This document shows, one piece after another, positions 1-64,000 of a stretch of DNA of 64,000 bases. How positions within the stretch are numbered: the stretch's first letter is position 1; the number at the start of each line of letters is the position of its first letter. The DNA is taken from the sequence record PQ553088; one strand, written 5' to 3'. The notes beneath the pieces were generated by a model. That model saw only the letters and a program-made list of their open reading frames with translations, was not told where the DNA came from and did not search any database. This DNA comes from Escherichia phage OES_C-1. The translations under genes and the position numbers were made by a program.

Positions 1-395
1 AAAAGTTCTTTAGAACCTTCAAATAATTTTCCAGCGAAATCAGTCCTTAGCCCATAAGCCATAACAGGAACATTATATGTATCAACAATTCGACTTAATT
101 GATGCACCTGTTCAGTTTTTAAAAACTGAGCTTCATCTACAAATACACAATGAATATCTTTTTGTGCTTCAGCCCATTTATAGAACTCAAAAATATCCAT
201 ATCATCCGTAATAATATTCGCTTCCTGCTTAATTCCAATGCGAGAAACGACTTCACAGACAGAATCGCGAGTATCAATAGCAGGCTTAAGAACTAATACA
301 CCCATTCCGCGTTCTTTATAATTATGTGCAGCAGTCAAAAGAGAAGCAGATTTTCCAGCATTCATTGCTGCGTAAGTAAAAATTAAACTCGCCAT
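1..395 (-). CDS. tk: thymidine kinase, partial (C-terminal part lies beyond window start)
   Basis: Minus-strand ORF with ATG at 393-395; translation MASLIFTYAAMNAGKSASLL... has a Walker A motif and matches T4 Tk as recalled. Confidence 0.85.
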   Translation of the reverse strand, partial: MASLIFTYAAMNAGKSASLLTAAHNYKERGMGVLVLKPAIDTRDSVCEVVSRIGIKQEANIITDDMDIFEFYKWAEAQKDIHCVFVDEAQFLKTEQVHQLSRIVDTYNVPVMAYGLRTDFAGKLFEGSKEL

Positions 396-404
396 ATCAC
401 CTTC

Positions 405-590
405 TTAAAGCATATTCACATAAGCTATTAATTCGTTTTCTTTCTTATCAAACCGGTCAGCAAATTCTTCTTGCTGTTCGGGAGATAGCGGGCCGTATTC
501 ATCATAAAAGGTGTTTACTTCTGTATGCTCATCTAGAAGTTCATGGATAAGCTCAAACAATTTATCTTTTTGTTCTTTGCTCAGACTCAT
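405..590 (-). CDS. hypothetical small protein (tk.1 position)
   Basis: 61 aa ORF, ATG at 588-590, ATGA overlap with the upstream small ORF. Confidence 0.5.
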   Translation of the reverse strand: MSLSKEQKDKLFELIHELLDEHTEVNTFYDEYGPLSPEQQEEFADRFDKKENELIAYVNML

Positions 591-760
591 ATATTAATTT
601 CCAGAAGTTTTAAAATAATTCGTTTTTGCTTAAATATTTCCATAGTTAAATGATCAGTATCTTTTTGACCAATTCCAATGGCAAAACCTTTATTAACAGC
701 GAGTTCAATTAAATTATCAAGTTCACGTAACACTTCATATTGTAACTCAAAACTATTCAT
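587..760 (-). CDS. hypothetical small protein, 57 aa (below ORF-track size cutoff)
   Basis: Own translation MNSFELQYEVLRELDNLIELAVNKGF...; ATGA overlaps at both ends (stop overlaps start at 590; its start overlaps stop of 757..963). Confidence 0.45.
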   Translation of the reverse strand: MNSFELQYEVLRELDNLIELAVNKGFAIGIGQKDTDHLTMEIFKQKRIILKLLEINI

Positions 761-963
761 TTTGGTTTACCTTCTTTAACGAAATCAGGATAAGGATAAA
801 ATCCTGAATAAAATCCTTCGCCTTTATGATTGATGCATCCTTTATTAGAGCAATAGCACCAATAATCGAAATCACAAGCCATTTCATCATTGCATAAAGC
901 AAAAACAACTGGCCATTTACACTTTTCACAATGGGCATTTTTAAGAATACTAGTTTGGCTCAT
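757..963 (-). CDS. hypothetical Cys-rich small protein, 68 aa
   Basis: Track ORF 757..984 trimmed to ATG at 963, which forms an ATGA overlap with the upstream gene; many Cys/His, possible zinc ribbon. Confidence 0.5.
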   Translation of the reverse strand: MSQTSILKNAHCEKCKWPVVFALCNDEMACDFDYWCYCSNKGCINHKGEGFYSGFYPYPDFVKEGKPK

Positions 964-1172
964 AACCATGTAACCTTTAAGCAATATTCTTCTACATGTT
1001 GTTTATGACCTTTCTTATCAATAAAGGTATATTCAACGAATGTTCCAATATAGTCTTTATCTACATCATGCGGACTATTAATTGGACATTTAGTACGGCA
1101 AATGCGTTCCCATTGACGAATAATTACTGCCTTATTCTTTGGGTCATATGGATGTGGATAATGTATATTCAT
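960..1172 (-). CDS. hypothetical small protein, 70 aa
   Basis: Track ORF 960..1187 trimmed to ATG at 1172, which forms an ATGA overlap with the macro-domain gene stop. Confidence 0.5.
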   Translation of the reverse strand: MNIHYPHPYDPKNKAVIIRQWERICRTKCPINSPHDVDKDYIGTFVEYTFIDKKGHKQHVEEYCLKVTWL

Positions 1173-1636
1173 AATAACGGTTCCCAATCAACAATCACAA
1201 TTTCTAATTTAGAGGAATATGTATCTAAAATCCCCTCAATAATATCCCAGTTCCCTTTACCTATGCCTGCACCAATCCTAGGCATATAGATTGTAGGTTT
1301 AATCAGTTTATTTTCACCAAACTCATTTAATTCTAACATACAATTCATTAAAGCGGAATACTCAAAATTTGGCCCTGGTTGAAATTGAGTATAAAGGTTG
1401 AAGCAATACGCTTTATGAGTCCTAAAGTATTTTTCATAGACTGAGTAAGAACCGAGTTTAGTTACATCACCCCATTCAGTCTGTAATTTATCAGCTTCCA
1501 AAATTTTAGGGAAAGCTTTGGTTAATTGACCCGCTACGCCTGAACCCATAGTATGAAAACAATTGCATCCATGCGCAATATTTTTACCTTCAGCGAAAAG
1601 GGCGACAATATCGCCCTTGATATATTTTACAATCAT
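1169..1636 (-). CDS. macro-domain (ADP-ribose binding/processing) protein
   Basis: 155 aa; N-terminal pattern YIKGDIVALFAEGKNIAHGCNCFHTMGSGVAGQL resembles the macro-domain signature; tk.4 position. Confidence 0.65.
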   Translation of the reverse strand: MIVKYIKGDIVALFAEGKNIAHGCNCFHTMGSGVAGQLTKAFPKILEADKLQTEWGDVTKLGSYSVYEKYFRTHKAYCFNLYTQFQPGPNFEYSALMNCMLELNEFGENKLIKPTIYMPRIGAGIGKGNWDIIEGILDTYSSKLEIVIVDWEPLL

Positions 1637-1974
1637 CTAGTACTCAATCCTCGATTATAAGAATCTACCAAACGGTCAACCATTGAATGACAAGCGGCTT
1701 TATCTTTCTCCTCCGCAACTGAACATTCTAAGGTATTCCACTTTTTAGCATATCGTTTTAATAATGTATCGTTTTTGTATCTGCTTGATTTATCTCTTTC
1801 TCCGTCTTTATATGCATATATTAATTTCTGCGCAAATTCAGCTTGGCATGCTTTATTTTTCCCGCAATAATCCGCTGCAGTACGGTTTACATACTCTCTA
1901 ATTTCAGTATATGATGTATCTGCTAACACAGAAAATGAAATTAATCCTATACATAAAACCAAAATTTTAGTCAT
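1633..1974 (-). CDS. secreted/periplasmic protein, function unknown
   Basis: 113 aa; N-terminal signal-peptide-like MTKILVLCIGLISFSVLA; vs position relative to T4. Confidence 0.55.
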   Translation of the reverse strand: MTKILVLCIGLISFSVLADTSYTEIREYVNRTAADYCGKNKACQAEFAQKLIYAYKDGERDKSSRYKNDTLLKRYAKKWNTLECSVAEEKDKAACHSMVDRLVDSYNRGLSTR

Positions 1975-2512
1975 TTACTATTTCCAAAAGTTTATTATTT
2001 TTAAGGTAATTAGCCTTTTCTAGGACTTCAGAAGCATATTTAGAACCTGCTTTAACATTCCATCCCGAATTATAAGATGATATTGCTTTTCTTATATCAC
2101 CCTTATGTATATTTAACCAATAAGAAAGTTCAATGTACGCCCAGGAAGCTGAATTGGACCGTTTATTCAACATTCTTTTTATTTCAGCATCGGTCATATT
2201 ATAACCAAGTTCCTTGACTCTCGCTCGCATAGTAGGCAAATAATTTTGGAACATTCCATAGGCATGATGCTTTGGTTTAGATTTTAAATTAACTCCGGCA
2301 GAGCTTTCTTGCCACAAAATAGCAGCCATTATATGACCCAATCCGCTCTTATGGATGTTTTTGTGTGTTTTATATTTTCCATCCTTAGAAAATTGTTCCC
2401 CGAATTGATACGCGTAACGCATGTTATCGAGTTGGACATTACTGAAAGTATGCTCGGAGCTATGTGCCATCATTGAAATGGCCAATAGACCAGCGAGTAG
2501 TGCTTTTCTCAT
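1967..2512 (-). CDS. secreted lytic transglycosylase-like protein (SLT family)
   Basis: 181 aa; signal-peptide-like N-terminus; motifs LWQESS, GMFQ and SSYNSG resemble SLT catalytic motifs. Confidence 0.6.
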   Translation of the reverse strand: MRKALLAGLLAISMMAHSSEHTFSNVQLDNMRYAYQFGEQFSKDGKYKTHKNIHKSGLGHIMAAILWQESSAGVNLKSKPKHHAYGMFQNYLPTMRARVKELGYNMTDAEIKRMLNKRSNSASWAYIELSYWLNIHKGDIRKAISSYNSGWNVKAGSKYASEVLEKANYLKNNKLLEIVND

Positions 2513-2519
2513 GCTTACC

Positions 2520-2981
2520 TCATTGAGTTTTAATTACTGCTTTAGAAGCCTTTCCTGGTAAACGACGACTGTTGATAATTGCCATCCTGCACTGAAGTGA
2601 CGGGTCTTTGAACTTCTCGTTAGGTTTACAAACTGTAAATCCAAGCCAAAGATTTCCATCAGTGATTTCTAAACGTCCAGGACGATATTCAATCCCATCA
2701 ATAAAATCCTCGTCAATATCAGGGCGTGGAGGCATACTCAGGAATTCATTAACTTCTAAAACATGGTCTTTTATTTTATGGAATAATTCAAAAACATATG
2801 TCTCATCAATCTCCCGTTGAATTGCACGATCAAGAAGATGTTGAGAATATTTTAGATGAAACGATGAGACCCCTGCTGCTTTTGATGCCTCACGAATCTC
2901 ATTGTTAATTTGACGAAACTCCGACTCAAAGTGACGACGGAGCTTATTTCGACGGATAAAAACTTCTGTGTTGATAGTCAT
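2520..2981 (-). CDS. regB: RegB site-specific endoribonuclease
   Basis: 153 aa, same length as T4 RegB; position between tk and denV. Confidence 0.75.
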   Translation of the reverse strand: MTINTEVFIRRNKLRRHFESEFRQINNEIREASKAAGVSSFHLKYSQHLLDRAIQREIDETYVFELFHKIKDHVLEVNEFLSMPPRPDIDEDFIDGIEYRPGRLEITDGNLWLGFTVCKPNEKFKDPSLQCRMAIINSRRLPGKASKAVIKTQ

Positions 2982-3040
2982 GTTATTCTCCTCTTAACTG
3001 ATAGAAAAATTATACCACAGTCAAGAGGAAAAGTAAACAG

Positions 3041-3319
3041 TTATTCTTTAAATCTAATCAATTTATTCATAGACTTTGAAACTTCTGCACGGACCTCATG
3101 TAGGTTTTTAAGCTGTTCAAGACGCTGCTCATAGTAAGCAATTTCATCTTCTTCGAGACAGTCCTGTGAATCTTCTTTAAGATAGCGTGCATAGTCCTGG
3201 AAAGCGTTACGGACTACTTCCTGGAAGTCATCAAGACTTTGAATTTTCTTAGGAGCAACAGATACACGACGAGGGGCAGTATAATACTCATAACCAAACC
3301 CTGCGCTTAATTGAGCCAT
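3041..3319 (-). CDS. hypothetical protein (vs.3 position)
   Basis: Track ORF 3041..3361 trimmed to ATG at 3319 (TAATG coupling with upstream stop); start uncertain. Confidence 0.4.
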
Positions 3320-3585
3320 TAATATTTTTCCTCTGGTTGGAACACAGCACGACAAGCCCACATACTGGCTTCTTTGAGTTTTGTTTTAGCAATAGTTAAC
3401 TGATCGAGGCTTTCAGCATAATTCTTTGCGAATTCACAGTCTTCACAATTATCTAGCGCTTCCCAGAATTCATCATATAAAGCATCAAAGATAAGTCCTA
3501 AACGAACTTCAGCGTCTTTGATAGCATTCACTTTACCGATTTTCTCTTCAGTATGTGGCTTATAACCCTTAATGTCTTCAATCAT
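3319..3585 (-). CDS. hypothetical small protein at the T4 vs.4 position (possible Acb2-like cyclic-oligonucleotide sponge)
   Basis: Track start at 3621 is TTG; ATG at 3585 is preceded by GAGGAAG; alternative ATG at 3615; functional call by synteny only. Confidence 0.4.
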
Positions 3586-3799
3586 ATTTGACTTCCTCAC
3601 CAGTACATAAATCATATTCAACTAAACGAATAGGTTCATGAATGCCATATCCCTGAACAGAAATTTCTGTCGTAGGATAAATTCCACTAATATCACCCAT
3701 GTTCCACGCTTCATTAAATTGCTGTTCGCCTGAATTACTAAACCATTCGGCGAAAGCATTTAGCACATCTTCAGAACCTTCAATAATTATCTTTGTCAT
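3578..3799 (-). CDS. hypothetical protein, 73 aa
   Basis: ATG at 3797-3799 forms TAATG overlap with the stop of the GrcA-like gene. Confidence 0.5.
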   Translation of the reverse strand: MTKIIIEGSEDVLNAFAEWFSNSGEQQFNEAWNMGDISGIYPTTEISVQGYGIHEPIRLVEYDLCTGEEVKYD

Positions 3800-4155
3800 T
3801 ACAGGCTCTCAGTAAAGGTACGAGCGATAACGTCGCGCTGCTGTTCCGGAGTCAGAGAGTTAAAGCGAACTGCATAACCGGATACACGGATGGTCAGCTG
3901 CGGATATTTTTCCGGATGCTTAACTGCATCTTCCAGAGTTTCACGACGCAGAACGTTAACGTTCAGGTGTTGACCACCTTCAATTTTAACTGTAGGCTGT
4001 GTTTCAATTTCACGGGCATGCAAACCATAGAAAATTTCTGGGTCTACAAAAGAGTCCTCTTTAAAGGTTTTAGAAACAATAATTCGTGCTTGAATACCAT
4101 CTTCAAAATAAATAGTACCTTTATGTGTGCCTTCAAGAATTTGATATGCTTTCAT
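3799..4155 (-). CDS. autonomous glycyl-radical cofactor protein (GrcA/YfiD-like)
   Basis: 118 aa; C-terminal half ...[59 protein letters not shown] carries the RVSGYAVRF glycyl-radical motif and matches E. coli YfiD as recalled; this half is GC-richer than the rest. Confidence 0.8.
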
Positions 4156-4161
4156 ATAACC

Positions 4162-4491
4162 TCAATTAGAAAATAAATTTATCCAAGATTGTTCTTTAAT
4201 TAAAAATGGCTCAGAATCATATGCCATTAAACTTTGGGTGATTAGTCCTTTAAAAGGACCATCAATAAATTCCATAGTAAAATATGGAATTTTATTCATT
4301 AACCTTGCATTAGGAGCAGTGCACAAAACTCTGCATCCTTTGAATACACCTTTTTGTAATTTGTATTGCTTGGGATAAAATTCGCTCAAGACGTTGTTAT
4401 TTGCCAAAATTTCAAAATGATTCACCAATTTATTTTTAATAGTTTTTGGCGAAAAATAAAGATATTCGAAAAGTTGCGTATCTGTCATCAT
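4162..4491 (-). CDS. hypothetical protein (vs.7 position)
   Basis: Track ORF 4162..4542; ATG at 4491 gives ATGA overlap with upstream stop; ATG at 4542 also possible. Confidence 0.4.
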   Translation of the reverse strand: MMTDTQLFEYLYFSPKTIKNKLVNHFEILANNNVLSEFYPKQYKLQKGVFKGCRVLCTAPNARLMNKIPYFTMEFIDGPFKGLITQSLMAYDSEPFLIKEQSWINLFSN

Positions 4492-5075
4492 TGCATTCCA
4501 ATTACGAAAAACTGCGGACGAGTAATACCGCCAATGCAGCATTTACTATTACAGCAGTGTTGCACAGTTTCAATATGAATATCGTAAATTTTATCCATAT
4601 CAGGAGATTTAACAGGCTCATCGATTATATACAAAATTCGCGAAAGAGATAAACCTCTGAACTTGCTTCCTTTATTACCGATAAAACTACGGACAGAATC
4701 AGTAAATAAGCGGAATCGAATATCATCACTAGAATAACGAGAAAATTCTTTTTTAATGTGGCCTGCAGAAATTTTAGCGTAAGCTGAAGTATTAGAAAGA
4801 ACAATAACTGTTCCACCGTCATACAGCCAATTAGCAGCAAAGTTAGTCACAGCAGTTGATTTACCGGATTGACGTCCACCGTCTAGTCGAAGTGTGCAAT
4901 ACTGCTTAAGTAAGTCTTCAAATGGTGGGATATATTCGTTTTTACAAATTTCTTCTACTCTAGCATCAGAATGGTGTGTAAAAGCATTCATCAGGGATAG
5001 ATAAGGACCAGTTAAAAATGTTCTCATTTTATTCTCTCTAAATTTGGGCCATTCCATGGCGCATGAATTGTCCAT
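4488..5075 (-). CDS. P-loop (Walker A) protein, function unknown
   Basis: 195 aa; GGRQSGKST motif; alternative in-frame ATGs at 5057 and 5027. Confidence 0.5.
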   Translation of the reverse strand: MDNSCAMEWPKFRENKMRTFLTGPYLSLMNAFTHHSDARVEEICKNEYIPPFEDLLKQYCTLRLDGGRQSGKSTAVTNFAANWLYDGGTVIVLSNTSAYAKISAGHIKKEFSRYSSDDIRFRLFTDSVRSFIGNKGSKFRGLSLSRILYIIDEPVKSPDMDKIYDIHIETVQHCCNSKCCIGGITRPQFFVIGMQ

Positions 5076-5172
5076 TTCTGTATTTACCCATTACCGCACT
5101 TGGGCTCGACCTTATTACAGGTTGGCGGGAATCCCTCATAGAATCATGAGGTCCAGGTTATTCCCATGTTAT
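5076..5172 (-). other. GC-rich structured intergenic element downstream of denV
   Basis: Minus-sense nested inverted repeats GGGAAT...CCTCAT-GATTCT-ATGAGG...ATTCCC; GC content far above the local AT-rich background; no U-tract. Confidence 0.3.
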
Positions 5173-5589
5173 TTAAATGTAAATATTTTTGCCGTAATAC
5201 TTATACCAGTGTGGCTTCATTAAAATTTTTTCATCGAGTCGTTGTTGACTCAACTTAATAGCTGATTTGCATGGATTATAATCATTTTTCCATTCTACTG
5301 GAATATCGCTGATGTCAGGAACTTCAGTATCTTTTATACTGAACCCGCGTTTTAAGCATTCCGTTATAATGTCCGATTGACGCTTTCGCAAAAATTCTAA
5401 CTTATCGTAAAAGAAAGTAACATGACCAGAACCTAAAATAAATTTAGAAGATATTTTAAAATCTTTAGCGCGCTTACCGTTTGCCACATGCTTACGAACT
5501 ATACCAAAAACACGTGGTAATTCACGATACTCAGCCATAAGATGTTGGTCGGTCAGTTCAGAAACAAGTGTTAAATTGATACGAGTCAT
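5173..5589 (-). CDS. denV: endonuclease V (pyrimidine-dimer DNA glycosylase)
   Basis: 138 aa from ATG at 5589 with GGAGGAA upstream; [12 protein letters not shown]...WYKYYGK matches T4 endo V as recalled; track start at 5601 is TTG. Confidence 0.9.
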
Positions 5590-5647
5590 AATTTCCTCCA
5601 AGTAGTTGATGAATGTATAGTATCAAAGTCCTTGGAGGAAGTAAACA

Positions 5648-6450
<803 letters not shown>

Positions 6451-6906
6451 TTAAAAGAGGTTGTTCATTATTCGGTAAAGTGAAGGACCCATCACATATT
6501 GCCACTGGGTACGAGGAATAAGAGCAAAAGCGTCCATCTCTGGAATCATAATGCCATCTTTATTTTCAAAATAAGACTCACAATGGCAATTTCTAAACAT
6601 CTCATGCTCTACTGGAATCGTATAATAAAATAACTGTAAGTCTTTATTACTAGAATATTTAAATACACCTAGGTCTTCTAGAAGGTCTGGATTATAATTG
6701 CTAAAACCAGTCTCTTCTAAACATTCTCTTCGTGCTGCATCTAGTGCGCTTAAATCAGAATTTTCTATACGGCCCTTTGGAATATCCCAGCGATGGGCCA
6801 TCATTCCAGGCTTACGAGAACCGGTAACCCGACCCATAAATAAATCTTTGTCTTCTGTCATAAAGATAATACCAGCTGATAATGTTTTCATTTTAATTTC
6901 CTGCAT
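6451..6906 (-). CDS. nudE: Nudix hydrolase
   Basis: 151 aa; Nudix box GRIENSDLSALDAARRECLEETG; alternative ATGA-coupled start at 6891. Confidence 0.8.
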   Translation of the reverse strand: MQEIKMKTLSAGIIFMTEDKDLFMGRVTGSRKPGMMAHRWDIPKGRIENSDLSALDAARRECLEETGFSNYNPDLLEDLGVFKYSSNKDLQLFYYTIPVEHEMFRNCHCESYFENKDGIMIPEMDAFALIPRTQWQYVMGPSLYRIMNNLF

Positions 6907-7376
6907 TCAGTGATAAAGTTATTTAAATTTTGAGTATATTTCTTTTCATCAAAAATCTTTTGTTGTCTGCGTAGCCGCCATGGCATTTCAATGAACGTGT
7001 ACCATATCCCAGATAATATTGCTGCTGTAAAAATATTAACAAGTATGGTTAAAAGAATCCAATCTCCTATTCTGTCCATTGGATTTTTTATAAAAAAGTA
7101 AAATACGAATGATGTCACAGGAAGACTAATAATATACCACAGAATCATAATCTTATCTGTGAACCAATCAGCGTTCGTTAACTTAGCGCGACCATTATAA
7201 ATACACACGAATTTATCATCTGTTATAGTAGATGGCTTAACTGGTTGATATCCCATTCTAAACTCCCTAATCAACAAATTTTTCATATCTTCGGAACAGC
7301 CATTCCAGTCAACTCTATCAACTGGAATGCCATCATCCCCATCATCTAAATCATACCAGCGAGTTTTTAAAATCAT
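6888..7376 (-). CDS. membrane-protein cassette 4 (N-terminal soluble part plus 2 predicted TM helices; C-terminal ...NFITECRKLK)
   Basis: 162 aa; hydrophobic stretches; ATGA overlap with upstream gene. Confidence 0.6.
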   Translation of the reverse strand: MILKTRWYDLDDGDDGIPVDRVDWNGCSEDMKNLLIREFRMGYQPVKPSTITDDKFVCIYNGRAKLTNADWFTDKIMILWYIISLPVTSFVFYFFIKNPMDRIGDWILLTILVNIFTAAILSGIWYTFIEMPWRLRRQQKIFDEKKYTQNLNNFITECRKLK

Positions 7377-7735
7377 TTGATTTTCCTACAATCACTCACA
7401 AACTCTTTCATTGATTCATTTTCAATATAAGACATGTAGTTATTATATTCTTTTAATTGTATTTTGTAATCCTTTTTTCTTTGCCAATTTATTTTAAAAT
7501 TATCATAATGAAAATATAAAATGATACTAAAGAATGAAAATAATGAAATTGCTATAGTATAGTGAAGTTCACTCCAAACTTCTATTATATTTACTGTGCT
7601 GTCAATGTTTAAAATAAGACAGTCAATTAACAATCCAAAAAGACTACCCGCAAGAGCTGCAGCCAACGCCACAGCAAAAATTAAAAATGACTCAGAAAAC
7701 GAATATTTGACTTTATTTAGTTTTGGCTTTTGCAT
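7373..7735 (-). CDS. membrane-protein cassette 3 (2 predicted TM helices; C-terminal ...EFVSDCRKIK)
   Basis: 120 aa; hydrophobic stretches; ATG at 7733-7735. Confidence 0.6.
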   Translation of the reverse strand: MQKPKLNKVKYSFSESFLIFAVALAAALAGSLFGLLIDCLILNIDSTVNIIEVWSELHYTIAISLFSFFSIILYFHYDNFKINWQRKKDYKIQLKEYNNYMSYIENESMKEFVSDCRKIK

Positions 7736-8109
7736 CGTGATTCCTTAACAAATTTCATAATTTCATCAAATTCATACGCGGCAAGTTTAAACTGGTGTTC
7801 CTTTTTAATCTTTTTACACTGTGCTTTCCAATCACGTACACGTTTACGATAATGTCTTCCTTGATACCAGTATCCTACCCAATTTACAGGTACTAATAAA
7901 AGTGGAACTATTAATGGAAGAATTAGCATTAACACAAGTATTTCGCCAGAATCAATATCAGTCATAACATCTAAAACACCTCCAATAATCAATAGAATTA
8001 CAAATGATATGAGTATAACAGGACCTATTAATACATCAGTAGAAATTAGCTGGCGCTTTAATTCATACTTTAAGGGTTTACTTGGAAGATACATTGATGG
8101 CTTTGACAT
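7717..8109 (-). CDS. membrane-protein cassette 2 (2 predicted TM helices; C-terminal ...KFVKESRCKSQN)
   Basis: Track start 8130 is TTG; ATG at 8109 is preceded by AAGGAA lying inside the upstream gene's C-terminal codons. Confidence 0.55.
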   Translation of the reverse strand: MSKPSMYLPSKPLKYELKRQLISTDVLIGPVILISFVILLIIGGVLDVMTDIDSGEILVLMLILPLIVPLLLVPVNWVGYWYQGRHYRKRVRDWKAQCKKIKKEHQFKLAAYEFDEIMKFVKESRCKSQN

Positions 8110-8686
8110 ATTCTCTACATTCCTTAACAAATTTTTCTAATAATAAATCGCTTTCAAAATTAGGATTTTCCACGAATTTATCAAAAAGATCATCAACGAT
8201 AGTTAAGATATTCTTTTTACTAAGAATACGCTTATTTTCATATTTTGTTTCAGAGTCAACTATAAGAGTAAAGAAATATTTCTTTCCCTGAAATTTTACC
8301 GTAGTATCAATATAGAACAAATTTGACTTTTGTAAATTACGTTTAAACCATGCGTCACTTAAACTATAAACGCCAAGATAATCATAATCGTCATTTAAAT
8401 AACAAACTGTCCATTCAGGAGAAATGAAATCAGTAAATTCAACATCAAAATCACACGTCAATGAATGAATTGATTCAATACTTTTAATGAGTATTCCAGG
8501 ACGTATTAAAGACTTTTTACCTCTAGAAAATCTTCCGGAAAGGCTTTCATCAGTTTCATATGAAGACCCCCAATAGTAATTACGTCCTTCTGCCATGCGT
8601 TTAAGAGCATTTAGTAATTGGTCTGGAACATCAACCTGTCTTTGGAACTCTTCAAACATTGAATTGAAATCATTTTGCATTCTCAT
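8078..8686 (-). CDS. cassette 1, 202 aa soluble protein, function unknown (C-terminal ...KFVKECREYVKAINVSSK)
   Basis: ATG at 8686; shares the C-terminal FVKECR junction motif with the three downstream cassettes. Confidence 0.6.
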   Translation of the reverse strand: MRMQNDFNSMFEEFQRQVDVPDQLLNALKRMAEGRNYYWGSSYETDESLSGRFSRGKKSLIRPGILIKSIESIHSLTCDFDVEFTDFISPEWTVCYLNDDYDYLGVYSLSDAWFKRNLQKSNLFYIDTTVKFQGKKYFFTLIVDSETKYENKRILSKKNILTIVDDLFDKFVENPNFESDLLLEKFVKECREYVKAINVSSK

Positions 8687-8706
8687 TCCTATTTACTCCA
8701 AGTAAT

Positions 8707-8725
8707 AGGGGCCGAAGCCCCTTAT
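8707..8725 (-). repeat. hairpin aggggccgaagccccttat; exact 19-nt copy also at 50511-50529
   Basis: GGGGC-CGAA-GCCCC stem-loop; identical 19-mer at two distant loci. Confidence 0.6.
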
Positions 8726-8727
8726 CA

Positions 8728-9321
8728 TTATTTCAGAGAATTAATGTATTCCTGAACATCGGCAGAGGTAGTTTCAACCCCAGAAATATTACCGTTAAAG
8801 GTTTCAACTCGAGCAAGGGTATCTTCAATATCAACCTTAGTCAGTGCTGCAATTTCAACTACATCATCAGCAGTACTAATTCCAAGGGCATTTGCTGCAC
8901 GAGTTTCACGGATATATTCCAATTTAACCGCAAGTTCTTGACGAGCATCATCTAACTCAACTACTTTCTTGGCGATTTCAATTCGCATTTCAGCATAACC
9001 GTCAGCCTTAGTAGTCAACTGCTCAGCTGTTCGACGATATAGTAAACCGAGTTTAGCATGCATTGTTACATCTTGGCCTTCGGAAAGAAGTTTACGAATT
9101 TCACGCTCTTTTGATTCGGCCTGTCGATTCTTTTCGATAACAAGTTCACGAATACGTTTTTCTTCATTAATAGATTTAACAGAAGCAGTTTTTAGATCTT
9201 TAATTTTATCAAGTAGTTTTGCTGCTGCAGCAGTATACTGTTCTTCAACAGATAGATTTTTAGCCATAGCAGAACCAAGTTTAGTGCGAATAAACTCAAC
9301 AATTTTCTTCAGTGTGTTCAT
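8728..9321 (-). CDS. coiled-coil protein, function unknown (weak PspA/IM30-like pattern)
   Basis: 197 aa, charged heptad-like sequence; homology not verified. Confidence 0.55.
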
Positions 9322-9387
9322 AGTATTTCCTTAGGTTAATTGAGATTTAAAATCCGTAGGAGTATAATACTCTATCGTCAAATTATA

Positions 9388-9422
9388 GGCTCATAATATC
9401 TCAATCATGAGCCTGCGTAAAC
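9388..9422 (-). promoter_or_regulatory. putative early promoter with embedded stem-loop
   Basis: Minus sense GTTTAC-N18-TATTAT; inverted repeat GGCTCAT...ATGAGCC overlaps the -10 region. Confidence 0.4.
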
Positions 9423-9686
9423 TTATTTCATATTATTGAAATATTCTTCTGCGATTTCGTCGTTATCATGGTAAACTTTAGAAGACAGTTTAACATAACC
9501 TTCTGCTGTGAACATATTAATCACAACTTTTACAGTATACCACTGACCGTCTTCATTACCCATTACTGCGTAAGTTTCAAACATCGGATGATCAGGACCG
9601 ATAACTTTAATATCATTCACTGTACGACCGAAATCTTCTGAAACGCATTTCATAAAGAAGTTGAACAGTTCGCCGTAATTATCCAT
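9423..9686 (-). CDS. hypothetical protein, 87 aa
   Basis: Track start 9806 is TTG; first ATG at 9686 is preceded by GGAGAA. Confidence 0.5.
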   Translation of the reverse strand: MDNYGELFNFFMKCVSEDFGRTVNDIKVIGPDHPMFETYAVMGNEDGQWYTVKVVINMFTAEGYVKLSSKVYHDNDEIAEEYFNNMK

Positions 9687-9724
9687 TTCATTCTCCAAGT
9701 TGTTTTCTGTATCAGTAGTTGATA

Positions 9725-9760
9725 GTTGTATAGTACCATGGAAGAACAGAGATGTAAACA
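9725..9760 (-). promoter_or_regulatory. putative early promoter
   Basis: Minus sense GTTTAC-N18-TACTAT upstream of the 9686 start. Confidence 0.4.
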
Positions 9761-9880
9761 GTTTTGTGAAAAAATTTTTAGGGAATTCTAGGGCAGGGAT
9801 GGGCAATTAAAGGATAGGATAATATATTATAAAGGGTATAAACTAAATGATGCCTAGAGAGGTCCAGAAAGGCCTAGATA

Positions 9881-9907
9881 CCAAAAAGCCCTATCATTTA
9901 GATAGGG
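9881..9907 (-). terminator. rho-independent terminator after the ipIII-like gene
   Basis: Minus sense CCCTATCTAAATGATAGGG followed by CTTTTT. Confidence 0.6.
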
Positions 9908-9915
9908 ATTTAAAA

Positions 9916-10479
9916 TTATTTACCTAGTTTACTTATTATAGCTTCTGCAGCAGCTTTTAGCTTAGATGCAGTGTTAATACGATTTTTAATTTCAGTATAC
10001 GCATCGCCAAGAACATCAAGGCTATCAGAATAAACACTTACACTATTGCGTTCGCTATTTGAAATAGAACCTTTAGTTTTGCGGTCAAAATCGGTGTACA
10101 CGTCTTGAAGATCGCGGGCTGCCTTCTTTGCATCATCCAATGCATCAAGAGCTTTATTCAAAGCATTAACGTATTTTTTAGTGTCGAACATATTCTTAGA
10201 AATTTTAACAGGTGCGCGTTCAGGAGTAGCTAACACAGATTTAGGAACCTGAGCGCCAGATGCCAATTTCTTAGAAATTTTGAAAAATGCTTTATTGAAT
10301 TTATTTTCTTGACTCATTGTAAAAGAACTATTATCGATGTTGTACATTTCAATAGCTTTAGCTTTCCACTTAAGAAAATCGCCGCGGTCTTTTGGGTCCA
10401 ATTGGAAGAATACTTTAGTAAGATCTGCTTCAGATGGTAATTTTGCTGCTTCGGTTAAAAATTCGGCATAGGTTTTCAT
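9916..10479 (-). CDS. internal protein (ipIII-like) with capsid-targeting leader
   Basis: 187 aa starting MKTYAEFLTEAAKL (IP-family leader). Confidence 0.65.
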   Translation of the reverse strand: MKTYAEFLTEAAKLPSEADLTKVFFQLDPKDRGDFLKWKAKAIEMYNIDNSSFTMSQENKFNKAFFKISKKLASGAQVPKSVLATPERAPVKISKNMFDTKKYVNALNKALDALDDAKKAARDLQDVYTDFDRKTKGSISNSERNSVSVYSDSLDVLGDAYTEIKNRINTASKLKAAAEAIISKLGK

Positions 10480-10570
10480 TTAAAATCCTTGAAATAATTT
10501 ATCGGTTGGTTATTAATTATTTATTACTTTGTTACTATCCGTAACAGCGTTATCCGAGTGATTCAAACTA

Positions 10571-10600
10571 AAAAGCCCCAACCTTTCGGTCGGGGCTAAG
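10571..10600 (-). terminator. rho-independent terminator (copy 1 of a 30-nt repeat)
   Basis: Minus sense AGCCCCGACCGAAAGGTTGGGGCT plus TTTTT; exact copy at 11128-11157. Confidence 0.65.
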
Positions 10601-10604
10601 AATG

Positions 10605-11078
10605 TCATTTGATTTGTTTAGCAGACCAAATGCGGTCTTTAATAATTTTTTGGATGTCTTCAACATACTCAAGAGAGTGAACATGTGGATTATCTTTGAA
10701 ACTATAAGCACGGGCTAACTTTTGGCCTTCGGTTTTGATTACTAAAAGCTCTTTAAGGATAGCTTCATATTTAGCGATAATTCCTTTAACGATATTTTTT
10801 TCTTGTGCCGCTTTAGGATCTGCTTTAGGAGCAGGTTTACCCGAAGCCTTTGCAAAAGCAGCGCCAGTAGCAACTAAACTTTTCCAGGCCATACTAACTG
10901 CATTTCCCGTAAATCCTTCCGCTTTCATGTCGCGTGCAAACTGGAATCGCGATTCATCAGAAGCATCTTTATAGGAATATTTACCCGCGGCAATGGCAGC
11001 TTTTGCAACAGCTTGAATTTCGGTGCTAGATGCTTCATTTAACACCGCTTCATTTAAAAATTGAGTATATGATTTCAT
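10605..11078 (-). CDS. internal-protein-family protein with capsid-targeting leader
   Basis: 157 aa from ATG at 11078 (MKSYTQFLNEA...), preceded by AGGAAAT; late promoter TATAAATA just upstream; track N-terminal extension rejected. Confidence 0.6.
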   Translation of the reverse strand: MKSYTQFLNEAVLNEASSTEIQAVAKAAIAAGKYSYKDASDESRFQFARDMKAEGFTGNAVSMAWKSLVATGAAFAKASGKPAPKADPKAAQEKNIVKGIIAKYEAILKELLVIKTEGQKLARAYSFKDNPHVHSLEYVEDIQKIIKDRIWSAKQIK

Positions 11079-11116
11079 CTTATTTCCTGTTTTAATTTGT
11101 AGATTTAATATACTAA

Positions 11117-11124
11117 TATTTATA
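11117..11124 (-). promoter_or_regulatory. late promoter (TATAAATA) for the IP-family gene
   Basis: Plus-strand tatttata about 40 nt upstream of ATG 11078. Confidence 0.5.
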
Positions 11125-11127
11125 CCA

Positions 11128-11157
11128 AAAAGCCCCAACCTTTCGGTCGGGGCTAAG
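11128..11157 (-). terminator. rho-independent terminator (copy 2 of the 30-nt repeat)
   Basis: Identical to 10571-10600. Confidence 0.65.
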
Positions 11158-11465
11158 CCTTGCGGCAACCTTGTCGGGGTTCCACCTGCTAAGGCAAGTG
11201 TTTGTACGAAACGCCGGGATTCGAACCCGGTTATTAAGTAGTTGACGCTACTCAATATTTTTAAAAGGCCATATCTCGACCATATCCGAACGTTCCGTCA
11301 AAAACGCTACTCGGCTTACGGCAAAGATATTTCCTCGAATCGATAATTCGGTGCGCCGTTTCTGCTGTGATGTAAGAGGGCATCAACAAATCATAAAGAT
11401 TTATTAACACGATTCCTTACCCAGGGAACATCAGTCCGACGACTTACCGGTAGCGACCCGGTTTC
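11158..11465 (-). ncRNA. candidate tRNA-like stable RNA(s), possibly equivalent to T4 species 1/2 RNAs (rnaC/rnaD)
   Basis: About 300 nt with no ORF in an otherwise gene-dense region; minus-sense T-arm-like CCGGGTTCGAATCCCGG with flanking CGGAACG/CGTTTCG acceptor-like pairing; ends at a strong terminator. Confidence 0.3.
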
Positions 11466-11816
11466 TTAATATTCTTTTAAAGAATCAATATATTCACGAC
11501 GTTTACGCCATAAATCAATTGCTTCATACGCAGATTCAGCATTTCGAATTGGACGGCATTTATATAAAGACTTATGATTTTGATATTGTGTAGATAACGG
11601 AATTGTATCTAAAAGGTCTTTACGATCAAAATATTCGTAACCATCTAAACCAAATGAACGATTTTTGAGAAATTGCCAATGACCATATTCGTTTTCGACA
11701 TAAACATAATCTGCATGCTGATAAAGCAAATTAATTAAGCGTTCAGAAATAACAGTGTCATTGTGATTAAAATAGAATGTTAAATCATGAACTACTAAAT
11801 AAACATTACCTTTCAT
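11466..11816 (-). CDS. hypothetical protein, 116 aa
   Basis: ATG at 11814-11816, directly downstream of tRNA-Arg. Confidence 0.55.
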   Translation of the reverse strand: MKGNVYLVVHDLTFYFNHNDTVISERLINLLYQHADYVYVENEYGHWQFLKNRSFGLDGYEYFDRKDLLDTIPLSTQYQNHKSLYKCRPIRNAESAYEAIDLWRKRREYIDSLKEY

Positions 11817-11833
11817 ATTTTCCTCACTTAATT

Positions 11834-11909
11834 GGTCGAGGCAGTAGGGATCGAACCTACGACCTAGGACTTAGAAGGTCCTTGCTCTTCCTTCTGAGCT
11901 ATGCCCCGT
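11834..11909 (-). tRNA. tRNA-Arg (anticodon UCU)
   Basis: 76-nt cloverleaf read by hand: acceptor CGGGGCA/TGCCTCG, anticodon loop CTTCTAA, T-arm GTAGG-TTCGATC-CCTAC, encoded CCA. Confidence 0.85.
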
Positions 11910-11911
11910 AA

Positions 11912-12577
11912 TTAAAATTTCATTTTTCGACCTTTAAACCATCCTTCTGGAATTGGGTCAGTTTTCTTAATACGTTTAGAAACTTTTTCATCTAATGAAT
12001 GAATCCACATCATACCAAATTGGGAATTCTTTTCTCCTTTCTGATGATTATTTTTAGCGTGAATTTCTTTCATTTTATTAATAGTTTCAGGAGTATGATG
12101 CTTATTTAAAAATCTGCTATTATTTAAAAATTTTTCCTTGTATTCAGGAGTTGACCACAAACGTTTAAATACATTTGAACCAATTTTACGATATTTTTCT
12201 TGAAGTAAAATATCATTTTCAAAACGTGATTTAAACGATTTAGCTCCTTTTAAACTAGCATCTTTCTTCTGGTTTAGCATCCCAGGAATATTTATATGGT
12301 CCCATCCACCTTCACCACCAAGTTTTAAATTATACACATCTGGTCTATTTAAAAACTCTTCTGTGACAATATTTTTCTCAGCTTCAAGCATAGATTCTTT
12401 ATCATCAAAATACTCTAATATTTCTTTAGAAAAATTTTCTATACCATACTTGTCTTGGGCTCTTTTTAATAATTTACCAGAACCCATATATCCATCATCT
12501 AAATTTTCGGTAGAATGCACACCAATATAAATTTTATTATTAATTTTATTTGTTATTTTATAAAGATAAAAATGCAT
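11912..12577 (-). CDS. segB: GIY-YIG homing endonuclease (SegB-like)
   Basis: 221 aa from ATG at 12577; YLYKITNKINNKIYIGVHST...GYMGSG GIY-YIG motifs; sits inside the tRNA cluster as SegB does in T4; track extension to 12619 would overlap a tRNA. Confidence 0.75.
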   Translation of the reverse strand: MHFYLYKITNKINNKIYIGVHSTENLDDGYMGSGKLLKRAQDKYGIENFSKEILEYFDDKESMLEAEKNIVTEEFLNRPDVYNLKLGGEGGWDHINIPGMLNQKKDASLKGAKSFKSRFENDILLQEKYRKIGSNVFKRLWSTPEYKEKFLNNSRFLNKHHTPETINKMKEIHAKNNHQKGEKNSQFGMMWIHSLDEKVSKRIKKTDPIPEGWFKGRKMKF

Positions 12578-12623
12578 ATCAGTCCCTAATAAAGAACTGA
12601 GCGTCTCACGACGAGTCATAAAT

Positions 12624-12697
<74 letters not shown>

Positions 12698-12703
12698 AAA
12701 TTT

Positions 12704-12789
12704 GGTGCGAGAAGTGGGACTCGAACCCACAAGGAAATCATTCCGCAGCATTTTAAGTGCTGTGCCTTTACCAATTTGACCATTCTCGC
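12704..12789 (-). tRNA. tRNA-Leu (anticodon UAA), class II with long variable arm
   Basis: Acceptor GCGAGAA/TTCTCGC, anticodon loop CTTAAAA, variable arm GGAATGATTTCC, T-arm GTGGG-TTCGAGT-CCCAC, encoded CCA. Confidence 0.85.
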
Positions 12790-12790
12790 G

Positions 12791-12863
12791 CTGGGAATAA
12801 AGGACTCGAACCTTTGCATCCTGGAATCAAAATCCAGTGCCTTACCAACTTGGCTAATTCCCA
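12791..12863 (-). tRNA. tRNA-Gln (anticodon UUG)
   Basis: Acceptor TGGGAAT/ATTCCCA, anticodon loop TTTTGAT, T-arm AAAGG-TTCGAGT-CCTTT; CCA not encoded. Confidence 0.8.
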
Positions 12864-12960
12864 ATTATTAACAAAGGCTCTCAAGCAAGAACCCTTGATG
12901 ATAGAGGGTATTAATCAGTGCGATATGAGTTAATAATAACAAATAATTCTTAAAGCATAT

Positions 12961-13248
12961 TTACCATTTATGATAATACATATTTACGATGCATTCAAGA
13001 CCCAAAGGATTCTTGAAAATATCATATTCAAGAGGACCTTTTTCCGTTTCAATAAAGAAATCAAAATTTACTGTATTAAATTTACGGTCTTCCTTCACTA
13101 ATTTAACTTGAGAAGATGAACGATCAATGTAAACCTTTTCAACTTCAAAACATGTTAAAATGCCATAATCATCAATCAAGGCTTTAGCTGCTTCTTGATC
13201 ATATTTATATCCATTTTCAATGGATGATACTTTCGCATAAAGAATCAT
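12961..13248 (-). CDS. hypothetical protein, 95 aa
   Basis: ATG at 13246-13248. Confidence 0.5.
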   Translation of the reverse strand: MILYAKVSSIENGYKYDQEAAKALIDDYGILTCFEVEKVYIDRSSSQVKLVKEDRKFNTVNFDFFIETEKGPLEYDIFKNPLGLECIVNMYYHKW

Positions 13249-13250
13249 TA

Positions 13251-13652
13251 TTAACCTTTATCAACAATAGTATGTGTATGGGCATTTACGATTTGCCACC
13301 AGTCAAAACTATCGCCAAATCGTTTTGATTTATTGTCTTCAATAATTTGGCGTAATTCATCTTCTGTTTCAGCATACGCAATCAAATCATCATATCCACC
13401 GCAAGGATAGTAATTATCGCCTGCGAACAAAAGAAAATTTACTTTAGATGGGTCTACATAATAATGCTCTTTAGGATATTTAGTTCCTTTCCAATCAGTT
13501 ACTTCAACATAACGATAAGAAAATCCATTTTTACTTTCAACCCAACTCCACGCTTCAAAAGGAGTATTAAAAACTCTATCAGGTATTAAATTACCTTCAA
13601 AATGAGAAGGATTTGCATAATCCCCAGCATATACATAATATTCAACGTTCAT
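13251..13652 (-). CDS. hypothetical protein, 133 aa
   Basis: ATG at 13650-13652. Confidence 0.55.
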   Translation of the reverse strand: MNVEYYVYAGDYANPSHFEGNLIPDRVFNTPFEAWSWVESKNGFSYRYVEVTDWKGTKYPKEHYYVDPSKVNFLLFAGDNYYPCGGYDDLIAYAETEDELRQIIEDNKSKRFGDSFDWWQIVNAHTHTIVDKG

Positions 13653-13837
13653 TATTCACCTTTAGAAATTTTATCCATAACAATAGCAATTAAACCAATT
13701 AAAAATGCTACTACAAGTGAAAACACATTTTCTGCTGTAGTCAATAATCCACATATAAATCCAACAAACATTGAAAAACTAAAAGCGGAAGCAGAAATTG
13801 CAATAGCAACATTTCGAATTAATTCACAACGTTTCAT
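13652..13837 (-). CDS. small hydrophobic membrane protein, 61 aa
   Basis: ATG at 13835-13837 preceded by GAGGAGAA; two hydrophobic segments. Confidence 0.5.
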   Translation of the reverse strand: MKRCELIRNVAIAISASAFSFSMFVGFICGLLTTAENVFSLVVAFLIGLIAIVMDKISKGE

Positions 13838-13856
13838 TTTATTCTCCTCAGTAGTA

Positions 13857-13896
13857 GATAGGGTAATAGTATCACTACCCTATCTAAAAGTAAACT
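13857..13896 (-). promoter_or_regulatory. putative early promoter with stem-loop (shares a 19-nt repeat with 14155-14173)
   Basis: Minus sense GTTTAC-N18-TACTAT; palindrome GATAGGGTA...TACCCTATC. Confidence 0.4.
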
Positions 13897-14129
13897 TATT
13901 TTTTACGAAAAATTGATTTATTTTCTGCTGCCCATTTTTCAATAACTGCAGCAGGACCAGTAACAACAATTTTATCACCGTAATCTTCTGCGGCGAGTTG
14001 ACCGAAATTATCTAATGCATCACGAAGAACTCCATGAGGCATTTCACCCATTTTATCTTTCTTGCCAGTGTAAATAAACTCAACTTTTACATCAGCAGTT
14101 TCAGCAATAAATTCTTGGTAAGTTTTCAT
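13896..14129 (-). CDS. ipI: internal protein I-like
   Basis: 77 aa from ATG at 14129 (MKTYQEFIAE..., IP-family leader); flanked on both sides by the repeat gatagggtaatagtatcac. Confidence 0.65.
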   Translation of the reverse strand: MKTYQEFIAETADVKVEFIYTGKKDKMGEMPHGVLRDALDNFGQLAAEDYGDKIVVTGPAAVIEKWAAENKSIFRKK

Positions 14130-14154
14130 TTTGATTTCCATTTGGTTTTGTTTT

Positions 14155-14193
14155 GATAGGGTAATAGTATCACAACTAAAACCCTATGTAAAC
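14155..14193 (-). promoter_or_regulatory. putative early promoter for the ipI-like gene, containing the 19-nt repeat
   Basis: Minus sense GTTTAC-N18-TACTAT; repeat gatagggtaatagtatcac at 14155-14173. Confidence 0.4.
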
Positions 14194-14205
14194 AACTTTG
14201 TGAAA

Positions 14206-14890
<685 letters not shown>

Positions 14891-14891
<1 letters not shown>

Positions 14892-15616
14892 TATAGTACC
14901 TTTAGTGTATTTTTAATTTTAGAAAAAAGTTCTTCAAGAGAACCATCGTTTGTAATTACTAAATCGCCATCACGAATTGGCAATCCAGCTTCTGTAATAT
15001 GTGTATCATTGGATTTTTGACCAGGACGAACTACATGAATTACTGTAGCACCCATCGCCCTAGCCGCATCCATTTCATGATCTTGACGGGTATCAGGAAC
15101 GATATAATAATCATAACCTGAGTTAAATTTATCAAGATAATCTAAAGCAAATAATTTTACCCAGTACATGCGGTCGAAGTTATTAACAATCAAATCCGTA
15201 CCTAGGGCTTGCATCAGACGACGGACTGACCATTGATCTTCAATATTATTTATAACGTCAGTAATTTTGTTAAATGCTACGAAAGTAACTGATTCCTTTC
15301 CCTCGTCATCAAAAACAAACACACCTTTAATTGGGCTTTTACCATTAAGATAGCAAAATGCTTGTTCCATAATCATAATTACTTCTAATTTAGTCAAATT
15401 CAAATTAGTCTCACGATCATAGTCAATTCCTTCAAACTCTCTACGAGTTAAGCAAGGATAGTCAGTGTTTGCTGCAAATACACCCCATGCATAAGCCAAT
15501 GCATCTTTAATAGGACCAGCAAGTTGATATTTAACTGCAGAATAATTATTCATGATAAAATCTGCAGTAGTATCTTTTCCACTACGCTTTACACCACTTA
15601 AAAAGATTAGTTTCAT
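14891..15616 (-). CDS. 1: deoxynucleoside monophosphate kinase
   Basis: 241 aa; MKLIFLSGVKRSGKDT P-loop; same length as T4 gp1. Confidence 0.9.
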
Positions 15617-15665
15617 GTGTTTCTCCTCAAATTTAGTTAAGATTATAACACATGAAACTGAAGCA

Positions 15666-16196
15666 TTAAACTTCTGCTATAATTTTACCATCTTTTTCTA
15701 CTTGAAAATACGTATAAGGAATCGTTGCTGTACATACTAAAGCTGGGTCTGAATCTTCCGTGTAGCTAAATTCTACTTCAGACAAGTCAGAAACCCAAGG
15801 CTTATAAAAATTTATTGACATCACGATTTCAGTTTTACTATTATCTAAAATGTAAAGCGTAATGTATTCAGGACCTGTTTTTTGGGCAGTATTTTCACCT
15901 GTAAGATAGTTGCTAGTTCCTAGCATCCATTCATACATTCCTATCCACGACTTAAGCTCTTCATCAACTATAAATCTCACAATGAGTGGGTCGTACTCAA
16001 ATGTAACACCTGGACGTTGTGCTCGGCCCAGTCCAAACGGCCCAGTCACGGTATCAGTAACAGGTATTCTAATTCCTGGAATAGGAACTGATTGAGCATT
16101 TAAAGTAAAAGCAGATGTAGTATTACTATGTGGTATTGATACTACAAAGTTAGTTGTATTTGCTTGGTTAAAAATTTGTTGCAGAGCTTGTGACAT
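15666..16196 (-). CDS. 3: tail sheath stabilizer / tail completion protein gp3
   Basis: 176 aa from ATG at 16196 preceded by GAGGAA; same length as T4 gp3; track extension to 16277 rejected. Confidence 0.75.
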   Translation of the reverse strand: MSQALQQIFNQANTTNFVVSIPHSNTTSAFTLNAQSVPIPGIRIPVTDTVTGPFGLGRAQRPGVTFEYDPLIVRFIVDEELKSWIGMYEWMLGTSNYLTGENTAQKTGPEYITLYILDNSKTEIVMSINFYKPWVSDLSEVEFSYTEDSDPALVCTATIPYTYFQVEKDGKIIAEV

Positions 16197-16302
16197 ATAT
16201 TCCTCATAATGCTTTATAAATGTTGGTGGTATAATGGGTCTAAGTCCCTTCCATTCAATTCCAATTAGAACAAACAATAGAAAAGAATGGAAGATAATAG
16301 AA

Positions 16303-16962
16303 TTAATTTATTAGACTTCTTAAACGAGCAGAAGTCATAAATGGAAATTTTTCTAAAGTTGGCTTTCGCCAATATCTTGGATGACAAGTTGATTTAAAAT
16401 CAAGAACAATTTTCTTTGCTTCATCAATAGTGCTAACTCCAAAGTTATCTAACATTATTTTCTTTTCTTTTTCCCACCGTTTATTAGCTAAAGCAGATTG
16501 AAGCTTTTTGTTTTTAAATGTATCATTTTTTCTAGAATGAGTTGTGCCTTGTGTCGGACTCCATCCTCTTCCTAAAATAAATCCCTCAGGAATTATATCT
16601 CCATCATGCAATTTTATACATCTTTTACCATTATTATAATATTTTCGTCCAGTTTGTGTATTTGAAATATTATTTGCATGTTTTCTTTTTAACCAACCAT
16701 AAACTTTATTATTTCTCCTAACATATTTAGTTGAAACCGTCATTTTTATGGCCGCATAAGATAATTTTAAAGAATTTGGGTGTATTTTTACTAATAGTTG
16801 ATGTGCAACATAATGCTCTTCTGGAGTTAAATCAACCAAGTTAGAAGCATCATTACTACCGCCTAAACATTTCGGAATAATATGATGTCTTTCTTTATAT
16901 CCAGTAAGGGCTCTATTGCGAGCCCTATCAATTAGTGAATTATAAATTTTTTCATAATTCAT
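16303..16962 (-). CDS. HNH homing endonuclease
   Basis: 219 aa from ATG at 16962 (ATGA overlap with gene 2 stop); [28 protein letters not shown] motif; sits between genes 3 and 2. Confidence 0.7.
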
Positions 16963-17786
16963 CGTACATTGCTCCAAACTTTGTTTGCAGAGAAACGTTT
17001 TCCTTTAGAGTAGAAGCTTTGGAGTGGCATCAACACAACGTTCGCCCAGTCTTTCGGGGCGATTTCAACAAGGCTACCCATAATATTACCAGGTATATAT
17101 GCCTTAATCATTTGGTCTGCACCCCTAAATCCTTTCACTTGACTCCAATCAATTTTTAATTTCGTTTTATTAGTAATAGTAGGTGTATTTGAATATTGCT
17201 TTAAAAGCTCTTCTAGAAATTGCTGACGAGCTTTAGGTGGAATATAGTGCAAGTTCAATCCATACATTAAATTGTGTTTACCTAAACCAAGGTAAATTAT
17301 CAAAGGAAATTTATCCCAGTAAGGGAGAGTTTCCTTGTGTTTAGCATCATAAGCAAAAGCATATATTCGTCCCGGCTGCGGGCGAACAACTTTATGTCCT
17401 TTTACTTGCTTAATAGTTTCAGCAAACCACTTTCTGGTTTTATTATTAATTGCTGCGCCTTCATTACGAATTTTATCGCGCAATGTTTGCCTGAATGAAT
17501 TTATCATAAGCAGTTGTCTTTCTTGCTTATTGAGTTTATTCATTGGTTTTGATTCAAGCTTTTGAATCTTTTCAGCTGTTTTAATTCCTGAAGCATATTT
17601 TGACATTGCCGAAGTAAACGTAGAGTATTTGATTCCTCTTTCTTCAGCAAATTGCTTTCCTGTCATTCCTTTTGCTTTGGCCTTTCTGTATTCAAGACCT
17701 ATCTGAATCCATTTCTTTTCGTTTAATGATTGCTTAACCTTTGGAACTTGGGGAGTGCTTTCATTAATTATTTGAAAAATAGCCAT
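16959..17786 (-). CDS. 2: DNA end-protector protein gp2
   Basis: 275 aa; position and length as T4 gp2; TAATG overlap with gene 4. Confidence 0.85.
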
Positions 17787-18238
17787 TATGCCCCCTTAAA
17801 GCCAAGAGCTCGTAATCCATCTTCTGTTAGAATTCTAAATTTTATTCCACGCTTTTCAGCTAAAGATTGCGCTGCTTTCCATTTGTCAGTATTAACGGAA
17901 TATGTATAAATTTCATTCATAAATCTTTTCTTCGCTGCAGTTGTTAGATGTGCTGGTTTAACTGGTGGTTGTGTTTCTTTTTTAGGTTTTATTTCAATAA
18001 AAAATTCTTGTCCAGAAGAATCTTTCATCCAAATATCCATGAAGTATCTACGTTTTTTCCCTTCTGCATTACAAAAATAAGGAATTACTGCTGTTTCACT
18101 ACCCCATGCAATAATTTCTGGATTTTTATCTAACCATTCAAAAAAGAATTTTTCCCAATTTGATCTATACGTAATTTTTTTAGGGTCACCTCTATACTTT
18201 GATATATTTTTAGGAACCCATTTTCCAGAATATGCCAT
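17786..18238 (-). CDS. 4: head completion protein gp4
   Basis: 150 aa; position and length as T4 gp4. Confidence 0.85.
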
Positions 18239-18249
18239 TGGATTCTCCT

Positions 18250-18272
18250 TATAAATAGATAATATATTTATA
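18250..18272. promoter_or_regulatory. divergent late promoters (TATAAATA) for gene 53 (plus) and gene 4 (minus)
   Basis: tataaata at 18250-18257 (plus); tatttata at 18265-18272 (minus-strand TATAAATA). Confidence 0.55.
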
Positions 18273-18285
18273 AACAGGAGGGCCC

Positions 18286-18876
18286 ATGCTCTTTACATTT
18301 TTTGATCCGATTGAATATGCGGCCAAAACGGTGAATAAAAACGCGCCGACTATTCCTATGACAGATATTTTTAGAAACTATAAAGACTATTTTAAACGCG
18401 CTCTTGCGGGATACCGCTTACGTACTTATTATATCAAAGGTTCACCACGCCCGGAAGAATTAGCAAATACTATATATGGAAATCCGCAGTTGTATTGGGT
18501 TTTATTGATGTGTAATGATAATTACGATCCGTATTATGGATGGATTACTTCGCAGGAAGCTGCTTATCAAGCATCTATACAAAAATACAAAAATGTAGGT
18601 GGAGACCAAATAGTATATCATGCTAATGAGAACGGTGAAAAATTTTATAATTTAATATCATACGATGATAATCCATATGTTTGGTATGATAAAGGCGATA
18701 AAGCTAGAAAATATCCTCAATACGAAGGAGCACTTGCTGCGGTCGATACGTATGAAGCTGCTGTTCTTGAAAATGAAAAACTTCGTCAAATAAAAATAAT
18801 AGCAAAATCAGACATCAATTCATTTATGAACGACCTTATACGTATAATGGAGAAATCTTATGGAAATGATAAGTAA
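18286..18876 (+). CDS. 53: baseplate wedge protein gp53
   Basis: 196 aa; position and length as T4 gp53. Confidence 0.85.
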   Translation: MLFTFFDPIEYAAKTVNKNAPTIPMTDIFRNYKDYFKRALAGYRLRTYYIKGSPRPEELANTIYGNPQLYWVLLMCNDNYDPYYGWITSQEAAYQASIQKYKNVGGDQIVYHANENGEKFYNLISYDDNPYVWYDKGDKARKYPQYEGALAAVDTYEAAVLENEKLRQIKIIAKSDINSFMNDLIRIMEKSYGNDK

Positions 18877-20587
18877 TAACCTCAACTGGTTTGTTGGCGT
18901 TGTTGAAGATAGAATGGACCCATTAAAATTAGGTCGTGTTCGTGTTCGTGTGGTTGGTCTGCATCCGCCTCAAAGAGCACAAGGCGATGTAATGGGTATT
19001 CCAACCGATAAATTGCCATGGATGTCAGTTATTCAACCGATAACTTCTGCAGCAATGTCTGGAATTGGAGGTTCTGTTACAGGGCCAGTAGAAGGAACTA
19101 GAGTATATGGTCATTTTTTAGACAAATGGAAAACTAACGGAATTGTCCTTGGCACTTATGGCGGAATAGTTCGCGAAAAACCTAATAGACTTGAAGGATT
19201 TTCTGACCCAACTGGACAGTATCCTAGACGTCTAGGAAATGATACTAACGTATTAAACCAAGGCGGAGAAGTAGGATATGATTCGTCTTCTAATATTATC
19301 CAAGATAGCAATCTAGACACTGCGATAAATCCCGATGATAGACCGCTATCAGAGATTCCAACTGATGATAATCCAAATATGTCAATGGCTGAAATGCTTC
19401 GCCGTGATGAAGGATTAAGACTAAAAGTTTATTGGGATACCGAAGGATATCCGACAATTGGTATTGGTCATCTTATCATGAAGCAGCCAGTTCGCGATAT
19501 GACCCAAATTAATAAAGTTTTATCAAAACAAGTTGGTCGTGAAATTACCGGAAATCCAGGTTCTATTACAATGGAAGAAGCGGTAACTTTATTTGAACGC
19601 GATTTGGCTGATATGCAACGTGACATTAAATCACATTCTAAAGTTGGCCCAGTTTGGAAAGCAGTTAATCGTTCTCGTCAAATGGCGTTAGAAAATATGG
19701 CATTCCAAATGGGCGTTGGTGGCGTAGCTAAATTTAACACAATGTTAACTGCTATGTTAGCCGGAGATTGGGAAAAAGCATATAAAGCTGGTCGTGATTC
19801 ATTGTGGTATCAACAAACAAAAGGCCGTGCATCCCGTGTTACCATGATTATTCTTACAGGTAATTTGGAATCATACGGTATTGAAGTGAAAACACCAGCT
19901 AGGTCTTTGTCAGCAATGGCTGCTACTGTAGCAAAGTCTTCTGATCCAGCTGACCCTCCTATTCCGAATGATTCGAGAATTTTATTTAAAGAACCTGTTT
20001 CTTCATATAAAGGTGAATATCCGTATGTTCATACAATGGAAACTGAAAGCGGTCATATTCAGGAATTTGATGATACCCCTGGGCAAGAACGATATAGATT
20101 AGTTCATCCGACTGGAACGTATGAGGAAGTGTCACCGTCAGGAAGAAGAACAAGAAAAACTGTTGATAATTTGTATGATATAACAAACGCTGACGGTAAT
20201 TTTTTGGTAGCCGGCGATAAAAAGACTAACGTCGGTGGATCAGAAATTTATTACAACATGGATAATCGTCTTCACCAAATAGATGGAAGCAATACGATAT
20301 TTGTGCGTGGCGATGAAACTAAGACAGTTGAAGGCAATGGAACTATCCTAGTTAAAGGTAATGTTACTATTGTAGTTGAAGGTAATGCTGACATTACAGT
20401 TAAAGGAGATGCTACCACTTTAGTTGAAGGAAATCAAACTAACACAGTAAATGGAAATCTTTCTTGGAAAGTTGCTGGGACAGTTGATTGGGACGTTGGT
20501 GGTGATTGGACAGAAAAAATGGCATCTATGAGTTCTATTTCATCTGGTCAATACACAATTGATGGATCGAGGATTGACATTGGCTAA
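18860..20587 (+). CDS. 5: baseplate hub and tail lysozyme gp5
   Basis: 575 aa; internal lysozyme domain MAEMLRRDEGLRLKVYWDTEGYPTIGIGHL; C-terminal VxGxxxxx beta-helix repeats; near-identical to T4 gp5 as recalled. Confidence 0.95.
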   Translation: MEMISNNLNWFVGVVEDRMDPLKLGRVRVRVVGLHPPQRAQGDVMGIPTDKLPWMSVIQPITSAAMSGIGGSVTGPVEGTRVYGHFLDKWKTNGIVLGTYGGIVREKPNRLEGFSDPTGQYPRRLGNDTNVLNQGGEVGYDSSSNIIQDSNLDTAINPDDRPLSEIPTDDNPNMSMAEMLRRDEGLRLKVYWDTEGYPTIGIGHLIMKQPVRDMTQINKVLSKQVGREITGNPGSITMEEAVTLFERDLADMQRDIKSHSKVGPVWKAVNRSRQMALENMAFQMGVGGVAKFNTMLTAMLAGDWEKAYKAGRDSLWYQQTKGRASRVTMIILTGNLESYGIEVKTPARSLSAMAATVAKSSDPADPPIPNDSRILFKEPVSSYKGEYPYVHTMETESGHIQEFDDTPGQERYRLVHPTGTYEEVSPSGRRTRKTVDNLYDITNADGNFLVAGDKKTNVGGSEIYYNMDNRLHQIDGSNTIFVRGDETKTVEGNGTILVKGNVTIVVEGNADITVKGDATTLVEGNQTNTVNGNLSWKVAGTVDWDVGGDWTEKMASMSSISSGQYTIDGSRIDIG

Positions 20588-20621
20588 TATACTTCCAATG
20601 AGCGCTGATTTAGGAGAATCC

Positions 20622-21116
20622 ATGGAAGGTTCTTCTATCGACGTCACCTTTACCGCTCAATTAGAAACAGGTGAAACGTTAGTATCTATAAATATAACTA
20701 GTTACGAAGAAACTCCTGGGGTTTTAGTAGAAGAAAATCGCTTATACGGAACATATGAATCTGTGTTTGGATTTGGAAATGACGCGTTGAAATATCGTTT
20801 AGGCGATGAATTTAAAACTGCTGCTTCATGGGAAGAACTTCCTACTGATTCTGATACTCAGTTGTATTTATGGAAAGCTCCTCAAAACCTCCAGAAGACA
20901 TTCACTTACGAAGTAACATTAATATATGACTACCAAGAACAAAGTGAATCTGGAGGTTCTGGCAGTAATTCTAGGTCATCTTCTGATACTACTGAACCGA
21001 CAGATCCTCCTGCTCCAGTAAGAAAAACTCTCGTTAAAAATTATACTAAAACTATAGTTGGAAATTGGAGTCGTTGGGCTAATAAATTAAGAAGCTATGT
21101 GTATGAGAGGTCATAG
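20622..21116 (+). CDS. 5.1: baseplate-associated protein gp5.1
   Basis: Track start 20559 is TTG; ATG at 20622 preceded by AGGAGAA; alternative ATG at 20598. Confidence 0.6.
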
Positions 21117-21410
21117 ATGTCAGGATTAAGTTATGATAAGTGTGTTACTGCCGGCCATGAAGCATGGCCTCCAACAGTTGTGAATGCTACACAAAGTAAA
21201 GTATTCACTGGAGGAATTGCTGTTCTCGTAGCAGGTGATCCAATTACAGAACATACAGAAATTAAAAAGCCATATGAAACACATGGCGGAGTGACACAAC
21301 CTAGAACTTCTAAGGTATATGTCACTGGAAAGAAAGCTGTTCAAATGGCTGATCCAATATCATGCGGTGATACTGTGGCTCAGGCATCATCTAAAGTATT
21401 CATTAAATAG
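21117..21410 (+). CDS. 5.4: PAAR-repeat spike tip protein gp5.4
   Basis: 97 aa; position and length as T4 gp5.4. Confidence 0.8.
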
Positions 21411-21418
21411 GATTTAAA

Positions 21419-23401
21419 ATGGCAAATACCCCTGTAAATTATCAATTAACAAGAACAGCAAATGCTATTCCCGAGATATTCATCGGGGGTACATTTGCTG
21501 AAATAAAACAAAACCTCATTGAATGGCTTAATGGTCAAAATGAATTTTTGGATTATGATTTTGAAGGCTCAAGATTAAACGTTCTGTGTGACCTTTTGGC
21601 TTATAATACATTGTACATTCAGCAGTTTGGTAATGCTGCTGTGTATGAAAGCTTTATGCGTACTGCTAACTTACGTAGTTCAGTAGTTCAAGCGGCACAA
21701 GATAATGGATATTTACCTACTTCAAAATCAGCTGCTCAAACTGAAATTATGCTAACTTGTACAGACGCATTGAATAGAAATTACATTACTATTCCTCGTG
21801 GTACTCGCTTTTTAGCATATGCAAAGAATACTTCTGTTAATCCTTATAACTTTGTCTCTACTGAAGATGTTATTGCTATTCGTGATAAAAATAACCAGTA
21901 TTTTCCACGTTTAAAATTGGCCCAAGGACGTATAGTAAGAACTGAAATCATTTACGATAAATTAACACCTATTATCATTTATGACAAAAATATAGATAGA
22001 AACCAAGTTAAACTATACGTTGATGGAGCAGAATGGATTAACTGGACAAGAAAGTCAATGGTTCATGCTGGTTCTACATCAACAATTTACTACATGCGTG
22101 AAACTATTGATGGAAATACTGAATTTTATTTTGGTGAAGGTGAGATTTCTGTTAACGCGGCAGAAGGAGCATTGACCGCTAATTATATTGGAGGTCTTAA
22201 ACCTACCCAGAACTCTACGATTGTTATTGAGTACATCAGTACTAACGGTGCAGATGCGAATGGTGCAGTCGGATTTTCATACGCTGATACATTAACAAAT
22301 ATAACTGTCATCAATATTAATGAAAACCCAAACGATGACCCAGATTTTGTTGGGGCAGATGGCGGCGGTGATCCAGAAGATATTGAGCGTATTCGCGAAT
22401 TGGGTACTATTAAACGTGAAACCCAGCAACGCTGCGTAACTGCAACCGACTATGATACATTCGTTTCAGAAAGATTCGGTTCTATTATTCAAGCGGTTCA
22501 GACTTTCACTGATTCTACTAAACCTGGTTATGCATTTATTGCTGCTAAACCTAAATCAGGACTATATTTAACTACTGTACAACGTGAAGATATTAAAAAT
22601 TATCTAAAAGATTATAATTTAGCTCCTATTACACCATCAATTATTTCTCCTAATTATCTTTTTGTTAAGACTAATTTAAAAGTCACATATGCTTTAAATA
22701 AGCTGCAAGAATCAGAACAGTGGCTAGAAGGTCAAATAATTGATAAAATTGATCGTTATTATACCGAAGATGTAGAAATTTTTAACTCATCTTTCGCTAA
22801 ATCTAAGATGTTGACATATGTAGATGATGCAGATCATTCTATCATTGGCTCATCCGCGACAATTCAAATGGTACGTGAAGTACAAAACTTCTATAAAACG
22901 CCTGAAGCGGGTATTAAATACAATAATCAAATAAAAGATCGTTCTATGGAATCTAATACGTTTTCATTTAATTCCGGACGAAAGGTTGTAAATCCTGATA
23001 CTGGTTTAGAAGAAGATGTATTATATGACGTTCGTATAGTATCAACAGACCGAGATTCTAAAGGAATTGGCAAAGTTATTATTGGTCCATTTGCTTCTGG
23101 CGATGTTACAGAAAATGAAAACATTCAGCCATATACAGGCAATGATTTTAATAAATTAGCAAGTTCCGATGGACGCGACAAATACTACGTTATCGGTGAA
23201 ATAAATTACCCAGCTGACATGATTTATTGGAATATCGCTAAAATTAATTTAACATCCGATAAATTTGAGGTTCAGACTATTGAGCTATATTCTGATCCAA
23301 TAGACGATGTTATTTTCACGCGCGATGGTTCACTGATCGTATTTGAAAATGATTTACGTCCACAATACTTAACTATCGATTTGGAGCCTATATCACAATG
23401 A
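21419..23401 (+). CDS. 6: baseplate wedge protein gp6
   Basis: 660 aa; same length and position as T4 gp6. Confidence 0.9.
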   Translation: MANTPVNYQLTRTANAIPEIFIGGTFAEIKQNLIEWLNGQNEFLDYDFEGSRLNVLCDLLAYNTLYIQQFGNAAVYESFMRTANLRSSVVQAAQDNGYLPTSKSAAQTEIMLTCTDALNRNYITIPRGTRFLAYAKNTSVNPYNFVSTEDVIAIRDKNNQYFPRLKLAQGRIVRTEIIYDKLTPIIIYDKNIDRNQVKLYVDGAEWINWTRKSMVHAGSTSTIYYMRETIDGNTEFYFGEGEISVNAAEGALTANYIGGLKPTQNSTIVIEYISTNGADANGAVGFSYADTLTNITVININENPNDDPDFVGADGGGDPEDIERIRELGTIKRETQQRCVTATDYDTFVSERFGSIIQAVQTFTDSTKPGYAFIAAKPKSGLYLTTVQREDIKNYLKDYNLAPITPSIISPNYLFVKTNLKVTYALNKLQESEQWLEGQIIDKIDRYYTEDVEIFNSSFAKSKMLTYVDDADHSIIGSSATIQMVREVQNFYKTPEAGIKYNNQIKDRSMESNTFSFNSGRKVVNPDTGLEEDVLYDVRIVSTDRDSKGIGKVIIGPFASGDVTENENIQPYTGNDFNKLASSDGRDKYYVIGEINYPADMIYWNIAKINLTSDKFEVQTIELYSDPIDDVIFTRDGSLIVFENDLRPQYLTIDLEPISQ

Positions 23402-26400
23402 CAGTAAAAGCACCTTCAGTCACTAGTCTCAGAATTTCCAAGTTATCCGCAAATCAGGTGCAAGTACGCTGGGATGACGTTGGTGCTAATTTCTACTATT
23501 TTGTAGAAATCGCTGAGACAAAAACAGACTCGGGGGAAAATCTCCCGAGTAATCAATACAGATGGGTTAACTTAGGATATACTGCAAATAACAGCTTCTT
23601 TTTTGATGATGCCGACCCATTGACATCATACATTATTAGAGTAGCCACAGCTGCGCAAGATTTTGAGCAGTCTGATTGGATTTATACTGAAGAGTTTGAA
23701 ACTTTTGCTACAAATGCTTATACATTTCAAAACATGATTGAAATGCAATTAGCTAATAAATTCATTCAAGAAAAATTTACTCTTAATAATTCTGACTATG
23801 TTAATTTTAACAATGACACTATAATGGCTGCATTGATGAATGAATCGTTTCAATTCAGCCCATCATATGTTGATGTTTCATCAATAAGTAATTTTATTAT
23901 TGGTGAAAATGAGTATCATGAAATACAAGGTTCTATTCAGCAAGTATGTAAGGATATTAACCGAGTTTATTTGATGGAATCAGAAGGGATTCTATATCTT
24001 TTTGAGCGTTATCAACCTGTAGTTAAAGTATCTAATGATAAAGGACAAACCTGGAAAGCTGTAAAGCTCTTCAATGACCGCGTAGGATATCCTTTATCTA
24101 AGACTGTATATTACCAATCTGCGAACACAACATATGTTCTAGGATACGACAAGATTTTCTACGGCCGCAAATCTACTGATGTTAGATGGTCAGCTGATGA
24201 TGTCAGATTTAGTTCGCAGGATATAACATTCGCTAAACTTGGCGACCAATTACATCTAGGATTTGATGTAGAAATTTTTGCCACTTACGCGACTTTACCA
24301 GCTAATGTATATCGCATTGCAGAAGCTATTACTTGCACCGATGATTACATTTACGTTGTCGCCAGAGACAAAGTTAGATACATAAAAACGAGTAATGCAC
24401 CTATAGATTCTGATCCATTATCTCCAACGTATTCGGAAAGGCTATTTGAACCTGATACGATGACTATAACTGGAAATCCTAAAGCAGTATGTTATAAAAT
24501 GGATTCTATTGGTGATAAAGTTTTTGCTCTTATTATTGGTGAAGTTGAAACATTAAATGCTAATCCTAGAACATCAAAAATAATTGATTCTGTTGATAAA
24601 GGAATATATGTTTTAAATCATGACACAAAAACGTGGAAAAGAGTTTTTGGCAACACTGAAGAAGAAAGAAGACGTATTCAACCAGGGTATGCGAATATGT
24701 CAACTGATGGTAAATTAGTTTCTTTATCTTCTAGTAATTTTAAATTTTTAAGCGATAACGTTGTTAATGACCCTGAAACTGTGGTGAAGTATCAGTTAAT
24801 CGGTGCTGTTAAATATGAATTTCCTCGTGAATGGCTAGCTGATAAGCATTATCATATGATGGCATTTATAGCAGATGAAAAATCTGATTGGGAAACTTTT
24901 ACACCTCAGCCGATGAAATACTACGCAGAACCATTCTTTAACTGGTCTAAAAAATCTAACACACGCTGTTGGATAAACAACTCTGATAGAGCTGTAGTAG
25001 TTTATGCTGATTTAAAATACACCAAAGTTATAGAAAATATTCCGGAAACATCACCAGATAGATTAGTTCATGAATACTGGGATGATGGTGATTGTACGAT
25101 AGTAATGCCAAATGTTAAATTCACGGGATTTAAAAAATACGCATCTGGGATGCTTTTTTATAAGTCTTCTGGTGAAATAATTTCTTACTATGATTTTAAC
25201 TATCGAGTGAGAGACACAGTTGAAATAATTTGGAAGCCAACTGAAATATTTTTAAAAGCATTTTTACAAAACCAAGAGCGTGAAACTCCTTGGTCCCCGG
25301 AAGAAGAGCATGGATTAACTGATCCTGATTTAAGACCATTGATTGGCACAATGATGCCTGATTCTTATCTGCTACAGGATTCTAATTTTGAGGCATTCTG
25401 CGAAGCATATATTCAGTATCTTTCTGATGGATATGGAACTCAGTATAATAATTTACGAAATTTAATTCGTAACCAATATCCGCGAGAAGAGCACGCGTGG
25501 GAATATTTGTGGTCAGAGATATATAAAAGAAACATTTATTTAAATGCTGATAAACGTGATGCTGTTGCAAGATTTTTTGAATCACGTAGCTATGATTTTT
25601 ATTCTACTAAAGGAATTGAAGCATCATACAAATTTCTTTTTAAAGTTCTTTATAATGAAGAAGTTGAAATTGAAATTGAATCTGGGGCTGGTACTGAATA
25701 TGATATAATCGTTCAATCTGATTCTTTAACCGAAGACTTAGTAGGACAAACGATTTATACAGCTACAGGAAGATGTAATGTTACTTATATAGAAAGAAGC
25801 TATTCTAATGGTAAATTGCAATGGACCGTAACTATTCATAATCTTTTAGGAAGATTAATTGCCGGTCAAGAAGTTAAAGCAGAAAGACTCCCTAGTTTCG
25901 AAGGAGAAATTATTCGCGGGGTTAAAGGAAAGGATTTGCTTCAAAATAATATAGACTATATTAATAGAAGTAGATCATATTATGTAATGAAAATTAAATC
26001 CAATTTACCTTCTTCCCGCTGGAAATCTGACGTTATTCGTTTTGTTCATCCAGTAGGATTTGGATTTATAGCAATTACCCTTTTAACAATGTTTATTAAT
26101 GTTGGTTTAACTCTTAAACATACAGAGACTATAATTAATAAATACAAAAACTATAAATGGGATTCTGGATTGCCTACTGAATATGCTGATAGAGTAGCCA
26201 AATTGACTCCAACCGGTGAAATTGAGCATGATTCAGTAACAGGCGAAGCAATTTATGAACCTGGCCCAATGGCTGGCGTAGAATATCCTCTTCCTGATGA
26301 CTATAATGCTGAAAATAATAATTCAATATTTCAAGGTCAATTGCCTTCTGAACGACGTAAATTAATGAGTCCTCTATTTGATGCATCTGGAACAACATTT

Positions 26401-26496
26401 GCACAATTTAGGGATTTAGTTAATAAACGTCTAAAAGATAATATAGGAAATCCAAGAGACCCTGAAAATCCAACACAGGTTAAAATAGATGAATGA
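23398..26496 (+). CDS. 7: baseplate wedge protein gp7
   Basis: 1032 aa; ATGA overlap with gene 6. Confidence 0.9.
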   Translation: MTVKAPSVTSLRISKLSANQVQVRWDDVGANFYYFVEIAETKTDSGENLPSNQYRWVNLGYTANNSFFFDDADPLTSYIIRVATAAQDFEQSDWIYTEEFETFATNAYTFQNMIEMQLANKFIQEKFTLNNSDYVNFNNDTIMAALMNESFQFSPSYVDVSSISNFIIGENEYHEIQGSIQQVCKDINRVYLMESEGILYLFERYQPVVKVSNDKGQTWKAVKLFNDRVGYPLSKTVYYQSANTTYVLGYDKIFYGRKSTDVRWSADDVRFSSQDITFAKLGDQLHLGFDVEIFATYATLPANVYRIAEAITCTDDYIYVVARDKVRYIKTSNAPIDSDPLSPTYSERLFEPDTMTITGNPKAVCYKMDSIGDKVFALIIGEVETLNANPRTSKIIDSVDKGIYVLNHDTKTWKRVFGNTEEERRRIQPGYANMSTDGKLVSLSSSNFKFLSDNVVNDPETVVKYQLIGAVKYEFPREWLADKHYHMMAFIADEKSDWETFTPQPMKYYAEPFFNWSKKSNTRCWINNSDRAVVVYADLKYTKVIENIPETSPDRLVHEYWDDGDCTIVMPNVKFTGFKKYASGMLFYKSSGEIISYYDFNYRVRDTVEIIWKPTEIFLKAFLQNQERETPWSPEEEHGLTDPDLRPLIGTMMPDSYLLQDSNFEAFCEAYIQYLSDGYGTQYNNLRNLIRNQYPREEHAWEYLWSEIYKRNIYLNADKRDAVARFFESRSYDFYSTKGIEASYKFLFKVLYNEEVEIEIESGAGTEYDIIVQSDSLTEDLVGQTIYTATGRCNVTYIERSYSNGKLQWTVTIHNLLGRLIAGQEVKAERLPSFEGEIIRGVKGKDLLQNNIDYINRSRSYYVMKIKSNLPSSRWKSDVIRFVHPVGFGFIAITLLTMFINVGLTLKHTETIINKYKNYKWDSGLPTEYADRVAKLTPTGEIEHDSVTGEAIYEPGPMAGVEYPLPDDYNAENNNSIFQGQLPSERRKLMSPLFDASGTTFAQFRDLVNKRLKDNIGNPRDPENPTQVKIDE

Positions 26497-27493
26497 TTCA
26501 AGTGTTATCTATCGTGCGATAGTTACTTCAAAATTTAGAACAGAAAAAATGTTGAATTTTTATAATTCAATTGGAAGTGGTCCGGATAAAAACACTATCT
26601 TTATTACATTTGGAAGATCAGAACCGTGGTCATCAAACGAAAATGAGGTGGGATTTGCCCCACCTTATCCCACTGATTCTGTGTTAGGTGTAACTGACAT
26701 GTGGACTCATATGATGGGAACCGTGAAGGTTCTTCCATCTATGCTTGATGCAGTTATTCCTCGTCGAGATTGGGGGGATACTAGATATCCGGATCCATAC
26801 ACATTTAGAATTAACGATATTGTAGTGTGTAACTCAGCTCCTTACAACGCTACCGAATCAGGCGCAGGCTGGTTAGTATATCGTTGTTTAGATGTTCCTG
26901 ATACCGGAATGTGCTCAATTGAGTCTTTAACTAATAAGGATGAATGCCTTAAGTTAGGTGGAAAATGGACTCCTTCTGTTAGGTCAATGACTCCTCCTGA
27001 AGGTCGAGGAGACGCGGAAGGAACAATCGAACCCGGAGACGGGTATGTATGGGAATATCTTTTTGAGATTCCGCCTGATGTATCTATAAACAGATGCACA
27101 AATGAATATATCGTAGTTCCTTGGCCTGAGGAATTAAAAGAAGACCCAACTAGATGGGGGTATGAAGATAACCTCACTTGGCAGCAAGATGATTTTGGAT
27201 TAATTTACCGGGTTAAGGCAAATACTATTCGTTTTAAAGCATACTTAGATTCAGTTTATTTTCCTGAAGCTGCCTTGCCAGGAAATAAAGGATTTAGACA
27301 AATATCGATAATCACGAATCCTCTTGAAGCTAAAGTTCATCCAAATGACCCAAACGTTAAAGCTGAAAAGGATTACTATGATCCGGAAGATTTAATGAGG
27401 CATTCGGGCGAAATGATTTATATGGAAAATAGGCCACCTATTATTATGGCAATGGATCAAACAGAAGAAATCAATATTCTGTTTACATTTTAA
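26489..27493 (+). CDS. 8: baseplate wedge protein gp8
   Basis: 334 aa; same length as T4 gp8. Confidence 0.9.
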   Translation: MNDSSVIYRAIVTSKFRTEKMLNFYNSIGSGPDKNTIFITFGRSEPWSSNENEVGFAPPYPTDSVLGVTDMWTHMMGTVKVLPSMLDAVIPRRDWGDTRYPDPYTFRINDIVVCNSAPYNATESGAGWLVYRCLDVPDTGMCSIESLTNKDECLKLGGKWTPSVRSMTPPEGRGDAEGTIEPGDGYVWEYLFEIPPDVSINRCTNEYIVVPWPEELKEDPTRWGYEDNLTWQQDDFGLIYRVKANTIRFKAYLDSVYFPEAALPGNKGFRQISIITNPLEAKVHPNDPNVKAEKDYYDPEDLMRHSGEMIYMENRPPIIMAMDQTEEINILFTF

Positions 27494-27498
27494 ATTAA

Positions 27499-27521
27499 GG
27501 GAGCCCATGGGCTCCCTTTTT
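27499..27521 (+). terminator. rho-independent terminator after gene 8
   Basis: GGGAGCCCATGGGCTCCC hairpin followed by TTTTT. Confidence 0.65.
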
Positions 27522-27524
27522 CTT

Positions 27525-27532
27525 TATAAATA
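27525..27532 (+). promoter_or_regulatory. late promoter (TATAAATA) for gene 9
   Basis: tataaata about 25 nt upstream of ATG 27557. Confidence 0.55.
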
Positions 27533-27556
27533 CTATAAACTCATAAGGAAACCGCT

Positions 27557-28423
27557 ATGTTCATTCAAGAACCAAAGAAATTGATTGATACCGGCGAAAT
27601 TGGTAACGCTTCTACTGGTGATATCTTATTCGACGGTGGTAATAAAATTAATAGTGATTTTAATGCAATTTATAACGCGTTTGGCGATCAGCGTAAAATG
27701 GCAGTAGCAAATGGTACTGGCGCTGACGGCCAAATTATCCATGCTACTGGATATTATCAAAAGCATTCTATCACAGAGTACGCAACTCCGGTGAAAGTTG
27801 GTACTAGACATGATATTGATACCTCTACTGTTGGTGTTAAAGTTATCATTGAAAGAGGCGAACTTGGTGATTGCGTTGAATTTATTAACTCAAATGGATC
27901 TATATCAGTTACCAATCCTTTAACGATTCAAGCGATTGATTCAATTAAAGGTGTTTCAGGTAATTTGGTAGTAACTAGCCCATATAGTAAAGTTACTTTA
28001 CGTTGTATTTCATCTGATAATTCTACGTCAGTTTGGAATTATTCTATTGAAAGTATGTTTGGCCAAAAGGAATCACCGGCTGAAGGTACATGGAATATTT
28101 CTACATCCGGATCAGTTGACATTCCATTATTTCATCGTACTGAATACAATATGGCTAAATTACTAGTTACGTGTCAATCGGTAGATGGAAGAAAAATTAA
28201 AACGGCAGAAATAAATATTCTTGTAGATACTGTTAATTCAACGGTCATTTCTTCTGAATATGCTGTCATGCGGGTTGGGAATGAAACCGAAGAAGACGAA
28301 ATCGCTAATATTGCATTTAGTATTAAAGAAAATTATGTAACGGCGACTATAAGTTCTTCAACTGTCGGTATGAGAGCAGCAGTTAAAGTTATCGCTACGC
28401 AGAAAATCGGGGTGGCTCAATAA
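27557..28423 (+). CDS. 9: baseplate protein gp9 (long tail fiber socket)
   Basis: 288 aa; same length as T4 gp9. Confidence 0.9.
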   Translation: MFIQEPKKLIDTGEIGNASTGDILFDGGNKINSDFNAIYNAFGDQRKMAVANGTGADGQIIHATGYYQKHSITEYATPVKVGTRHDIDTSTVGVKVIIERGELGDCVEFINSNGSISVTNPLTIQAIDSIKGVSGNLVVTSPYSKVTLRCISSDNSTSVWNYSIESMFGQKESPAEGTWNISTSGSVDIPLFHRTEYNMAKLLVTCQSVDGRKIKTAEINILVDTVNSTVISSEYAVMRVGNETEEDEIANIAFSIKENYVTATISSSTVGMRAAVKVIATQKIGVAQ

Positions 28424-30228
28424 TGAAACAAAATATTAATATCGGTAATGTTGTTGATGATGGTACCGGTGACTACCTGCGTAAAGGTGGTATAAAAATA
28501 AATGAAAACTTTGATGAACTTTATTATGAACTTGGTGATGGAGATGTTCCATATTCAGCCGGTGCCTGGAAAACTTATGATGCTTCATCTGGACAAACAC
28601 TAACGGCAGAATGGGGAAAATCATACGCTATTAATACCTCTTCTGGAAGAGTAACTCTACAACTTCCTAAAGGAACTGTCAATGATTACAACAAGGTAAT
28701 TAGAGCCAGGGATGTATTTGCAACGTGGAACATCAATCCAGTTACACTAGTAGCTGCTTCCGGAGATACAATTAAAGGGTCGTCATCATCGGTTGAAATT
28801 AATGTTCAATTTAGTGATTTAGAGTTAGTTTATTGCGCTCCAGGACGCTGGGAGTATGTCAAAAATAAGCAAATTGATAAAATTATTAGTTCAGACATTA
28901 GTAATGTAGCTCGTAAAGAATTTTTAGTCGAAGTTCAAGGGCAAACAGACTTTTTAGATGTTTTTAATGGAACTAGTTATAATGTCAATAACATCAGAGT
29001 AAAACATCGTGGTAACGAATTGTATTACGGTGATGTATTTAGCGAAAACAGTGACTTTGGCTCTCCGGGCGAAAATGAAGGCGAATTAGTTCCTCTTGAT
29101 GGATTTAATATTCGATTAAGACAGCCTTGTAATATTGGTGACACCGTTCAAATTGAAACATTTATGGATGGTGTATCACAATGGAGAAGTTCATATACAA
29201 GACGCCAAATAAAAGTACTAGATTCAAAACTAACATCAAAGACTTCTTTAGAAGGAAGCATTTATGTTACTGATTTATCGGCGATGAAATCAATTCCATT
29301 TTCTGCATTTGGATTAATTCCTGGTGAACCCATTAATCCTAATTCTCTTGAGGTTCGTTTTAATGGAATTTTACAGCAGCAGGCTGGAACCGCTGGATAT
29401 CCTCTGTTTTTGTGTGAAGGCGCTAGTTCAGATACGCGAGAAGGTTGTATATCTCTTGGTGGTGAATGGAAAGAATCAAACACAGATTATTCTATAGAAT
29501 ATGAAGATGGAAAACCTACCAGTCTTTTATTTGATAGAAAATTTGAATCAGGTGATATAATCGTTATAACATGGTTTAATAATGATTTAGGAACTCTTTT
29601 AGAAAAAGATGACATTATTGAATTAACTGATGACCGTTATGTTAGTAAAGGATCATCTACTGAAGTTACTGGGGATGTAGCCTTAACAGATTTTGATAAA
29701 ATCGGTTGGCCAAATGTTGAAAAAGTTGATTCTTATACTAGAACGTATAATTCAATATCATCTATTTTCGACAGCATTTATCCTGTTGGTTCAATTTATG
29801 AAAATGCTATAAACCCAAATAATCCGGTGACTTATATGGGATTTGGTTCATGGAAATTATTTGGTAAAGGACAAGTTTTAGTAGGATGGAATGATGATGT
29901 TACGGATCCAAACTTTGCTTTAAACAATAATGATTTAGATTCTAGCGGAAATCCTTCACATACTGCCGGTGGAACAGTTGGTACAACATCAGTAACGCTT
30001 GAAAACGCAAATCTTCCTGCGACTAAAACTGATGAAAGAGTTTTAATTGAAGACGAAAATGGATCAGTTATTATTGGAGGATGTCAATATGACCCAGACG
30101 AAACTGGTCCTATATATACAAAATATCGTGAAGACTACGCAACAACAAACTCTTCACATACTCCTCCTACTAATATTAGTAATATTCAACCGTCTATTAC
30201 TGTATACCGTTGGATAAGGATTGCATAA
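28423..30228 (+). CDS. 10: baseplate wedge protein gp10
   Basis: 601 aa; TAATG overlaps at both ends. Confidence 0.9.
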
Positions 30229-30887
30229 TGAGTTTACTTAATAATAAAGCGGGAGTTATTTCCCGCTTAGCAGATTTTCTTGGTTTTAGAACTAAGAAAA
30301 ATGATATTTCGGTTATGAATAATCAGCCGGTAGGCGCTGTAACAATTTCACAAATAGCAAAAGGTTTTTATGACTCAAATGTAGAATCTGCTATCAATGA
30401 TGTTAGAAATATGGCAGAGCAACAGGTTGGAGCTGTATTAATTAATATAAGCGGCGTATCTCCTACTGGCGTGCAACAAACCGACTATTGGTCATTTGAA
30501 GGAACCGTTACTGATACTTCAGCCAAACCAGGTGATCCAGTTATTGTTAACATGTTTGGTATTCCAGTTAAAGCTACTAATGGAATGACTTCAATCGAAT
30601 TTACTAGTGCCGTTAGAATAGCTCTACAGGAAATGGTTGTAAAATTTATTGCAATTGATTCATTTGAAGACCATCCTACCATAGGAAATAAAATACAAGT
30701 TAAGTATTTAGATAACCAAGAACATATCTTAGAACAATACTCTGATAAAGGAATTACTTTCAAACAGGAAATAATTTCTCCTTCTAAACCTGGGTACGGA
30801 ACGTGGCAATTATTAGGTGCGCAAACTGTCACGCTAGATAGTCACACACAACCTACAGTATTTTATTATTTTGAGAGAATAGCATGA
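30228..30887 (+). CDS. 11: baseplate protein gp11 (short tail fiber attachment)
   Basis: 219 aa from ATG at 30228 ([20 protein letters not shown]...); track extension from 30210 rejected. Confidence 0.9.
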
Positions 30888-32434
30888 GTAACAATACATA
30901 TCAGCACGTATCAAATGAATCAAAATATGTTAAATTCGATCCTACTGGATCGAATTTTCCTGACACTGTTACGACAGTGCAGTCTGCATTATCAAAAATA
31001 AGTAATATCGGCGTAAATGGTATTCCTGATGCAACTATGGAAGTTAAAGGAATAGCAATGATTGCATCGGAGCAAGAGGTTTTAGATGGAACTAATAATT
31101 CTAAAATCGTTACGCCAGCTACATTAGCAACAAGGTTATTATATCCAAATGCTACTGAAACTAAGTATGGTTTAACGCGCTATTCAACAAATGAAGAAAC
31201 ATTAGAAGGCTCAGATAATAATTCATCAATAACGCCGCAAAAACTGAAATACCACACTGACGATGTGTTCCAAAATAGATATTCGTCTGAGTCATCAAAC
31301 GGGGTTATTAAAATATCATCTACACCTGCAGCTTTAGCTGGAGTTGATGATACTACGGCAATGACTCCATTAAAAACACAAAAACTTGCAATAAAATTAA
31401 TTTCACAAATAGCCCCTTCCGAAGATACTGCATCAGAATCTGTGAGAGGTGTAGTTCAATTATCTACTGTTGCGCAAACTCGTCAAGGAACTCTCCGCGA
31501 AGGATATGCAATTTCTCCGTATACCTTTATGAATTCTGTTGCAACACAAGAATATAAGGGTGTTATACGTTTAGGAACACAATCGGAAATTAACAGTAAT
31601 TTGGGAGATGTTGCAGTAACAGGTGAAACACTAAATGGTCGAGGAGCTACTGGTTCTATGCGTGGAGTAGTTAAATTAACGACGCAAGCCGGTATTGCCC
31701 CTGAAGGTGATAGTTCTGGAGCATTAGCGTGGAACGCAGATGTAATTAATACGCGTGGTGGACAAACTATTAATGGTTCTTTAAATTTAGACCATCTTAC
31801 AGCAAACGGAATTTGGTCGCGCGGCGGAATGTGGAAAAATGGCGATCAACCTGTTGCCACTGAAAGATATGCGTCCGAACGAGTTCCGGTTGGAACTATT
31901 ATGATGTTTGCGGGTGATTCAGCACCTCCAGGTTGGATTATGTGTCATGGTGGAACCGTGTCAGGTGACCAATTTCCTGATTATAGAAACGTAGTTGGAA
32001 CAAGATTTGGTGGCGATTGGAATAATCCTGGCGTTCCTGATATGCGGGGTCTTTTCGTCAGAGGAGCTGGCACAGGCGGTCATATTTTAAATCAACGAGG
32101 ACAAGATGGTTATGGAAAGGATAGACTTGGCGTAGGATGTGACGGAATGCATGTTGGTGGTGTTCAAGCACAACAAATGTCATACCATAAACACGCCGGT
32201 GGTTGGGGGGAACATAACAGAAGTGAAGGCCCATTTGGCGCGTCTGTTTATCAAGGATATCTTGGAACTAGAAAATATGCCGACTGGGATAATGCTTCAT
32301 ACTTCACTAATGATGGATTTGAATTAGGCGGACCGAGAGATGCCCTTGGTACACTTAATCGTGAAGGATTAATTGGTTATGAAACTAGACCATGGAATAT
32401 ATCATTAAACTATATTATTAAAGTTCATTACTAA
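30884..32434 (+). CDS. 12: short tail fiber protein gp12
   Basis: 516 aa; [13 protein letters not shown]... N-terminus; ATGA overlap with gene 11. Confidence 0.9.
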
Positions 32435-32443
32435 GGATTACAA

Positions 32444-33901
32444 ATGATTGAATTAAAAGATTTACCTTTTGTTGATAGCGTTCCTGATGAAGGTCAGGAA
32501 CGTATTTCATGGATTAAAAATGGTGAAGAAATATTAGGAGCTAGTACTAAGTATGGAAATGATGGATCAATGAATAGACCAATTGTTTCCGTGTTTAAAA
32601 ACGTCGAGGTTCTTGATGAAAATGTGGGAATTCTTAAAACTGCCATTGAAACATCACAGAAAGATATTAAAACAATTCAAGGAGTTTTAGATGTATCAGG
32701 AGATATAGAAGCACTATCGCAGATCAGTGTTAATAAAAATGACATATCGAATTTAAAGACACTTACTAATGAACACACTGACATATTAACTGGAACTAAT
32801 AATACAGTTGACAAAATTATTGCTGATATAGGTCCATTTAATGATGAAGAAAACTCTGTTTATAGAACAATTAGAAATGATTTATTGTGGATTAAACAGG
32901 AATTAGGACAATATTCTGGCCAAGACATTAACGGTCTTCCTGTTGTTGGTAATGCTAGCACAGGAATGAAACACAGAATAATAACAAATAGTACATTATT
33001 ATCTTCACAAGGCATTCGTTTAAGTGAATTAGAAAATAAATTTACTGAATCTGACGTAGGATCATTAACTGTTGAAGTTGGTAAATTACGTGATGAACTT
33101 GGTAATAAACCAGTAGATTTTGGGCCAAATATTTATAATAGATTAAACACCATAGATGATAAACAAACTTTAATAATTTCTGATATAGCAGAAATTAAAT
33201 CTTCTATTGGATACCCAGAAAATGTTTCTATAATAACAGAAATTAATAATAACAAAAGTAGCATTGAAGCTATTAATAATGAATTAAATCAGAGTGAAGG
33301 TGTTAAACAGCGCTTAACGGCTATTGAAACTTCTATAGGTTCAGATGATATTCCTTCTAGTATTAAAGGAAAAATTAAAAATCACACAACTTCTATTGAG
33401 TCTTTAAACGGAATTGTTGGTGAAAACACTTCGTCTGGTTTAAGAGCGAATGTTTCGTGGTTAAATCAAATTGTTGGAACTGACTCCAGCGGAGGACAAC
33501 CGTCTCCTTCTGGATCTCTATTAAATAAAGTTTCAGTGCTTGAAGGAGAAGTTTCAGTTTTAAACAATAATGTTCAAAATATACAAGTTGAAATAGGAAA
33601 TAATAGAACAGGAATTAAAGGTCAAGTTATTGAACTTACTTCACTTATAAATGGAAATAATCCTGACGGATCAACTGTTGAAGAACGAGGATTAACTAAT
33701 TCTATAAAAACGAATGAAACTAACATTGCGGCAGTCACACATGAAGTAAATACAGCTAAAGACAATATATCCTCTTTACAGAGCAGCGTTCAAGCTCTAC
33801 AAGAAGCAGGTTATATTCCTGAAGCTCCAAAAGATGGCCAAGCTTACGTTCGTAAAGACGGCGAATGGGTACTACTTTCTACCTTTTTATCACCAGCATA
33901 A
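32444..33901 (+). CDS. wac: fibritin (whisker antigen control)
   Basis: 485 aa coiled-coil; C-terminal foldon [27 protein letters not shown]. Confidence 0.9.
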
Positions 33902-33904
33902 CAT

Positions 33905-33920
33905 GGGGCCGCAAGGCCCC
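33905..33920 (+). terminator. stem-loop after wac (possible terminator or RNA-stability element)
   Basis: GGGGCCGCAAGGCCCC hairpin; no clean T-tract. Confidence 0.4.
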
Positions 33921-33933
33921 AAAGGATTTTTAA

Positions 33934-35635
<1,702 letters not shown>

Positions 35636-35676
35636 TAAATATTATAAACTAATTAAAGCCCAGATTAGGAGAAATC

Positions 35677-38817
<3,141 letters not shown>

Positions 38818-38845
38818 TATTAAAGCATATTAAAGAGGATTAAAA

Positions 38846-40825
38846 ATGACTTTATTATCTCCGGGCATTGAGCTCAAAGAAACTACGGTTCAAAGCACCG
38901 TGGTTAATAACTCTACTGGTACAGCAGCTTTGGCCGGTAAATTCCAGTGGGGTCCTGCTTTTCAGATTAAACAGGTTACAAATGAAGTAGATTTAGTTAA
39001 TACTTTTGGTCAACCTACAGCTGAAACTGCTGATTATTTTATGTCTGCAATGAATTTCTTACAATATGGAAATGATTTGCGAGTTGTGCGTGCTGTCGAT
39101 AGAGATACCGCTAAAAACTCATCTCCGATTGCTGGTAATATTGAATACACTATTTCTACCCCAGGTAGTAACTACGCGGTTGGAGATAAAATCACAGTTA
39201 AGTATGTTTCAGAAGATGTTGAAACAGAGGGTAAAATTACCGAAGTAGATGCTGATGGAAAAATTAAGAAAATTAATATTCCTACCGCAAAAATTATCGC
39301 TAAAGCGAAAGAAGTCGGTGAATATCCAGAACTAGGTTCTAACTGGACCGCGGAAATTTCTTCGTCTTCATCTGGCTTAGCTGCAGTAATAACTCTCGGA
39401 AAAATTATTACTGATTCCGGTATTTTATTAGCTGAAATTGAAAATGCTGAAGCTGCTATGACAGCGGTTGACTTTCAAGCAAATCTCGAAAAATATGGAA
39501 TTCCAGGAGTAGTAGCTCTTTATCCAGGCGAGTTGGGCGATAAAATCGAAATTGAAATCGTATCTAAAGCTGACTACGCAAAAGGTGCTTCTGCATTACT
39601 CCCAATTTATCCAGGTGGCGGAACACGCGCATCTACTGCTAAGGCAGTGTTTGGATATGGACCACAAACTGATTCACAATACGCTATTATAGTTCGTCGT
39701 AATGATGCTATTGTTCAAAGCGTTGTTCTTTCAACAAAGCGTGGTGAAAAAGACATTTATGATAGTAACATCTATATTGATGACTTTTTCGCAAAAGGCG
39801 GTTCAGAATATATTTTCGCAACTGCACAAAACTGGCCAGAAGGCTTCTCTGGAATTTTAACTCTGTCTGGTGGATTATCATCAAATTCTGAGGTCACAGC
39901 AGGAGATTTGATGGAAGCTTGGGACTTCTTTGCTGACCGTGAATCTGTTGACGTTCAGTTGTTTATTGCGGGTTCTTGCGCCGGTGAATCTTTAGAAACA
40001 GCATCTACTGTCCAAAAACACGTCGTTTCAATTGGGGATGCACGCCAAGATTGCTTAGTATTGTGCTCACCACCGCGTGAAACTGTAGTTGGAATTCCTG
40101 TAACTCGTGCTGTTGATAACTTAGTCAATTGGAGAACCGCAGCAGGTTCATACACTGATAATAACTTTAATATCAGTTCAACCTATGCAGCAATTGATGG
40201 TAACTACAAATATCAGTATGACAAATATAATGATGTAAATCGCTGGGTTCCATTAGCAGCTGATATTGCCGGTTTATGTGCAAGAACCGATAACGTTTCT
40301 CAGACTTGGATGTCTCCAGCTGGTTATAATCGCGGTCAGATTCTTAACGTTATTAAACTTGCTATTGAAACTCGCCAAGCTCAGCGCGACCGTTTATACC
40401 AAGAAGCTATCAACCCAGTAACTGGTACAGGTGGTGATGGTTACGTATTATATGGTGATAAAACAGCTACTTCTGTTCCTTCTCCATTTGATCGTATTAA
40501 CGTTCGTCGTCTGTTTAATATGTTGAAAACGAATATCGGACGTAGTTCAAAATATCGTTTGTTCGAATTAAACAACGCGTTTACTCGTTCATCATTCCGC
40601 ACAGAAACTGCCCAATACTTACAGGGAATTAAAGCTCTCGGTGGAATTTATGAATATCGTGTAGTTTGCGATACAACAAATAACACTCCGTCAGTAATTG
40701 ATAGAAATGAGTTTGTTGCAACATTCTACATCCAACCGGCGCGCAGTATAAATTATATCCAACTTAATTTCGTCGCAACTGCTACTGGTGCAGATTTCGA
40801 TGAGTTAACTGGTCTTGCAGGTTAA
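38846..40825 (+). CDS. 18: tail sheath protein gp18
   Basis: 659 aa; same length as T4 gp18. Confidence 0.95.
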   Translation: MTLLSPGIELKETTVQSTVVNNSTGTAALAGKFQWGPAFQIKQVTNEVDLVNTFGQPTAETADYFMSAMNFLQYGNDLRVVRAVDRDTAKNSSPIAGNIEYTISTPGSNYAVGDKITVKYVSEDVETEGKITEVDADGKIKKINIPTAKIIAKAKEVGEYPELGSNWTAEISSSSSGLAAVITLGKIITDSGILLAEIENAEAAMTAVDFQANLEKYGIPGVVALYPGELGDKIEIEIVSKADYAKGASALLPIYPGGGTRASTAKAVFGYGPQTDSQYAIIVRRNDAIVQSVVLSTKRGEKDIYDSNIYIDDFFAKGGSEYIFATAQNWPEGFSGILTLSGGLSSNSEVTAGDLMEAWDFFADRESVDVQLFIAGSCAGESLETASTVQKHVVSIGDARQDCLVLCSPPRETVVGIPVTRAVDNLVNWRTAAGSYTDNNFNISSTYAAIDGNYKYQYDKYNDVNRWVPLAADIAGLCARTDNVSQTWMSPAGYNRGQILNVIKLAIETRQAQRDRLYQEAINPVTGTGGDGYVLYGDKTATSVPSPFDRINVRRLFNMLKTNIGRSSKYRLFELNNAFTRSSFRTETAQYLQGIKALGGIYEYRVVCDTTNNTPSVIDRNEFVATFYIQPARSINYIQLNFVATATGADFDELTGLAG

Positions 40826-40841
40826 TACGGTGCATTCTAAA

Positions 40842-40859
40842 GGCCTGTTTCGGCAGGCC
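40842..40859 (+). terminator. stem-loop after gene 18
   Basis: GGCCTGTTTCGGCAGGCC hairpin. Confidence 0.45.
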
Positions 40860-40860
40860 A

Positions 40861-40927
40861 TATAAATACACTATATCCTTAATTCTTTAATTCTATATGC
40901 CCTAGGTTAAACATAGGGATATAAATA
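40861..40927 (+). promoter_or_regulatory. two late promoters (TATAAATA) upstream of gene 19
   Basis: tataaata at 40861-40868 and 40920-40927. Confidence 0.55.
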
Positions 40928-40941
40928 CTACAGAGGCTAAT

Positions 40942-41433
40942 ATGTTTGTAGATGATGTAACACGAGCGTTTGAATCTGGTGATTTTGCTCGACCTAACTT
41001 ATTCCAAGTAGAAATTTCTTATCTTGGACAAAATTTTACGTTTCAATGTAAAGCCACTGCTTTACCAGCTGGTATTGTAGAAAAAATTCCAGTCGGATTT
41101 ATGAACCGTAAAATTAACGTAGCAGGCGATCGTACATTCGATGACTGGACTGTTACAGTAATGAACGATGAAGCTCATGATGCTCGCCAGAAGTTCGTTG
41201 ATTGGCAAAGCATTGCTGCGGGGCAAGGAAACGAAATTACTGGTGGAAAACCTGCAGAGTATAAAAAGAGCGCTATCGTTCGTCAATATGCTCGTGACGC
41301 TAAAACAGTAACAAAAGAAATTGAAATTAAAGGTCTGTGGCCTACTAACGTGGGTGAACTTCAGTTAGATTGGGATTCAAACAATGAAATCCAAACATTT
41401 GAAGTAACTCTTGCTCTCGATTATTGGGAATAA
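40942..41433 (+). CDS. 19: tail tube protein gp19
   Basis: 163 aa; same length as T4 gp19. Confidence 0.9.
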   Translation: MFVDDVTRAFESGDFARPNLFQVEISYLGQNFTFQCKATALPAGIVEKIPVGFMNRKINVAGDRTFDDWTVTVMNDEAHDARQKFVDWQSIAAGQGNEITGGKPAEYKKSAIVRQYARDAKTVTKEIEIKGLWPTNVGELQLDWDSNNEIQTFEVTLALDYWE

Positions 41434-41438
41434 AATGA

Positions 41439-43090
<1,652 letters not shown>

Positions 43091-43091
<1 letters not shown>

Positions 43092-43336
43092 TGGAAGGTT
43101 TAATTGAAGCTATTAAATCAAACGACCTCGTAGCCGCTCGTAAATTATTTGCTGAAGCCATGGCTGCAAGAACGATTGATTTAATTAAAGAAGAAAAAAT
43201 CGCTATCGCTCGTAATTTCTTAATCGAAGGTGAAGAACCTGAAGACGAGGATGATGAAGACGAAGATAGTGATGATAAAGACGACAAAAAAGACAAAGAC
43301 TCTGACGAAGATGACGAAGACGAGGATGATGAATAA
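43091..43336 (+). CDS. 67: prohead core protein gp67
   Basis: 81 aa with highly acidic D/E-rich C-terminus; TAATG overlap with gene 20. Confidence 0.8.
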
Positions 43337-43761
43337 TGCTTCTGATCCCTGAAACTCATGAATTAGTTCTCAAGAATGTCGAAGCACTTATTCCTGAAGC
43401 ACAGGGTCGCTTTGACGAATTGTCTTCTGCTTTAAATAAAGACGATATAAATACAATTGTCGAGAATATGCTTGATGATGAAACTGATTTAGCGGTTGCA
43501 TTAGCTTCTATTAATGAAAATATGCCGTTAAATGAATTTATCGTTAAACATGTTTCTGCCCGTGGTGAAATTACTCGCACTAAAGATCGCAAAACACGCG
43601 AACGTAATGCATTTCAAACCACTGGGCTGTCTAAAGCAAAACGTAGACAAATTGCTCGCAAAGCTACCAAAACGAAGATTGCCAATCCAGCAGGTCAATC
43701 TCGTGCTCAGCGTAAGCGTAAAAAAGCTCTTAAACGCCGTAAAGCATTAGGATTAAGCTAA
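43336..43761 (+). CDS. 68: prohead core protein gp68
   Basis: 141 aa; same length as T4 gp68. Confidence 0.8.
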
Positions 43762-44399
43762 TGAATGAACCCCAATTACTAATTGAAACTTGGGGTCAAC
43801 CTGGCGAAATTATTGATGGTGTGCCAATGCTTGAATCCCACGATGGAAAAGACTTAGGGTTAAAACCTGGTTTATACATCGAAGGAATATTCATGCAAGC
43901 AGAAGTCGTCAATAGAAATAAACGTCTTTATCCAAAACGCATATTAGAAAAAGCGGTAAAAGACTATATTAATGAGCAAGTTTTAACTAAACAAGCTCTC
44001 GGAGAATTAAATCATCCTCCACGCGCTAATGTTGACCCGATGCAAGCCGCTATCATTATAGAAGATATGTGGTGGAAAGGAAATGACGTATACGGACGAG
44101 CTCGTGTTATTGAAGGTGACCACGGTCCTGGAGATAAATTAGCAGCTAATATTCGTGCCGGATGGATTCCAGGAGTTTCTTCTCGTGGATTAGGTTCATT
44201 GACTGACACAAATAAAGGTTATCGTATCGTAAACGAAGGATTCAAATTAACTGTAGGTGTTGATGCAGTATGGGGTCCAAGTGCTCCAGATGCATGGGTA
44301 ACTCCTAAGGAAATTACAGAATCACAGACGGCGGAAGCCGATACAAGTGCCGATGACGCCTATATGGCTCTCGCAGAGGCCATGAAAAAAGCGTTATAA
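43761..44399 (+). CDS. 21: prohead core scaffold protein and protease gp21
   Basis: 212 aa; same length as T4 gp21. Confidence 0.9.
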   Translation: MNEPQLLIETWGQPGEIIDGVPMLESHDGKDLGLKPGLYIEGIFMQAEVVNRNKRLYPKRILEKAVKDYINEQVLTKQALGELNHPPRANVDPMQAAIIIEDMWWKGNDVYGRARVIEGDHGPGDKLAANIRAGWIPGVSSRGLGSLTDTNKGYRIVNEGFKLTVGVDAVWGPSAPDAWVTPKEITESQTAEADTSADDAYMALAEAMKKAL

Positions 44400-44429
44400 A
44401 TATTATTATCTAAACAACAGGACTACAAA

Positions 44430-45239
44430 ATGCTTAAAGAACAACTGATTGCCGAAGCGCAGAAAATTGATGCTTCCGTTGCTCTTGATAGTATTTTCGA
44501 ATCAGTTAATATTTCTCCGGAAGCAAAAGAAACTTTCGGCACTGTATTCGAAGCTACCGTCAAGCAGCACGCCGTTAAATTAGCTGAATCTCATATCGCT
44601 AAAATTGCTGAAAAAGCAGAAGAAGAAGTAGAAAAAAATAAAGAAGAAGCAGAAGAAAAAGCTGAGAAGAAAATCGCTGAGCAAGCTTCTAAATTCCTTG
44701 ACCATCTTGCAAAAGAATGGCTCACTGAAAATAAATTAGCAGTAGATAAAGGTATCAAAGCCGAACTGTTTGAATCCATGCTTGGTGGATTGAAAGAGCT
44801 CTTCGTTGAACACAACGTTGTTGTTCCAGAAGAATCAGTTGATGTTGTAGCTGAAATGGAAGAAGAACTGCAAGAACATAAAGAAGAATCAGCTCGTCTG
44901 TTCGAAGAACTCAATAAGCGTGACGCATATATCAATTATGTGCAGCGTGAAGTGGCATTGAGCGAAAGTACTAAAGATCTGACTGAGTCTCAAAAAGAAA
45001 AAGTCTCTGCTCTGGTCGAAGGTATGGATTATTCAGATGCATTCTCAAGTAAATTGAGTGCAATCGTAGAAATGGTGAAGAAATCTAATAAAGATGAAAG
45101 CACTATTACTGAGAGTATAAATACTCCTGATACTGAAGCAGCCGGACTGAATTTCGTCACTGAAGCTGTAGAAGATAAATCTGCACAAGGTGCAGAAGAT
45201 ATTGTAAGTGTATATGCGAAAGTCGCATCTCGTTTCTAA
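44430..45239 (+). CDS. 22: prohead scaffold protein gp22
   Basis: 269 aa; E/K-rich coiled coil. Confidence 0.9.
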   Translation: MLKEQLIAEAQKIDASVALDSIFESVNISPEAKETFGTVFEATVKQHAVKLAESHIAKIAEKAEEEVEKNKEEAEEKAEKKIAEQASKFLDHLAKEWLTENKLAVDKGIKAELFESMLGGLKELFVEHNVVVPEESVDVVAEMEEELQEHKEESARLFEELNKRDAYINYVQREVALSESTKDLTESQKEKVSALVEGMDYSDAFSSKLSAIVEMVKKSNKDESTITESINTPDTEAAGLNFVTEAVEDKSAQGAEDIVSVYAKVASRF

Positions 45240-45257
45240 TTTTAAAGGTTAACACAA

Positions 45258-46823
45258 ATGACTATCAAAACTAAAGCTGAACTTTTGAACAAATGGAAGC
45301 CATTACTGGAAGGTGAAGGTTTACCGGAAATTGCTAATAGCAAACAAGCGATTATCGCTAAAATCTTTGAAAACCAGGAAAAAGATTTCCAGACAGCTCC
45401 AGAGTACAAAGACGAAAAAATCGCTCAGGCGTTCGGTTCTTTCTTAACAGAAGCTGAAATCGGTGGTGACCACGGTTACAATGCTACTAACATCGCTGCA
45501 GGTCAGACTTCTGGCGCAGTAACTCAGATTGGCCCAGCTGTTATGGGTATGGTACGTCGTGCTATTCCTAACCTGATTGCTTTCGATATTTGTGGTGTTC
45601 AGCCGATGAACAGCCCGACTGGTCAGGTATTCGCACTGCGTGCTGTATACGGTAAAGACCCAATCGCTGCCGATGCTAAAGAAGCATTCCACCCAATGTA
45701 TGGTCCAGATGCAATGTTCTCTGGTCAGGGTGCTGCTAAGAAATTCCCAGCTCTGGCTGTTAGCACACAAACTACAGTAGGTGATATCTATACTCACTTC
45801 TTCCAGGACACTGGTACTGTATATCTGCAGGCTTCTGTTCAAGTAACAATCGATGCTGGCGCGACTGATGCAACTAAATTAGATGCTGAAATTAAAAAAC
45901 AAATGGAAGCTGGTGCACTGGTAGAAATCGCTGAAGGTATGGCTACTTCTATCGCTGAACTTCAGGAAGGTTTCAACGGTTCTACCGATAACCCATGGAA
46001 TGAAATGGGCTTCCGTATCGATAAACAAGTTATCGAAGCTAAATCTCGCCAGCTGAAAGCTGCTTACTCTATTGAATTAGCACAAGACCTCCGCGCTGTT
46101 CACGGTATGGATGCTGATGCTGAACTGTCTGGTATTCTGGCTACCGAAATCATGCTGGAAATCAACCGTGAAGTTGTTGATTGGATTAACTACTCAGCTC
46201 AGGTTGGTAAATCTGGTATGACCCTGACTCCGGGTTCTAAAGCTGGTGTATTTGACTTCCAGGACCCAATCGATATTCGTGGTGCTCGCTGGGCAGGTGA
46301 ATCCTTTAAAGCTCTGTTGTTCCAGATTGACAAAGAAGCAGTTGAAATTGCTCGTCAGACTGGTCGCGGCGAAGGTAACTTCATTATCGCTTCCCGTAAC
46401 GTAGTTAACGTTCTGGCTTCAGTTGATACCGGCATTTCTTATGCTGCACAGGGTCTGGCTACCGGCTTTAACACTGATACTACCAAGTCAGTATTTGCTG
46501 GTGTTCTGGGTGGTAAATACCGTGTATATATCGACCAGTATGCTAAACAGGATTATTTCACTGTAGGTTATAAAGGTCCGAACGAAATGGATGCTGGTAT
46601 TTACTACGCTCCATATGTAGCTCTGACTCCGCTGCGTGGTTCCGATCCGAAGAACTTCCAACCGGTAATGGGATTCAAAACTCGTTACGGTATCGGTATC
46701 AACCCATTTGCAGAATCCGCTGCTCAGGCTCCGGCTTCTCGCATCCAGAGCGGTATGCCTTCTATTCTGAATAGCCTTGGTAAAAACGCTTACTTTAGAC
46801 GTGTATATGTTAAAGGTATCTAA
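45258..46823 (+). CDS. 23: major capsid protein gp23
   Basis: 521 aa; host-like codon usage typical of a highly expressed gene; same length as T4 gp23. Confidence 0.95.
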   Translation: MTIKTKAELLNKWKPLLEGEGLPEIANSKQAIIAKIFENQEKDFQTAPEYKDEKIAQAFGSFLTEAEIGGDHGYNATNIAAGQTSGAVTQIGPAVMGMVRRAIPNLIAFDICGVQPMNSPTGQVFALRAVYGKDPIAADAKEAFHPMYGPDAMFSGQGAAKKFPALAVSTQTTVGDIYTHFFQDTGTVYLQASVQVTIDAGATDATKLDAEIKKQMEAGALVEIAEGMATSIAELQEGFNGSTDNPWNEMGFRIDKQVIEAKSRQLKAAYSIELAQDLRAVHGMDADAELSGILATEIMLEINREVVDWINYSAQVGKSGMTLTPGSKAGVFDFQDPIDIRGARWAGESFKALLFQIDKEAVEIARQTGRGEGNFIIASRNVVNVLASVDTGISYAAQGLATGFNTDTTKSVFAGVLGGKYRVYIDQYAKQDYFTVGYKGPNEMDAGIYYAPYVALTPLRGSDPKNFQPVMGFKTRYGIGINPFAESAAQAPASRIQSGMPSILNSLGKNAYFRRVYVKGI

Positions 46824-46859
46824 TCTCTAACGATAGAAACACAATTTTAGGGAACCTTC

Positions 46860-46882
46860 GGGTTCCCTTTTTCTATTTTATA
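46860..46882 (+). terminator. rho-independent terminator after gene 23 (overlaps segD 3' end)
   Basis: GGGAACCTTCGGGTTCCC hairpin followed by TTTTT. Confidence 0.65.
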
Positions 46883-47535
46883 CGATAGCAATCAGGCATA
46901 TCATCCGCATTTATCCAATTGCGAATAGTTTTAGGACTAACTTTAAAATGCTCCGCTGCGTAATCAGGATTATCAAATTTGACACCCTTTATACATATTG
47001 GAATAAATTTTTTAATACCGCTAAGTTTTTCAGAAATAGCTTTACGATGTGAAATCGATATAGGTTTATTTTTTCGTGGATGAACATGTGTTTTATAATA
47101 TTCATTGCGCCCTTTAACTCGCTTCGCGATAGTTTCATCAGATTGCTTAACGCCTGTTTTTGCCTTTGATATTTTTCGTTTAGCTTCCACAGTCATTCCT
47201 TCTTTTGTTCGCATTGATAACATATTACGATATGAAGGATCTTGCAAATGAACTATAACTGGATTTCCTCTACCACCAATAGCAGCATTATAAGTATCAG
47301 TTCTCATAACGAATTCCTCATTGACTAGTAAAGCTTCCATTTTATACATCTCCTCAGATGAGGAGAAAGAATAAAGAATTTCTTTTTTAAAGTTATGAAT
47401 ACCATATTTTTTGATGGATTTTTTGATGTTTACGCCAGAACCCATATAACCATCGTTTTCGTCAAGAGTAGCATGAGCTCCGATGTAAATTTTTCCATTG
47501 ATGATATTAGTAATTTGATATATTAAATATTTCAT
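46873..47535 (-). CDS. segD: GIY-YIG homing endonuclease (SegD-like)
   Basis: 220 aa from ATG at 47535; YLIYQITNIINGKIYIGAHA...GYMGSG; located between genes 23 and 24 as in T4. Confidence 0.8.
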   Translation of the reverse strand: MKYLIYQITNIINGKIYIGAHATLDENDGYMGSGVNIKKSIKKYGIHNFKKEILYSFSSSEEMYKMEALLVNEEFVMRTDTYNAAIGGRGNPVIVHLQDPSYRNMLSMRTKEGMTVEAKRKISKAKTGVKQSDETIAKRVKGRNEYYKTHVHPRKNKPISISHRKAISEKLSGIKKFIPICIKGVKFDNPDYAAEHFKVSPKTIRNWINADDMPDCYRIK

Positions 47536-47599
47536 TTTAACCACCACTCCATTTGTATATGAATATAATATCATATTACTTTGGTCTTGTAAATAACTT

Positions 47600-47607
47600 T
47601 ATAAATA
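47600..47607 (+). promoter_or_regulatory. late promoter (TATAAATA) for gene 24
   Basis: tataaata about 28 nt upstream of ATG 47635. Confidence 0.55.
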
Positions 47608-47634
47608 GTATTATATTTCAACAAGGAAAATACA

Positions 47635-48918
47635 ATGGCTAAAATCAACGAACTTCTGCGCGAATCAACCACAACGAATAGCAACTCAATCGGTCGCCCA
47701 AATCTCGTTGCTTTGACTCGCGCTACCACTAAATTAATATATTCTGACATTGTAGCAACGCAAAGAACTAATCAACCTGTTGCTGCTTTTTACGGTATCA
47801 AATACCTTAACCCAGATAACGAATTTACATTTAAAACTGGTGCTACTTACGCTGGCGAAGCTGGATATGTAGACCGAGAACAAATCACAGAATTAACAGA
47901 AGAGTCTAAATTAACTCTCAATAAAGGCGATTTATTCAAATATAATAATATCGTTTATAAAGTATTAGAAGATACACCATTTGCTACCATTGAAGAAAGC
48001 GATTTAGAATTAGCTCTTCAGATTGCAATTGTTCTTTTAAAGGTTCGTCTATTTTCTGATGCAGCGTCAACGAGCAAATTTGAAAGCTCTGATAGCGAAA
48101 TTGCTGATGCTAGATTCCAGATTAATAAATGGCAAACCGCGGTTAAATCTCGTAAACTTAAAACTGGCATCACAGTTGAATTAGCACAAGATTTAGAAGC
48201 AAATGGATTCGATGCTCCTAATTTCTTGGAAGATTTGCTTGCAACTGAAATGGCGGATGAAATCAATAAAGATATTCTACAGTCTTTGATTACAGTGTCA
48301 AAACGCTATAAAGTTACAGGAATTACTGATACTGGATTCATTGATTTGAGTTATGCATCTGCACCTGAAGCTGGTCGTTCATTATACCGAATGGTATGTG
48401 AAATGGTTTCACATATCCAAAAAGAATCAACTTATACAGCAACGTTCTGTGTTGCTTCAGCTCGTGCCGCTGCGATTCTTGCTGCATCAGGTTGGTTAAA
48501 ACATAAACCAGAAGATGATAAATATCTTTCACAAAATGCCTATGGGTTCTTAGCTAATGGTTTACCGCTTTATTGCGATACTAACAGCCCATTAGATTAT
48601 GTAATCGTTGGCGTAGTAGAAAATATTGGTGAAAAAGAAATTGTCGGATCAATTTTCTATGCTCCGTATACAGAAGGTCTTGACTTAGATGACCCTGAAC
48701 ATGTAGGTGCATTTAAAGTTGTAGTTGATCCAGAAAGCTTGCAACCATCTATCGGTTTATTAGTTAGATATGCTTTATCTGCAAATCCTTACACTGTAGC
48801 AAAAGATGAAAAAGAAGCAAGAATAATTGATGGTGGAGACATGGATAAAATGGCGGGTCGTTCAGATTTGTCTGTTTTATTAGGTGTTAAGCTACCAAAA
48901 ATTATCGTTGATGAATAA
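47635..48918 (+). CDS. 24: capsid vertex protein gp24
   Basis: 427 aa; same length as T4 gp24. Confidence 0.9.
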   Translation: MAKINELLRESTTTNSNSIGRPNLVALTRATTKLIYSDIVATQRTNQPVAAFYGIKYLNPDNEFTFKTGATYAGEAGYVDREQITELTEESKLTLNKGDLFKYNNIVYKVLEDTPFATIEESDLELALQIAIVLLKVRLFSDAASTSKFESSDSEIADARFQINKWQTAVKSRKLKTGITVELAQDLEANGFDAPNFLEDLLATEMADEINKDILQSLITVSKRYKVTGITDTGFIDLSYASAPEAGRSLYRMVCEMVSHIQKESTYTATFCVASARAAAILAASGWLKHKPEDDKYLSQNAYGFLANGLPLYCDTNSPLDYVIVGVVENIGEKEIVGSIFYAPYTEGLDLDDPEHVGAFKVVVDPESLQPSIGLLVRYALSANPYTVAKDEKEARIIDGGDMDKMAGRSDLSVLLGVKLPKIIVDE

Positions 48919-48924
48919 AACAAA

Positions 48925-48945
48925 GGGACCGAAAGGTCCCTTTTT
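48925..48945. terminator. bidirectional rho-independent terminator between gene 24 and rnlB
   Basis: GGGACCGAAAGGTCCC hairpin with A-run on one side and T-run on the other. Confidence 0.65.
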
Positions 48946-48947
48946 AT

Positions 48948-49952
48948 TTAACTTACCAATTCAATCCAAGCCGGACGAAGTACATCTTGTACCATTTTAA
49001 CTAATTCCTTTTTAATCAAAGAAGGATTATCCGCTTGAGTTAGAGTAATACCTTCACGAGAAGTTTCTTCCAAAATATCTTGAACAGTTAGTCCCATCAC
49101 CTTTCCAAAATCCTTCGGACCAATTTCACCAATTTTAGAAATAACATTATTTACTCGGTTCAGTGTAACGTAGCAAGCTAAAATTCCCACCAATTTGTTA
49201 TCAGCTTCTGATAGTTCAACTTTAGCTTTAATAGGCTTATCAGACTTTTTCTTTTCACTAAATTTGGAATTCTTGCATTTGATGGCTACACGATTTCCAT
49301 TATGAAGCCAAGAAGGATAACAAGGTTTCAATACATATCCTTCAGCGGTAAATACTTCGCCTTTGGCTTCAGCTTTCCAAACACATTTGTTAGCGTCAAC
49401 TAATCCAGCATGGTCTACTGTAAAATTATAATCTTGGACGACAGAATCTAAATCATTTGGCAATTTAATAAGTTCTTCAAATTTACCACGACCTAAAAGT
49501 GGAGCCATTTTAAATTTAAATGTATTACAGAATGATTCCATCATATAATCATCGACATAAGTTACATCACCACTTTCTGTAGTGACAATAATGTCAAATA
49601 CATAAAAATCTTTATCGCCATAATCGACATTCTTCTGAATGCCAGGTCCAGCGAATTCGCCAAAGACTTGATAAGATACAACCGCTGAGGTTTCCATAAT
49701 ATCTTGTACTGCTTTAATAGAATCTTCGTAATTCTTTAGAATAATTTCATACCCAAAGAAATCTTCAGCAGGAAGAATCGGTCCAGTACGTTTAGCGCAA
49801 GTTACTTTATCACGCTCAATAATCAATGAGAAATTTGTGCCGTGAATCTTTTCACGAGCTACCCACTCCCCACCAGTCAATCCCAAGCTATAAAGTTTTT
49901 CAATAAATTTAGAGTTGTAATGATTTTCAAGACTGCTATACTTTTTAAACAT
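48948..49952 (-). CDS. rnlB: RNA ligase 2
   Basis: 334 aa; KIHGTN nucleotidyltransferase motif I; same length as T4 Rnl2. Confidence 0.85.
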
Positions 49953-49961
49953 AATTAATCC

Positions 49962-50240
49962 TCAAAATGTAATTTCTAACCAATCACCATCACGCTGATC
50001 ACTATTGACTTTAAAGCTGAATCCTTCTTTTCTCAGCCAATCACCAATTTCTTCAGTAATCAATTTATCACGAGCAATACAATAATAACTAAAATGTGTT
50101 TTACCTTGTTCAGCTGCTTTATTAGCAAGTTCCGAAAAATCTTTAATAAAACACTCTAGCTTAAACTGTTTACTTTTAAGTGCTTTTTCGCGCAATTGAT
50201 TAGCAAAAGATTCATTTTCATAAAGATCATACTGTTCCAT
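49962..50240 (-). CDS. hypothetical protein (24.2 position)
   Basis: 92 aa ORF, ATG at 50238-50240. Confidence 0.5.
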   Translation of the reverse strand: MEQYDLYENESFANQLREKALKSKQFKLECFIKDFSELANKAAEQGKTHFSYYCIARDKLITEEIGDWLRKEGFSFKVNSDQRDGDWLEITF

Positions 50241-50442
50241 TTTTCACCTTTTTATTGATATGTCTTTTTCTATAGACGACTTTTTCTCGAGTTTCAAATT
50301 TATTTTTAGCAGTCATAGCTCGAGCCCATAATACAGCCACTTCTTTTGCCTGTAAGTTTAATTCACGAGCAATTTCAATGAATGACTTTCCAGACTCATG
50401 AAGAGTAAACACCACAACCTCAGTTCTCATAATCAATCTCAT
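50227..50442 (-). CDS. small helix-turn-helix-like protein (24.3 position)
   Basis: 71 aa; SGKSFIEIARELNLQAKEVAVLW resembles an HTH; alternative start at 50430. Confidence 0.45.
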   Translation of the reverse strand: MRLIMRTEVVVFTLHESGKSFIEIARELNLQAKEVAVLWARAMTAKNKFETREKVVYRKRHINKKVKNGTV

Positions 50443-50510
50443 GTTATCGAGTTGATGCCATTATATACATCATTTTCTGAGTATGTTTTGTGTGCTTTCA
50501 AAATGAAGAA

Positions 50511-50529
50511 AGGGGCCGAAGCCCCTTAT
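50511..50529 (-). repeat. hairpin aggggccgaagccccttat (second copy of the 19-nt repeat at 8707-8725)
   Basis: Exact 19-nt identity; lies just downstream of the hoc stop. Confidence 0.6.
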
Positions 50530-50537
50530 GATTATGA

Positions 50538-51956
50538 TTATGGATAGGTATAGATGATACCAGTTTCTAAAGCAGTTTTATGAATGATGTATCCATTACG
50601 CGATTCTTGAACATCAACTTCTGGATAGTCTTTCATCATCTTCTGAAGAGTGTAACGATGTAGGTAATATTTACTATCTGGGTCGTCAGTTTTCCAATCT
50701 TTACCTTCTTCGGTCATTTTTTGGATTTCATCCATAACCCACCAACCGCACCAGATATAAGCTGAAGTACGATGTGGAAGAGGATGAACATAAGGTAGTT
50801 CACCTTCTGGTTCCGGAGCAACTTTATCAGTCACTTGAACTTGACCTGTGGCTTTAACTGTTTTACTATCATAGTCAGTTGCTGTAACGACAGCAGTAAC
50901 TTCAATAGTTTGACTTCCAATAGATGAGGTATCAACAGTATATACGTTAGTTGACCCTTCTACAGGAGAAGAATCTTTCTTCCATGAGTAAGTAATTTGT
51001 GCTGCTTCAGGTGCGCCAGTAACATTAGCAGTAAATGTAGCCGAAGCATCTTGCTGAACATTAATAGAAGGAGGAGTCAATGTAACCTGTGGATTCATTG
51101 TCTTCTTATTAACTGTCAATGATACTTCATTAGAAGTAACTGTTTTTGCGTCGTAATCCGTTGCTGTTACTTGGGCTATACATTTAATTTTTTTAACTCC
51201 AGCCACAGTTGGAGTATAGTTAAATGTAGAGTTAGTTTCTCCACCAACTTGTGAATCATCTACATACCACTGATACGTAGCAGACGCTCCATCAGGTTGA
51301 GAAGCTAATGCAGCAGTAAATTGAACCGGGGTTCCAATTACTCCAGCAGCAGGACTAGCAGGAGTTACTGCCAAGGTAGTTGTCTGCGTCTTTTTATTAA
51401 CAGTCAGTGACACTTCATTAGAAGTAACTTCCTTTGTATCATAATCTGCCGCGGTTACTTGAGCTACACACTTAATTGTTTTAACTCCGCTTGTAGTAGG
51501 AGTATAATTGAATGTAGCAGAAGTTGCTTCGCTCACAGGAGAACCGTCAACGTACCATTGATACGTAGCAGATGCGCCCGATGGCTGTGAAGCTAAGGCA
51601 GCAGTAAATTCAACAGCTGTTCCGATTACTCCTTCTGGAGGACTATTAGGAGTTACAGCTAAGGTAGTTGTCTGTGTCTTATTTTGAACTGTGATAGTTG
51701 TACTAATTTCAGCTGTTTCAGCATCAGTATCTGGAACTGGGTTTGTTGCAACTACTTTAATAGTTTTTTGACCGGCAGGTCCTTTTAGTACATAACTAAA
51801 AGTTGCAGATGTTTCTTCCTGTGGAACATCATCTACAGTCCAAGCATATGTAATAGGTCCATCTCCAGTTTCACCACTGGGTGTAGCAGTAAACTGCTGA
51901 GTCTGATCTATAACTCCAGTAGGTGTTTTAGGAGTTATATCAACTGTAAAAGCCAT
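50538..51956 (-). CDS. hoc: highly immunogenic outer capsid protein Hoc with an extra Ig-like domain
   Basis: 472 aa; tandem Ig-like units; two near-identical 96-aa repeats; T4 Hoc is recalled as 376 aa. Confidence 0.8.
   Translation of the reverse strand: MAFTVDITPKTPTGVIDQTQQFTATPSGETGDGPITYAWTVDDVPQEETSATFSYVLKGPAGQKTIKVVATNPVPDTDAETAEISTTITVQNKTQTTTLAVTPNSPPEGVIGTAVEFTAALASQPSGASATYQWYVDGSPVSEATSATFNYTPTTSGVKTIKCVAQVTAADYDTKEVTSNEVSLTVNKKTQTTTLAVTPASPAAGVIGTPVQFTAALASQPDGASATYQWYVDDSQVGGETNSTFNYTPTVAGVKKIKCIAQVTATDYDAKTVTSNEVSLTVNKKTMNPQVTLTPPSINVQQDASATFTANVTGAPEAAQITYSWKKDSSPVEGSTNVYTVDTSSIGSQTIEVTAVVTATDYDSKTVKATGQVQVTDKVAPEPEGELPYVHPLPHRTSAYIWCGWWVMDEIQKMTEEGKDWKTDDPDSKYYLHRYTLQKMMKDYPEVDVQESRNGYIIHKTALETGIIYTYP
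51090..51665 (-). repeat. in-frame tandem duplication, two units of 288 bp, inside hoc
   Basis: cttcattagaagtaac recurs at 51125 and 51413 (period 288 = 96 codons) with long flanking identity. Confidence 0.75.
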
Positions 51957-51965
51957 AAGTTATCC

Positions 51966-52646
51966 TTATTTTAATGTTACGAAAGAAGAATTACGTGTTT
52001 CACGAATTAGAACTGATCCGTCACGATTAATGTAGTAAATTAAGCTAAATAAAGTTTGATGTGCCGACGCGTGTTCAAAACTAGTTGGGTGAGATTTCCA
52101 ATCCGGAGTTTCAGCGATCCATTGATAAATCCACCAAGGAACCGTACAGAATCCTGGATTTTTTCCAATCAGCTGAAGATTCGGACTAAAGTTTTCCGGA
52201 AGAGTAAATACAGACGGCTTTTCAGATTCAATAATCTCAGCTACAGCCTGTTCGAATTTTTCTTCAACAAAAGGAGTATCTTCAATCAAAACATCGGTAT
52301 TTTCAGGAATTTTATCCGTTTCTACTACTTCAATTTTAATGTCAGATTTAACCGGAGAATCAATCAGAAGCGCTGCTTCTGGATTGACTTCTTCATCGTC
52401 ATATTTTAATCCCTCTGCGGCATCAGCAGCATTGATTAAGTCTTTAATAGATAACCCATCAGTCTCTGGCATAGGTTCACTAGCGAGCTTCTGGAGGGCT
52501 TCTTCAATATCATTAACGATATTATCAAAAGATTTATTCTTTTTGACCTTTATACCAAACTGTTCAGCATATTCAGCTAATTTAGCTTTAGCTTCTTTAT
52601 TATCATCAAGAGCCTTCAGCTCTGCAATATAATCTTTATCTATCAT
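51966..52646 (-). CDS. inh: inhibitor of prohead protease
   Basis: 226 aa; position after hoc; same length as T4 Inh. Confidence 0.75.
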   Translation of the reverse strand: MIDKDYIAELKALDDNKEAKAKLAEYAEQFGIKVKKNKSFDNIVNDIEEALQKLASEPMPETDGLSIKDLINAADAAEGLKYDDEEVNPEAALLIDSPVKSDIKIEVVETDKIPENTDVLIEDTPFVEEKFEQAVAEIIESEKPSVFTLPENFSPNLQLIGKNPGFCTVPWWIYQWIAETPDWKSHPTSFEHASAHQTLFSLIYYINRDGSVLIRETRNSSFVTLK

Positions 52647-52659
52647 AATATTTCCTCAG

Positions 52660-52667
52660 TATAAATA
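52660..52667 (+). promoter_or_regulatory. late promoter (TATAAATA) upstream of uvsW
   Basis: tataaata about 30 nt upstream of ATG 52697. Confidence 0.5.
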
Positions 52668-52696
52668 TAGATATATTTATTACATGGTATTTAGAC

Positions 52697-54208
52697 ATGA
52701 CTGACATTAAAGTACATTTTTATGATTTTAGTCACGTGAGAATTGATTGTGAAGAAAGTACATTTCATGAACTCCGTGATTTCTTTAGCTTCGAAGCTGA
52801 CGGGTATCGGTTTAATCCTCGCTTCAGATATGGCAACTGGGATGGACGAATCCGTCTTTTAGATTATAATCGCCTTCTTCCATTCGGCTTAGTTGGGCAA
52901 ATTAAAAAGTTCTGCGATAACTTTGGCTATAAAGCTTGGATTGACCCGCAAATTAACGAAAAAGAAGAATTATCAAGAAAAGATTTTGATGAATGGCTTT
53001 CTAAATTAGAAATCTATTCAGGAAATAAAAGAATTGAACCGCATTGGTATCAAAAAGATGCAGTGTTCGAAGGGTTAGTTAATCGTCGTAGAATTCTTAA
53101 TCTTCCAACATCCGCAGGTAAATCTTTAATTCAAGCTTTGCTTGCACGTTATTATTTGGAAAATTATGAAGGTAAAATTCTTATCATTGTTCCAACAACT
53201 GCTCTGACAACTCAGATGGCTGATGACTTTGTTGACTATCGTTTATTCAGTCATGCAATGATAAAGAAAATCGGTGGTGGAGCATCAAAAGATGATAAAT
53301 ATAAAAATGATGCACCGGTAATTGTTGGTACATGGCAAACTGTAGTAAAACAACCAAAAGAATGGTTCTCGCAGTTTGGAATGATGATGAATGATGAATG
53401 CCATCTTGCCACAGGAAAAAGTATTTCATCTATCATATCAGGTTTAAATAACTGCATGTTCAAATTCGGTTTGTCTGGTTCATTACGTGATGGCAAAGCC
53501 AATATCATGCAGTATGTTGGAATGTTTGGTGAAATATTTAAGCCAGTAACGACTTCTAAATTAATGGAAGATGGACAAGTAACTGAGTTAAAAATTAATA
53601 GTATTTTTCTTCGCTATCCCGATGAGTTCACTACTAAATTAAAGGGAAAAACTTACCAAGAAGAAATAAAAATTATTACTGGGCTCAGTAAAAGAAATAA
53701 ATGGATCGCTAAATTAGCTATTAAACTTGCGCAAAAAGATGAAAACGCTTTTGTCATGTTTAAGCATGTATCACACGGTAAAGCTATTTTCGATTTAATT
53801 AAAAATGAATACGATAAAGTTTATTACGTATCAGGGGAAGTTGATACTGAAACACGCAACGTAATGAAAACCTTAGCTGAAAATGGTAAAGGAATAATTA
53901 TAGTAGCTAGTTATGGTGTATTTTCTACTGGTATTTCAGTTAAAAATCTGCATCACGTTGTTTTAGCGCACGGTGTTAAATCAAAAATCATTGTATTACA
54001 AACAATCGGTCGTGTATTACGTAAGCATGGTTCTAAAACAATCGCAACGGTCTGGGACCTCATTGATGACGCGGGCGTAGTTTCTAAATCAAAAACATCT
54101 TCTAAAAAATACTCGCATTTGAACTATCTTTTAAAACACGGCATTGATCGTATTCAGCGCTACGCAGATGAAAAATTTAATTACGTAATGAAAACAGTTA
54201 ATTTATAA
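52697..54208 (+). CDS. uvsW: UvsW RNA-DNA and DNA-DNA helicase
   Basis: 503 aa; SF2 helicase motifs (PTSAGKS Walker A, DECH box). Confidence 0.9.
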   Translation: MTDIKVHFYDFSHVRIDCEESTFHELRDFFSFEADGYRFNPRFRYGNWDGRIRLLDYNRLLPFGLVGQIKKFCDNFGYKAWIDPQINEKEELSRKDFDEWLSKLEIYSGNKRIEPHWYQKDAVFEGLVNRRRILNLPTSAGKSLIQALLARYYLENYEGKILIIVPTTALTTQMADDFVDYRLFSHAMIKKIGGGASKDDKYKNDAPVIVGTWQTVVKQPKEWFSQFGMMMNDECHLATGKSISSIISGLNNCMFKFGLSGSLRDGKANIMQYVGMFGEIFKPVTTSKLMEDGQVTELKINSIFLRYPDEFTTKLKGKTYQEEIKIITGLSKRNKWIAKLAIKLAQKDENAFVMFKHVSHGKAIFDLIKNEYDKVYYVSGEVDTETRNVMKTLAENGKGIIIVASYGVFSTGISVKNLHHVVLAHGVKSKIIVLQTIGRVLRKHGSKTIATVWDLIDDAGVVSKSKTSSKKYSHLNYLLKHGIDRIQRYADEKFNYVMKTVNL

Positions 54209-54223
54209 GGGCTTCGGCCCTTT
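54209..54223 (+). terminator. stem-loop after uvsW
   Basis: GGGCTTCGGCCC hairpin followed by TTT. Confidence 0.45.
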
Positions 54224-54233
54224 GGAGAAAAAG

Positions 54234-54464
54234 ATGTTACTAGAATTTAAACAATTTCTTTATGAAGCTTCTATTGATGAATTTATGGGTAAAATTGCCT
54301 CTTGCCAAACATTAGAAGGTCTAGAAGAACTTGAAGCTTATTATAAGAAAAGAGTTAAAGAAACTGAATTAAAAGATACTGATGACATCTCTGTGAGAGA
54401 TGCTTTGGCAGGAAAAAGAGCTGAATTAGAAGATTCAGACGATGAAGTAGAAGAAAACTTTTAA
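54234..54464 (+). CDS. uvsW.1: UvsW.1 small acidic protein
   Basis: 76 aa from ATG at 54234 preceded by GGAG; track start 54222 is TTG. Confidence 0.65.
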   Translation: MLLEFKQFLYEASIDEFMGKIASCQTLEGLEELEAYYKKRVKETELKDTDDISVRDALAGKRAELEDSDDEVEENF

Positions 54465-54520
54465 ATTAAAAAAGGCCCAACCAAAAAAGGAAGGGCCAAA
54501 ACTATAGACTAAAGGTCACA

Positions 54521-54688
54521 CTATAGCAAAAGTTGTGTTTCATTTAATTGTTCTTCAGAACTTTCTGAAACTGGTAGTTCTTTAATGTAATTATAGCAAG
54601 GCCCAGGATGTACAGGACCTTTGTCTGTTTCAACAACCAATGCAGAATCGATTGGAGTTTTACAGACAACACAAATCTTATCTGACAT
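54521..54688 (-). CDS. small Cys-containing protein, 55 aa (below ORF-track cutoff)
   Basis: Own translation MSDKICVVCKTPIDSALVVETDKGPVHPGPCYNY...; uvsY.-1-like position. Confidence 0.4.
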   Translation of the reverse strand: MSDKICVVCKTPIDSALVVETDKGPVHPGPCYNYIKELPVSESSEEQLNETQLLL

Positions 54689-54716
54689 GATTGTCTCCTC
54701 TAAATTATATATCTAT

Positions 54717-54941
54717 TTATATAACTCTCATATGCATATCAATGCCCATATCTTTAGAATAAAAATATTCATCAAGATATCCGGCAAATTTTCCTTTAAT
54801 ATAAAGTACATCTTCACCGCATGGGTGGTCGGCCAGGATACGAATATCCTGACGCTTGAGATTATACTTTTTCATTAAGAATTGAATTTCCGTTTCGAAT
54901 TCTTCTTCATAATTAAAAGCATCATCAATGCTATATTTCAT
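54717..54941 (-). CDS. hypothetical protein (uvsY.-2 position)
   Basis: 74 aa; TAATG overlap with the uvsY stop. Confidence 0.55.
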   Translation of the reverse strand: MKYSIDDAFNYEEEFETEIQFLMKKYNLKRQDIRILADHPCGEDVLYIKGKFAGYLDEYFYSKDMGIDMHMRVI

Positions 54942-55354
54942 TATTTTCCAGCCTCAAATGCTCGCATGTCTTGAATATGCTTAATAGCAAATCCACGTGA
55001 TTTAATAGCATCAAGAGCTCCGCTACAGAAATCCAATAAAATTCCCCAATATTGTAATGAAGTATCAACTTTTAAAACATCCTTATCAGCTGATAGAACT
55101 GTCTTCATTTCTGATTTCTCATAACGATCCATACTAAATTCATCGCCATCTCCTCGTCCCGAGTAGTAGTCTAATTTAGCTTTAAGAGCAACTTTTTTCT
55201 GTGCTTCAATTCTAAGCATTTCCTTTTTAATACTTGAATGCTTATTAAGCCATTTACTATATAACATCACATTATTAGCTGCTTCATACTGTAATTTAGT
55301 CGAATCTATAAACACATCTTTCTTCAATTCTTCTTGAAGATCTTCTAATCTCAT
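54941..55354 (-). CDS. uvsY: recombination mediator protein UvsY
   Basis: 137 aa; MRLEDLQEELKKDVFIDSTKLQYEAANNVMLYSKW... matches T4 UvsY as recalled. Confidence 0.9.
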   Translation of the reverse strand: MRLEDLQEELKKDVFIDSTKLQYEAANNVMLYSKWLNKHSSIKKEMLRIEAQKKVALKAKLDYYSGRGDGDEFSMDRYEKSEMKTVLSADKDVLKVDTSLQYWGILLDFCSGALDAIKSRGFAIKHIQDMRAFEAGK

Positions 55355-55420
55355 ATTGTTCTCTATTCAATTGTTATTGGATGGACTTAGATTCATTATA
55401 CCACGTTTATACGTGAAGCA

Positions 55421-55819
55421 TTATACTCTGTTACTGGAAGCTAGTTGTAGTTTTATCTGCTCAATATCATCAGGGTTATCGATGACCGAAAAGCGTATTT
55501 CTACTATCAGAGTATAATCATCATAAACTGGTATTACATTAACTGCTAATTTATCAATACGCGGCTCGTAGTTTCTTACTGCGCTTTCGATGTTACGTTC
55601 AACTGTATCAGCAGTAAGAGGAGTCATATTCTCAAAAAGTTGATCAGATAAATCGCATCCAAATTCTGGGTCAAACGGTCTCGACCCTTTCCTGGTTGTA
55701 ATAATTCCTAAAAGACTGTTTTTAATTGACCTTAATCCAAGAGATCTAGAAACATCTTTGTCCCAATCCATTTTCATTTCTGGGTCAATGTCAGAATAAA
55801 GCTTATTAATATTTGCCAT
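55421..55819 (-). CDS. 25: baseplate wedge protein gp25
   Basis: 132 aa; same length as T4 gp25. Confidence 0.9.
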   Translation of the reverse strand: MANINKLYSDIDPEMKMDWDKDVSRSLGLRSIKNSLLGIITTRKGSRPFDPEFGCDLSDQLFENMTPLTADTVERNIESAVRNYEPRIDKLAVNVIPVYDDYTLIVEIRFSVIDNPDDIEQIKLQLASSNRV

Positions 55820-56445
55820 TACAATAGCTCAAAGAATTCTTTGAGCCCTCTTATTACATGAGCATGAGTTTTTCCACACTCTGGACACTTAATTGGAACA
55901 GCCAAATAAACAGTAGGTTTTAAAAGCATATCTTTTATAGCTACAATATCTGACTCTGTGATGATAGAATATAAATCTTCCAATTCTTTTTCATTTAAGT
56001 CTTCAACTGGAATGCTTTCCCCGTTAGCATGAATCGTTTCTATGCATGATACTATCATGTGGGCTATATTTTTATCATCAAAAATTTTAGGGTAATGGAA
56101 CTTAATTTTAATGTCACCCAGTGTATACCAGAGGTCTTCTGGTGCATCTATTTGCGTATGTAATAGATTTATATGGGTTGGTATTTCAGTTCCACAGGTG
56201 CACTTCCAGGAGTTTTCGTGATTAACTTCCCCAAGAGAATGTGCCCATAAATGAATCAACAAGAGTTCTGATTCTTGGCGGTTTAAATCTTTTGCATTTG
56301 TACAATCTTTAATTAGCTTTTTAACGATCTCTTCTACTGAACCGTTCTTTTTAGCAGTAATAAGTTCTAGATATTCTTTAAGAGTAAATGCGCGACAGTT
56401 GATTATTTTAGAACCAACTCTCACATCAAATTTGTATTCATACAT
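55819..56445 (-). CDS. 26: baseplate hub protein gp26
   Basis: 208 aa; TAATG overlap with gene 25. Confidence 0.85.
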
Positions 56446-56466
56446 ATTTAGCTCCTTTATTTATCA

Positions 56467-56478
56467 TATTTATAAATA
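56467..56478. promoter_or_regulatory. overlapping divergent late promoters (TATAAATA) for gene 51 (plus) and gene 26 (minus)
   Basis: tatttataaata at 56467-56478 reads as TATAAATA on both strands. Confidence 0.55.
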
Positions 56479-56495
56479 GAATAAAAGGAGCATCT

Positions 56496-57245
56496 ATGGC
56501 AAACATTATTCGTTGTAAATTACCAGATGGTGTTCATCGTTTTAAACCATTTACGGTAGAAGATTATCGAGATTTTTTGTTAGTTCGAAACGATATAGAA
56601 CATCGGTCACCACAAGAACAAAAAGAAATAATTGCTGATTTAATTGCCGATTATTTTGGAGACTATCCGAAGACTTGGCAACCATTTATATTTTTGCAGG
56701 TATTTGTAGGGTCAATAGGTAAAACTAAAGTACCGGTCACATTTGTATGTCCAAAATGTAAAAAGGAAAAGACAGTTCCATTTGAAATATATCAAAAAGA
56801 ATTAAAGGAACCTGTTTTTGATGTAGCTAATGTTAAAATTAAATTAAAGTTTCCTTCTGAGTTTTATGAAAATAAAGCAAAGATGATTACTGAAAATATT
56901 CATTCTGTTCAAGTAGATGAAACATGGTATGATTGGAAGGAAATTAGTGAATCAAGTCAAATAGAACTTGTTGATGCCATCGAGATAGAAACATTAGAAA
57001 AAATTCTCGATGCAATGAATCCTATTAATTTAACGCTACACATGTCCTGCTGCGACAAGTACGTAAAAAAATACACTGATATAGTAGATGTGTTTAAGCT
57101 ATTAGTTAACCCAGATGAAATATTTACTTTTTATCAAATTAATCACACACTCGTAAAAAGTAATTATAGCTTAAATTCAATAATGAAAATGATTCCTGCC
57201 GAGCGCGGATTCGTATTAAAACTGATTGAGAAGGATAAACAATAA
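56496..57245 (+). CDS. 51: baseplate hub assembly catalyst gp51
   Basis: 249 aa; same length as T4 gp51. Confidence 0.85.
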
Positions 57246-58420
57246 TGAGTATGTTGCAACGCCCAGGATATCCAAATCTCAGCGTTAAATTATTTGATAG
57301 CTACGACGCTTGGAGTAATAATAGATTTGTTGAATTAGCTGCTACTATTACCACATTAACTATGCGGGATTCTCTTTATGGCCGAAATGAAGGAATGCTG
57401 CAGTTTTATGATTCTAAAAATATCCATACAAAAATGGATGGAAATGAAATAATTCAGATTTCTGTAGCTAATGCAAACGATATTAATAATGTTAAAACAA
57501 GAATTTATGGATGTAAGCATTTTTCCGTGTCAGTAGATTCAAAGGGTGATAACATCATTGCTATTGAATTGGGAACTATTCATTCTATAGAAAATCTTAA
57601 ATTTGGTAGACCGTTTTTCCCTGATGCAGGTGAATCTATAAAGGAAATGCTTGGCGTCATTTATCAAGATCGCACATTATTAACTCCAGCAATAAATGCT
57701 ATAAATGCTTATGTTCCTGATATTCCGTGGACTAGCACATTTGAAAACTATTTGTCATATGTCAGAGAAGTTGCTCTAGCTGTAGGAAGTGACAAATTTG
57801 TATTTGTATGGCAAGACATCATGGGAGTTAATATGATGGACTATGATATGATGATAAATCAAGAACCGTATCCAATGATTGTCGGTGAGCCATCTTTAAT
57901 AGGTCAATTCATCCAAGAATTAAAATATCCATTGGCATATGATTTCGTTTGGTTGACTAAATCGAATCCTCACAAACGTGACCCAATGAAAAACGCTACT
58001 ATCTATGCTCATTCATTTTTAGATTCTTCATTGCCAATGATTACTACAGGAAAGGGCGAAAACTCTATTGTCGTGTCAAGGTCAGGTGCTTATTCTGAAA
58101 TGACTTATAGGAATGGATATGAAGAAGCTATTCGTCTTCAAACTATGGCGCAATACGATGGCTATGCTAAATGTTCTACTGTCGGTAATTTTAACTTGAC
58201 ACCTGGCGTTAAAATTATTTTTAATGATAGTAAAAACCAATTTAAAACAGAATTTTACGTTGATGAAGTTATCCACGAATTATCCAATAATAATTCAGTA
58301 ACTCATCTATATATGTTCACTAATGCAACGAAACTGGAAACAATAGACCCAGTTAAGGTTAAAAATGAATTTAAATCTGATACTACCACTGAAGAAAGTA
58401 GTTCTTCCAATAAGCAATAA
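57245..58420 (+). CDS. 27: baseplate hub protein gp27
   Basis: 391 aa; same length as T4 gp27. Confidence 0.9.
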
Positions 58421-58898
58421 AGAAGTTTCTATTCCTAAAATGGGTCTTAAACATTATAACATTTTAAAAGATGTTAAAGGTCCTGATGAAAATTTAAAAC
58501 TTCTTATTGATTCTATTTGTCCGAATTTATCACCGGCAGAAGTTGATTTCGTTTCTATTCATTTATTGGAATTTAATGGAAAGATTAAATCTCGCAAAGA
58601 AATAGATGGTTATACTTATGACATTAATGATGTTTATGTATGCCAAAGATTGGAATTTCAATACCAAGGAAATACATTTTATTTTAGACCGCCTGGAAAA
58701 TTTGAACAATTTTTAACTGTGAGCGATATGTTATCCAAATGCTTGCTTAAGGTCAATGATGAAGTTAAAGAAATTAATTTTCTTGAGATGCCAGCATTCG
58801 TTTTAAAATGGGCAAATGATATTTTTACAACTTTAGCAATTCCTGGCCCTAATGGTCCAATAACCGGAATTGGCAATATTATTGGATTATTTGAATGA
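58365..58898 (+). CDS. 28: baseplate hub distal protein gp28
   Basis: 177 aa; overlaps the gene 27 3' end in another frame. Confidence 0.8.
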
Positions 58899-60667
58899 AA
58901 AAGCCACAAGAAATGCAAACGATGCGTAGAAAAGTTATTTCAGATAATAAACCAACACAGGAAGCGGCTAAATCCGCTTCTAATACTTTATCTGGACTTA
59001 ATGATATATCTACGAAATTGGATGATGCTCAAGCTGCTTCTGAATTAATTGCTCAAACTGTCGAAGAAAAATCGAATGAAATAATTGGAGCAATTGACAA
59101 CGTAGAAAACGCAGTGAGTGATACCACTGCTGGTTCTGAGTTAATTGCTGAAACTGTTGAAATTGGCAACAATATTAATAAAGAAATTGGTGAATCACTC
59201 GGGAGCAAATTAGATAAATTAACAAGTTTACTAGAGCAAAAAATTCAGACAGCCGGAATTCAACAAACAGGAACCAGTTTAGCCACAGTTGAAAGCGCTA
59301 TTCCTGTTAAAGTTGTTGAGGATGATACAGCTGAATCTGTGGGTCCTTTATTACCAGCTCCTGAAGCAGTTAATAATGATCCTGATGCTGATTTTTTCCC
59401 CACCCCTCAGCCAGTTGAACCCAAACAAGAATCACCAGAAGAAAAACAGAAAAAAGACGCATTTAACTTAAAATTATCTCAAGCTTTAGATAAATTAACG
59501 AAGACTGTTGATTTTGGATTTAAGAAATCCATTTCAATTACTGATAAAATATCAAGCATGTTATTTAAGTACACCGTCAGTGCTGCTATTGAAGCTGCTA
59601 AAATGACTGCAATGATATTGGCTGTTGTTGTTGGAATAGACCTGTTGATGGTTCATTTCAAATATTGGTCAGATAAATTTTCACAGGCTTGGGATTTGTT
59701 TAGTACAGACTTTACTAAATTCTCTAGCGAAACCGGAACATGGGGTCCTTTATTACAGAGCATCTTTAGTTCTATTGATGAAATTAAAAAATTCTGGGAA
59801 GCGGGAGATTGGGGCGGTTTGACTGTAGCTATTGTAGAAGGGCTTGGAAAAGTTCTTTATAATTTAGGAGAACTTATTCAGCTTGGAATGGCTAAATTAT
59901 CTGCTGCAATTCTTCGAGTCATTCCTGGCATGAAGGATACTGCTGATGAAGTAGAAGGAAGAGCACTAGAAAATTTCCAAAATTCTACTGGAGCATCTCT
60001 CAATAAAGAAGACCAGGAAAAAGTTGCAAATTATCAAGATAAACGAATGAATGGAGACCTCGGTCCAATAGCAGAAGGACTAGATAAAATTGCGAACTGG
60101 AAAACTCGTGCATCTAACTGGATTCGTGGCGTTGATAATAAAGAAGCACTAACTACCGACGAAGAACGTGCAGCAGAAGAAGAAAAATTAAAGCAACTTT
60201 CACCTGAAGAAAGAAAAAATGCTTTAATGAAGGCTAATGAAGCCCGTGCCGCAATGATTCGCTTTGAAAAATATGCTGATTCAGCTGATATGAGTAAAGA
60301 CTCAACAGTTAAATCAGTTGAAGCTGCCTATGAAGACCTTAAAAAACGGATGGATGACCCGGATTTAAATAATTCACCGGCAGTTAAAAAAGAACTTGCT
60401 GCTAGATTTTCTAAAATTGATGCTACTTATCAAGAGCTCAAGAAAAATCAGCCTAATGCCAAACCTGAAACTTCTGCTAAATCGCCAGAAGCAAAACAAG
60501 TCCAGGTAATAGAAAAGAACAAAGCACAGCAAGCTCCTGTTCAACAAGCATCTCCTTCAATCAATAATACTAATAATGTTATTAAGAAAAATACTGTCGT
60601 TCATAATATGACACCCGTAACGAGCACGACTGCTCCTGGTGTATTTGATGCGACTGGAGTTAATTAA
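58895..60667 (+). CDS. 29: baseplate hub / tail length tape-measure protein gp29
   Basis: 590 aa; same length as T4 gp29. Confidence 0.9.
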   Translation: MKKPQEMQTMRRKVISDNKPTQEAAKSASNTLSGLNDISTKLDDAQAASELIAQTVEEKSNEIIGAIDNVENAVSDTTAGSELIAETVEIGNNINKEIGESLGSKLDKLTSLLEQKIQTAGIQQTGTSLATVESAIPVKVVEDDTAESVGPLLPAPEAVNNDPDADFFPTPQPVEPKQESPEEKQKKDAFNLKLSQALDKLTKTVDFGFKKSISITDKISSMLFKYTVSAAIEAAKMTAMILAVVVGIDLLMVHFKYWSDKFSQAWDLFSTDFTKFSSETGTWGPLLQSIFSSIDEIKKFWEAGDWGGLTVAIVEGLGKVLYNLGELIQLGMAKLSAAILRVIPGMKDTADEVEGRALENFQNSTGASLNKEDQEKVANYQDKRMNGDLGPIAEGLDKIANWKTRASNWIRGVDNKEALTTDEERAAEEEKLKQLSPEERKNALMKANEARAAMIRFEKYADSADMSKDSTVKSVEAAYEDLKKRMDDPDLNNSPAVKKELAARFSKIDATYQELKKNQPNAKPETSAKSPEAKQVQVIEKNKAQQAPVQQASPSINNTNNVIKKNTVVHNMTPVTSTTAPGVFDATGVN

Positions 60668-60675
60668 GGAATAAT

Positions 60676-61770
60676 ATGGCAATTGTTAAAGAAATAACTG
60701 CTGATTTAATTAAAAAGTCCGGTGAGAAAATTTCAGCCGGACAGAGTACTAAATCAGAAGTAGGAACTAAAACATACACAGCCCAGTTTCCAACTGGGCG
60801 TGCTAGTGGGAATGACACTACAGGGGACTTCCAGGTAACAGATCTATATAAGAATGGATTATTATTTACTGCATACAATATGTCATCTAGGGATTCTGGA
60901 AGTCTCAGAACGATGAGATCTAACTACTCTTCTTCATCTTCTAGTATTTTACGTACAGCCAGAAACACTATTAGTAGTACAGTATCAAAACTATCAAATG
61001 GATTAATATCAGATAATAATTCAGGAACAATAAGTAAAGTTCCTGTTGCAAATATTCTTTTACCGAGATCTAAATCCGATGTTGATACATCATCACATAG
61101 ATTTAACGATGTTCAAGAAAGTCTTATCAGCAGAGGCGGAGGTACTGCTACTGGTGTGCTAAGTAATATTGCTTCAACTGCAGTATTTGGAGCACTGGAA
61201 AGTATAACACAAGGTATAATGGCTGATAATAATGAACAGATTTATACGACAGCCAGAAGTATGTATGGTGGTGCTGAGAATAGAACTAAAGTGTTTACAT
61301 GGGATTTGACTCCACGTTCAACAGAAGATTTAATGGCTATTATTAATATCTATCAATATTTTAACTATTTTTCTTATGGTGAAACGGGCAAATCTCAATA
61401 TGCTGCTGAAATAAAGGGGTATTTAGATGATTGGTATCGTTCTACGTTAATTGAACCTTTATCTCCGGAAGACGCAGCTAAAAATAAAACACTATTTGAG
61501 AAAATGACATCGAGTTTAACTAACGTTCTAGTAGTTTCAAACCCGACAATTTGGATGGTGAAAAACTTTGGTGCAACATCTAAGTTTGATGGAAAAACGG
61601 AAATATTTGGCCCATGCCAAATACAAAGCATCAGATTTGATAAAACGCCTAATGGTAACTTTAACGGATTAGCTATTGCTCCAAACCTCCCTAGTACATT
61701 TACTCTTGAGATTACTATGAGAGAAATTATCACGTTAAACCGTGCTTCTTTATATGCGGGGACTTTTTAA
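60676..61770 (+). CDS. 48: baseplate tail tube cap protein gp48
   Basis: 364 aa; same length as T4 gp48. Confidence 0.9.
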   Translation: MAIVKEITADLIKKSGEKISAGQSTKSEVGTKTYTAQFPTGRASGNDTTGDFQVTDLYKNGLLFTAYNMSSRDSGSLRTMRSNYSSSSSSILRTARNTISSTVSKLSNGLISDNNSGTISKVPVANILLPRSKSDVDTSSHRFNDVQESLISRGGGTATGVLSNIASTAVFGALESITQGIMADNNEQIYTTARSMYGGAENRTKVFTWDLTPRSTEDLMAIINIYQYFNYFSYGETGKSQYAAEIKGYLDDWYRSTLIEPLSPEDAAKNKTLFEKMTSSLTNVLVVSNPTIWMVKNFGATSKFDGKTEIFGPCQIQSIRFDKTPNGNFNGLAIAPNLPSTFTLEITMREIITLNRASLYAGTF

Positions 61771-62735
61771 TGTATTCTTTAGAGGAATTTAATAATCAAG
61801 CAATAAACGCAGATTTCCAACGTAATAATATGTTTAGCTGCGTTTTTGCGACAACTCCATCAACTAAAAGCTCTTCGTTGATAAGTTCAATTAGCAACTT
61901 TTCTTATAATAACTTGGGTCTAAATTCAGATTGGTTAGGATTGACTCAAGGCGATATTAATCAGGGAATTACCACGCTAATTACTGCTGGCACACAAAAA
62001 CTGATAAGAAAATCAGGGGTTAGTAAATATCTTATTGGTGCCATGAGTCAACGTACAGTTCAAAGTTTATTGGGCTCATTTACAGTTGGTACATATTTAA
62101 TTGACTTCTTTAACATGGCATATAACTCATCTGGATTGATGATATATTCTGTAAAAATGCCAGAGAATAGATTATCCTATGAAACTGACTGGAACTATAA
62201 TTCTCCTAATATTCGTATAACTGGGAGAGAATTAGACCCTTTGGTTATTTCATTTAGAATGGATTCAGAAGCATGTAATTATCGTGCAATGCAAGACTGG
62301 GTTAACGCTGTTCAAGACCCAGTAACTGGACTGCGTGCTTTGCCACAAGATGTCGAGGCAGACATTCAGGTTAATCTTCATGCTCGTAATGGATTACCTC
62401 ATACTGCTGTGATGTTCACCGGATGCATTCCAGTGTCAGTGAGCGCTCCTGAGTTATCATATGATGGAGATAATCAAATAACTACATTTGATGTTACTTT
62501 TGCGTATAGAGTCATGCAGGCTGGAGCAGTTGATAGACAAGCTGCGCTTGAATGGCTTGAATCTGCTGCTATAAATGGCATTCAAAGCGTTCTCGGAAAT
62601 AGTGGAGGTGTTACTGGACTATCTAATTCGCTTTCACGACTTAGTAGATTAGGAGGAACTGCTGGAAGCATTTCAAACATTAATACTATGACGGGAATTG
62701 TCAACTCGCAAAGTAAAATATTAGGAGCAATATAA
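61770..62735 (+). CDS. 54: baseplate tail tube initiator protein gp54
   Basis: 321 aa; TAATG overlap with gene 48. Confidence 0.9.
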   Translation: MYSLEEFNNQAINADFQRNNMFSCVFATTPSTKSSSLISSISNFSYNNLGLNSDWLGLTQGDINQGITTLITAGTQKLIRKSGVSKYLIGAMSQRTVQSLLGSFTVGTYLIDFFNMAYNSSGLMIYSVKMPENRLSYETDWNYNSPNIRITGRELDPLVISFRMDSEACNYRAMQDWVNAVQDPVTGLRALPQDVEADIQVNLHARNGLPHTAVMFTGCIPVSVSAPELSYDGDNQITTFDVTFAYRVMQAGAVDRQAALEWLESAAINGIQSVLGNSGGVTGLSNSLSRLSRLGGTAGSISNINTMTGIVNSQSKILGAI

Positions 62736-62738
62736 CAA

Positions 62739-62766
62739 TGGGGACCGAAAGGTCCCCATGTTTTTA
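62739..62766. terminator. rho-independent terminator after gene 54 (bidirectional context)
   Basis: GGGGACCGAAAGGTCCCC hairpin followed by TTTTT. Confidence 0.65.
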
Positions 62767-63054
62767 TTTACGGAATGAAATAAAAGCAGCAACTGAAGCA
62801 ACTAAACTGTCTTCAATATAAACTTCAATTTTTACCGGAGTTTCTGACTCAAATTTACCTGTTACTACACCCTGGAAAATGCTTTCAGTCTGTTCTGGCT
62901 TTGAGAAATTTTCAGAAGGAAAAATTCCGAACTTTTTATCTGTTCCAAAAATTTTGATAAATTCGTCGTAAACCGCTTCATTAAAAGCGTTATCAGCAGG
63001 AATAACGCCTTCAACTATGAGTTCTTGACCTAAAAAGCGCAAAGAAGATTTCAT
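62764..63054 (-). CDS. hypothetical protein (alt-proximal small gene)
   Basis: 96 aa; ATG at 63052-63054. Confidence 0.5.
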   Translation of the reverse strand: MKSSLRFLGQELIVEGVIPADNAFNEAVYDEFIKIFGTDKKFGIFPSENFSKPEQTESIFQGVVTGKFESETPVKIEVYIEDSLVASVAAFISFRK

Positions 63055-63114
63055 TTTGTGTTCCTCATGTTATGTCAGTAAGATTATTATAACACAACAC
63101 GAGTGACTTGTAAA

Positions 63115-63999
63115 CTACATCTTGAACTTTTTAGACATTCCATTGATGTTAACCAAAGAAGCCAAGATTTGAGAAACTTCATTTTCCTCTTCTTTTGATT
63201 CTTCTACAAGGAATTGGTTAAATCCAGTCATTGGACGAACTTCACCAGTTTCCATCAGATGGTCACCATCATATACCGATTCTTCTAATTGTTCAGAAGG
63301 AGGAACGATTGTGCCTTCGATTAGATACTTGTTATAAGCAGTTTCTTTCATCATGTACGTACTCACTTTATTAATCTTCAGCAAAATTCCACGCGGTAGA
63401 ATAACTTCAGCTTCTGATGGAAATCCTGATAAATGACCTGGAACGATAACTTTGATTCGCTCAGCTCCTTTAATTACCATACCCACGCTAGTTTCAGCAT
63501 CTTCATTGGCATACGCAGAATGACTGCCCATATGCATTAAATCTTCAGCATCAACGGAACCTTCTCCTTCACCAGAAAATACTGCACTGGAATCATCTAG
63601 GGCCATATAGTTTTTACCATACTCACCGAAGATATTTGGTTTAAGTGATGTGGATACGAAGTTCTTGAAATAGAACATTTTATTTTCAATATTATGACGT
63701 AAAGTTTTAAAGGTAACTTCTTGGCCACGGTAAAGCGTAGTTCCTGGAGGAAGAACTGATCCTTTGGCAAAGGCAGAATCCATTGTCTCGATGTGTTTAA
63801 TAGCTCGTTCCATGTATTCTTCACGTGTAGAATCTGGTTTACCTAAAAGGAACGAGTTCATTTCAACATATGAATCTGCACAATAATCTTCAATTACATC
63901 AGACTCAGCTTGAGTTAATCCTTTTGGAGTTACTTCAGTACTTGCATATTCATACGCTTGAGAAGCAGACTCATTAATCAATTTATAAACGCCATTCAT
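63115..63999 (-). CDS. alt: ADP-ribosyltransferase (Alt/Mod family); N-terminus may be truncated by the window end
   Basis: R-S-E style motifs in order (LYRGQEV, FVSTSL, EAEVILP); ORF reaches the last codon of the window, so the upstream extent is unknown. Confidence 0.55.
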   Translation of the reverse strand: MNGVYKLINESASQAYEYASTEVTPKGLTQAESDVIEDYCADSYVEMNSFLLGKPDSTREEYMERAIKHIETMDSAFAKGSVLPPGTTLYRGQEVTFKTLRHNIENKMFYFKNFVSTSLKPNIFGEYGKNYMALDDSSAVFSGEGEGSVDAEDLMHMGSHSAYANEDAETSVGMVIKGAERIKVIVPGHLSGFPSEAEVILPRGILLKINKVSTYMMKETAYNKYLIEGTIVPPSEQLEESVYDGDHLMETGEVRPMTGFNQFLVEESKEEENEVSQILASLVNINGMSKKFKM

Positions 64000-64000
64000 G

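Follow-up and report, generated by a model that had tools for sequence, protein, structure and literature searches.

Positions 1169–2512 of the DNA analysed here, a 64,000-nucleotide window from Escherichia phage OES_C-1 (PQ553088), carry three tightly packed minus-strand genes: tk.4 (1169–1636, 155 amino acids), vs (1633–1974, 113 amino acids) and vs.1 (1967–2512, 181 amino acids). The source is a T4-like Tequatrovirus, with 100% identity to Escherichia phage OES_C-2 over 6.5 kb and 95–98% identity to many Tequatrovirus genomes. The proteins match those of T4, at 100% identity for Tk.4, 99.4% for Vs.1, 96.5% for Vs and 99.3% for the endoribonuclease RegB encoded next to them (2520–2981, minus strand; Pfam REGB_T4, 9.6e-69). 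These are T4 early genes that have long been catalogued; the finding is essentially already known, and the anti-defence role of tk.4 has recently been published.

A preliminary description of this DNA had placed the three reading frames correctly but gave no strand and listed the macrodomain gene first; on the minus strand, the gene for the SLT-like protein is transcribed before that for the 113-residue protein, and the macrodomain gene comes last. The full order is regB, vs.1, vs, tk.4 and tk.3, with regB as the first gene of the unit and tk.3 (DUF7202; 960–1172, minus strand) directly downstream of tk.4. The spacing, read from the sequence, bears out the translational coupling that had been proposed: the ATG of vs.1 lies 7 nucleotides after the regB stop codon and is served by a GAGG Shine–Dalgarno sequence, vs.1 and vs overlap by 8 nucleotides (AATGACTAA), such that the vs start codon sits within the final codons of vs.1, and vs overlaps tk.4 by 4 nucleotides (ATGA), as does the tk.4 stop codon with tk.3 (ATGA). 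In the gap upstream of regB, the best minus-strand match to a σ70-like promoter (3009–3037; TTTACT-17-TATAAT with an extended −10 TG) is treated as a candidate only, because a promoter and terminator scan of the region returned a total of sites no higher than in shuffled sequence.

These are conserved genes rather than chance reading frames. Homologues of Vs, Vs.1 and Tk.4 are found in 795, 2013 and 2750 phage records, respectively, and the order regB–vs.1–vs–tk.4 is conserved across five genera. We considered whether the SLT-like and macrodomain proteins form one functional module and rejected the idea, as the arrangement appears to reflect synteny across an early block: Mordin, a Felix-O1-like phage, encodes both homologues in the same early cluster but with about 3 kb and nine genes between them, and in Aeromonas phage 44RR2.8t they are likewise separated by other genes. 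The three genes would thus be neighbours in a conserved early block, with nothing to indicate a single functional system.

The macro fold claimed for the product of tk.4 is borne out by a Pfam Macro match (PF01661; 27.7 bits, above the cut-off of 22) and by searches of the PDB with a Tk.4 family profile, which retrieved BT1257 (2.7e-17), TARG1 (6e-14), SCO6735 (1.7e-13) and DarG (2.9e-12), as well as Poa1p, in alignments spanning residues 3–151. Judged by sequence, Tk.4 is a stand-alone macrodomain of the ALC1-like class that includes BT1257, SCO6735, TARG1 and DarG. Residues Asn25, Gly33, Gln84, Pro119, Ile121, Gly122 and Gly124 are invariant in a set of 41 homologues whose identity falls as low as 35%, and both ADP-ribose-binding loops are kept—the N-terminal Asn with its Gly-rich loop and the C-terminal P-x-I-G-x-G loop. 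The Tk.4 N terminus has none of the features of a signal peptide by n-, h- and c-region and (−3, −1) criteria, consistent with a cytoplasmic protein.

The active site departs from that of DarG and TARG1. In the profile alignment, the catalytic lysine of the DarG Lys80 or TARG1 Lys84 type is absent, with Gln84 lying opposite TARG1 Lys84, and the position of TARG1 Asp125 is occupied by Gly or Ala126 in the Tk.4 family. The same alignment pairs Gln84 with a Gln of BT1257, an equivalence that depends on the alignment used, as a single-sequence alignment with BT1257 places that Gln elsewhere. SCO6735 requires Gln85 to cleave ADP-ribose linked to thymidine in DNA, the Q85A variant being inactive, and in the SCO6735/Bt_1257 subclass the mobile loop exceeds that of DarG and TARG1 by about five residues (PMC9411070). 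Tk.4 therefore resembles these two proteins in being a stand-alone single domain, in having them among its best PDB sequence matches and in carrying Gln at the TARG1/DarG Lys position; it differs in that sequence identity is only moderate and in that the mobile loop, longer in that subclass by roughly 5–6 residues, is not extended in this way, the insertion in BT1257 comprising six residues immediately after the Gln by profile alignment.

A 2025 preprint has named T4 Tk.4 AdfM, for anti-DarT factor macrodomain, and reports tk.4/adfM as the single HIDEN-SEQ hit against DarTG2 in T4, the sensitization of T4 to DarTG2 by a clean tk.4 deletion and an HHpred match of Tk.4 to DarG at 99.71% (10.1101/2025.11.20.689424). 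The support given there consists of genetics and structural similarity only. The protein described here has the identical 155-residue sequence, neighbours and gene order, and differs in nothing but coming from another Tequatrovirus isolate. Protection from DarTG2 is thus genetically established for the identical T4 protein, and the earlier proposal that the macrodomain counters a host defence based on ADP-ribosylation agrees with those published genetics; the hydrolysis step we infer. Tk.4 would protect the phage from the DarTG2 toxin–antitoxin system, most likely by hydrolysing ADP-ribose attached by DarT2 to thymidines in the single-stranded DNA of the phage, with a water-activating site centred on Gln84, as in Streptomyces SCO6735, in place of the DarG/TARG1 lysine. 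In vitro, the chimallivirus macrodomain that is also called AdfM strips DNA of its DarT2 modifications (PMC13309987). That protein (PhiKZ gp104) and the DarG2 macrodomain of T. aquaticus and M. tuberculosis share with Tk.4 the fold class and the opponent, DarT2. They differ from it in having, respectively, a putative active-site Lys78 (PMC13309987) and the catalytic Lys80 where Tk.4 has Gln84; in addition, DarG carries a second, DarT-binding domain, and the chimallivirus protein is imported into the phage nucleus.

Hydrolysis is not the sole mechanism by which Tk.4 could act, because SCO6735 also blocks DarT through direct binding (PMC9411070). Catalytically dead forms of SCO6735, DarG and TARG1 all inhibit DarT through interaction, SCO6735 most strongly (PMC9411070), and AdfA and AdfB inhibit DarT directly (PMC13309987). 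These precedents would suit a Tk.4 that works mainly as an antitoxin mimic, binding and inhibiting DarT2 rather than erasing the DNA modification. We regard such a mode of action as improbable: the invariance of Asn25, Gly33, Gln84 and Gly122-x-Gly124 in homologues so divergent argues for retained catalysis, and the chimallivirus AdfM is catalytic (PMC13309987).

A different substrate had also been proposed for the macrodomain, namely the products of phage ADP-ribosyltransferases. The Alt-like gene on which that proposal drew is indeed present at 63115–63999 (minus strand), where the window edge cuts it to the C-terminal 294 amino acids of Alt (Pfam ADPrib_exo_Tox, 3e-21; phrog_802, Alt-like, 5e-110, over profile positions 394–674 of 674). 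With macrodomains being general ADP-ribosylhydrolases and alt in the same genome as tk.4, Tk.4 might be the eraser of protein- or RNA-linked ADP-ribosylation written by Alt, ModA or ModB. T4 ADP-ribosyltransferases modify arginine, however, a target that does not fit the DNA-thymidine or Glu/Asp ester substrates of the relatives of Tk.4. The closest characterized of these relatives act on thymidine-linked ADP-ribose on DNA or on Glu/Asp-linked ADP-ribose on protein, SCO6735 accepting a protein substrate as well (PMC9411070). In T4 transposon data, moreover, tk.4 insertions are neutral when DarTG2 is absent (45 of 46 TA sites hit; log2 fold change of −0.07 in M9), and tk.4 is not next to alt, with about 62 kb of the window between the two. 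A writer/eraser pairing with Alt is highly improbable on these grounds, and we set it aside as lacking support.

The other two proteins appear to be destined for export. Signal peptides were sought with a crude heuristic that required a positively charged n-region, 10–15 uncharged hydrophobic residues in the h-region and a small residue at both −3 and −1. By this measure, the N termini of Vs and Vs.1 are canonical for the Sec pathway (signal peptidase I type), as the preliminary description had it, and these two adjacent genes are the only ones to pass among the 113 ATG-started reading frames of at least 60 amino acids in all six frames of the whole window. Cleavage is predicted at about AHS18|S19 in Vs.1 and VLA18|D19 in Vs. 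The features are kept in 37 of 38 Vs.1 homologues, and in both proteins the N termini are less conserved (about 29–30%) than the mature parts (57–58%), the values for Vs being 30% and 57%.

For Vs.1, the SLT-like fold first indicated by a Pfam SLT match (23.4 bits, above the cut-off of 21.3) was strengthened by profile and structure searches. A confident predicted model has a lysozyme-like GH23 fold and was placed by structure comparison alone, the GH23 matches of the single sequence and of the profile in the PDB being weak and none of them significant. Family 1 lytic transglycosylases are marked by a catalytic Glu in an E-S motif, a G-L-M-Q-like motif and an A-Y-N-x-G-like motif. Their counterparts in Vs.1 are WQE69S70S, YG86MF88Q89 and SY147N148xG150, in which Glu69, Gly86, Phe88, Gln89, Tyr147, Asn148 and Gly150 are invariant across 38 homologues, designating Glu69 by motif as the catalytic residue. 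Set beside family 1 and other GH23 enzymes—Slt70, MltE, MltF, MltC and EtgA, the last from type III secretion—Vs.1 is pared down to one minimal domain, which bears a conserved helical extension at its N terminus, and lacks a lipobox, a LysM and a superhelical domain; it is also phage encoded, expressed early and distinct from the phage endolysin (e) and tail lysozyme (gp5). The earlier view that such an exported protein is unusual was overstated, given homologues in the 2013 phage records noted above, T4-like, Felix-O1-like and Vi1-like phages among them.

We consider Vs.1 to be a putative lytic transglycosylase: a candidate Sec-exported, single-domain GH23/SLT enzyme with its catalytic Glu-Ser motif intact, which would reach the periplasm early in infection and cut peptidoglycan glycan strands locally, and which is dispensable on K-12 in rich medium. 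The roles in superinfection exclusion or cell-wall remodelling suggested earlier are speculative. Because GH23 spans both lysozymes and lytic transglycosylases, and the best structural matches include g-type lysozymes and a GH23 chitinase, Vs.1 might instead be a hydrolytic lysozyme or a catalytically inert peptidoglycan-binding protein. Either is decidedly unlikely, as neither Glu69-Ser70 nor the other two SLT motifs vary among homologues, and a non-rigorous look found no conserved second acidic residue.

The 113-residue protein, previously described as being of unknown function, is by sequence the orthologue of T4 Vs, the classical valyl-tRNA synthetase modifier by annotation. It matches phrog_1256 (7.5e-40) and shares with T4 Vs its position between vs.1 and tk.4; the two proteins differ by a 2-residue deletion and two substitutions, all of which fall in the predicted c-region of the signal peptide, leaving identical mature parts of 11.0 kDa. 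An AF2 model of moderate quality (pLDDT of 74, from a six-sequence alignment) shows a four-helix protein that matches no PDB fold (best E value of 2.0), so that no fold is assigned; its sequence finds nothing significant in the PDB, and an exhaustive HMMER search of 1.84 billion proteins returned only 7 representatives, all from the same narrow family, leaving no remote homologue to hint at what the protein does. Muller and Marchin, in 1975 and 1977, reportedly tied the vs locus to modification of host valyl-tRNA synthetase (ValRS) in vivo by classical genetics and biochemistry. Vs would modify this synthetase, and it matters for phage fitness in minimal medium: in the T4 transposon data, no gene is depleted more strongly than vs in M9, where its log2 fold change is −2.19.

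The predicted Sec signal peptide and the four cysteines of Vs (Cys37, Cys43, Cys84 and Cys95), which are invariant among homologues, sit awkwardly with binding of a cytoplasmic synthetase. They would be at home in a periplasmic pair made up of Vs.1 as lytic transglycosylase and Vs as its small disulfide-bonded regulator or inhibitor, with the ValRS role secondary or mis-assigned. The two signal peptides are the only ones detected in the window, the N terminus of Vs evolves fast, the overlap of the vs start codon with the end of vs.1 suggests coupled translation, and a different signal-peptide protein takes the corresponding position in Aeromonas phage 44RR2.8t. Vs with a tag at its N terminus is insoluble when made in the cytoplasm of E. 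coli, and a 1986 T4 record lists the vs reading frame only as 'ORF 60.9'. Transposon insertions in T4 vs and vs.1 are about tenfold below those in neighbouring genes, and both drop further in M9. We nevertheless judge the pair to be unlikely: the in vivo link of the locus to ValRS modification speaks against it, the depletion of vs.1 falls short of significance once corrected (adjusted P = 0.155) and might stem from polarity on vs, and Vs.1 occurs in about 2.5 times as many phage records as Vs, indicating that Vs.1 does not need Vs. Spelled out further, Vs would be a Sec-exported, disulfide-bonded protein working in the periplasm with the co-translated Vs.1, which it might regulate or inhibit. 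The vs defect in minimal medium would then reflect the envelope rather than translation, and the tie to ValRS would come either from a second activity of precursor that stays unexported or from a mis-assignment of the reading frame to the genetic locus; this fuller version we hold to be doubtful, if anything a shade more so.

The reading that we prefer as a whole—catalogued T4 early genes in which tk.4 encodes an anti-DarTG2 factor, vs encodes Vs and vs.1 encodes an exported GH23/SLT protein—has, in our estimate, a probability of roughly 0.8. Two points stand out. By the profile alignment, the T4 AdfM site is of the Gln type, like that of SCO6735, rather than of the DarG Lys type, which predicts a catalytic mechanism that differs from that of the chimallivirus AdfM with which it shares its name. 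The export hallmarks of Vs and its fitness profile, which is like that of Vs.1, would, if they do reflect a role in the periplasm, reopen a functional assignment that has stood for 50 years and provide an initial foothold for understanding Vs.1, an enzyme widespread among phages.

The three minus-strand ORFs of the block encode an SLT-like protein (vs.1; 2512-1967, 181 aa), a small protein (vs; 1974-1633, 113 aa) and a macro protein (tk.4; 1636-1169, 155 aa), and the coordinates of the preliminary description agree exactly with the ORF listing and the raw sequence. As all three lie on the minus strand, transcription runs from the SLT-like gene through the small gene to the macro gene, the reverse of the macro-first order under which they had been titled. 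The regB stop codon lies 7 nt ahead of the vs.1 ATG, where a Shine–Dalgarno GAGG is present; the vs ATG falls within the final vs.1 codons (AATGACTAA; an 8-nt overlap in the raw sequence), and ATGA overlaps mark the starts of the third and fourth genes (tk.4 and tk.3). A sigma-70-like site (TTTACT-17-TATAAT with extended −10 TG; 3009-3037, minus strand), the best minus-strand match in a scan whose sites were overall no more frequent than in shuffled sequence, sits in the ~60-nt gap that precedes regB, a likely candidate for the early promoter of the regB–vs.1–vs–tk.4 block.

Over its first 6.5 kb, the window shares 100% identity with Escherichia phage OES_C-2 and 95–98% identity with hundreds of Tequatrovirus genomes. 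Against the annotated T4 reference, the 155-aa, 181-aa and 113-aa proteins are 100%, 99.4% and 96.5% identical to Tk.4, Vs.1 and Vs, respectively, and the product of the gene upstream of vs.1 is 99.3% identical to RegB. The order regB–vs.1–vs–tk.4–(tk.3)–tk.2–tk is common to T4, RB69 (Mosigvirus) and VR26 (Gaprivervirus), and is also found in Klebsiella phage F48 (Marfavirus) and Erwinia phage Gravdalen (Winklervirus). The three-gene feature is already known: the SLT similarity of vs.1 and the A1pp/macro similarity of tk.4 have been on record since 2006, in a paper that refers to an earlier T4 genome paper for both (PMC1524935). Annotations have drifted, with all three genes labelled 'hypothetical protein' in the OES_C-2 record, the 113–115-aa Vs named plain 'valyl-tRNA synthetase' in many GenBank records, and several UniRef/NCBI entries for Vs.1 homologues called 'endoribonuclease' or 'site-specific RNA endonuclease', names apparently carried over from the adjoining regB.

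Three further features of the window deserve mention. Between denV (5173-5601) and the endolysin gene e (5926-6414), where T4 carries ipII and ipIII, there is a single 98-aa ORF (5648-5944, minus strand); its N-terminus is similar to the sequence that directs T4 internal proteins to the capsid, and it probably encodes an alternative internal protein at a known hypervariable locus. A G+C-rich 8-bp palindrome (AAGGGCGA-CAATA-TCGCCCTT) at tk.4 codons 7–13 (1598-1618) was flagged on the plus (antisense) strand by the terminator scan and would fold in the tk.4 mRNA too, just past the start codon; it may be coincidence, because the protein segment encoded here, IKGDIVALF, is conserved. The Vs.6 orthologue (3799-4155, minus strand; 118 aa) is a GrcA/YfiD-like glycyl-radical cofactor protein with a C-terminal RVSGYAVRF; the T4 annotation says the same, and the glycyl-radical similarity was remarked on in 2006 (PMC1524935).

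The macro-domain assignment is well founded: Tk.4 scores above the Pfam Macro threshold, and a profile built from 41 homologues strongly matches solved macrodomains (BT1257, 2.7e-17; TARG1, 6e-14; SCO6735, 1.7e-13; yeast Poa1p, 6e-13; DarG, 2.9e-12). On sequence grounds, Tk.4 is assigned to the ALC1-like class as defined previously (PMC9411070), and its ADP-ribose-binding positions N25, G33, P119, I121, G122 and G124 do not vary among the 41 homologues. In the profile alignment, the invariant Gln84 stands opposite TARG1 Lys84, a position occupied by Lys80 in DarG and Gln85 in SCO6735, in which the Q85A mutant no longer cleaves thymidine-linked ADP-ribose on DNA (PMC9411070). From this placement, the predicted catalytic residue of Tk.4 is of the SCO6735 type, an equivalence that depends on the profile alignment; a single-sequence alignment with BT1257 places the Gln84 segment differently. 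Although Tk.4 shares the Gln-type residue of the SCO6735/BT1257 subclass, it lacks the longer mobile loop of that subclass, as BT1257 shows a 6-residue insertion in the profile alignment.

The suggestion that the macro protein counters a host ADP-ribosylation-based defence was correct and had been published. A November 2025 preprint reported that tk.4 is the only T4 gene to turn conditionally essential on a host expressing DarTG2, a defence in which the DarT2 toxin ADP-ribosylates DNA, and that its clean deletion makes T4 sensitive to DarTG2; the authors renamed it adfM (10.1101/2025.11.20.689424). The chimallivirus macrodomain AdfM (PhiKZ gp104), whose putative active-site residue is Lys78 (against Gln84 in T4 Tk.4), strips DarT2 modifications off DNA in vitro (PMC13309987). 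For T4 Tk.4, we infer hydrolysis of ADP-ribose as a step in this counter-defence; action on DarT through binding-inhibition is also possible, as SCO6735 likewise inhibits DarT by binding (PMC9411070). The proposal that Tk.4 instead forms a writer/eraser pair with Alt, reversing ADP-ribosylation written by the phage itself, found no support: although the window does carry an Alt gene, tk.4 insertions have no effect on fitness when DarTG2 is absent (45 of 46 TA sites occupied; log2FC −0.07 in M9 in the T4 transposon data). T4 transferases make arginine ADP-ribose linkages, whereas the known substrates of the relatives of Tk.4 are thymidine-DNA and Glu/Asp esters.

Vs.1 barely exceeds the Pfam SLT threshold, and sequence searches of the PDB returned nothing significant. 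Across 38 homologues, down to 41% identity, Glu69-Ser70, Gly86-x-Phe88-Gln89 and Tyr147-Asn148-x-Gly150 are invariant; they match the three motifs of family-1 lytic transglycosylases. The proposed signal peptide also holds by classical criteria (MRK, a hydrophobic core and AHS↓S) and is retained in 37 of the 38 homologues; in the structural model, this N-terminus is a detached, low-confidence helix. When a crude signal-peptide filter was applied to the whole window (all six frames; 113 ORFs that start with ATG and are 60 aa or longer), only Vs and Vs.1 passed. Homologues of Vs.1 occur in 2013 phage records, among them Aeromonas and Acinetobacter T4-like, Felix-O1-like and Vi1-like phages, which makes an early, exported GH23 protein commonplace and the word 'unusual' an overstatement. 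T4 vs.1 is non-essential (insertions at 46 of 52 TA sites), and our literature search found no functional study of its product.

The 113-aa protein, previously said to be of unknown function, is Vs, the annotated valyl-tRNA synthetase modifier (phrog_1256, 7.5e-40, with the T4 annotation concurring), and GenBank record X04567, from 1986, lists its ORF under the name ORF 60.9. Binding of host ValRS by Vs is credited to Muller & Marchin 1975/1977 in a passage of PMC8076793. In the HIDEN-SEQ transposon data, no gene is depleted more strongly than vs in M9 glucose medium (log2FC −2.19). The family is tiny: homologues occur in 795 phage records, every one an enterobacterial T4-like phage, with 7 representatives and no detectable distant relatives among 1.84 billion proteins, and a moderate-confidence four-helix model had no fold match in the PDB. 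The signal peptide proposed for Vs likewise holds by classical criteria (Lys3, an 11-residue hydrophobic core without charge, then V-L-A↓D). Compared with T4 Vs (signal-peptide codons at 1921-1974 against L001:3675-3734, the comparison sequence with the T4 Vs region), a 2-residue deletion and 2 substitutions all fall in the predicted c-region, and the 95-aa mature parts are identical. Over nine homologues, conservation is 30% in the N-terminal segment and 57% in the mature part (11.0 kDa as predicted), which has four invariant cysteines, whereas Cys8 of the signal peptide varies. N-terminally tagged full-length Vs is insoluble in E. coli. These are hallmarks of an exported, disulfide-bonded protein, a picture that is hard to square with the reported action of Vs on a cytoplasmic synthetase.

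No functional link of tk.4 to vs or vs.1 was found. That Vs.1 and Vs act as a periplasmic pair seems unlikely, even though their predicted signal peptides would give them a common envelope destination and vs begins within the last codons of vs.1. Mean LB insertion read counts of 26.6 (vs) and 22.6 (vs.1), against 179–767 for regB, tk.4, vs.3 and tk.3, place both ~10-fold under flanking genes in the public T4 data (HIDEN-SEQ Extended Data Table 6, sheet S8, also the source of the log2FC values), and in M9 the further drop in vs is joined by one in vs.1 (−0.87; p 0.0055). The latter fails multiple-testing correction (adjusted p 0.155) and may be mere polarity on the translationally coupled vs; the joint pattern could reflect shared function or a polar effect. 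Moreover, Vs.1 occurs far more widely than Vs. Aeromonas phage 44RR2.8t has regB–vs.1 and tk.4 without vs; directly upstream of tk.4, and overlapping its start, lies the 146-aa ORF105c (L007:3356-3796, in the 44RR2.8t comparison sequence), whose lipoprotein-like signal-peptide N-terminus (MKKSIATLIAIGMYGC...) again suggests an envelope-targeted product beside vs.1. The Felix-O1-like Citrobacter phage Mordin encodes a Vs.1-like SLT protein with predicted export (gp003, L006:271-819), annotated as 'similar to T4 endoribonuclease RegB'. About 3 kb farther downstream, this early cluster also contains, after rIIB, the gene for a macrodomain protein of 264 aa (gp013, L006:3995-4789), which keeps the NLYTQ motif and has a C-terminal extension of ~110 aa.

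The preliminary observation itself is confirmed, and its interpretation is partly right: the counter-defence reading is correct, whereas Vs is a known protein, the writer/eraser pair is unsupported and 'unusual' goes too far. Two points keep their interest: for T4 AdfM, the Gln-type active site and, for Vs, the unexplained export signature.

Follow-up and report, generated by a model that had tools for sequence, protein, structure and literature searches.

A structured RNA module between denV and vs.8 of Escherichia phage OES_C-1, a candidate member of a widespread phage RNA family

Results and Discussion

The denV-vs.8 region and the start of vs.8

The window, by which we mean the whole 64-kb stretch of Escherichia phage OES_C-1 DNA that was analyzed, carries on its minus strand the gene for endonuclease V (denV) followed by vs.8, and the short interval between them holds a structured element (Table 1). 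The original prediction had described a nested inverted repeat followed by a GC-rich stretch at this place, and its coordinates, strand and letters were exactly right; the GC-rich stretch, GCCAACCUGUAAUAAGGUCGAGCCCAAGUGCGGUAAUGGG, lies directly 3' of the 5' hairpin. The GC contrast with the surroundings is real but modest, not sharp as had been stated (0.46 at 5050-5149 versus 0.32-0.39 in the flanks). Intrinsic terminators are GC-rich hairpins followed by a U-tract; the U-tract was reported as missing, as we also found, and no terminator-like site is present on the minus strand at 5030-5172. The element is non-coding and belongs to the sense strand of the early unit formed by denV and vs.8. 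The earlier view of a structured, non-coding RNA on the minus (sense) strand was correct but incomplete, the 5' hairpin alone having been seen: the GC-rich stretch is in fact the universal core, a pseudoknot joins the two, and the fold stands alone in the tRNA clusters of other phages.

Table 1. Coordinates of the RNA module, its parts and the adjacent genes in the window.
Feature	Position	Strand	Description
vs.8	4488..5027	-	179 aa, P-loop protein, phrog_1488; start ATG 5027-5025
Variable spacer	5028..5045	-	weak Shine-Dalgarno-like GAGAG 5038-5034, before the vs.8 start
Whole structured RNA module	5046..5165	-	5' hairpin domain, three-way-junction core, pseudoknot tail and T4-group 3' domain; from sequence, conserved alignment block and pair counts
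5' hairpin domain	5127..5165	-	
P1	5165-5160 / 5132-5127	-	GGGAAU / AUUCCC
Internal loop of P1	5159-5152	-	AACCUGGA
Pseudoknot 5' strand	5154..5156	-	CUG within CCUGG of the P1 internal loop
P1a	5151-5146 / 5139-5134	-	CCUCAU / AUGAGG, loop GAUUCU
G5133	5133	-	unpaired, in the 5' hairpin domain
Universally conserved core	5082..5130	-	covariance-model match
P2 closing stem	5125-5123 / 5090-5088	-	
Hairpin a	A5122-U5119 / A5112-U5109	-	loop GUAAUA
Junction CGA	5108-5106	-	
Hairpin b	G5105-C5103 with G5099 + G5097-C5096	-	loop CAA, bulged U5098
Junction GGUAA	5095-5091	-	
Pseudoknot 3' strand	5078..5080	-	CAG in tail UAAAUACAGAA
3' domain, T4-like phages only	5046..5077	-	two GGA-containing motifs
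First GGA motif	5077-5065	-	AAAUGGACAAUUC
Second GGA motif	5060-5048	-	hairpin GCCA-UGGAA-UGGC, then CC
denV (endonuclease V)	5173..5589	-	stop codon 5175-5173, 7 nt upstream of the RNA module

The start of vs.8 had been called ambiguous between 5075, 5057 and 5027. This ambiguity is real here, and the T4 entry X04567 from the 1980s gives five alternative starts, while the T4 RefSeq record carries the long form of 219 aa. In the window, the vs.8 frame is open from both ATG 5075 (195 aa) and ATG 5057. Anything longer is cut off by an in-frame TAA (5093-5091). The gene is annotated from the equivalent of ATG 5027 in ZN18, ime09 and fPS-65. Among relatives, the spacer that separates the element from the ATG ranges between 16 and 26 nt in length and shows no triplet periodicity, and in most of them the conserved upstream ATGs of the AUGGA type are in another frame or run into a stop. 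Both observations speak against the scenario where the region is simply the coding N-terminus of vs.8. Since these upstream ATGs fall within the RNA itself and are not kept as open, in-frame starts in relatives, the 219-aa reference vs.8 of T4 is over-extended, and the comparison places the start at ATG 5027. Protein searches on vs.8, vs.7 and naswa gp26 found no function.

A fold maintained by compensatory changes

Single-sequence folding, a check proposed with the original prediction, gave a minimum free energy of -32.4 kcal/mol for 161 nt, the same level as shuffled sequences (z = 0.02). Among copies in other phages, the L077 copy gave a weak signal only (z = -1.79) and the L046 copy no stability signal in such folding. 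As the thermodynamic stability is unremarkable, the case against chance rests on comparison. R1, a covariance model of the core, matched the window once, at 5130-5082(-) with 70.1 bits (E ~1e-22), and found no second copy in the 64 kb, including the tRNA region at 11.8-12.9 kb. The model separates true members (42-70 bits) from chance pattern hits (12-20 bits); L060 scores 31.8 bits. The matches in genome_contigs and about five metagenome matches, all at 12-20 bits in GC-rich coding sequence, were rejected as chance.

The predicted core of about 45 nt is nearly invariant and consists of the closing stem P2, hairpin a with a GURANA loop, CGA, the small hairpin b and GGUAA; the search patterns that brought in most members already prescribed hairpin a and the junctions, and the invariance of these parts is to that extent built in. 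In the A2 alignment the inner pair of P2 occurs as five pair types (AU24/UA7/UG5/CG4/GC1) and is unpaired in 0 of the 41 sequences, and one pair of hairpin b occurs as four Watson-Crick types (CG35/GC2/UA2/AU1). Hairpin a, invariant in most members, shows a U-A flipped to A-U in L105 and an A-U changed to G-C in the second copy of L042. P2 varies in register among lineages, with a 5'-side junction of 1, 2 or 4-5 nt, and because of this variable junction pair 6-43 is unpaired in 15 of the 41 sequences.

Outside the core, compensatory changes are found in P1 (GGGAG/CUCCC in L021) and P1a (CCUUAU/AUAAGG in L085) among the T4-type relatives (alignment A1). In type B and SonariX phages, the counts are GC14/CG10/AU1 for pair 19-66 of the homologous P1 and CG12/AU12/GC1 for pair 28-64 of the long inner hairpin, and 90.6% of the cells of their full-length alignment are paired versus 21-42% in slid controls. 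Pair 148-156 of the 3'-domain hairpin is CG19/UA6.

The hairpin 5' of the core is predicted to form a pseudoknot, through its internal or apical loop, with the tail just 3' of the core. On alignment A3, the pseudoknot pairs are CG12/UA6/AU5/GC2 (25-122), GC18/CG7 (26-121) and CG25 (24-123), with 25 of 25 sequences paired, and RNAalifold recovered the same helix independently. SonariX-type phages pair CCUGG with UCAGG of the tail; the CUG strand in OES_C-1 is homologous to that CCUGG, and its CAG strand is homologous in position to the tail segment that covaries in type B/SonariX phages. The pseudoknot has only 3 bp (CUG/CAG) in OES_C-1 and 4 bp in L089. Others were identified by eye, with no statistics: CUCCGG/CCGGAG in EcoPhCCP1, CGGAA/UUCCG and CGGUU/AGCCG in the Psg type, and ACCAA/UUGGU in L046. 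An unrestricted RNAduplex search of the 75 nt upstream against the tail chose long gapped duplexes that were not significant versus shuffles, and was replaced by column-wise pair counts on a homogeneous alignment. A1 (MAFFT, all Tevenvirinae types) was excluded from these counts because the P1 5' strand and pseudoknot of the T4 type are shifted there by 5 columns relative to type B. A candidate terminal stem P0 of the T4 type (UAAAU/AUUUA here, AUAAG/CUUAU in T4) was rejected, since it is not conserved and L003 lacks it.

All predicted helices are maintained by compensatory changes. These include many G-U pairs (UG7 and UG10 in P2, GU3 and GU7 in the pseudoknot), which work on the minus strand only and would be A-C mismatches on the opposite strand. 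The 3' domain is kept across type A, B and SonariX-type elements and is missing from the non-Tevenvirinae copies. CsrA-controlled leaders carry two or more A(N)GGA motifs, of which at least one sits in a hairpin loop and another overlaps the Shine-Dalgarno sequence. In the 3' domain, two conserved GGA motifs are spaced ~20 nt apart, the second lying in the GCCA/UGGC loop, and neither overlaps the Shine-Dalgarno sequence, which is found 16-26 nt further downstream.

Distribution among phages

BLAST uncovered the 49-nt core in 1093 of the 50,697 phage records, and members also occur on viral and metagenome contigs of several unrelated lineages. The core is present in Vequintavirus, Pseudomonas PsgM04F-like phages, Vibrio F88 and uncultured phages of 40-90 kb, and it is restricted to phages of Gammaproteobacteria; the element is missing from 5,426 E. 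coli genomes. Conservation, a second check proposed at the outset, is high: among T4-like phages the core is 86-97% identical, compared with ~60% nucleotide and 36-44% amino-acid identity for the adjacent vs.8 coding sequence, which points to stronger purifying selection on the element than on the neighboring gene. This difference, together with base pairs kept by compensatory changes, weighs against the earlier suggestion of a remnant of foreign DNA.

Across more than 1000 genomes of Tevenvirinae, the element is always directly 5' of vs.8, whatever gene precedes it; where ipIV is inserted upstream, it stays attached to vs.8. Copies outside the T4-like phages are mostly co-oriented inside or beside tRNA clusters, an arrangement seen in at least 7 lineages, and some phages have second tandem copies. 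The L077 copy has its own promoter (TAAACA-18-TATAAT) in a 350-nt gap between opposite-strand ORFs, and in both L077 and L046 the element directly follows a promoter. It lies at the end of a transcription unit, with a strong promoter immediately downstream, in Vequintavirus and EcoPhCCP1, downstream of tRNAs in L104, and between repeated cassette stems, like its tRNA-like neighbor, in L043. A boxA reading of the Psg-type cassette stem GUGCUCUUA was rejected, as it is not conserved in sister contigs (GCCAUUU, GCUAUUU).

Comparison with known RNAs

With E values allowed up to 10, cmscan gave no match to any of the 4227 models of Rfam 15 over the element of the window, of L077 or of L043, and a scan of 12 loci at gathering thresholds returned tRNAs only. 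ARAGORN detected 3 tRNAs in the window, none at the element, and at the other loci the element likewise gave no tRNA match. Comparative genomics has revealed conserved orphan RNAs of phages such as GOLLD, ROOL, drum and skipping-rope, several beside phage tRNA genes; the present element is much smaller than GOLLD or ROOL and matches none of the orphan motifs in Rfam. The 9-mers GUGCGGUAA and CGGUAAUGG presumably resemble E. coli RNase P RNA and the HDV ribozyme, respectively, and we take both to be coincidences. Literature on vs.8/denV, T4 non-coding RNAs and the core sequence yielded nothing relevant, and as far as we found the RNA family is uncatalogued.

Several known classes were considered and rejected. 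Hammerhead ribozymes are three-way junctions whose junction strands read CUGANGA, GAA and a single H; those of the element (A, CGA and GGUAA; 1, 3 and 5 nt) do not fit, and no Rfam hammerhead model matched. The HDV-like fold is a nested double pseudoknot (P1, P1.1, P2, P3, P4) with a catalytic C in J4/2; the helix order here (P1, P2, Pa, Pb, PK) differs from that of HDV-like and theta ribozymes, again with no match to HDV-family models. A riboswitch places an aptamer in the 5' leader of the gene that it controls, followed by an expression platform. Many copies of the element have no downstream ORF to regulate (tRNA arrays, a promoter next, antisense to neighbors), and no terminator or alternative that sequesters the Shine-Dalgarno sequence was found at the element in the window.

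A possible lead is offered by the modules that dock on the tRNA elbow (the distal platform of T-box stem I, the RNase P specificity domain and the L1 stalk), in which a short helix has a purine-rich loop and, just below it, a 3'-side bulge ending in GUAA, and in which two interdigitated pentanucleotide T-loops form a stacking platform. The GURANA loop and GGUAA junction of the element resemble these modules, a likeness that we take as a lead only, and placement in tRNA clusters would suit a tRNA-binding RNA. Differences are that hairpin b is inserted in the would-be bulge, that the loop has only 6 nt, and that no T-box or RNase P model matched.

Species 1 and 2 RNAs of T4 (rnaC and rnaD) were described in the 1970s, and are listed as RNAs of yet unknown function (PMC9697503). 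They are small stable phage RNAs encoded with tRNA genes and subject to tRNA-type processing, and the non-T4 copies of the element are similarly placed. Homology was rejected, since R1 finds the single copy at 5130-5082 and none near the tRNAs; the element of T4-like phages lies ~7 kb from the tRNA region, inside an mRNA.

Put-type antiterminator RNAs bind the zinc-binding domain of the RNA polymerase beta' subunit and suppress termination in cis. The put RNA of HK022 is ~70 nt long, is transcribed in cis just after the early promoters, needs no phage protein, and is constrained by binding a conserved host enzyme; it forms a V of two stem-loops with a minor-groove triplex (PMC9378689). The element has no sequence similarity to it and instead consists of a hairpin and a three-way junction closed by a pseudoknot, and was not assigned to this class. 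HDV-like theta ribozymes are reported to be compact pseudoknotted RNAs beside phage tRNA genes (PMC10879173), as are the non-T4 copies of the element, but their nested double-pseudoknot strand order is not shared.

Possible function and alternative explanations

From the sequence comparisons, we see about an even chance that a widespread phage family of structured non-coding RNA is represented here by its Tequatrovirus copy. The 3-bp pseudoknot in OES_C-1, the shuffle-level stability, the null duplex search and the register shifts of P2 were counted against this family reading. Our best guess for its role is a stable, partner-binding RNA module. In T4-like phages the RNA would arise by read-through of the denV/early transcript and fold as an autonomous module; in other phages it would be freed from the transcripts of tRNA clusters, which in one lineage hold it in cassettes between long stems, or alternatively be made from a promoter of its own. 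Its unpaired but invariant nucleotides could be the surface that binds a partner conserved throughout Gammaproteobacteria or among their large phages, most likely a component of the RNA/tRNA handling machinery or tRNA itself. Such a conserved surface would favor a stable binding, decoy or scaffold RNA over a one-gene switch; here we purely infer both the partner and the trans-acting mode. The additional 3' domain with its two GGA motifs may couple the RNA to vs.8 expression in T4-like phages. The placement always upstream of vs.8 in more than 1000 Tevenvirinae has the look of a cis-regulatory leader and counts against a trans role. In its most specific form, we consider it rather unlikely that this is a new class of phage RNA, even in T4, whose invariant core of three-way junction and pseudoknot docks on a universal component of the host RNA machinery, either tRNA or a tRNA-processing or -cleaving enzyme (as decoy or sponge that shields the translation supply of the phage from tRNA-targeting defenses), or RNA polymerase (as a protein-independent antiterminator of untranslated tRNA arrays and early operons).

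The main competing explanation is an element acting in cis on its own transcript, as a vs.8 leader or protection of the message (through host CsrA on the two GGA motifs of the 3' domain, or a compact pseudoknot that stops RNase E scanning or 3' exonucleases), or as a put-like element of nascent RNA in tRNA clusters and after promoters, which would travel with RNA polymerase and suppress Rho-dependent or intrinsic termination over untranslated stretches. We hold this to be unlikely on balance. In its favor are the constant attachment to vs.8 in Tevenvirinae, even with ipIV inserted upstream, the two conserved A(N)GGA motifs that lie ~20 nt apart at 16-26 nt from the start codon and of which one occupies a hairpin loop, the invariable orientation with transcription, the location ahead of or inside long untranslated tRNA arrays, the restriction to phages of Gammaproteobacteria, and the position directly after a promoter in L077 and L046, as for putL (PMC9378689). 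However, the 3' domain is lineage-specific and the conserved part is the core, and a copy at a unit end with a strong promoter right after it (Vequintavirus and EcoPhCCP1) or downstream of tRNAs (L104) does not fit; the stem-bounded cassette of L043, like that of its tRNA-like neighbor, suggests excision. The three-way junction and pseudoknot are also unlike the two stem-loops with triplex of put RNA (PMC9378689), and no terminator was recognized downstream in the window. The processing or stability element and the translational operator for vs.8 raised in the original prediction are possible cis roles in T4-like phages, but they leave the stand-alone copies unexplained.

A new class of small self-cleaving ribozyme, cutting polycistronic or tRNA-cluster transcripts in the manner of the HDV-like theta ribozymes beside phage tRNAs, is quite improbable. 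Some 30 nearly invariant nucleotides in the junctions and loops of a compact pseudoknotted fold are typical of catalytic cores, the element is placed between genes and between tRNAs, and ribozymes beside phage tRNAs have a precedent (PMC10879173); yet no Rfam 15 ribozyme model matched in three lineages at E up to 10, the junction strands are unlike the hammerhead core and the strand order unlike the consensus structures of HDV-like and twister ribozymes, and no cleavage site is identifiable from the sequence. Readings at the DNA or protein level appear hardly probable at all. A foreign-DNA remnant, mobile mini-element or protein-binding or recombination site would account for the GC content above the local average, the indel hot spot with ipIV present or absent, and a core common to unrelated phages, implying horizontal spread, but not for the G-U pairs among the compensatory changes (A-C mismatches on the other strand) or the constant orientation with transcription; nor are there terminal repeats, target duplications, an associated nuclease gene, or copies in the 5,426 E. 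coli genomes. A coding role, either as N-terminal extension of vs.8 (219 aa, or 195 aa from ATG 5075) or as a small ORF, is equally remote: the open in-frame ATGs 5075 and 5057 and the long form in T4 RefSeq would support it, but the in-frame TAA blocks a longer extension, the spacer is aperiodic and the upstream ATGs of relatives are mostly out of frame or stopped, conservation tracks base pairs and not codons, and the core is also present at places far away from any homologue of vs.8.

The element has gone unannotated in T4, the best-studied virulent phage, hidden in the over-extended vs.8 ORF of the reference record. A compact fold more conserved than the neighboring proteins presumably contacts something important and invariant, and this fold is common to T4-like, rV5-like, Pseudomonas, Vibrio and mid-size uncultured phages, repeatedly in tRNA clusters. 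Knowing the partner could account for the additional stable RNAs that phages maintain beside their tRNAs, a question that goes back to the description of the T4 species 1 and 2 RNAs, and could reveal a new RNA-based takeover or anti-defense mechanism. In practical terms, the start of vs.8 is fixed, spurious small ORFs are flagged, and a covariance model with coordinates is provided. The RegB paper deals with the denV Shine-Dalgarno sequence only. In many phage records, spurious small ORFs are called across the element.

A conserved RNA between denV and vs.8

The minus-strand genes around the site are listed in the table. The 145-nt gap holds the nested inverted repeat exactly as originally read, GGGAAU/AUUCCC (5165-5160 / 5132-5127) around CCUCAU/AUGAGG (5151-5146 / 5139-5134), followed on the same strand by the GC-rich stretch GCCAACCUGUAAUAAGGUCGAGCCCAAGUGCGGUAAUGGG; this observation is confirmed. 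The compositional contrast was reproduced (GC 0.46 in the element vs about 0.33-0.39 in the flanks), as was the absence of a U-tract, and no terminator-like site was found on the minus strand of the gap. The phage is a Tequatrovirus; Escherichia phage OES_C-2 is 100% identical over the 1301 bases queried (4400-5700). The folding energy of 161 nt was no better than that of shuffles (z = 0.02), so fold stability alone is insufficient to single out the region. Across T4-like genomes, however, the element is kept, its core being 86-97% identical even in phages whose vs.8 shares ~60% DNA and 36-44% protein identity with that of OES_C-1.

Genes around the element, in minus-strand order
Feature	Position	Strand	Remark
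e	5926-6414	-	first in the listed order
internal head protein gene	5648-5944	-	after e
denV	5173-5589	-	before the gap
denV-vs.8 gap	145 nt	-	holds the element
vs.8	4488-5027	-	after the gap
vs.7		-	between vs.8 and vs.6
vs.6	3799-4155	-	GrcA homologue, annotated as such in relatives

The vs.6 product is an autonomous glycyl-radical cofactor of the GrcA type, which serves as a replacement part for pyruvate formate-lyase damaged by oxygen.

The start of vs.8, left ambiguous in the original prediction (5075, 5057 or 5027), is ATG 5027, because the spacer between the last conserved hairpin and this ATG ranges from 16 to 26 nt across relatives with no triplet periodicity, the ATGs conserved further upstream, each part of an AUGGA motif, in most relatives either lie in another frame or run into stops, and in OES_C-1 an in-frame TAA (5093-5091) rules out forms above 195 aa. 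ATG 5027 is also the annotated start in ZN18, ime09 and fPS-65. The scenario in which the region is simply the coding N-terminus of vs.8 is thus not supported, and the element is a structured RNA, neither a coding extension nor junk DNA. The T4 RefSeq entry (L029, NC_000866, 2254-2913) gives vs.8 219 aa with a start inside the element (window 5028-5165); close relatives are annotated with 179 aa. Short hypothetical ORFs placed over the element in several other records (OES_C-2 EC2_126/127, Vibrio F88 VPHF88_0273, PsgM04F CDS0285) are probably spurious.

Distribution of the element

Used as a BLAST query, the element was found in >1000 phage records. Its central 43 nt were, unexpectedly, 92-95% identical in unrelated phages: in Vequintavirus naswa the core lies in an unannotated gap just before the tRNA cluster, and in Pseudomonas phage PsgM04F within one. 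Further lineages emerged when viral, metagenome and genome collections were scanned with patterns: a second Vequintavirus type, 46-kb contigs related to the PsgM04F copy, Vibrio phage F88, the 39-43 kb contigs L046 and L077, Escherichia phage EcoPhCCP1 (44 kb), the 90-kb contig L105 and Karam-like T4 relatives, which carry two copies in tandem. These scored 42-70 bits with R1, a covariance model of the core, whereas the few chance matches to the patterns, in GC-rich coding sequence of bacteria, reached 12-20 bits; in the 64-kb window R1 had a single match (5130-5082, 70.1 bits). No core was found in 5,426 complete E. coli genomes. The sole "plasmid" match (H161, CP057073.1 100818-100862), a core copy 97.8% identical to that of OES_C-1, lies on a 137.6-kb non-mobilizable E. 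coli replicon; as its size fits the Vequintavirus genomes with the same copy type (136-139 kb), this "plasmid" is probably a misfiled phage genome.

The second copies in Karam-like phages (L042 5092-5138(-), L044 9134-9180(+), L099 476-522(+)) are diverged versions of the whole element, each ~115 nt past the first copy (42-50 bits). In them the 5' hairpin is shorter, CA replaces the CGA junction, and hairpins a and b have both changed in a compensatory way. L060, an 8.1-kb contig assigned to a Dehalococcoidales MAG, carries a match of 31.8 bits at 3944-3994(-), between true members and chance matches, and is a borderline candidate for a distant member. In the record labelled Campylobacter phage A116 (L030, UNVERIFIED, 59.5 kb) the region around the element reads nearly as in the E. 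coli Vequintavirus naswa, and its host assignment or assembly looks doubtful.

A common pseudoknotted fold

Pairs of the core closing stem (P2) and of the three-way-junction arms, hairpins a and b, were counted in 41 distinct core sequences from all lineages: 93.6% of cells were paired vs 20-46% in slid controls. The inner P2 pair was never unpaired (0/41; AU24/UA7/UG5/CG4/GC1), and the middle pair of hairpin b was CG35/GC2/UA2/AU1. Hairpin a (ACCU/AGGU) was fixed by the search patterns used to collect members; two copies found without this constraint carried compensatory changes, A-U to G-C in L042 (its second copy) and U-A to A-U in L105. The unpaired GURANA loop and CGA and GGUAA junctions were near-invariant.

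The full-length structure, as we specified it, was evaluated on 25 elements from type B and SonariX-type Tevenvirinae, where 90.6% of cells were paired vs 21-42% in slid controls. Pair 19-66 of P1, in the 5' hairpin, was GC14/CG10/AU1, and P2 pair 73-111 was CG19/GC6. The 5' hairpin's internal loop forms a pseudoknot with the tail, 8-12 nt past P2; the pseudoknot pairs (CG12/UA6/AU5/GC2, GC18/CG7, CG25) formed in 25/25, and RNAalifold independently recovered the same long-range helix and extended the structure by a long inner hairpin, one pair of which covaries (CG12/AU12/GC1). Because many of the surviving pairs are G-U, the structure holds only for the transcribed strand. Analogous pseudoknots were seen by eye in EcoPhCCP1 (CUCCGG/CCGGAG), Psg-type contigs (CGGAA/UUCCG and CGGUU/AGCCG) and L046 (ACCAA/UUGGU). 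The OES_C-1 RNA is a shortened form of the common fold (P1, internal loop, P1a, P2, core, tail), and its pseudoknot consists of just CUG/CAG (4 bp in L089). Among T4-type relatives, L021 has changed in a compensatory way in P1 and L085 in P1a. We consider it very probable that the element represents a conserved pseudoknotted RNA family. The original interpretation was partly right: the structured-RNA reading stood, that of a remnant of foreign DNA did not. The element extends further, and occurs far more widely, than one sequence could reveal.

RNAalifold also offered a pairing of GUAA in the GGUAA junction with tail UUAC in type B (columns 104-107/114-117 of the 25-element alignment), whose counterpart in OES_C-1 is GUA/UAC (5094-5092 with 5083-5081). 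It competes with the 3' strand of P2, is not present outside Tevenvirinae and, being invariant, lies beyond a covariation test; it could be an alternative conformation.

Genomic context and possible function

In many T4-like phages ipIV (474 nt; 2038-2511 in ime09, L002) is inserted between denV and the element, so that the element keeps to vs.8 rather than to denV. The boundary (5166-5172) is an indel hot spot, ipIV being missing from OES_C-1 and T4. Non-T4 copies are co-oriented with tRNA genes, inside or adjoining them, in at least seven lineages. In L077 the element has its own promoter within a 350-nt gap between opposite-strand ORFs, and conservation with L046 spans >200 nt, which makes the element in this case the 5' portion of a longer RNA that stands on its own. 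A near-consensus sigma-70 promoter starts directly after the element in Vequintavirus and EcoPhCCP1, and in the 46-kb uncultured phages (L043) a long stem encloses the cassette that contains it, and both strands of this stem recur around neighbouring units. These tRNA-cluster, promoter and cassette contexts speak for a self-contained RNA module and against a leader that serves a single gene.

Such a module might act as a stable RNA that binds a partner, the mechanism we favour, at about even odds. That it is instead a cis-acting transcript or transcription element is rather unlikely; the constant vs.8 link and the extra 3' domain of T4-like phages, with two GGA motifs, one in a hairpin loop, nevertheless leave room for an added cis role there. 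A new self-cleaving ribozyme is a candidate we hold to be very improbable. Among known systems, the closest candidate mechanisms are HK022 put RNA, theta ribozymes and possibly tRNA-elbow docking modules. In role, the element comes nearest to the species 1 and 2 RNAs of T4, stable RNAs of the tRNA cluster whose function is unassigned and which, by R1, are not homologous to it.

Candidate identities as a tRNA, intrinsic terminator, hammerhead, HDV-like ribozyme or put RNA were each rejected on testable features. At E up to 10, no Rfam 15 model matched over the element in any of three lineages. The core sequence and a prior description of the family were not found in the searched literature, beyond which one is possible, and two T4 omics papers make no mention of the flanking vs.8 and denV.

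The cassette arrangement in L043 maps to 1929-1949, 1999-2016, 2120-2140 and 2210-2330; the next cassette contains an unusual tRNA-like RNA whose acceptor stem is extended and whose variable arm is long, a weak tRNA-Sec match without an ARAGORN call. In the second Vequintavirus type the element has a 22-nt motif, CCCWTAGAGGGCTTGAWAGTGC, on either side (L051 56-77, 179-200), and in naswa-type phages (L004) the motif lies upstream of it. Phage naswa has four tandem 21-22 nt repeats (TAACTGTCCGTGATACGGACAC) at L004 148-233, upstream of early genes, each holding a small inverted repeat and annotated in the record as repeat_region only.

Follow-up and report, generated by a model that had tools for sequence, protein, structure and literature searches.

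Two leader-bearing PHROG 2280 genes and a duplicated terminator at a putative third internal-protein locus of a Tequatrovirus

The internal proteins of T-even phages form a diverse set in which the targeting leader is the only common feature (PMC3012670), and in 2025 T4 Ip1, Ip2 and Ip3 were each reported to inhibit a different GmrSD type IV restriction enzyme (PMC12373910). Gene gain and loss in T4-like phages has also been described at promoter-early stem-loops (PeSLs), where a gene that lies between two copies of the element in one phage is matched, in a related phage, by just one copy (RB49/phi1 and PST/T4); such gains and losses were explained by recombination between the copies (PMC2839356, PMC4122927). 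In T4 itself the internal-protein genes are laid out as denV-ipII-ipIII-e ... ipI-57B, an order that a first-pass annotation of the present DNA had given correctly.

The DNA analysed here is a 64,000-nucleotide stretch (64 kb) of Escherichia phage OES_C-1 (record PQ553088), referred to as the window. Across 9700-11400 its identity is 100% with the Tequatrovirus Escherichia phage OES_C-2 and 99.6% with another Tequatrovirus, Yersinia phage fPS-90, and the window is itself Tequatrovirus. The first-pass annotation had placed two genes at 9916-10479 (187 aa, MKTYAEFLTEA...) and 10605-11078 (157 aa, MKSYTQFLNEA...), and both ORFs were recovered there on the minus strand. The features to which we refer are as follows, with a slash at the predicted cleavage site:

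5648-5929, minus strand: gene of a 93-aa leader protein in the ipII/ipIII position; Ip5 family (phrog_3499, internal head protein)
9883-9907, minus strand: intrinsic terminator of the 187-aa gene, CCCTATC-TAAAT-GATAGGG followed by a T-run, with the stem at 9889-9907
9916-10479, minus strand: gene of the 187-aa leader protein (PHROG 2280), leader MKTYAEFLTE/A at 10450-10479
10518-10525, minus strand: variant late-promoter motif AATAAATA (7/8), read from the sequence, 38 nt before the 187-aa ATG
10570-10600, minus strand: distal copy of the 31-nt terminator, predicted to end the 157-aa transcript
10605-11078, minus strand: gene of the 157-aa leader protein (PHROG 2280), leader MKSYTQFLNE/A, with a second L-N-E at residue 15
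11117-11124, minus strand: T4 late-promoter motif TATAAATA, exact, with the ATG at 11078 lying 38 nt downstream
11127-11157, minus strand: proximal copy of the 31-nt terminator, which terminates the tRNA/rnaD/rnaC stable-RNA operon
13896-14129, minus strand: gene of a 77-aa leader protein in the ipI position; Ip6, 98.7% to T6 Ip6 (phrog_8111)

The minus-strand gene order starts with denV, the 93-aa leader gene, e, nudE and e.2-e.8, followed by the 187-aa/157-aa genes. Beyond these come an rnaC-like RNA, tRNA-Arg, segB, tRNA-Leu and tRNA-Gln, and then the 77-aa leader gene, 57B, 57A and gene 1. We consider it fairly probable that the 187-aa and 157-aa proteins are unrecognised members of the T-even internal-protein class, encoded at a third, cassette-like locus with no counterpart in the classical phages.

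As in T4 IPI, IPII and IPIII, each of the two has an N-terminal leader closing in (L/I)-x-E and a late-promoter motif, and a small, basic, Lys-rich mature form is predicted; the genes are likewise non-essential and variable among T-even phages. The predicted mature forms (19.6 kDa, pI 9.5 and 15% Lys for the 187-aa protein; 16.0 kDa, pI 9.5 and 14% Lys for the 157-aa protein) compare with pI 9.6 and 14-16% Lys for mature IPII and IPIII. Unlike the three T4 proteins, however, they show no detectable homology beyond the leader and lie at the e.8/rnaC junction, and whereas IPI* has a compact alpha/beta fold, both are predicted to be all-helical (bundle, linker and hairpin).

The 93-aa protein (91% to RB69ORF127c and 48% to Ip5) and the 77-aa protein belong with the named accessory internal proteins. 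With these accessory proteins (Ip4/IpIV, Ip5/IpV, Ip6/IpVI and Ip7) the 187-aa and 157-aa proteins have in common a class defined by its leader, hyperplastic loci and swapping between phages, but they differ from Ip4-Ip7 in their putative third locus and in being annotated as hypothetical in nearly all records. When compared with Ip4, Ip5, Ip6, Ip7 and the RB69 internal head proteins, neither gave a match at E <= 1e-3, the leader alone being alignable. The Ip6 gene of the window is bracketed by a true PeSL-like repeat of early promoter and stem-loop.

The whole 64-kb window was searched in six-frame translation for leaders with the motif MK[STA][YFW]x[EQDK][FYW][ILVMT]x[EST]. It was present in exactly four ORFs (5648-5929, 9916-10479, 10605-11078 and 13896-14129), compared with a mean of 0.005 ORFs over 200 shuffles. 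This search and the gene order both agree with the earlier claim of four leader-bearing genes in an arrangement other than that of T4. The claim that the two central genes carry a leader of the internal-protein type was also upheld, with an L-x-E cleavage motif closing each leader. Compared with the leader MKTYQEFIAE, MKTYAEFLTE of the 187-aa protein is equal at 7/10 positions and MKSYTQFLNE of the 157-aa protein at 5/10, with conservative changes in addition. The predicted motif of the prohead protease (gp21), (L/I)-x-E, falls at residue 10 in both proteins, as L-T-E/A in the 187-aa and L-N-E/A in the 157-aa protein. Further L-x-E sites are found in the latter at residues 15 (L-N-E) and 110, and cleavage in the 157 family after E10 or E15 would give AVLNEASSTEIQAVAK or ASSTEIQAVAK as the predicted mature N-terminus.

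In the pathway that we propose, late transcription of the two genes would start at TATAAATA-type promoters, each of which lies 38 nt ahead of the respective ATG. The 157-aa gene had been credited with a late promoter of its own, and a perfect TATAAATA motif indeed stands at 11117-11124, where it directly abuts the T-tail of the upstream terminator copy. At the 187-aa gene the exact motif is missing and the best match is 7/8; the ATAAATA core of this variant, AATAAATA, is kept in RB14 and RB69. The 10-residue N-terminal leader would target each protein to the prohead core, and the prohead protease would cut after L-x-E at residue 10. The basic, Lys-rich mature proteins (16 and 19.6 kDa) would remain with the packaged DNA on its way into the cell, where they would most plausibly block a host defence of the nuclease type.

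Virion packaging of the 157-type protein is plausible but unproven. In phage fD1 (phiD1), Gp140 (g140, 67942-68415; 157 aa, 17.3 kDa) is 98% identical to the 157-aa protein and was particle-associated by LC-MS/MS in the published virion proteome, for which the public dataset is PXD026812. As 113 of the 277 phage gene products (41%) and 672 host proteins were present in the same preparation, this detection is weak evidence. The fPS-90 paper contained no proteomics.

Alternatively, the proteins may be made late and not be stably packaged, either because the leader is a relic of recombination at the 5' end of ip genes or because the products reach the prohead core and are then, like scaffold, degraded and expelled. 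Purified virions of Klebsiella phage ValerieMcCarty04 point in this direction; canonical internal proteins were abundant there, with 26 peptide matches to an IPII-like and 66 to an IpIV-like protein, while a syntenic and leader-bearing distant relative, VMC04_131 (WKM80661), gave zero peptides. The match of WKM80661 to phrog_2280 covers its N-terminal half only (E 1e-10). The extended leader that the 157-aa and 93-aa proteins have in common (42% identity, 31 residues) indicates that leaders get exchanged, and the extra L-x-E sites of the 157-aa protein at residues 15 and 110 also fit a protein that is not packaged. On the other hand, the leader and its L-x-E site are retained in family members with <30% identity elsewhere; that the leader is the best-conserved segment across very divergent members argues for selection on it. 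The late promoter is conserved across genera. Under the strict threshold for particle association fD1 Gp140 was retained, while its neighbours g138 and g139 (e.8) were not and are absent from the particle-associated list. We regard this alternative as unlikely.

Both proteins match phrog_2280 ("unknown function") over their full length, the 187-aa protein through residues 1-181 (E 2e-53) and the 157-aa protein through residues 1-157 (E 2.3e-60). Their identity to each other is only about 25%, and a profile-profile comparison matched the two subfamilies in the linker and the C-terminal half, with a probability of 88.5% (E 2.7e-6). As they fall in a common PHROG and match at the profile level, the two are distant paralogues. 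The distant members P0010, P0031 and P0032 likewise match phrog_2280. A search of 5.8 billion proteins returned 13 and 11 family clusters, and 16 family representatives were found among 1.84 billion proteins; judged from these sequences, the PHROG 2280 family is seemingly confined to T4-like phages.

Members of the family begin with a leader that fits the pattern M-x-x-[YF]-x-[EDQS]-F-[LV]-x-E, followed by a small N-terminal helical domain, a Lys/Pro/Ala-rich linker and a C-terminal helical hairpin. The N-terminal helical domain of the 157 branch includes an AWKS motif. The C-terminal hairpin exists in at least two unrelated versions across the family, and the pairing of one N-terminal domain with unrelated C-terminal versions indicates domain shuffling. 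AlphaFold models repeat the family architecture, with moderate confidence for the 157-aa protein (pLDDT 73.6) and poor confidence for the 187-aa protein (pLDDT 54.5). Foldseek searches of PDB and BFVD matched family members only and were not informative. No PDB sequence matched the 187-aa or 157-aa protein, and no significant Pfam or NCBIfam family was found for any of the four leader proteins. With dN/dS of 0.04-0.07, the 187-aa and 157-aa genes are real genes under strong purifying selection.

If packaged, the proteins may still serve a physical role with no host target, such as neutralising the charge of DNA, helping packaging or ejection, or acting as an accessory of the scaffold core. Such a role would suit the basic mature forms (net +7 and +9), the family-wide conservation of the Lys/Pro/Ala-rich linker and a predicted fold in which a generic helical hairpin, but no inhibitor domain, can be recognised; the lysines of T4 internal proteins are also known to touch DNA phosphates (PMC3012670). 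However, T4 Ip2 and Ip3 are equally basic and are specific GmrSD inhibitors (PMC12373910). The genes are, moreover, dispensable and patchy among near-identical phages, and one N-terminal domain is combined with two unrelated C-terminal domains, a patchy and shuffled pattern that suits arms-race cargo better. We find a physical role improbable and prefer to see the proteins as putative injected cargo that would act on the host. The anti-defence role suggested for the 187-aa and 157-aa proteins is pure analogy to T4 Ip1-3; the supplements of Silas 2025 contained no matching sequences.

The heading of the first-pass annotation had described both genes as flanked by an exact 30-nt terminator repeat, and its text only the second gene. 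The repeat is indeed exact, but it is 31 nt long (10570-10600 = 11127-11157), and it brackets only the 157-aa gene, whereas the 187-aa gene ends in a different hairpin. Allowing up to 3 mismatches, no further copy was found elsewhere in the 64-kb window, and none in 100 shuffles. Read along the minus, coding strand, the repeat folds at about -20 to -21.6 kcal/mol into a hairpin in which a GAAA loop closes a G+C-rich stem of 10 bp; U5 follows, and the element is predicted to be a strong intrinsic terminator. Its upstream copy would insulate the late 157-aa gene from the stable-RNA operon, and its downstream copy would stop the 157-aa transcript. The T-tail and stem base of the 187-aa terminator, ATACCAAAAAGCCC, also occur in the tRNA-operon terminator; compared with T4, they make up the insertion's left junction.

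The site of the two genes lies between e.8 and the tRNA/rnaC operon terminator, and its content was compared among related phages. T2, T4, T6 and PST have no gene there and one terminator copy, with 93 nt between conserved anchors; the proximal copy is the sole one in these four phages and in RB14. The 187-aa gene alone is present in RB14 and, as a frameshifted copy, in RB69 (Mosigvirus), where in both cases its own hairpin stands on the e.8 side and a single operon terminator on the rnaC side. The 157-aa gene alone is present in Aplg8, GiZh and G8. In these three the operon terminator is invariant and directly adjoins the late promoter, the distal copy has 1-3 mismatches, and about 36 nt (ATACC...CTAAG) are duplicated. 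Both genes are present in the window and in fPS-90, where they span 1337 nt between the anchors and the two identical terminator copies have a period of 557 nt. OES_C-2 and DalCa are further phages with both genes.

The 557-bp unit at the operon terminator consists of the late promoter, the 157-aa gene and the terminator, while the 187 cassette is bounded by a shorter repeat, AAAAAGCCC. On its left, the distal copy of the window adjoins GATTCAAACT, which is the spacer of RB14 and RB69; on its right it adjoins GAATGTCATTT, with which the 157 cassette ends. As these junctions match the RB14-type and Aplg8-type halves, a crossover inside the terminator is indicated. One unequal crossover within the terminator, between a 187-only phage of the RB14 type and a 157-only phage of the Aplg8 type, would give the two-gene layout, and the duplicated 31-nt terminator would be the footprint of this cassette exchange. 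The e.8/rnaC junction appears, from these comparisons, to be a third internal-protein locus that is filled here and empty in T4, through either insertion here or deletion in T4.

Perhaps the repeat arose in place instead, by tandem duplication of a gene with its terminator, after which the genes diverged while selection or gene conversion preserved the identity of the terminators. Two distant paralogues do lie side by side, and the late-promoter motif stands exactly 38 nt from the ATG at both. Yet the proteins are about 25% identical while the 31-nt copies are identical, and the 187-aa gene ends in another hairpin, separate from the repeat. In the 157-only phages 1-3 nt of the distal copy have changed, so that this copy is not kept invariant. 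Both kinds of single-gene genome exist, and the junctions match the two halves of the layout in the window. We consider an in-place duplication very unlikely and retain the exchange of cassettes between single-gene phages.

Frequencies were counted, approximately, in 50,697 phage records. The 187-aa protein was present in 164 of them and the 157 family in 511, a number that takes in 60-80% identical Mosigvirus variants and N-domain-only matches in Klebsiella phages. About 125 records contain the two-gene junction, and about 276 the 157-only junction. Junction counts were restricted to these two types; those for the RB14 type and the empty site were dropped, as they are inflated by other layouts because the search links fragments separated by as much as 560 nt, and the period of the repeat is 557 nt. 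The repeated terminator is, as far as can be read from these junctions, a recombination footprint common to hundreds of related phages.

In Tequatrovirus, Mosigvirus and Jiaodavirus alike, the family is found at one position, beside the tRNA cluster. Its members in Klebsiella Jiaodavirus are preceded by a hairpin, T5, TATAAATA, about 35 nt and the ATG, the hairpin having another stem sequence and a TTCG loop. Since stem and loop differ while the composite is the same, the combination of terminator and late promoter is conserved in design, not in sequence.

The 157-aa cassette resembles PeSL cassettes in that a non-essential gene lies between two stem-loop copies and relatives have a single copy and no gene. 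It differs from them in its predicted strong intrinsic terminator with a late promoter, whereas in PeSLs a sigma-70-like early promoter overlaps the stem-loop. The terminator/late-promoter repeat would thus work like a PeSL, but it is not one. A bolder and tentative extension, to which we give only a small chance, is that PHROG 2280 comprises a hitherto unrecognised class of injected anti-defence effectors with a conserved N-terminal module and swappable C-terminal hairpins, directed against a defence other than the GmrSD subtypes countered by Ip1-3, and that the terminator/late-promoter composite is a portable recombination site, a late counterpart of the PeSL, which moves cargo between T4-like genera.

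That the two genes are relocated orthologues of T4 IPII and IPIII, as their similar size and charge (19.6 kDa for the mature 187-aa protein and 20.4 kDa for IPIII) and the lack of ipIII at its T4 position in the window phage might suggest, is ruled out for practical purposes, since BLASTP aligns only the first 10-12 residues, that is the leader, with T4 IPI, IPII and IPIII, the PHROGs are different, and phage G8 holds both an IPIII homologue and a 157-family gene. The first-pass annotation had treated such orthology as the outcome that would speak against it; as only the leader aligns, that was not what we found. An anticorrelation of IPIII with the 187/157 genes was rejected as well, because G8 carries both.

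Among hundreds of sampled entries all but two were annotated as hypothetical, the exceptions being a UniRef entry for a Klebsiella-phage homologue ('Internal head protein') and a spurious JGI name. In the Aplg8 record the 157-type gene was left unannotated. A literature search on the locus tags found no paper, and internal proteins are not discussed in two reviews of T4-like genomes. The family was never studied and is still hypothetical probably because it is missing from T2, T4 and T6, and yet it is carried by several hundred sequenced therapeutic or environmental Tequatrovirus isolates.

As all three T4 internal proteins are specific inhibitors, each of another type IV restriction enzyme, each uncharacterised leader protein of T4-like phages is a candidate anti-defence specificity. 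The e.8/rnaC junction, as a putative third internal-protein locus, offers a simple rule for finding more cargo genes, and phages with 0, 1 and 2 genes at this site provide natural, isogenic-like contrasts for host-range tests. The 187-aa and 157-aa genes would thus be a defined and widespread candidate pair for anti-defence screening, and their locus a clear example of terminator-mediated cassette exchange.

The protein of 157 aa (gene at 10605-11078, minus strand) and the Ip5-family protein of 93 aa (gene at 5648-5929, minus strand), which are elsewhere unrelated, were found to have in common an extended form of the N-terminal capsid-targeting leader, ...FLxE-x-[VI]-LNEA, encoded by the following segments:

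11034-11078, minus strand, first 15 codons of the 157-aa gene
5885-5929, minus strand, first 15 codons of the 93-aa gene

The two proteins align along 31 residues at 42% identity (E 7e-6), and each has another L-N-E site, at residue 15. This suggests either leader exchange between ip genes or a two-step processing.

Late-promoter motifs (10518-10525 and 11117-11124) were identified for the 187-aa and 157-aa genes, each exactly 38 nt 5′ of its own start codon; despite this equal spacing, the 5′ untranslated sequences behind them are unrelated. The 157-aa gene lacks annotation in the Aplg8 record (8499-8972 of that locus), and RB69ORF148c and ORF149c are the two parts of a single 187-like gene that a frameshift interrupts in the RB69 record (9429-9991 of that locus).

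Around the Ip6 gene (13896-14129, minus strand, 77 aa), we identified:

13857-13875 and 14155-14173, minus strand, 19-nt exact direct repeat GTGATACTATTACCCTATC flanking the gene on both sides
13857-13884, minus strand, stem-loop beside the gene

None of 100 shuffles contained the repeat, which constitutes the -10 box of an early-type T4 promoter (GTTTAC...GATACT). Because this box overlaps the stem-loop, the repeat is an element like PeSL, the promoter-early stem-loop cassette element of T4-type phages.

Only three tRNA genes (Arg, Leu and Gln) are present at 11833-12863, compared to eight in T4; the window lacks the Ile/Thr/Ser/Pro/Gly tRNA block beside segB (11912-12619), a homing endonuclease gene. 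Next to them lies:

11466-11816, minus strand, 116-aa ORF between the rnaC-like RNA and tRNA-Arg

In T4 this place is occupied by rnaD; RB69 (ORF150c), G8 and T2 have similar-sized genes there.

One further leader-bearing protein was identified in Klebsiella phage ValerieMcCarty04:

15897-16280 of the ValerieMcCarty04 locus, WKM80674, adjoining 57B, phrog_21099

WKM80674, with its canonical leader (MKSYQEFLMETE...), also had no credible peptide in the published ValerieMcCarty04 virion mass spectrometry. The presence of a leader is no guarantee of detectable packaging.

Follow-up and report, generated by a model that had tools for sequence, protein, structure and literature searches.

Bacteriophage T4 makes two stable RNAs, species 1 and species 2, that have been known since the 1970s, and T4 remains viable on laboratory hosts when the tRNA region is deleted. 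The corresponding genes, rnaC (species 1; 70908-71046) and rnaD (species 2; 71053-71171), lie directly after tRNA-Arg in the T4 genome (NC_000866). Both RNAs are transcribed from the tRNA region and their roles have been stated as unknown (PMC3014915); RNAC and RNAD have also been detected as late RNAs and validated by northern blot (PMC9697503). The literature within reach of our search, which stopped short of the structural work of the 1970s-80s, gave no account of the structure or function of either RNA. Non-aminoacylated tRNA-like elements are familiar from other settings: the TMERs of gammaherpesvirus-68 and the mascRNA of MALAT1 recruit tRNA-processing enzymes, releasing a stable small RNA.

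The DNA analysed here (the window, a single stretch of 64 kb) belongs to a Tequatrovirus (T4-like) genome, and the genes of the region under study lie on the minus strand. ARAGORN places tRNA-Gln at 12790-12863, tRNA-Leu at 12703-12789 and tRNA-Arg at 11833-11908; between the last two are a real tRNA-Gly remnant (12627-12697) and a SegB-like GIY-YIG homing endonuclease ORF (11912-12619). Beyond tRNA-Arg comes a 116-aa ORF (phrog_3355; 11466-11816) and then the interval of interest, 11158-11465, whose other flank is a 157-aa gene (phrog_2280) with its ATG at 11078. Pfam has no family for either flanking protein, and so lends nothing to the 'IP-family' label that the first-pass annotation gives the downstream gene. 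A first-pass annotation, made from the sequence alone, had described the interval as free of ORFs, and this holds in substance: the ORF list has three items there (a 34-aa ORF on the plus strand, a 49-aa GTG ORF and a 216-aa TTG ORF), the 49-aa ORF is not conserved, and the 216-aa ORF (10605-11255) is on our reading an upstream extension of the 157-aa gene, whose protein matches phrog_2280 from its first residue on.

Comparison with known phages gives the interval an identity. A blastn search with 11100-11500 against 50,697 phage records matched 802 of them, and in RB68 and RB3 the matched region carries the annotated ncRNAs rnaD ('species II RNA') and rnaC. Homology to T4 sets the boundaries of an rnaD orthologue of about 120 nt at 11350..11469 and of a 139-nt rnaC orthologue at 11205..11343, both on the minus strand, and the alignment leaves a spacer, GAAUUA, between them (11344..11349, minus strand). 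The rnaC copy is identical to that of T4 at 138 of 139 bases, the sole substitution being U66 (T4) to C, while rnaD shows eight differences over T4 positions 4-119, two of them single-base indels, for an identity of about 93%. We therefore read the interval as the orthologues of T4 rnaD followed by rnaC, and assign a probability of roughly 85% to this explanation as a whole, the question of function being graded separately. This is a rediscovery of RNAs already known, and alignment to the annotated genes of T4, RB3 and RB68 bears out the suggestion in the first-pass annotation that equivalents of T4 rnaC and rnaD lie by the tRNA-Arg subcluster.

Such matches lie well beyond chance, and so does that of an rnaC covariance model. 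Rfam 15, scanned over 10900-13100 with E values up to 10, offers no family for rnaC or rnaD; its sub-threshold matches in 11158-11465 are tRNA-Sec at 17 bits (E = 5.7; gathering score 47), isrK at 16.2 bits (gathering 50) and anti-hemB at 13.6 bits (gathering 49.5). Any Y-RNA-like or other tRNA-like sRNA families that Rfam 15 may contain were likewise without a match. A purpose-built rnaC model, on the other hand, scores 153 bits (E ~1e-34) at 11203-11343, and this is its only match in the 64-kb window.

The layout is that of T4, with rnaD, a 6-nt spacer, rnaC, a trailer and a terminator in the same order on the same strand. The unit differs from its T4 counterpart in what surrounds it. Downstream of rnaC, T4 has e.8 where the 157-aa gene is found here. 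Upstream, rnaD starts 2 nt past tRNA-Arg in T4, whereas the 116-aa ORF intervenes here as it does in RB68, T2 and SP1, and the 5' end of rnaD overlaps the TAA stop codon of that ORF. Because the ORF separates rnaD from tRNA-Arg, the 5' end of rnaD must arise here by another route than in T4. The arrangement is nonetheless a known variant of the locus and no ground against orthology. Within rnaD itself, conservation covers the first 45 nt at the 5' end and the last 25 nt at the 3' end, and T4 has the same arrangement of hairpins; the base that follows ...CACC is A in T4 and G here.

Downstream of rnaC, a conserved 3' trailer (11155..11204, minus strand), kept in T4, RB3 and RB68, contains a hairpin, CACUUGCC-UUAG-CAGGUG, at 11200..11183 (minus strand). 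It runs into an intrinsic terminator, AGCCCCGACC-GAAA-GGUUGGGGCU plus UUUUU, that a terminator scan places at 11154..11126 (minus strand), just outside 11158-11465, in agreement with the strong terminator of the first-pass annotation. The terminator hairpin (11154..11131) has 10 bp, seven of them G-C, and a GAAA loop before the UUUUU run. Trailer and terminator together make up 80 nt that are conserved in T4, and their combined fold has z = -4.1. The terminator would mark the end of the tRNA and stable-RNA transcription unit.

Folding of the minus-sense sequence gives rnaC a minimum free energy (MFE) of -50.2 kcal/mol, with z = -4.6 against shuffles, and the MFE fold agrees with the consensus fold of the homologues (alifold). 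In this fold, which covariation supports, rnaC is tRNA-shaped, with an end-to-end acceptor stem, a T arm and two further arms. The 5' strand of the acceptor stem, CGAUUCG (nt 2-8; 11336..11342, minus strand), pairs with the 3' strand, CGUUUCG (nt 131-137; 11207..11213, minus strand), after which the RNA continues U-A(-C-A-A). Nucleotides 9-78 (11266..11335, minus strand) form a long arm that ends in the apical hairpin GCGUUU-UUGACG-GAACGU, as both the MFE and the alifold predictions have it. An A-rich linker leads to hairpin 2 (nt 87-112; 11232..11257, minus strand), whose 10-bp stem, backed by covariation, occupies the position of a tRNA variable arm, and a single A separates it from the T arm CCGGG-UUCGAAU-CCCGG (nt 114-130; 11214..11230, minus strand), the loop of which matches the Rfam tRNA T-loop consensus. 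The T arm and the extra stem just 5' of it had both been recognized in the first-pass annotation.

The fold was tested on a 23-sequence MAFFT alignment and on 36 distinct sequences, drawn from more than ten T4-like genera, that were fitted to the covariance model. Standard pairs form in 87.3% of cells in the smaller set and 91.8% in the larger; in a control in which the 3' partners were slid by 1-3 columns, the figures are 35-46% and 34-43%. Pairs changed on both sides number 17 and 19, respectively, and no shuffle attained the observed covariation score in either set (0/500 each). Among the 36 sequences, double changes are found at nine of the ten pairs of hairpin 2, five of the six pairs of the apical stem and two of the five of the T stem, with 94% of cells paired in hairpin 2 and 100% in the T arm. 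The acceptor stem contributes an A4-U135 pair in Tequatrovirus and Gaprivervirus that is G4-C135 elsewhere (13 versus 23 sequences). Only 73% of its cells are paired, and it carries two conserved tandem U.U mismatches, which in Tegunavirus become U-A and C-G to give a full 7-bp helix. Past the stem, the 3' tail varies (U-ACA-A in this phage, U-CCA-A in Marfavirus, U-UCA-A in Tegunavirus), and the Winklervirus copies have a non-canonical T loop, UGCAUCC. Across genera the long arm comes in two versions that are unrelated in sequence but share the loop, and the versions are mixed within genera, as in Karamvirus (VIPECLUMC02 versus EnC15) and Moonvirus (KM16 versus NM4.3). A direct repeat, GAGUAGCGU (nt 32-40 and 91-99), was considered as a source of alternative pairing and set aside on inspection, its upstream copy showing no co-variation with hairpin 2.

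A different acceptor stem had been proposed in the first-pass annotation, which paired CGGAACG (nt 47-53; 11297..11291) with CGUUUCG (11213..11207), so that the 3' 93 nt of rnaC would form the tRNA-like unit behind a 5' leader of 46 nt. Both strands are indeed present, and in Tequatrovirus they make a perfect 7-bp helix with one G.U pair; 78% of cells are paired over 23 sequences, and the weak Rfam tRNA-Sec match adopts this register. The evidence nevertheless speaks against this 5' partner. Those 23 sequences hold not a single compensatory change in this helix, pair 4-135 covarying instead, and pair 49-135 is broken in 18 of them; the helix is badly broken in Tegunavirus and in every long arm of the alternative version (type B); it excludes the apical hairpin and the kissing loop described below, as they exclude it; and the 46 nt that it would relegate to a leader belong to the annotated mature T4 RNA. 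As the native fold this pairing is very unlikely, though it could be a minor alternative conformer in Tequatrovirus.

In the end-to-end fold, the tips of the two arms are complementary. The long arm ends in loop 1, UUGACG (nt 43-48; 11296..11301, minus strand), and hairpin 2 in loop 2, CGUCAA (nt 97-102; 11242..11247, minus strand); each is exactly the reverse complement of the other, at 6/6 pairs in all 36 distinct sequences. Two lineages have compensatory double changes, UUGGCG/CGCCAA in the Marfavirus type (A-U to G-C) and UUGAUG/CAUCAA in the Tegunavirus type (C-G to U-A), which implies that the loops pair; an intramolecular kissing loop is accordingly predicted from the sequences. No position of the loop-loop helix shows a one-sided change, and the two positions that vary at all have both changed on both sides. 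The support thus amounts to two independent compensatory events, the other four pairs being invariant and hence uninformative. Both loops stay unchanged even where unrelated sequence replaces the long arm. A duplex of the two loops is calculated at about -5.5 kcal/mol, and freeing both loops costs 0.2 kcal/mol.

The first-pass annotation had spoken of tRNA-like elements in the interval, a description that suits rnaC but not rnaD, which folds as a 5' hairpin plus one long irregular hairpin. Folding of the homologues gives a 5' hairpin, ACCGG-GUCGCUA-CCGGU (11446..11462, minus strand), with 5 bp and an invariant 7-nt loop, that is predicted in 16/16 distinct homologues; the A-U pair that closes it is replaced by G-C in three sequences and by G-U in one. 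The long hairpin, which is closed by conserved segments, GUCGUCGG... and ...CGGCGCAC, has a hypervariable tip, and its central part comes in three unrelated versions (T4-like, T2-like and Dhaka/Gapriver-like). As modelled, rnaD is not recognisably tRNA-like. The folds were also inspected for a tRNA-like acceptor at its 3' end (...GGCGCACC), and no complementary 5' strand was seen. Predicted pairing between rnaD and rnaC is no better than that of shuffled sequences, 46/300 of which did as well.

An evolution study offers an indirect sign of what rnaD structure may contribute. When phage BW1 evolved on E. coli ECOR34, one SNP in rnaD arose convergently in all lines (PMC12685909, 2025). We mapped this change (record position 164264, T to C) to nt 76 of rnaD, where it is A to G in the RNA sense. 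With this change a C-G pair returns to the CACAG/CUGUG apical hairpin seen in T2, and the MFE of rnaD goes from -25.9 to -31.0 kcal/mol, which hints that the structure of this RNA matters on some hosts.

The two RNAs differ in their distribution. Copies of rnaC are found in 747 phage records, with identities of at least 99% in 417, of 95-99% in 263 and lower in 67; the divergent copies come from Karamvirus, Kagamiyamavirus, Moonvirus, Tegunavirus, Gelderlandvirus, Winklervirus, Kanagawavirus, Marfavirus, Gaprivervirus and phage Ursula. In the records fetched for these non-Tequatrovirus genera, rnaC is nowhere annotated as an RNA. The more variable rnaD occurs in 735 phage records, just 18 of them at an identity of at least 99% and 87 in the 60-80% band, and among the records fetched it is confined to Tequatrovirus, Dhakavirus and Gaprivervirus. 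Genera outside these three have rnaC without rnaD. Conversely, in the Dhakavirus genomes JS98, 005 and C6, rnaC is precisely absent, as the covariance model agrees, and rnaD runs straight into the trailer hairpin. As modules, rnaC and rnaD are separable.

Outside Tequatrovirus, most annotated records place rnaC between tRNA genes, in orders such as Trp-rnaC-Gly and Phe-rnaC-Trp. It sits within tRNA arrays in Karamvirus, Kagamiyamavirus, Winklervirus and Gelderlandvirus and in phages Ursula and COW86c, and just downstream of tRNA-Met in phage Marfa. Within arrays, the start of rnaC is about 5 nt past the CCA of the tRNA upstream of it, a gap of about 8-10 nt separates its end from the following tRNA, and the spacers that precede it (AAUUA, AAUCAA) are of the same length and type as the GAAUUA found here. 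A scan of 185,579 bacterial and archaeal genomes with an rnaC motif pattern gave no hits. The single match of a metagenome pattern scan (L028) was not confirmed by the covariance model, and 9 of the 13 IMG/VR matches to the pattern GTCAACT...HGGTTCGAATCC (L015-L024, L022 excepted) are attributed to chance, nhmmer and the covariance model both being negative.

These data bear on several other ways of reading the interval. The first-pass annotation had named as its own null a diverged promoter/terminator spacer holding no functional RNA, and to this we give almost no credence: Rfam has no matching family and the stretch is unannotated in many genome records, as a spacer would have it, yet the identity of rnaC is 95% or more in 680 of its 747 records, its helices covary strongly, sigma-70-like promoters are not in excess (8 found, 9.0 expected) and northern blots detect both RNAs in T4. 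Equally close to nil is the probability that the interval encodes a small protein through its 49-aa GTG ORF (11261-11410, minus strand). This ORF straddles rnaD and rnaC, two separately annotated RNAs; its start codon is absent in most homologues, 1-nt indels or stops interrupt its frame in T4, RB68, T2, SP1 and BW-1, and its pattern of substitution is that of compensatory change in RNA helices. Such evidence outweighs the match of the ORF to phrog_24262 (E = 1.7e-36), the 'hypothetical protein' annotated at the interval in many records and the 45-aa CDS, complete with RBS, that Marfavirus records carry over rnaC, and the best explanation for phrog_24262 is that its members are mis-called ORFs.

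The more serious alternatives accept an RNA and dispute its standing. Were rnaC a decaying tRNA pseudogene with an insertion, kept merely by its place in a tRNA array, one would understand its tRNA-type acceptor stem and T arm, its presence inside tRNA arrays and the weak tRNA-Sec match (17 bits, E = 5.7), and the window does contain a genuine tRNA remnant at 12627-12697. Decay is nonetheless highly improbable, for it is the parts foreign to tRNA that are the most constrained, with loops that are invariant or co-varying and a hairpin 2 that covaries in 9/10 pairs; the sequence is nearly identical over hundreds of genomes and recurs in more than ten genera, and a stable RNA accumulates in T4. 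It is somewhat less remote, though still unlikely, that rnaC and rnaD serve the tRNA operon in cis, as modules for processing or stability such as nuclease entry sites or 3' protective structures, with no role as free RNAs. Their place in Tequatrovirus, at the 3' end of the operon by the trailer hairpins and the terminator, would suit such modules, as would the tRNA-like spacing of rnaC. In most other genera, however, rnaC is internal to a tRNA array in which the tRNAs already supply processing signals; each RNA is found without the other; a nuclease entry site needs no conserved kissing loops; and both RNAs accumulate in T4 as discrete late RNAs.

Set beside a canonical tRNA, and above all a class II tRNA with its long variable arm, rnaC shares a 7-bp acceptor stem on a 5-bp T stem with a GGUUCGAAUCC loop, as well as a hairpin immediately 5' of the T arm, and it is placed and spaced as tRNA genes are inside tRNA arrays. 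It departs from a tRNA in the tandem U.U mismatches of its acceptor stem and in lacking a D arm, an anticodon arm and, save for the U-CCA of Marfavirus, an encoded CCA. That a canonical anticodon arm is lacking had been seen in the first-pass annotation, and both tRNA searches are in accord: ARAGORN finds only the Arg, Leu and Gln tRNAs, and the Rfam tRNA model has no match in 11158-11465. A second comparison is with tmRNA, since it too builds an acceptor/T-arm module from both ends of the RNA and replaces the anticodon arm by a large structured insert with a loop-loop or pseudoknot contact; rnaC is much smaller and lacks the G3.U70 alanine identity pair, a tag reading frame and CCA, and neither ARAGORN nor Rfam finds a tmRNA in the interval. 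The TMERs and mascRNA belong to eukaryotic systems (Pol III, RNase Z) and are unrelated to rnaC in sequence; the analogy with them is one of function only.

In the most likely scheme, judging from the layout, rnaD and rnaC would be co-transcribed with the tRNAs and then cut from the operon transcript, an origin suggested by their position on the same strand, at the 3' end of the tRNA cluster and just upstream of the intrinsic terminator. A helix formed by an acceptor stem and a T arm is the minimal substrate of RNase P. The tRNA-type acceptor stem and T arm of rnaC, together with its tRNA-like spacing in arrays, suggest that its ends are most likely made by the enzymes of tRNA maturation, with RNase P cutting the 5' end and nucleases trimming the 3' end. 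In the mature RNA, the 7-bp acceptor stem would stack on the canonical T arm, the long arm and the 10-bp hairpin would replace the D, anticodon and variable arms of a tRNA, and the kissing loop would lock the molecule into a compact shape. Aminoacylation is unlikely, since the annotated mature T4 RNA ends in ...GUA, without CCA.

As to function, we tentatively suggest, at odds clearly below even, that rnaC may mimic a tRNA without decoding, occupying or titrating a tRNA-recognising protein of the host or the phage, and that rnaD may be an independent, host-dependent accessory RNA. The tRNA-like half of rnaC would then give excision and stability, and the hairpin structure of rnaD would affect fitness on particular hosts. 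A more inclusive proposal is also more doubtful: rnaC would represent a widespread, constrained and phage-specific class of tRNA-shaped RNAs, locked by a kissing loop, that act as decoys or regulators of a tRNA-recognising factor, with rnaD as a separate RNA that modulates host range, as the BW1 SNP hints. Host tRNA-targeting defence nucleases and tRNA-processing or tRNA-modifying enzymes are examples of such factors.

For the T4-like phages, the comparative picture makes the long-standing question of the role of rnaC and rnaD more testable. Hundreds of records, and one PHROG family, call spurious proteins over these RNAs, which is a problem of annotation; in many T4-like genera, rnaC itself proves to be conserved within the tRNA arrays and to go unannotated. 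Its predicted kissing loop could be broken, and restored, by two point mutations, and the published adaptive SNP of BW1 may be read as restoring a hairpin of rnaD.

The stretch of the window that holds rnaD (the T4 species 2 RNA; 11350-11469, minus strand) and rnaC (species 1; 11205-11343, minus strand) carries the label 'hypothetical protein' in hundreds of records. A match to phrog_24262 (E = 1.7e-36) at 11261-11410 on the minus strand falls on both loci, and the members of this family are apparently spurious ORF calls on top of rnaD and rnaC. Such calls also occur in stretches of two other phage records (L029, 827-964; L025, 1516-1653). A 45-aa CDS is annotated over rnaC in Marfavirus records, accompanied in phages Marfa and EI by an annotated ribosome-binding site, and we read the invariant GAGGA near the 5' end of rnaC as having prompted this call.

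The rnaC sequence itself varies among phages. In Enterobacter phage EnC15 (1203-1343 of its stretch, L026), the loop-1 region and hairpin 2 share a longer complementarity, of 15 nt (AAAGUAGUUGACGCU / AGCGUCAACUACUUU), because of which the minimum free energy (MFE) fold is a long-range helix rather than two hairpins. The rnaC of Winklervirus (stretches L010, L027 and L034) retains the T stem, while its T loop is non-canonical, reading UGCAUCC, UGCAUUC or UGCAUC in place of UUCGAAU. Within rnaC of the window, a direct repeat, GAGUAGCGU, occurs at 11304-11312 (nt 32-40), in the type-A version of the long arm, and again at 11245-11253 (nt 91-99), in hairpin 2; the first of these copies does not vary, and the one in hairpin 2 does. 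This repeat may be the trace of a duplication.

The only intact tRNAs are those for Gln, Leu and Arg; the T4 tRNAs for Pro, Ser, Thr and Ile are missing. A remnant of T4 tRNA-Gly lies at 12627-12697 (minus strand); its match to the Rfam tRNA model, at 27.8 bits, is below the gathering score of 29, and ARAGORN makes no tRNA call there. Some 56 nt at the 5' side are nearly identical to T4 tRNA-Gly, and the T-stem and acceptor strand at the 3' side have been substituted by other sequence. A few bases 3' of the remnant, at 12619, begins a GIY-YIG homing endonuclease gene (11912-12619, minus strand), flanked by the remnant and tRNA-Arg, whose product aligns with T4 SegB at 216 identical residues of 222.

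The junction of tRNA-Arg and rnaD is occupied by an inserted 116-aa ORF (phrog_3355; 11466-11816, minus strand) with no Pfam family, the stop codon of which overlaps the 5' end of rnaD. RB68, T2 and SP1 each have an ORF that agrees with it in length and position, T4 and RB3 have none, and in Karamvirus VIPECLUMC02 a phrog_3355 gene adjoins the tRNA array. Read on the plus strand, the 5' hairpin of rnaD (11446-11462) appears as its reverse complement with TTTCTT after it, and scores as a terminator-like site, which is probably incidental. The proteins of two neighbouring minus-strand genes, 9916-10479 (MKTYAEFLTEA...) and 10605-11078 (MKSYTQFLNEA...), resemble each other at the N-terminus. No significant Pfam family was found for either, and that of 10605-11078 matches phrog_2280, to which no function is assigned.

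A convergent adaptive SNP has been described in phage BW1 on host ECOR34 (PMC12685909). This SNP maps to nt 76 of rnaD, position 405 in the BW-1 stretch (L049, OR125554) and approximately 11391 in the window. In the predicted fold a C-G pair of the T2-type apical hairpin is restored by the SNP, and the predicted MFE goes from -25.9 to -31.0 kcal/mol. Judged from this mapping, PMC12685909 seems to give the two RNAs in the opposite of their transcription order, with rnaC upstream of rnaD.

In the Dhakavirus phages C6 (L045), JS98 (L046) and 005 (L047), rnaD is kept and rnaC is precisely missing. The CACUUGCC...CAGGUG trailer hairpin is joined directly to the 3' end of rnaD in JS98 and 005, and is separated from it by a few additional bases in C6. 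The two stable RNAs are, therefore, independent modules.

Follow-up and report, generated by a model that had tools for sequence, protein, structure and literature searches.

Why should the same 19 nucleotides stand on either side of one small gene in a T-even phage? The question is raised by the genome of Escherichia phage OES_C-1 (sequence record PQ553088), of which one stretch of 64,000 nt, hereafter the window, was analysed. The 19-mer GATAGGGTAATAGTATCAC occurs there twice as an exact match, with no other match in the 64 kb even when up to three mismatches are allowed; 100 dinucleotide shuffles of the window returned no match, and none is expected by chance. Beyond the exact core, the likeness of the two copies extends over 39 nt at 77% identity. 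Here, I propose that the two 19-mers are very probably the shared core of two copies of a conserved intercistronic module of the T-even ip1 locus, one that would act as promoter, as hairpin and as a patch of portable homology.

The ip6 gene and its locus

The window derives from a Tequatrovirus; over its segment 13200-14900, identity is 99.9% with Escherichia phage OES_C-2 and 92-95% with a large group that includes T6, PST and RB18. The gene order, all on the minus strand, is 1, 57A, 57B (Acb1), ip6, trna.4, trna.3, trna.2 and tRNAs, and is syntenic with T4, T2, T6 and PST (Table 1). Since 57B is the anti-CBASS nuclease Acb1, the ip cassette directly adjoins another counter-defence gene; at the other end, the downstream module is immediately followed by trna.4, and then by trna.3, trna.2 and the tRNA genes on the same strand.

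The initial annotation regarded the gene enclosed by the repeats as ipI-like. This stands as far as its position and its N-terminal leader are concerned, not for its identity, for the gene is ip6. The profile phrog_8111 ('internal virion protein') matches the open reading frame with an E value of 1.5e-52, in an alignment that begins at residue 5 of the 81-aa ORF and thereby supports the MKT start (77 aa); the homologous genes are annotated as IpVI in PST and as Ip6 in JK1. Relatives of Ip6 fall into 11 protein clusters, nine of which cover at least 96% of the query at 78% identity or more, the other two being fragments. A homologue of IpI, that is a member of the GmrSD inhibitor (IPI*) family, was considered and rejected: residues 1-14 alone align with T4 IpI, and no similarity of sequence or fold is found outside the leader. 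The predicted fold of Ip6 is generic ferredoxin-like.

As to the leader, the N-terminus MKTYQEFIAE is that of a capsid-targeting leader, and the conserved stretch of ~11 aa reads MKTYQEFIAET in Ip6 and MKTFKEF... in IpI, Ip5 and Ip7. The prohead protease of T4 cleaves after the motif hydrophobic-x-Glu; Ip6 has a match to this motif, by sequence only, with the cut falling between MKTYQEFIAE and the following T. Judged by leader and family, Ip6 is an internal protein, whose leader would direct it into the head and which would then be injected with the DNA. Ip1, Ip2 and Ip3 of T4 are injected, and each of them blocks a different GmrSD-type Type IV restriction enzyme (PMC12373910). Ip6 shares with them the N-terminal leader, the small size, a hypervariable locus and adjoining counter-defence genes, yet has no sequence similarity to them past the leader; by analogy, it probably blocks some host defence.

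Table 1. Features of the ip6 locus and of its two flanking modules (window coordinates; all on the minus strand)
Feature	Position	Strand	Length	Remarks
dNMP kinase (gene 1)	14891-15616	-		
57A	14661-14891	-		
57B, anti-CBASS nuclease Acb1	14206-14664	-		conserved left anchor; Pfam Acb1, E 2.7e-60
Upstream module	14130-14205	-	76 nt	spacer between 57B and ip6
UP-like stretch, upstream module	14205-14194	-		tttcacaaagtt
-35 box, upstream module	14193-14188	-		GTTTAC
Outer stem, upstream module	14195-14190 / 14153-14148	-		TTGTTT / AAACAA
Left hairpin arm, upstream module	14187-14181	-		ATAGGGT
19-nt repeat, copy 1	14155-14173	-	19 nt	minus-sense GTGATACTATTACCCTATC; spans extended -10, -10 box and right hairpin arm
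TG-extended -10 box, upstream module	14169-14164	-		TACTAT
Right hairpin arm, upstream module	14162-14156	-		ACCCTAT
ip6-specific leader, upstream module	14154-14130	-		
ip6, internal (injected) head protein gene	13896-14129	-	77 aa	ORF list; PHROG 8111 match
Downstream module	13838-13895	-	58 nt	spacer between ip6 and trna.4
-35 box, downstream module	13895-13890	-		GTTTAC; directly 3' of the ip6 stop codon
Left hairpin arm, downstream module	13884-13876	-		GATAGGGTA
19-nt repeat, copy 2	13857-13875	-	19 nt	minus-sense GTGATACTATTACCCTATC; exact match
-10 box, downstream module	13871-13866	-		TACTAT
Right hairpin arm, downstream module	13865-13857	-		TACCCTATC
Shine-Dalgarno sequence, downstream module	13849-13844	-		GAGGAG
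trna.4	13652-13837	-	61 aa	conserved right anchor; annotated as predicted membrane protein in T2

Promoter-like elements and hairpins in the two spacers

An exact repeat on both sides of the gene, each copy lying in the minus sense within a GTTTAC-N18-TACTAT element and forming part of a palindrome, had been noted from the letters alone. All of this is borne out: both copies fit the element, with the boxes located as in Table 1, and both belong to inverted repeats, though of differing geometry. Read in the minus sense, the module runs from the stop codon of the upstream gene through an A/T-rich UP-like stretch, the -35 box GTTTAC, the left hairpin arm, the TG-extended -10 box TACTAT, the right arm and a gene-specific leader with its Shine-Dalgarno sequence to the ATG. 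The TG stands two bases upstream of the -10 box in both copies; the A/T-rich stretch ahead of the -35 box is tttcacaaagtt in the upstream module and aaaaaataa in the downstream one, with GAGGAG or GGA ahead of the ATG. The PST/T4 consensus for promoters of PeSL elements, TTTACW-N17-TAYWAT, fits both copies; a consensus scan detected the upstream copy only, as TTTACA-17-TACTAT with TG. The left halves of the modules (14187-14176 and 13889-13877, minus strand) share two blocks whose order is reversed, ATAGGGT+TTTAG in the upstream and TTTTAG+ATAGGGT in the downstream copy, and on account of this swap the left arm lies 7 nt nearer to the -10 box in the latter.

Promoter activity of both modules in OES_C-1 is predicted. 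Early promoters are also predicted at the homologous sites in the annotation of fPS-2; the T4 GenBank record AF158101 has no promoter features annotated at the ip locus, and the literature searched yielded no transcription-start map for OES_C-1 or for T4. Among the RNA classes of T4, ipI and trna.4 are listed as 'early', the upstream 57B and 57A as 'middle' (supplement of PMC9697503), and such a change from middle to early at the homologous modules is compatible with promoters firing there. As a T4-type early promoter, the module would allow each cassette to be transcribed separately right after infection, and its downstream copy would also drive trna.4 to trna.2 and the tRNA genes. The early promoter of the T4 tRNA cluster, placed ~1 kb upstream of tRNA-Gln, would coincide in position with the module before trna.4.

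In the downstream module, the two 9-nt arms pair across a 10-nt loop that holds the -10 box; the stem amounts to 11 bp in DNA, or to 14 bp in RNA if G-U pairs are included, and the RNA fold has an energy of -18.5 kcal/mol (z -3.5 to -5.8). In the upstream module, a 7-bp stem closes an 18-nt loop, and with the outer stem of 6 bp added the RNA fold reaches -18.1 kcal/mol (z -4.3). DNA folds of both modules are weaker, yet non-random (z about -2.6 to -3.0). Folding at the locus is non-random: 42 of 60 unique ip-locus modules fold with z of -3 or lower (median -3.76). As a control, 28 early-promoter-like sites were drawn from the window and two more stretches of OES_C-2, with OES_C-2 50,001-60,018 (~10 kb) left out; seven of them have z of -3.3 or lower, two of the seven being the ip modules themselves, and the remaining 21 have z of -2.6 or higher.

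At least ten different stem sequences occupy one and the same position around the -10 box. Besides the pair GATAGGGTA/TACCCTATC of the window, they include GATGAGGTA/TACCTCATC, AGGGCTAT/ATAGCCCT, AGGGTTAT/ATAACCCT, GGTAGGACTA/TAGTCCTACC, AGGTCTATAG/CTATAGACCT, GTGTAGGGATA/TATCCCTACAC and ATGGGATA/TATCCCAT, as well as the long-loop variants GGGCT/AGCCC and GGGTT/AACCC. When the modules are compared in a fixed register, 61.8% of the cells can pair, versus 29-53% with a slid partner, and the covariation score exceeds that of all 500 shuffles; since two or more stem registers coexist among the modules, this signal is no more than moderate, and the folding z-scores of single modules are the more informative measure. 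On these comparative grounds, the symmetry of the hairpin is selected as structure.

An inverted repeat centred on a -10 box is also the classic layout of an operator, and the palindrome could be read as the target of a dimeric DNA-binding protein that shuts the promoters off. This is extremely improbable, for the arms differ within a single genome (9 bp with a 10-nt loop versus 7 bp with an 18-nt loop) and diverge widely between phages while their complementarity is kept, which points to structure and not to sequence recognition. The hairpin itself is not essential for viability, since several natural junctions carry broken stems, such as T2 ip5-ip7 (z -1.6) and L035_3305 (z -1.1).

A selected hairpin could serve in the RNA: in read-through transcripts it would fold just past each stop codon, where it could attenuate transcription, insulate the cassettes from one another or stabilise the 3' end. 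The hairpins were also considered as intrinsic terminators, a reading that was rejected, there being no U-tract and no terminator-like site called at either module. A permissive Rfam scan of 12500-15000 gave tRNAs only and thus no known RNA family over the modules. A different arrangement is seen in one module family (L012, L017 and L028, about 3166-3230, and L043, 3289), where a long-range stem joins ATCTCCATTTG, just past the -35 box, to CAAATGGAGAT, which includes the Shine-Dalgarno sequence; the ribosome-binding site would there be hidden in read-through RNA and exposed in RNA initiated at the promoter.

Probable exchange of cassettes at the shared core

Every spacer between 57B and trna.4 was extracted from ten phages differing in cassette content, namely ip6 alone (the window and JK1), ipV and ipVI (PST), ipI and ip6 (303Ecol101PP), ipI (T4 and fPS-2), ip5 and ip7 (T2), ipI and ip7 (EC.W14-2), ip5 (ime09) and no ip gene at all (bov10K1). 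In 10/10 phages all spacers are variants of one module. Its two halves behave independently: the left half (UP-like stretch, -35 box and left arm) tracks the upstream gene, the right arm, leader and Shine-Dalgarno sequence track the downstream gene, and the halves join in the invariant (a/t)gtgaTACTATta, i.e. in the shared -10 core. Thus, left halves of the class GTTTACttttagatagggtagtga follow ip6 and ip7, and those of the classes tttcacaaagttGTTTACa... follow 57B, ipI and ip5; among the leaders, aaaattaattaggaaaataaa precedes ipI, ip5 and ip7, aaaacaaa... precedes ip6, and (a/t)actactgaggagaataaa precedes trna.4 everywhere in the phages compared. The upstream module of the window is likewise found after 57B in JK1 and bov10K1, and the same module occurs in L042.

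The breakpoints of homology fall at the repeat. T4 ceases to match the window at 13875 and resumes at 14151, which are the edges of the repeat. The genome without an ip gene, bov10K1, aligns to 13653-13878 and to 14153-14400 of the window, and, since these alignments share 24 nt of bov10K1, its empty site holds exactly one copy of the repeat; an empty site between 57B and trna.4 with the same module is also present in Klebsiella phage JD18. Chimeric junctions, in which the two arms do not match each other, occur at T2 ip5-ip7, EC.W14-2 ipI-ip7, PST ipVI-trna.4 and in L035. The expectation that related phages would carry the repeats around other ORFs is thereby confirmed for T4, T2, ime09, PST and EC.W14-2 as well as for the empty site of bov10K1, with a module in every spacer; the proposal of a module for gene exchange at a hypervariable ip1 locus is supported, as the cassettes differ between phages and homology breaks at the repeat.

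On a broader scale, a 68-nt module query found 1280 places in 764 phage records, and 36 IMG/VR loci retrieved through the 57B protein contain zero to four leader-bearing ORFs each, of some twenty distinct sequence types as judged by inspection. The exact 19-mer is present in 12/49 phage loci compared. A third exact copy stands outside the window, in the gene 32-frd region of the OES_C-2 record at ~147.7 kb (L049 23722-23740), within a promoter module with a GGGTA/TACCC stem ahead of a 22-aa ORF; given this copy in the nearest relative, the core of the 19-mer is not exclusive to the ip locus. In L024, from a more distant lineage, another direct repeat, TTATCCCATCAACTACTG, encloses ip6 and has a stem of its own, ATGGGATA/TATCCCAT. 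In an ip-locus spacer of L026 (3677-3740), the -10 box and right arm are duplicated in tandem (gaTACTATtacctcatcaa twice), which looks like the footprint of a slipped or unequal exchange in the core.

Of the three roles proposed for the module, that of portable homology for recombination is the best supported by these comparisons. Each internal-protein gene has a near-identical patch on either side, and the homologous recombination or replication machinery of the phage could place a crossover in the -10 core. Between co-infecting phages such an exchange would swap cassettes; inside one genome it would either duplicate the cassette or delete ip6, in which case one hybrid module would remain and a circle of 298 bp could in principle be released. 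The junction of the predicted ip6-less product would read ...gttgtgaTACTATtaccctatctactactgaggag..., joined inside the 19-mer. Deletion within a genome may be rare, however, because an exact identity of 19 nt (within 39 nt at 77%) is short for efficient homologous exchange.

Could the two copies resemble each other simply because both must work as early promoters, the similarity being a by-product without any role in exchange? Other early-promoter-like sites in the window do share GTTTAC, the TG and TACTAT with them, even 'tttcacaaa' and 'atcaactact', and therefore part of the similarity is promoter consensus. The remainder makes this explanation unlikely, for (i) 9 nt of the 19-mer (TACCCTATC) lie outside the promoter consensus, and vary freely among the other stem variants in modules that look functional; (ii) it is in the core that homology breaks off, that the empty site retains its one copy and that the chimeras are joined; and (iii) most other early-promoter-like sites, i.e. 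those 21 of the 28 above the folding threshold, have no such hairpin.

A second question is whether exchange would rely on the hairpin as such. Compensatory changes in several T4-like genera preserve the dyad symmetry at a single position, and Arbiol et al. speculated on a recombination protein that binds stem-loops (PMC2839356); a dedicated system that recognises structure might accordingly recombine or cut the hairpins, either in the manner of integron attC sites on folded strands or through cutting of cruciforms by endonuclease VII. This is quite unlikely, as no recombinase gene adjoins the locus, the junctions coincide with the longest identical stretch, that of loop and -10 core, just as plain homology predicts, and several natural junctions have broken stems. 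The odds are equally poor for the -10-centred dyad as an active recombination signal, whose folded strand or cruciform would be cut or paired by phage enzymes; if true, the ip locus would be an integrase-less gene-cassette array, with promoter, insulator and recombination site in one 40-nt element.

A third potential source of polymorphism lies nearby. A GIY-YIG-type homing endonuclease-like ORF (11912-12619, minus strand; family assigned by eye from motifs) occupies the segB position beside the tRNA genes, ~1.3 kb downstream of the ip cassette, and co-conversion could add to the variability of the region; homing endonucleases have indeed been listed as a parallel source of exchange by Comeau et al. 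(PMC4122927). That the polymorphism should stem mainly from this ORF, the repeats being incidental, is nevertheless very unlikely. Co-conversion tracts would not end exactly at the 19-mer both to the left and to the right of the cassette, nor would they produce modular combinations of left and right halves, and T2 (L006) has the same modular junctions although it differs from the window in the neighbouring trna.2-trna.3 ORFs, from which the junction pattern appears independent of that flank. Homologous exchange in the shared core of the modules is thus retained as the preferred reading.

Relation to known elements and to other cassettes of the window

Elements of this kind are already known for this locus from Repoila et al. 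(1994), Arbiol 2010 and Comeau 2014. According to Arbiol 2010 (PMC2839356), PeSL-like sequences were seen by Repoila et al. (1994) at two highly variable T-even IP loci; the IP-locus elements, it says, build on T4 early promoters, have stem-loops that are weaker and A/T-richer, and are analogues, not homologues, of PeSLs. Comeau 2014 (PMC4122927) repeats the statement on the IP loci and gives the PST/T4 promoter consensus used above. PeSL mini-circles have been shown by inverse PCR in RB49 and phi1 (Arbiol 2010, PMC2839356).

The spacers on both sides of ip6, of 76 and 58 nt, correspond to homologous intercistronic sequences of ~60-75 bp. Repoila, Tetart, Bouet and Krisch, in the EMBO Journal of 1994, reportedly described conserved intercistronic early-promoter sequences of ~70 bp flanking internal-protein ORFs at two T-even IP loci. 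The ip6 flanks agree with that description in the locus (57B to trna.4), the family name ip6, a predicted early-promoter module on both sides, the conserved N-terminal leader and the shuffling by recombination that was proposed, and differ in nothing essential; what is new is the genome, that of an OES_C-2-like relative of T6 with ip6 only, as in JK1.

With the PeSL cassettes of RB49/phi1, PST/T4 and nt-1/KVP40, the modules share (i) a unit of promoter, stem-loop and Shine-Dalgarno sequence around variable small ORFs in hyperplastic regions, (ii) a predicted sigma-70-type early promoter that fits the PST/T4 consensus and has an A/T-rich upstream region, (iii) indel and replacement breakpoints inside the element that flanks the variable ORFs, and (iv) recombination between neighbouring units as the proposed mechanism. 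They differ from the PST PeSL, whose stem-loop lies just upstream of the promoter (PMC4122927), in that the arms of the ip6 stems straddle the -10 box, and from those of RB49/phi1, whose stem-loop is a G/C-rich terminator (PMC2839356), in that the ip6 stems are A/T-richer and have no U-tract. The initial annotation, which had likened the repeats to the promoter-plus-stem-loop modules of T4-type phages, is therefore right in that variable ORFs are flanked, and needs amendment in that the hairpin overlaps the -10 box and has no U-tract, unlike in canonical PeSLs. What defines a boundary element of the IP loci is present in the ip6 flanks, the early promoter as a prediction; from PeSLs they depart in one feature, the upstream terminator stem-loop.

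The attC cassettes of integrons offer a further parallel: small single-ORF cassettes with imperfect palindromes at their borders, variable in gene number, order and identity, with a circular intermediate proposed. It is an analogy only, for no integrase is present here, each cassette has its own promoter, and homology in the core is the simplest explanation of exchange.

No new principle emerges from the window; rather, the published model is sharpened by the modularity of the halves, the single-copy empty site, the chimeric junctions and the at least ten compensating stem variants. At the ip loci, T-even phages maintain an exchangeable repertoire of injected counter-defence proteins, and the flanking promoter-hairpin modules would explain how this repertoire is reshuffled without disturbing neighbouring genes. 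For the window itself, the gain is a correct annotation, that is an Ip6-only cassette between Acb1 and trna.4, with an early promoter predicted on each side and a deletion product that can be predicted.

Other genes of the window invite comparison with this cassette. The second IP locus (5617-5929, minus strand) encodes a 93-aa internal head protein (phrog_3499), whose start overlaps the stop codon of the lysozyme gene e; a promoter-like GTTTAC-N18-TACTAT element stands directly after this ORF, ahead of denV, with no hairpin (z 0.1). An ORF of 157 aa (10605-11078, minus strand; MKSYTQFLNEAVLNE..., phrog_2280) has a leader-like N-terminus and is flanked by a pair of identical terminator hairpins rich in G/C, TTAGCCCCGACCGAAAGGTTGGGGCTTTTT, which lie at 11156-11127 and 10599-10570 (region 10570-11156); it constitutes a second cassette bounded by direct repeats, of terminator type, and its stems look nearer to the canonical PeSL stem than do the ip6 flanks. 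The adjoining ORF of 187 aa (9916-10479, minus strand; MKTYAEFLTEAAKLPSE...) likewise belongs to PHROG 2280 and has a capsid-targeting-like start. The two ORFs look like candidates for additional paralogues of the internal proteins, situated close to the tRNA region and beyond the two classical IP loci.
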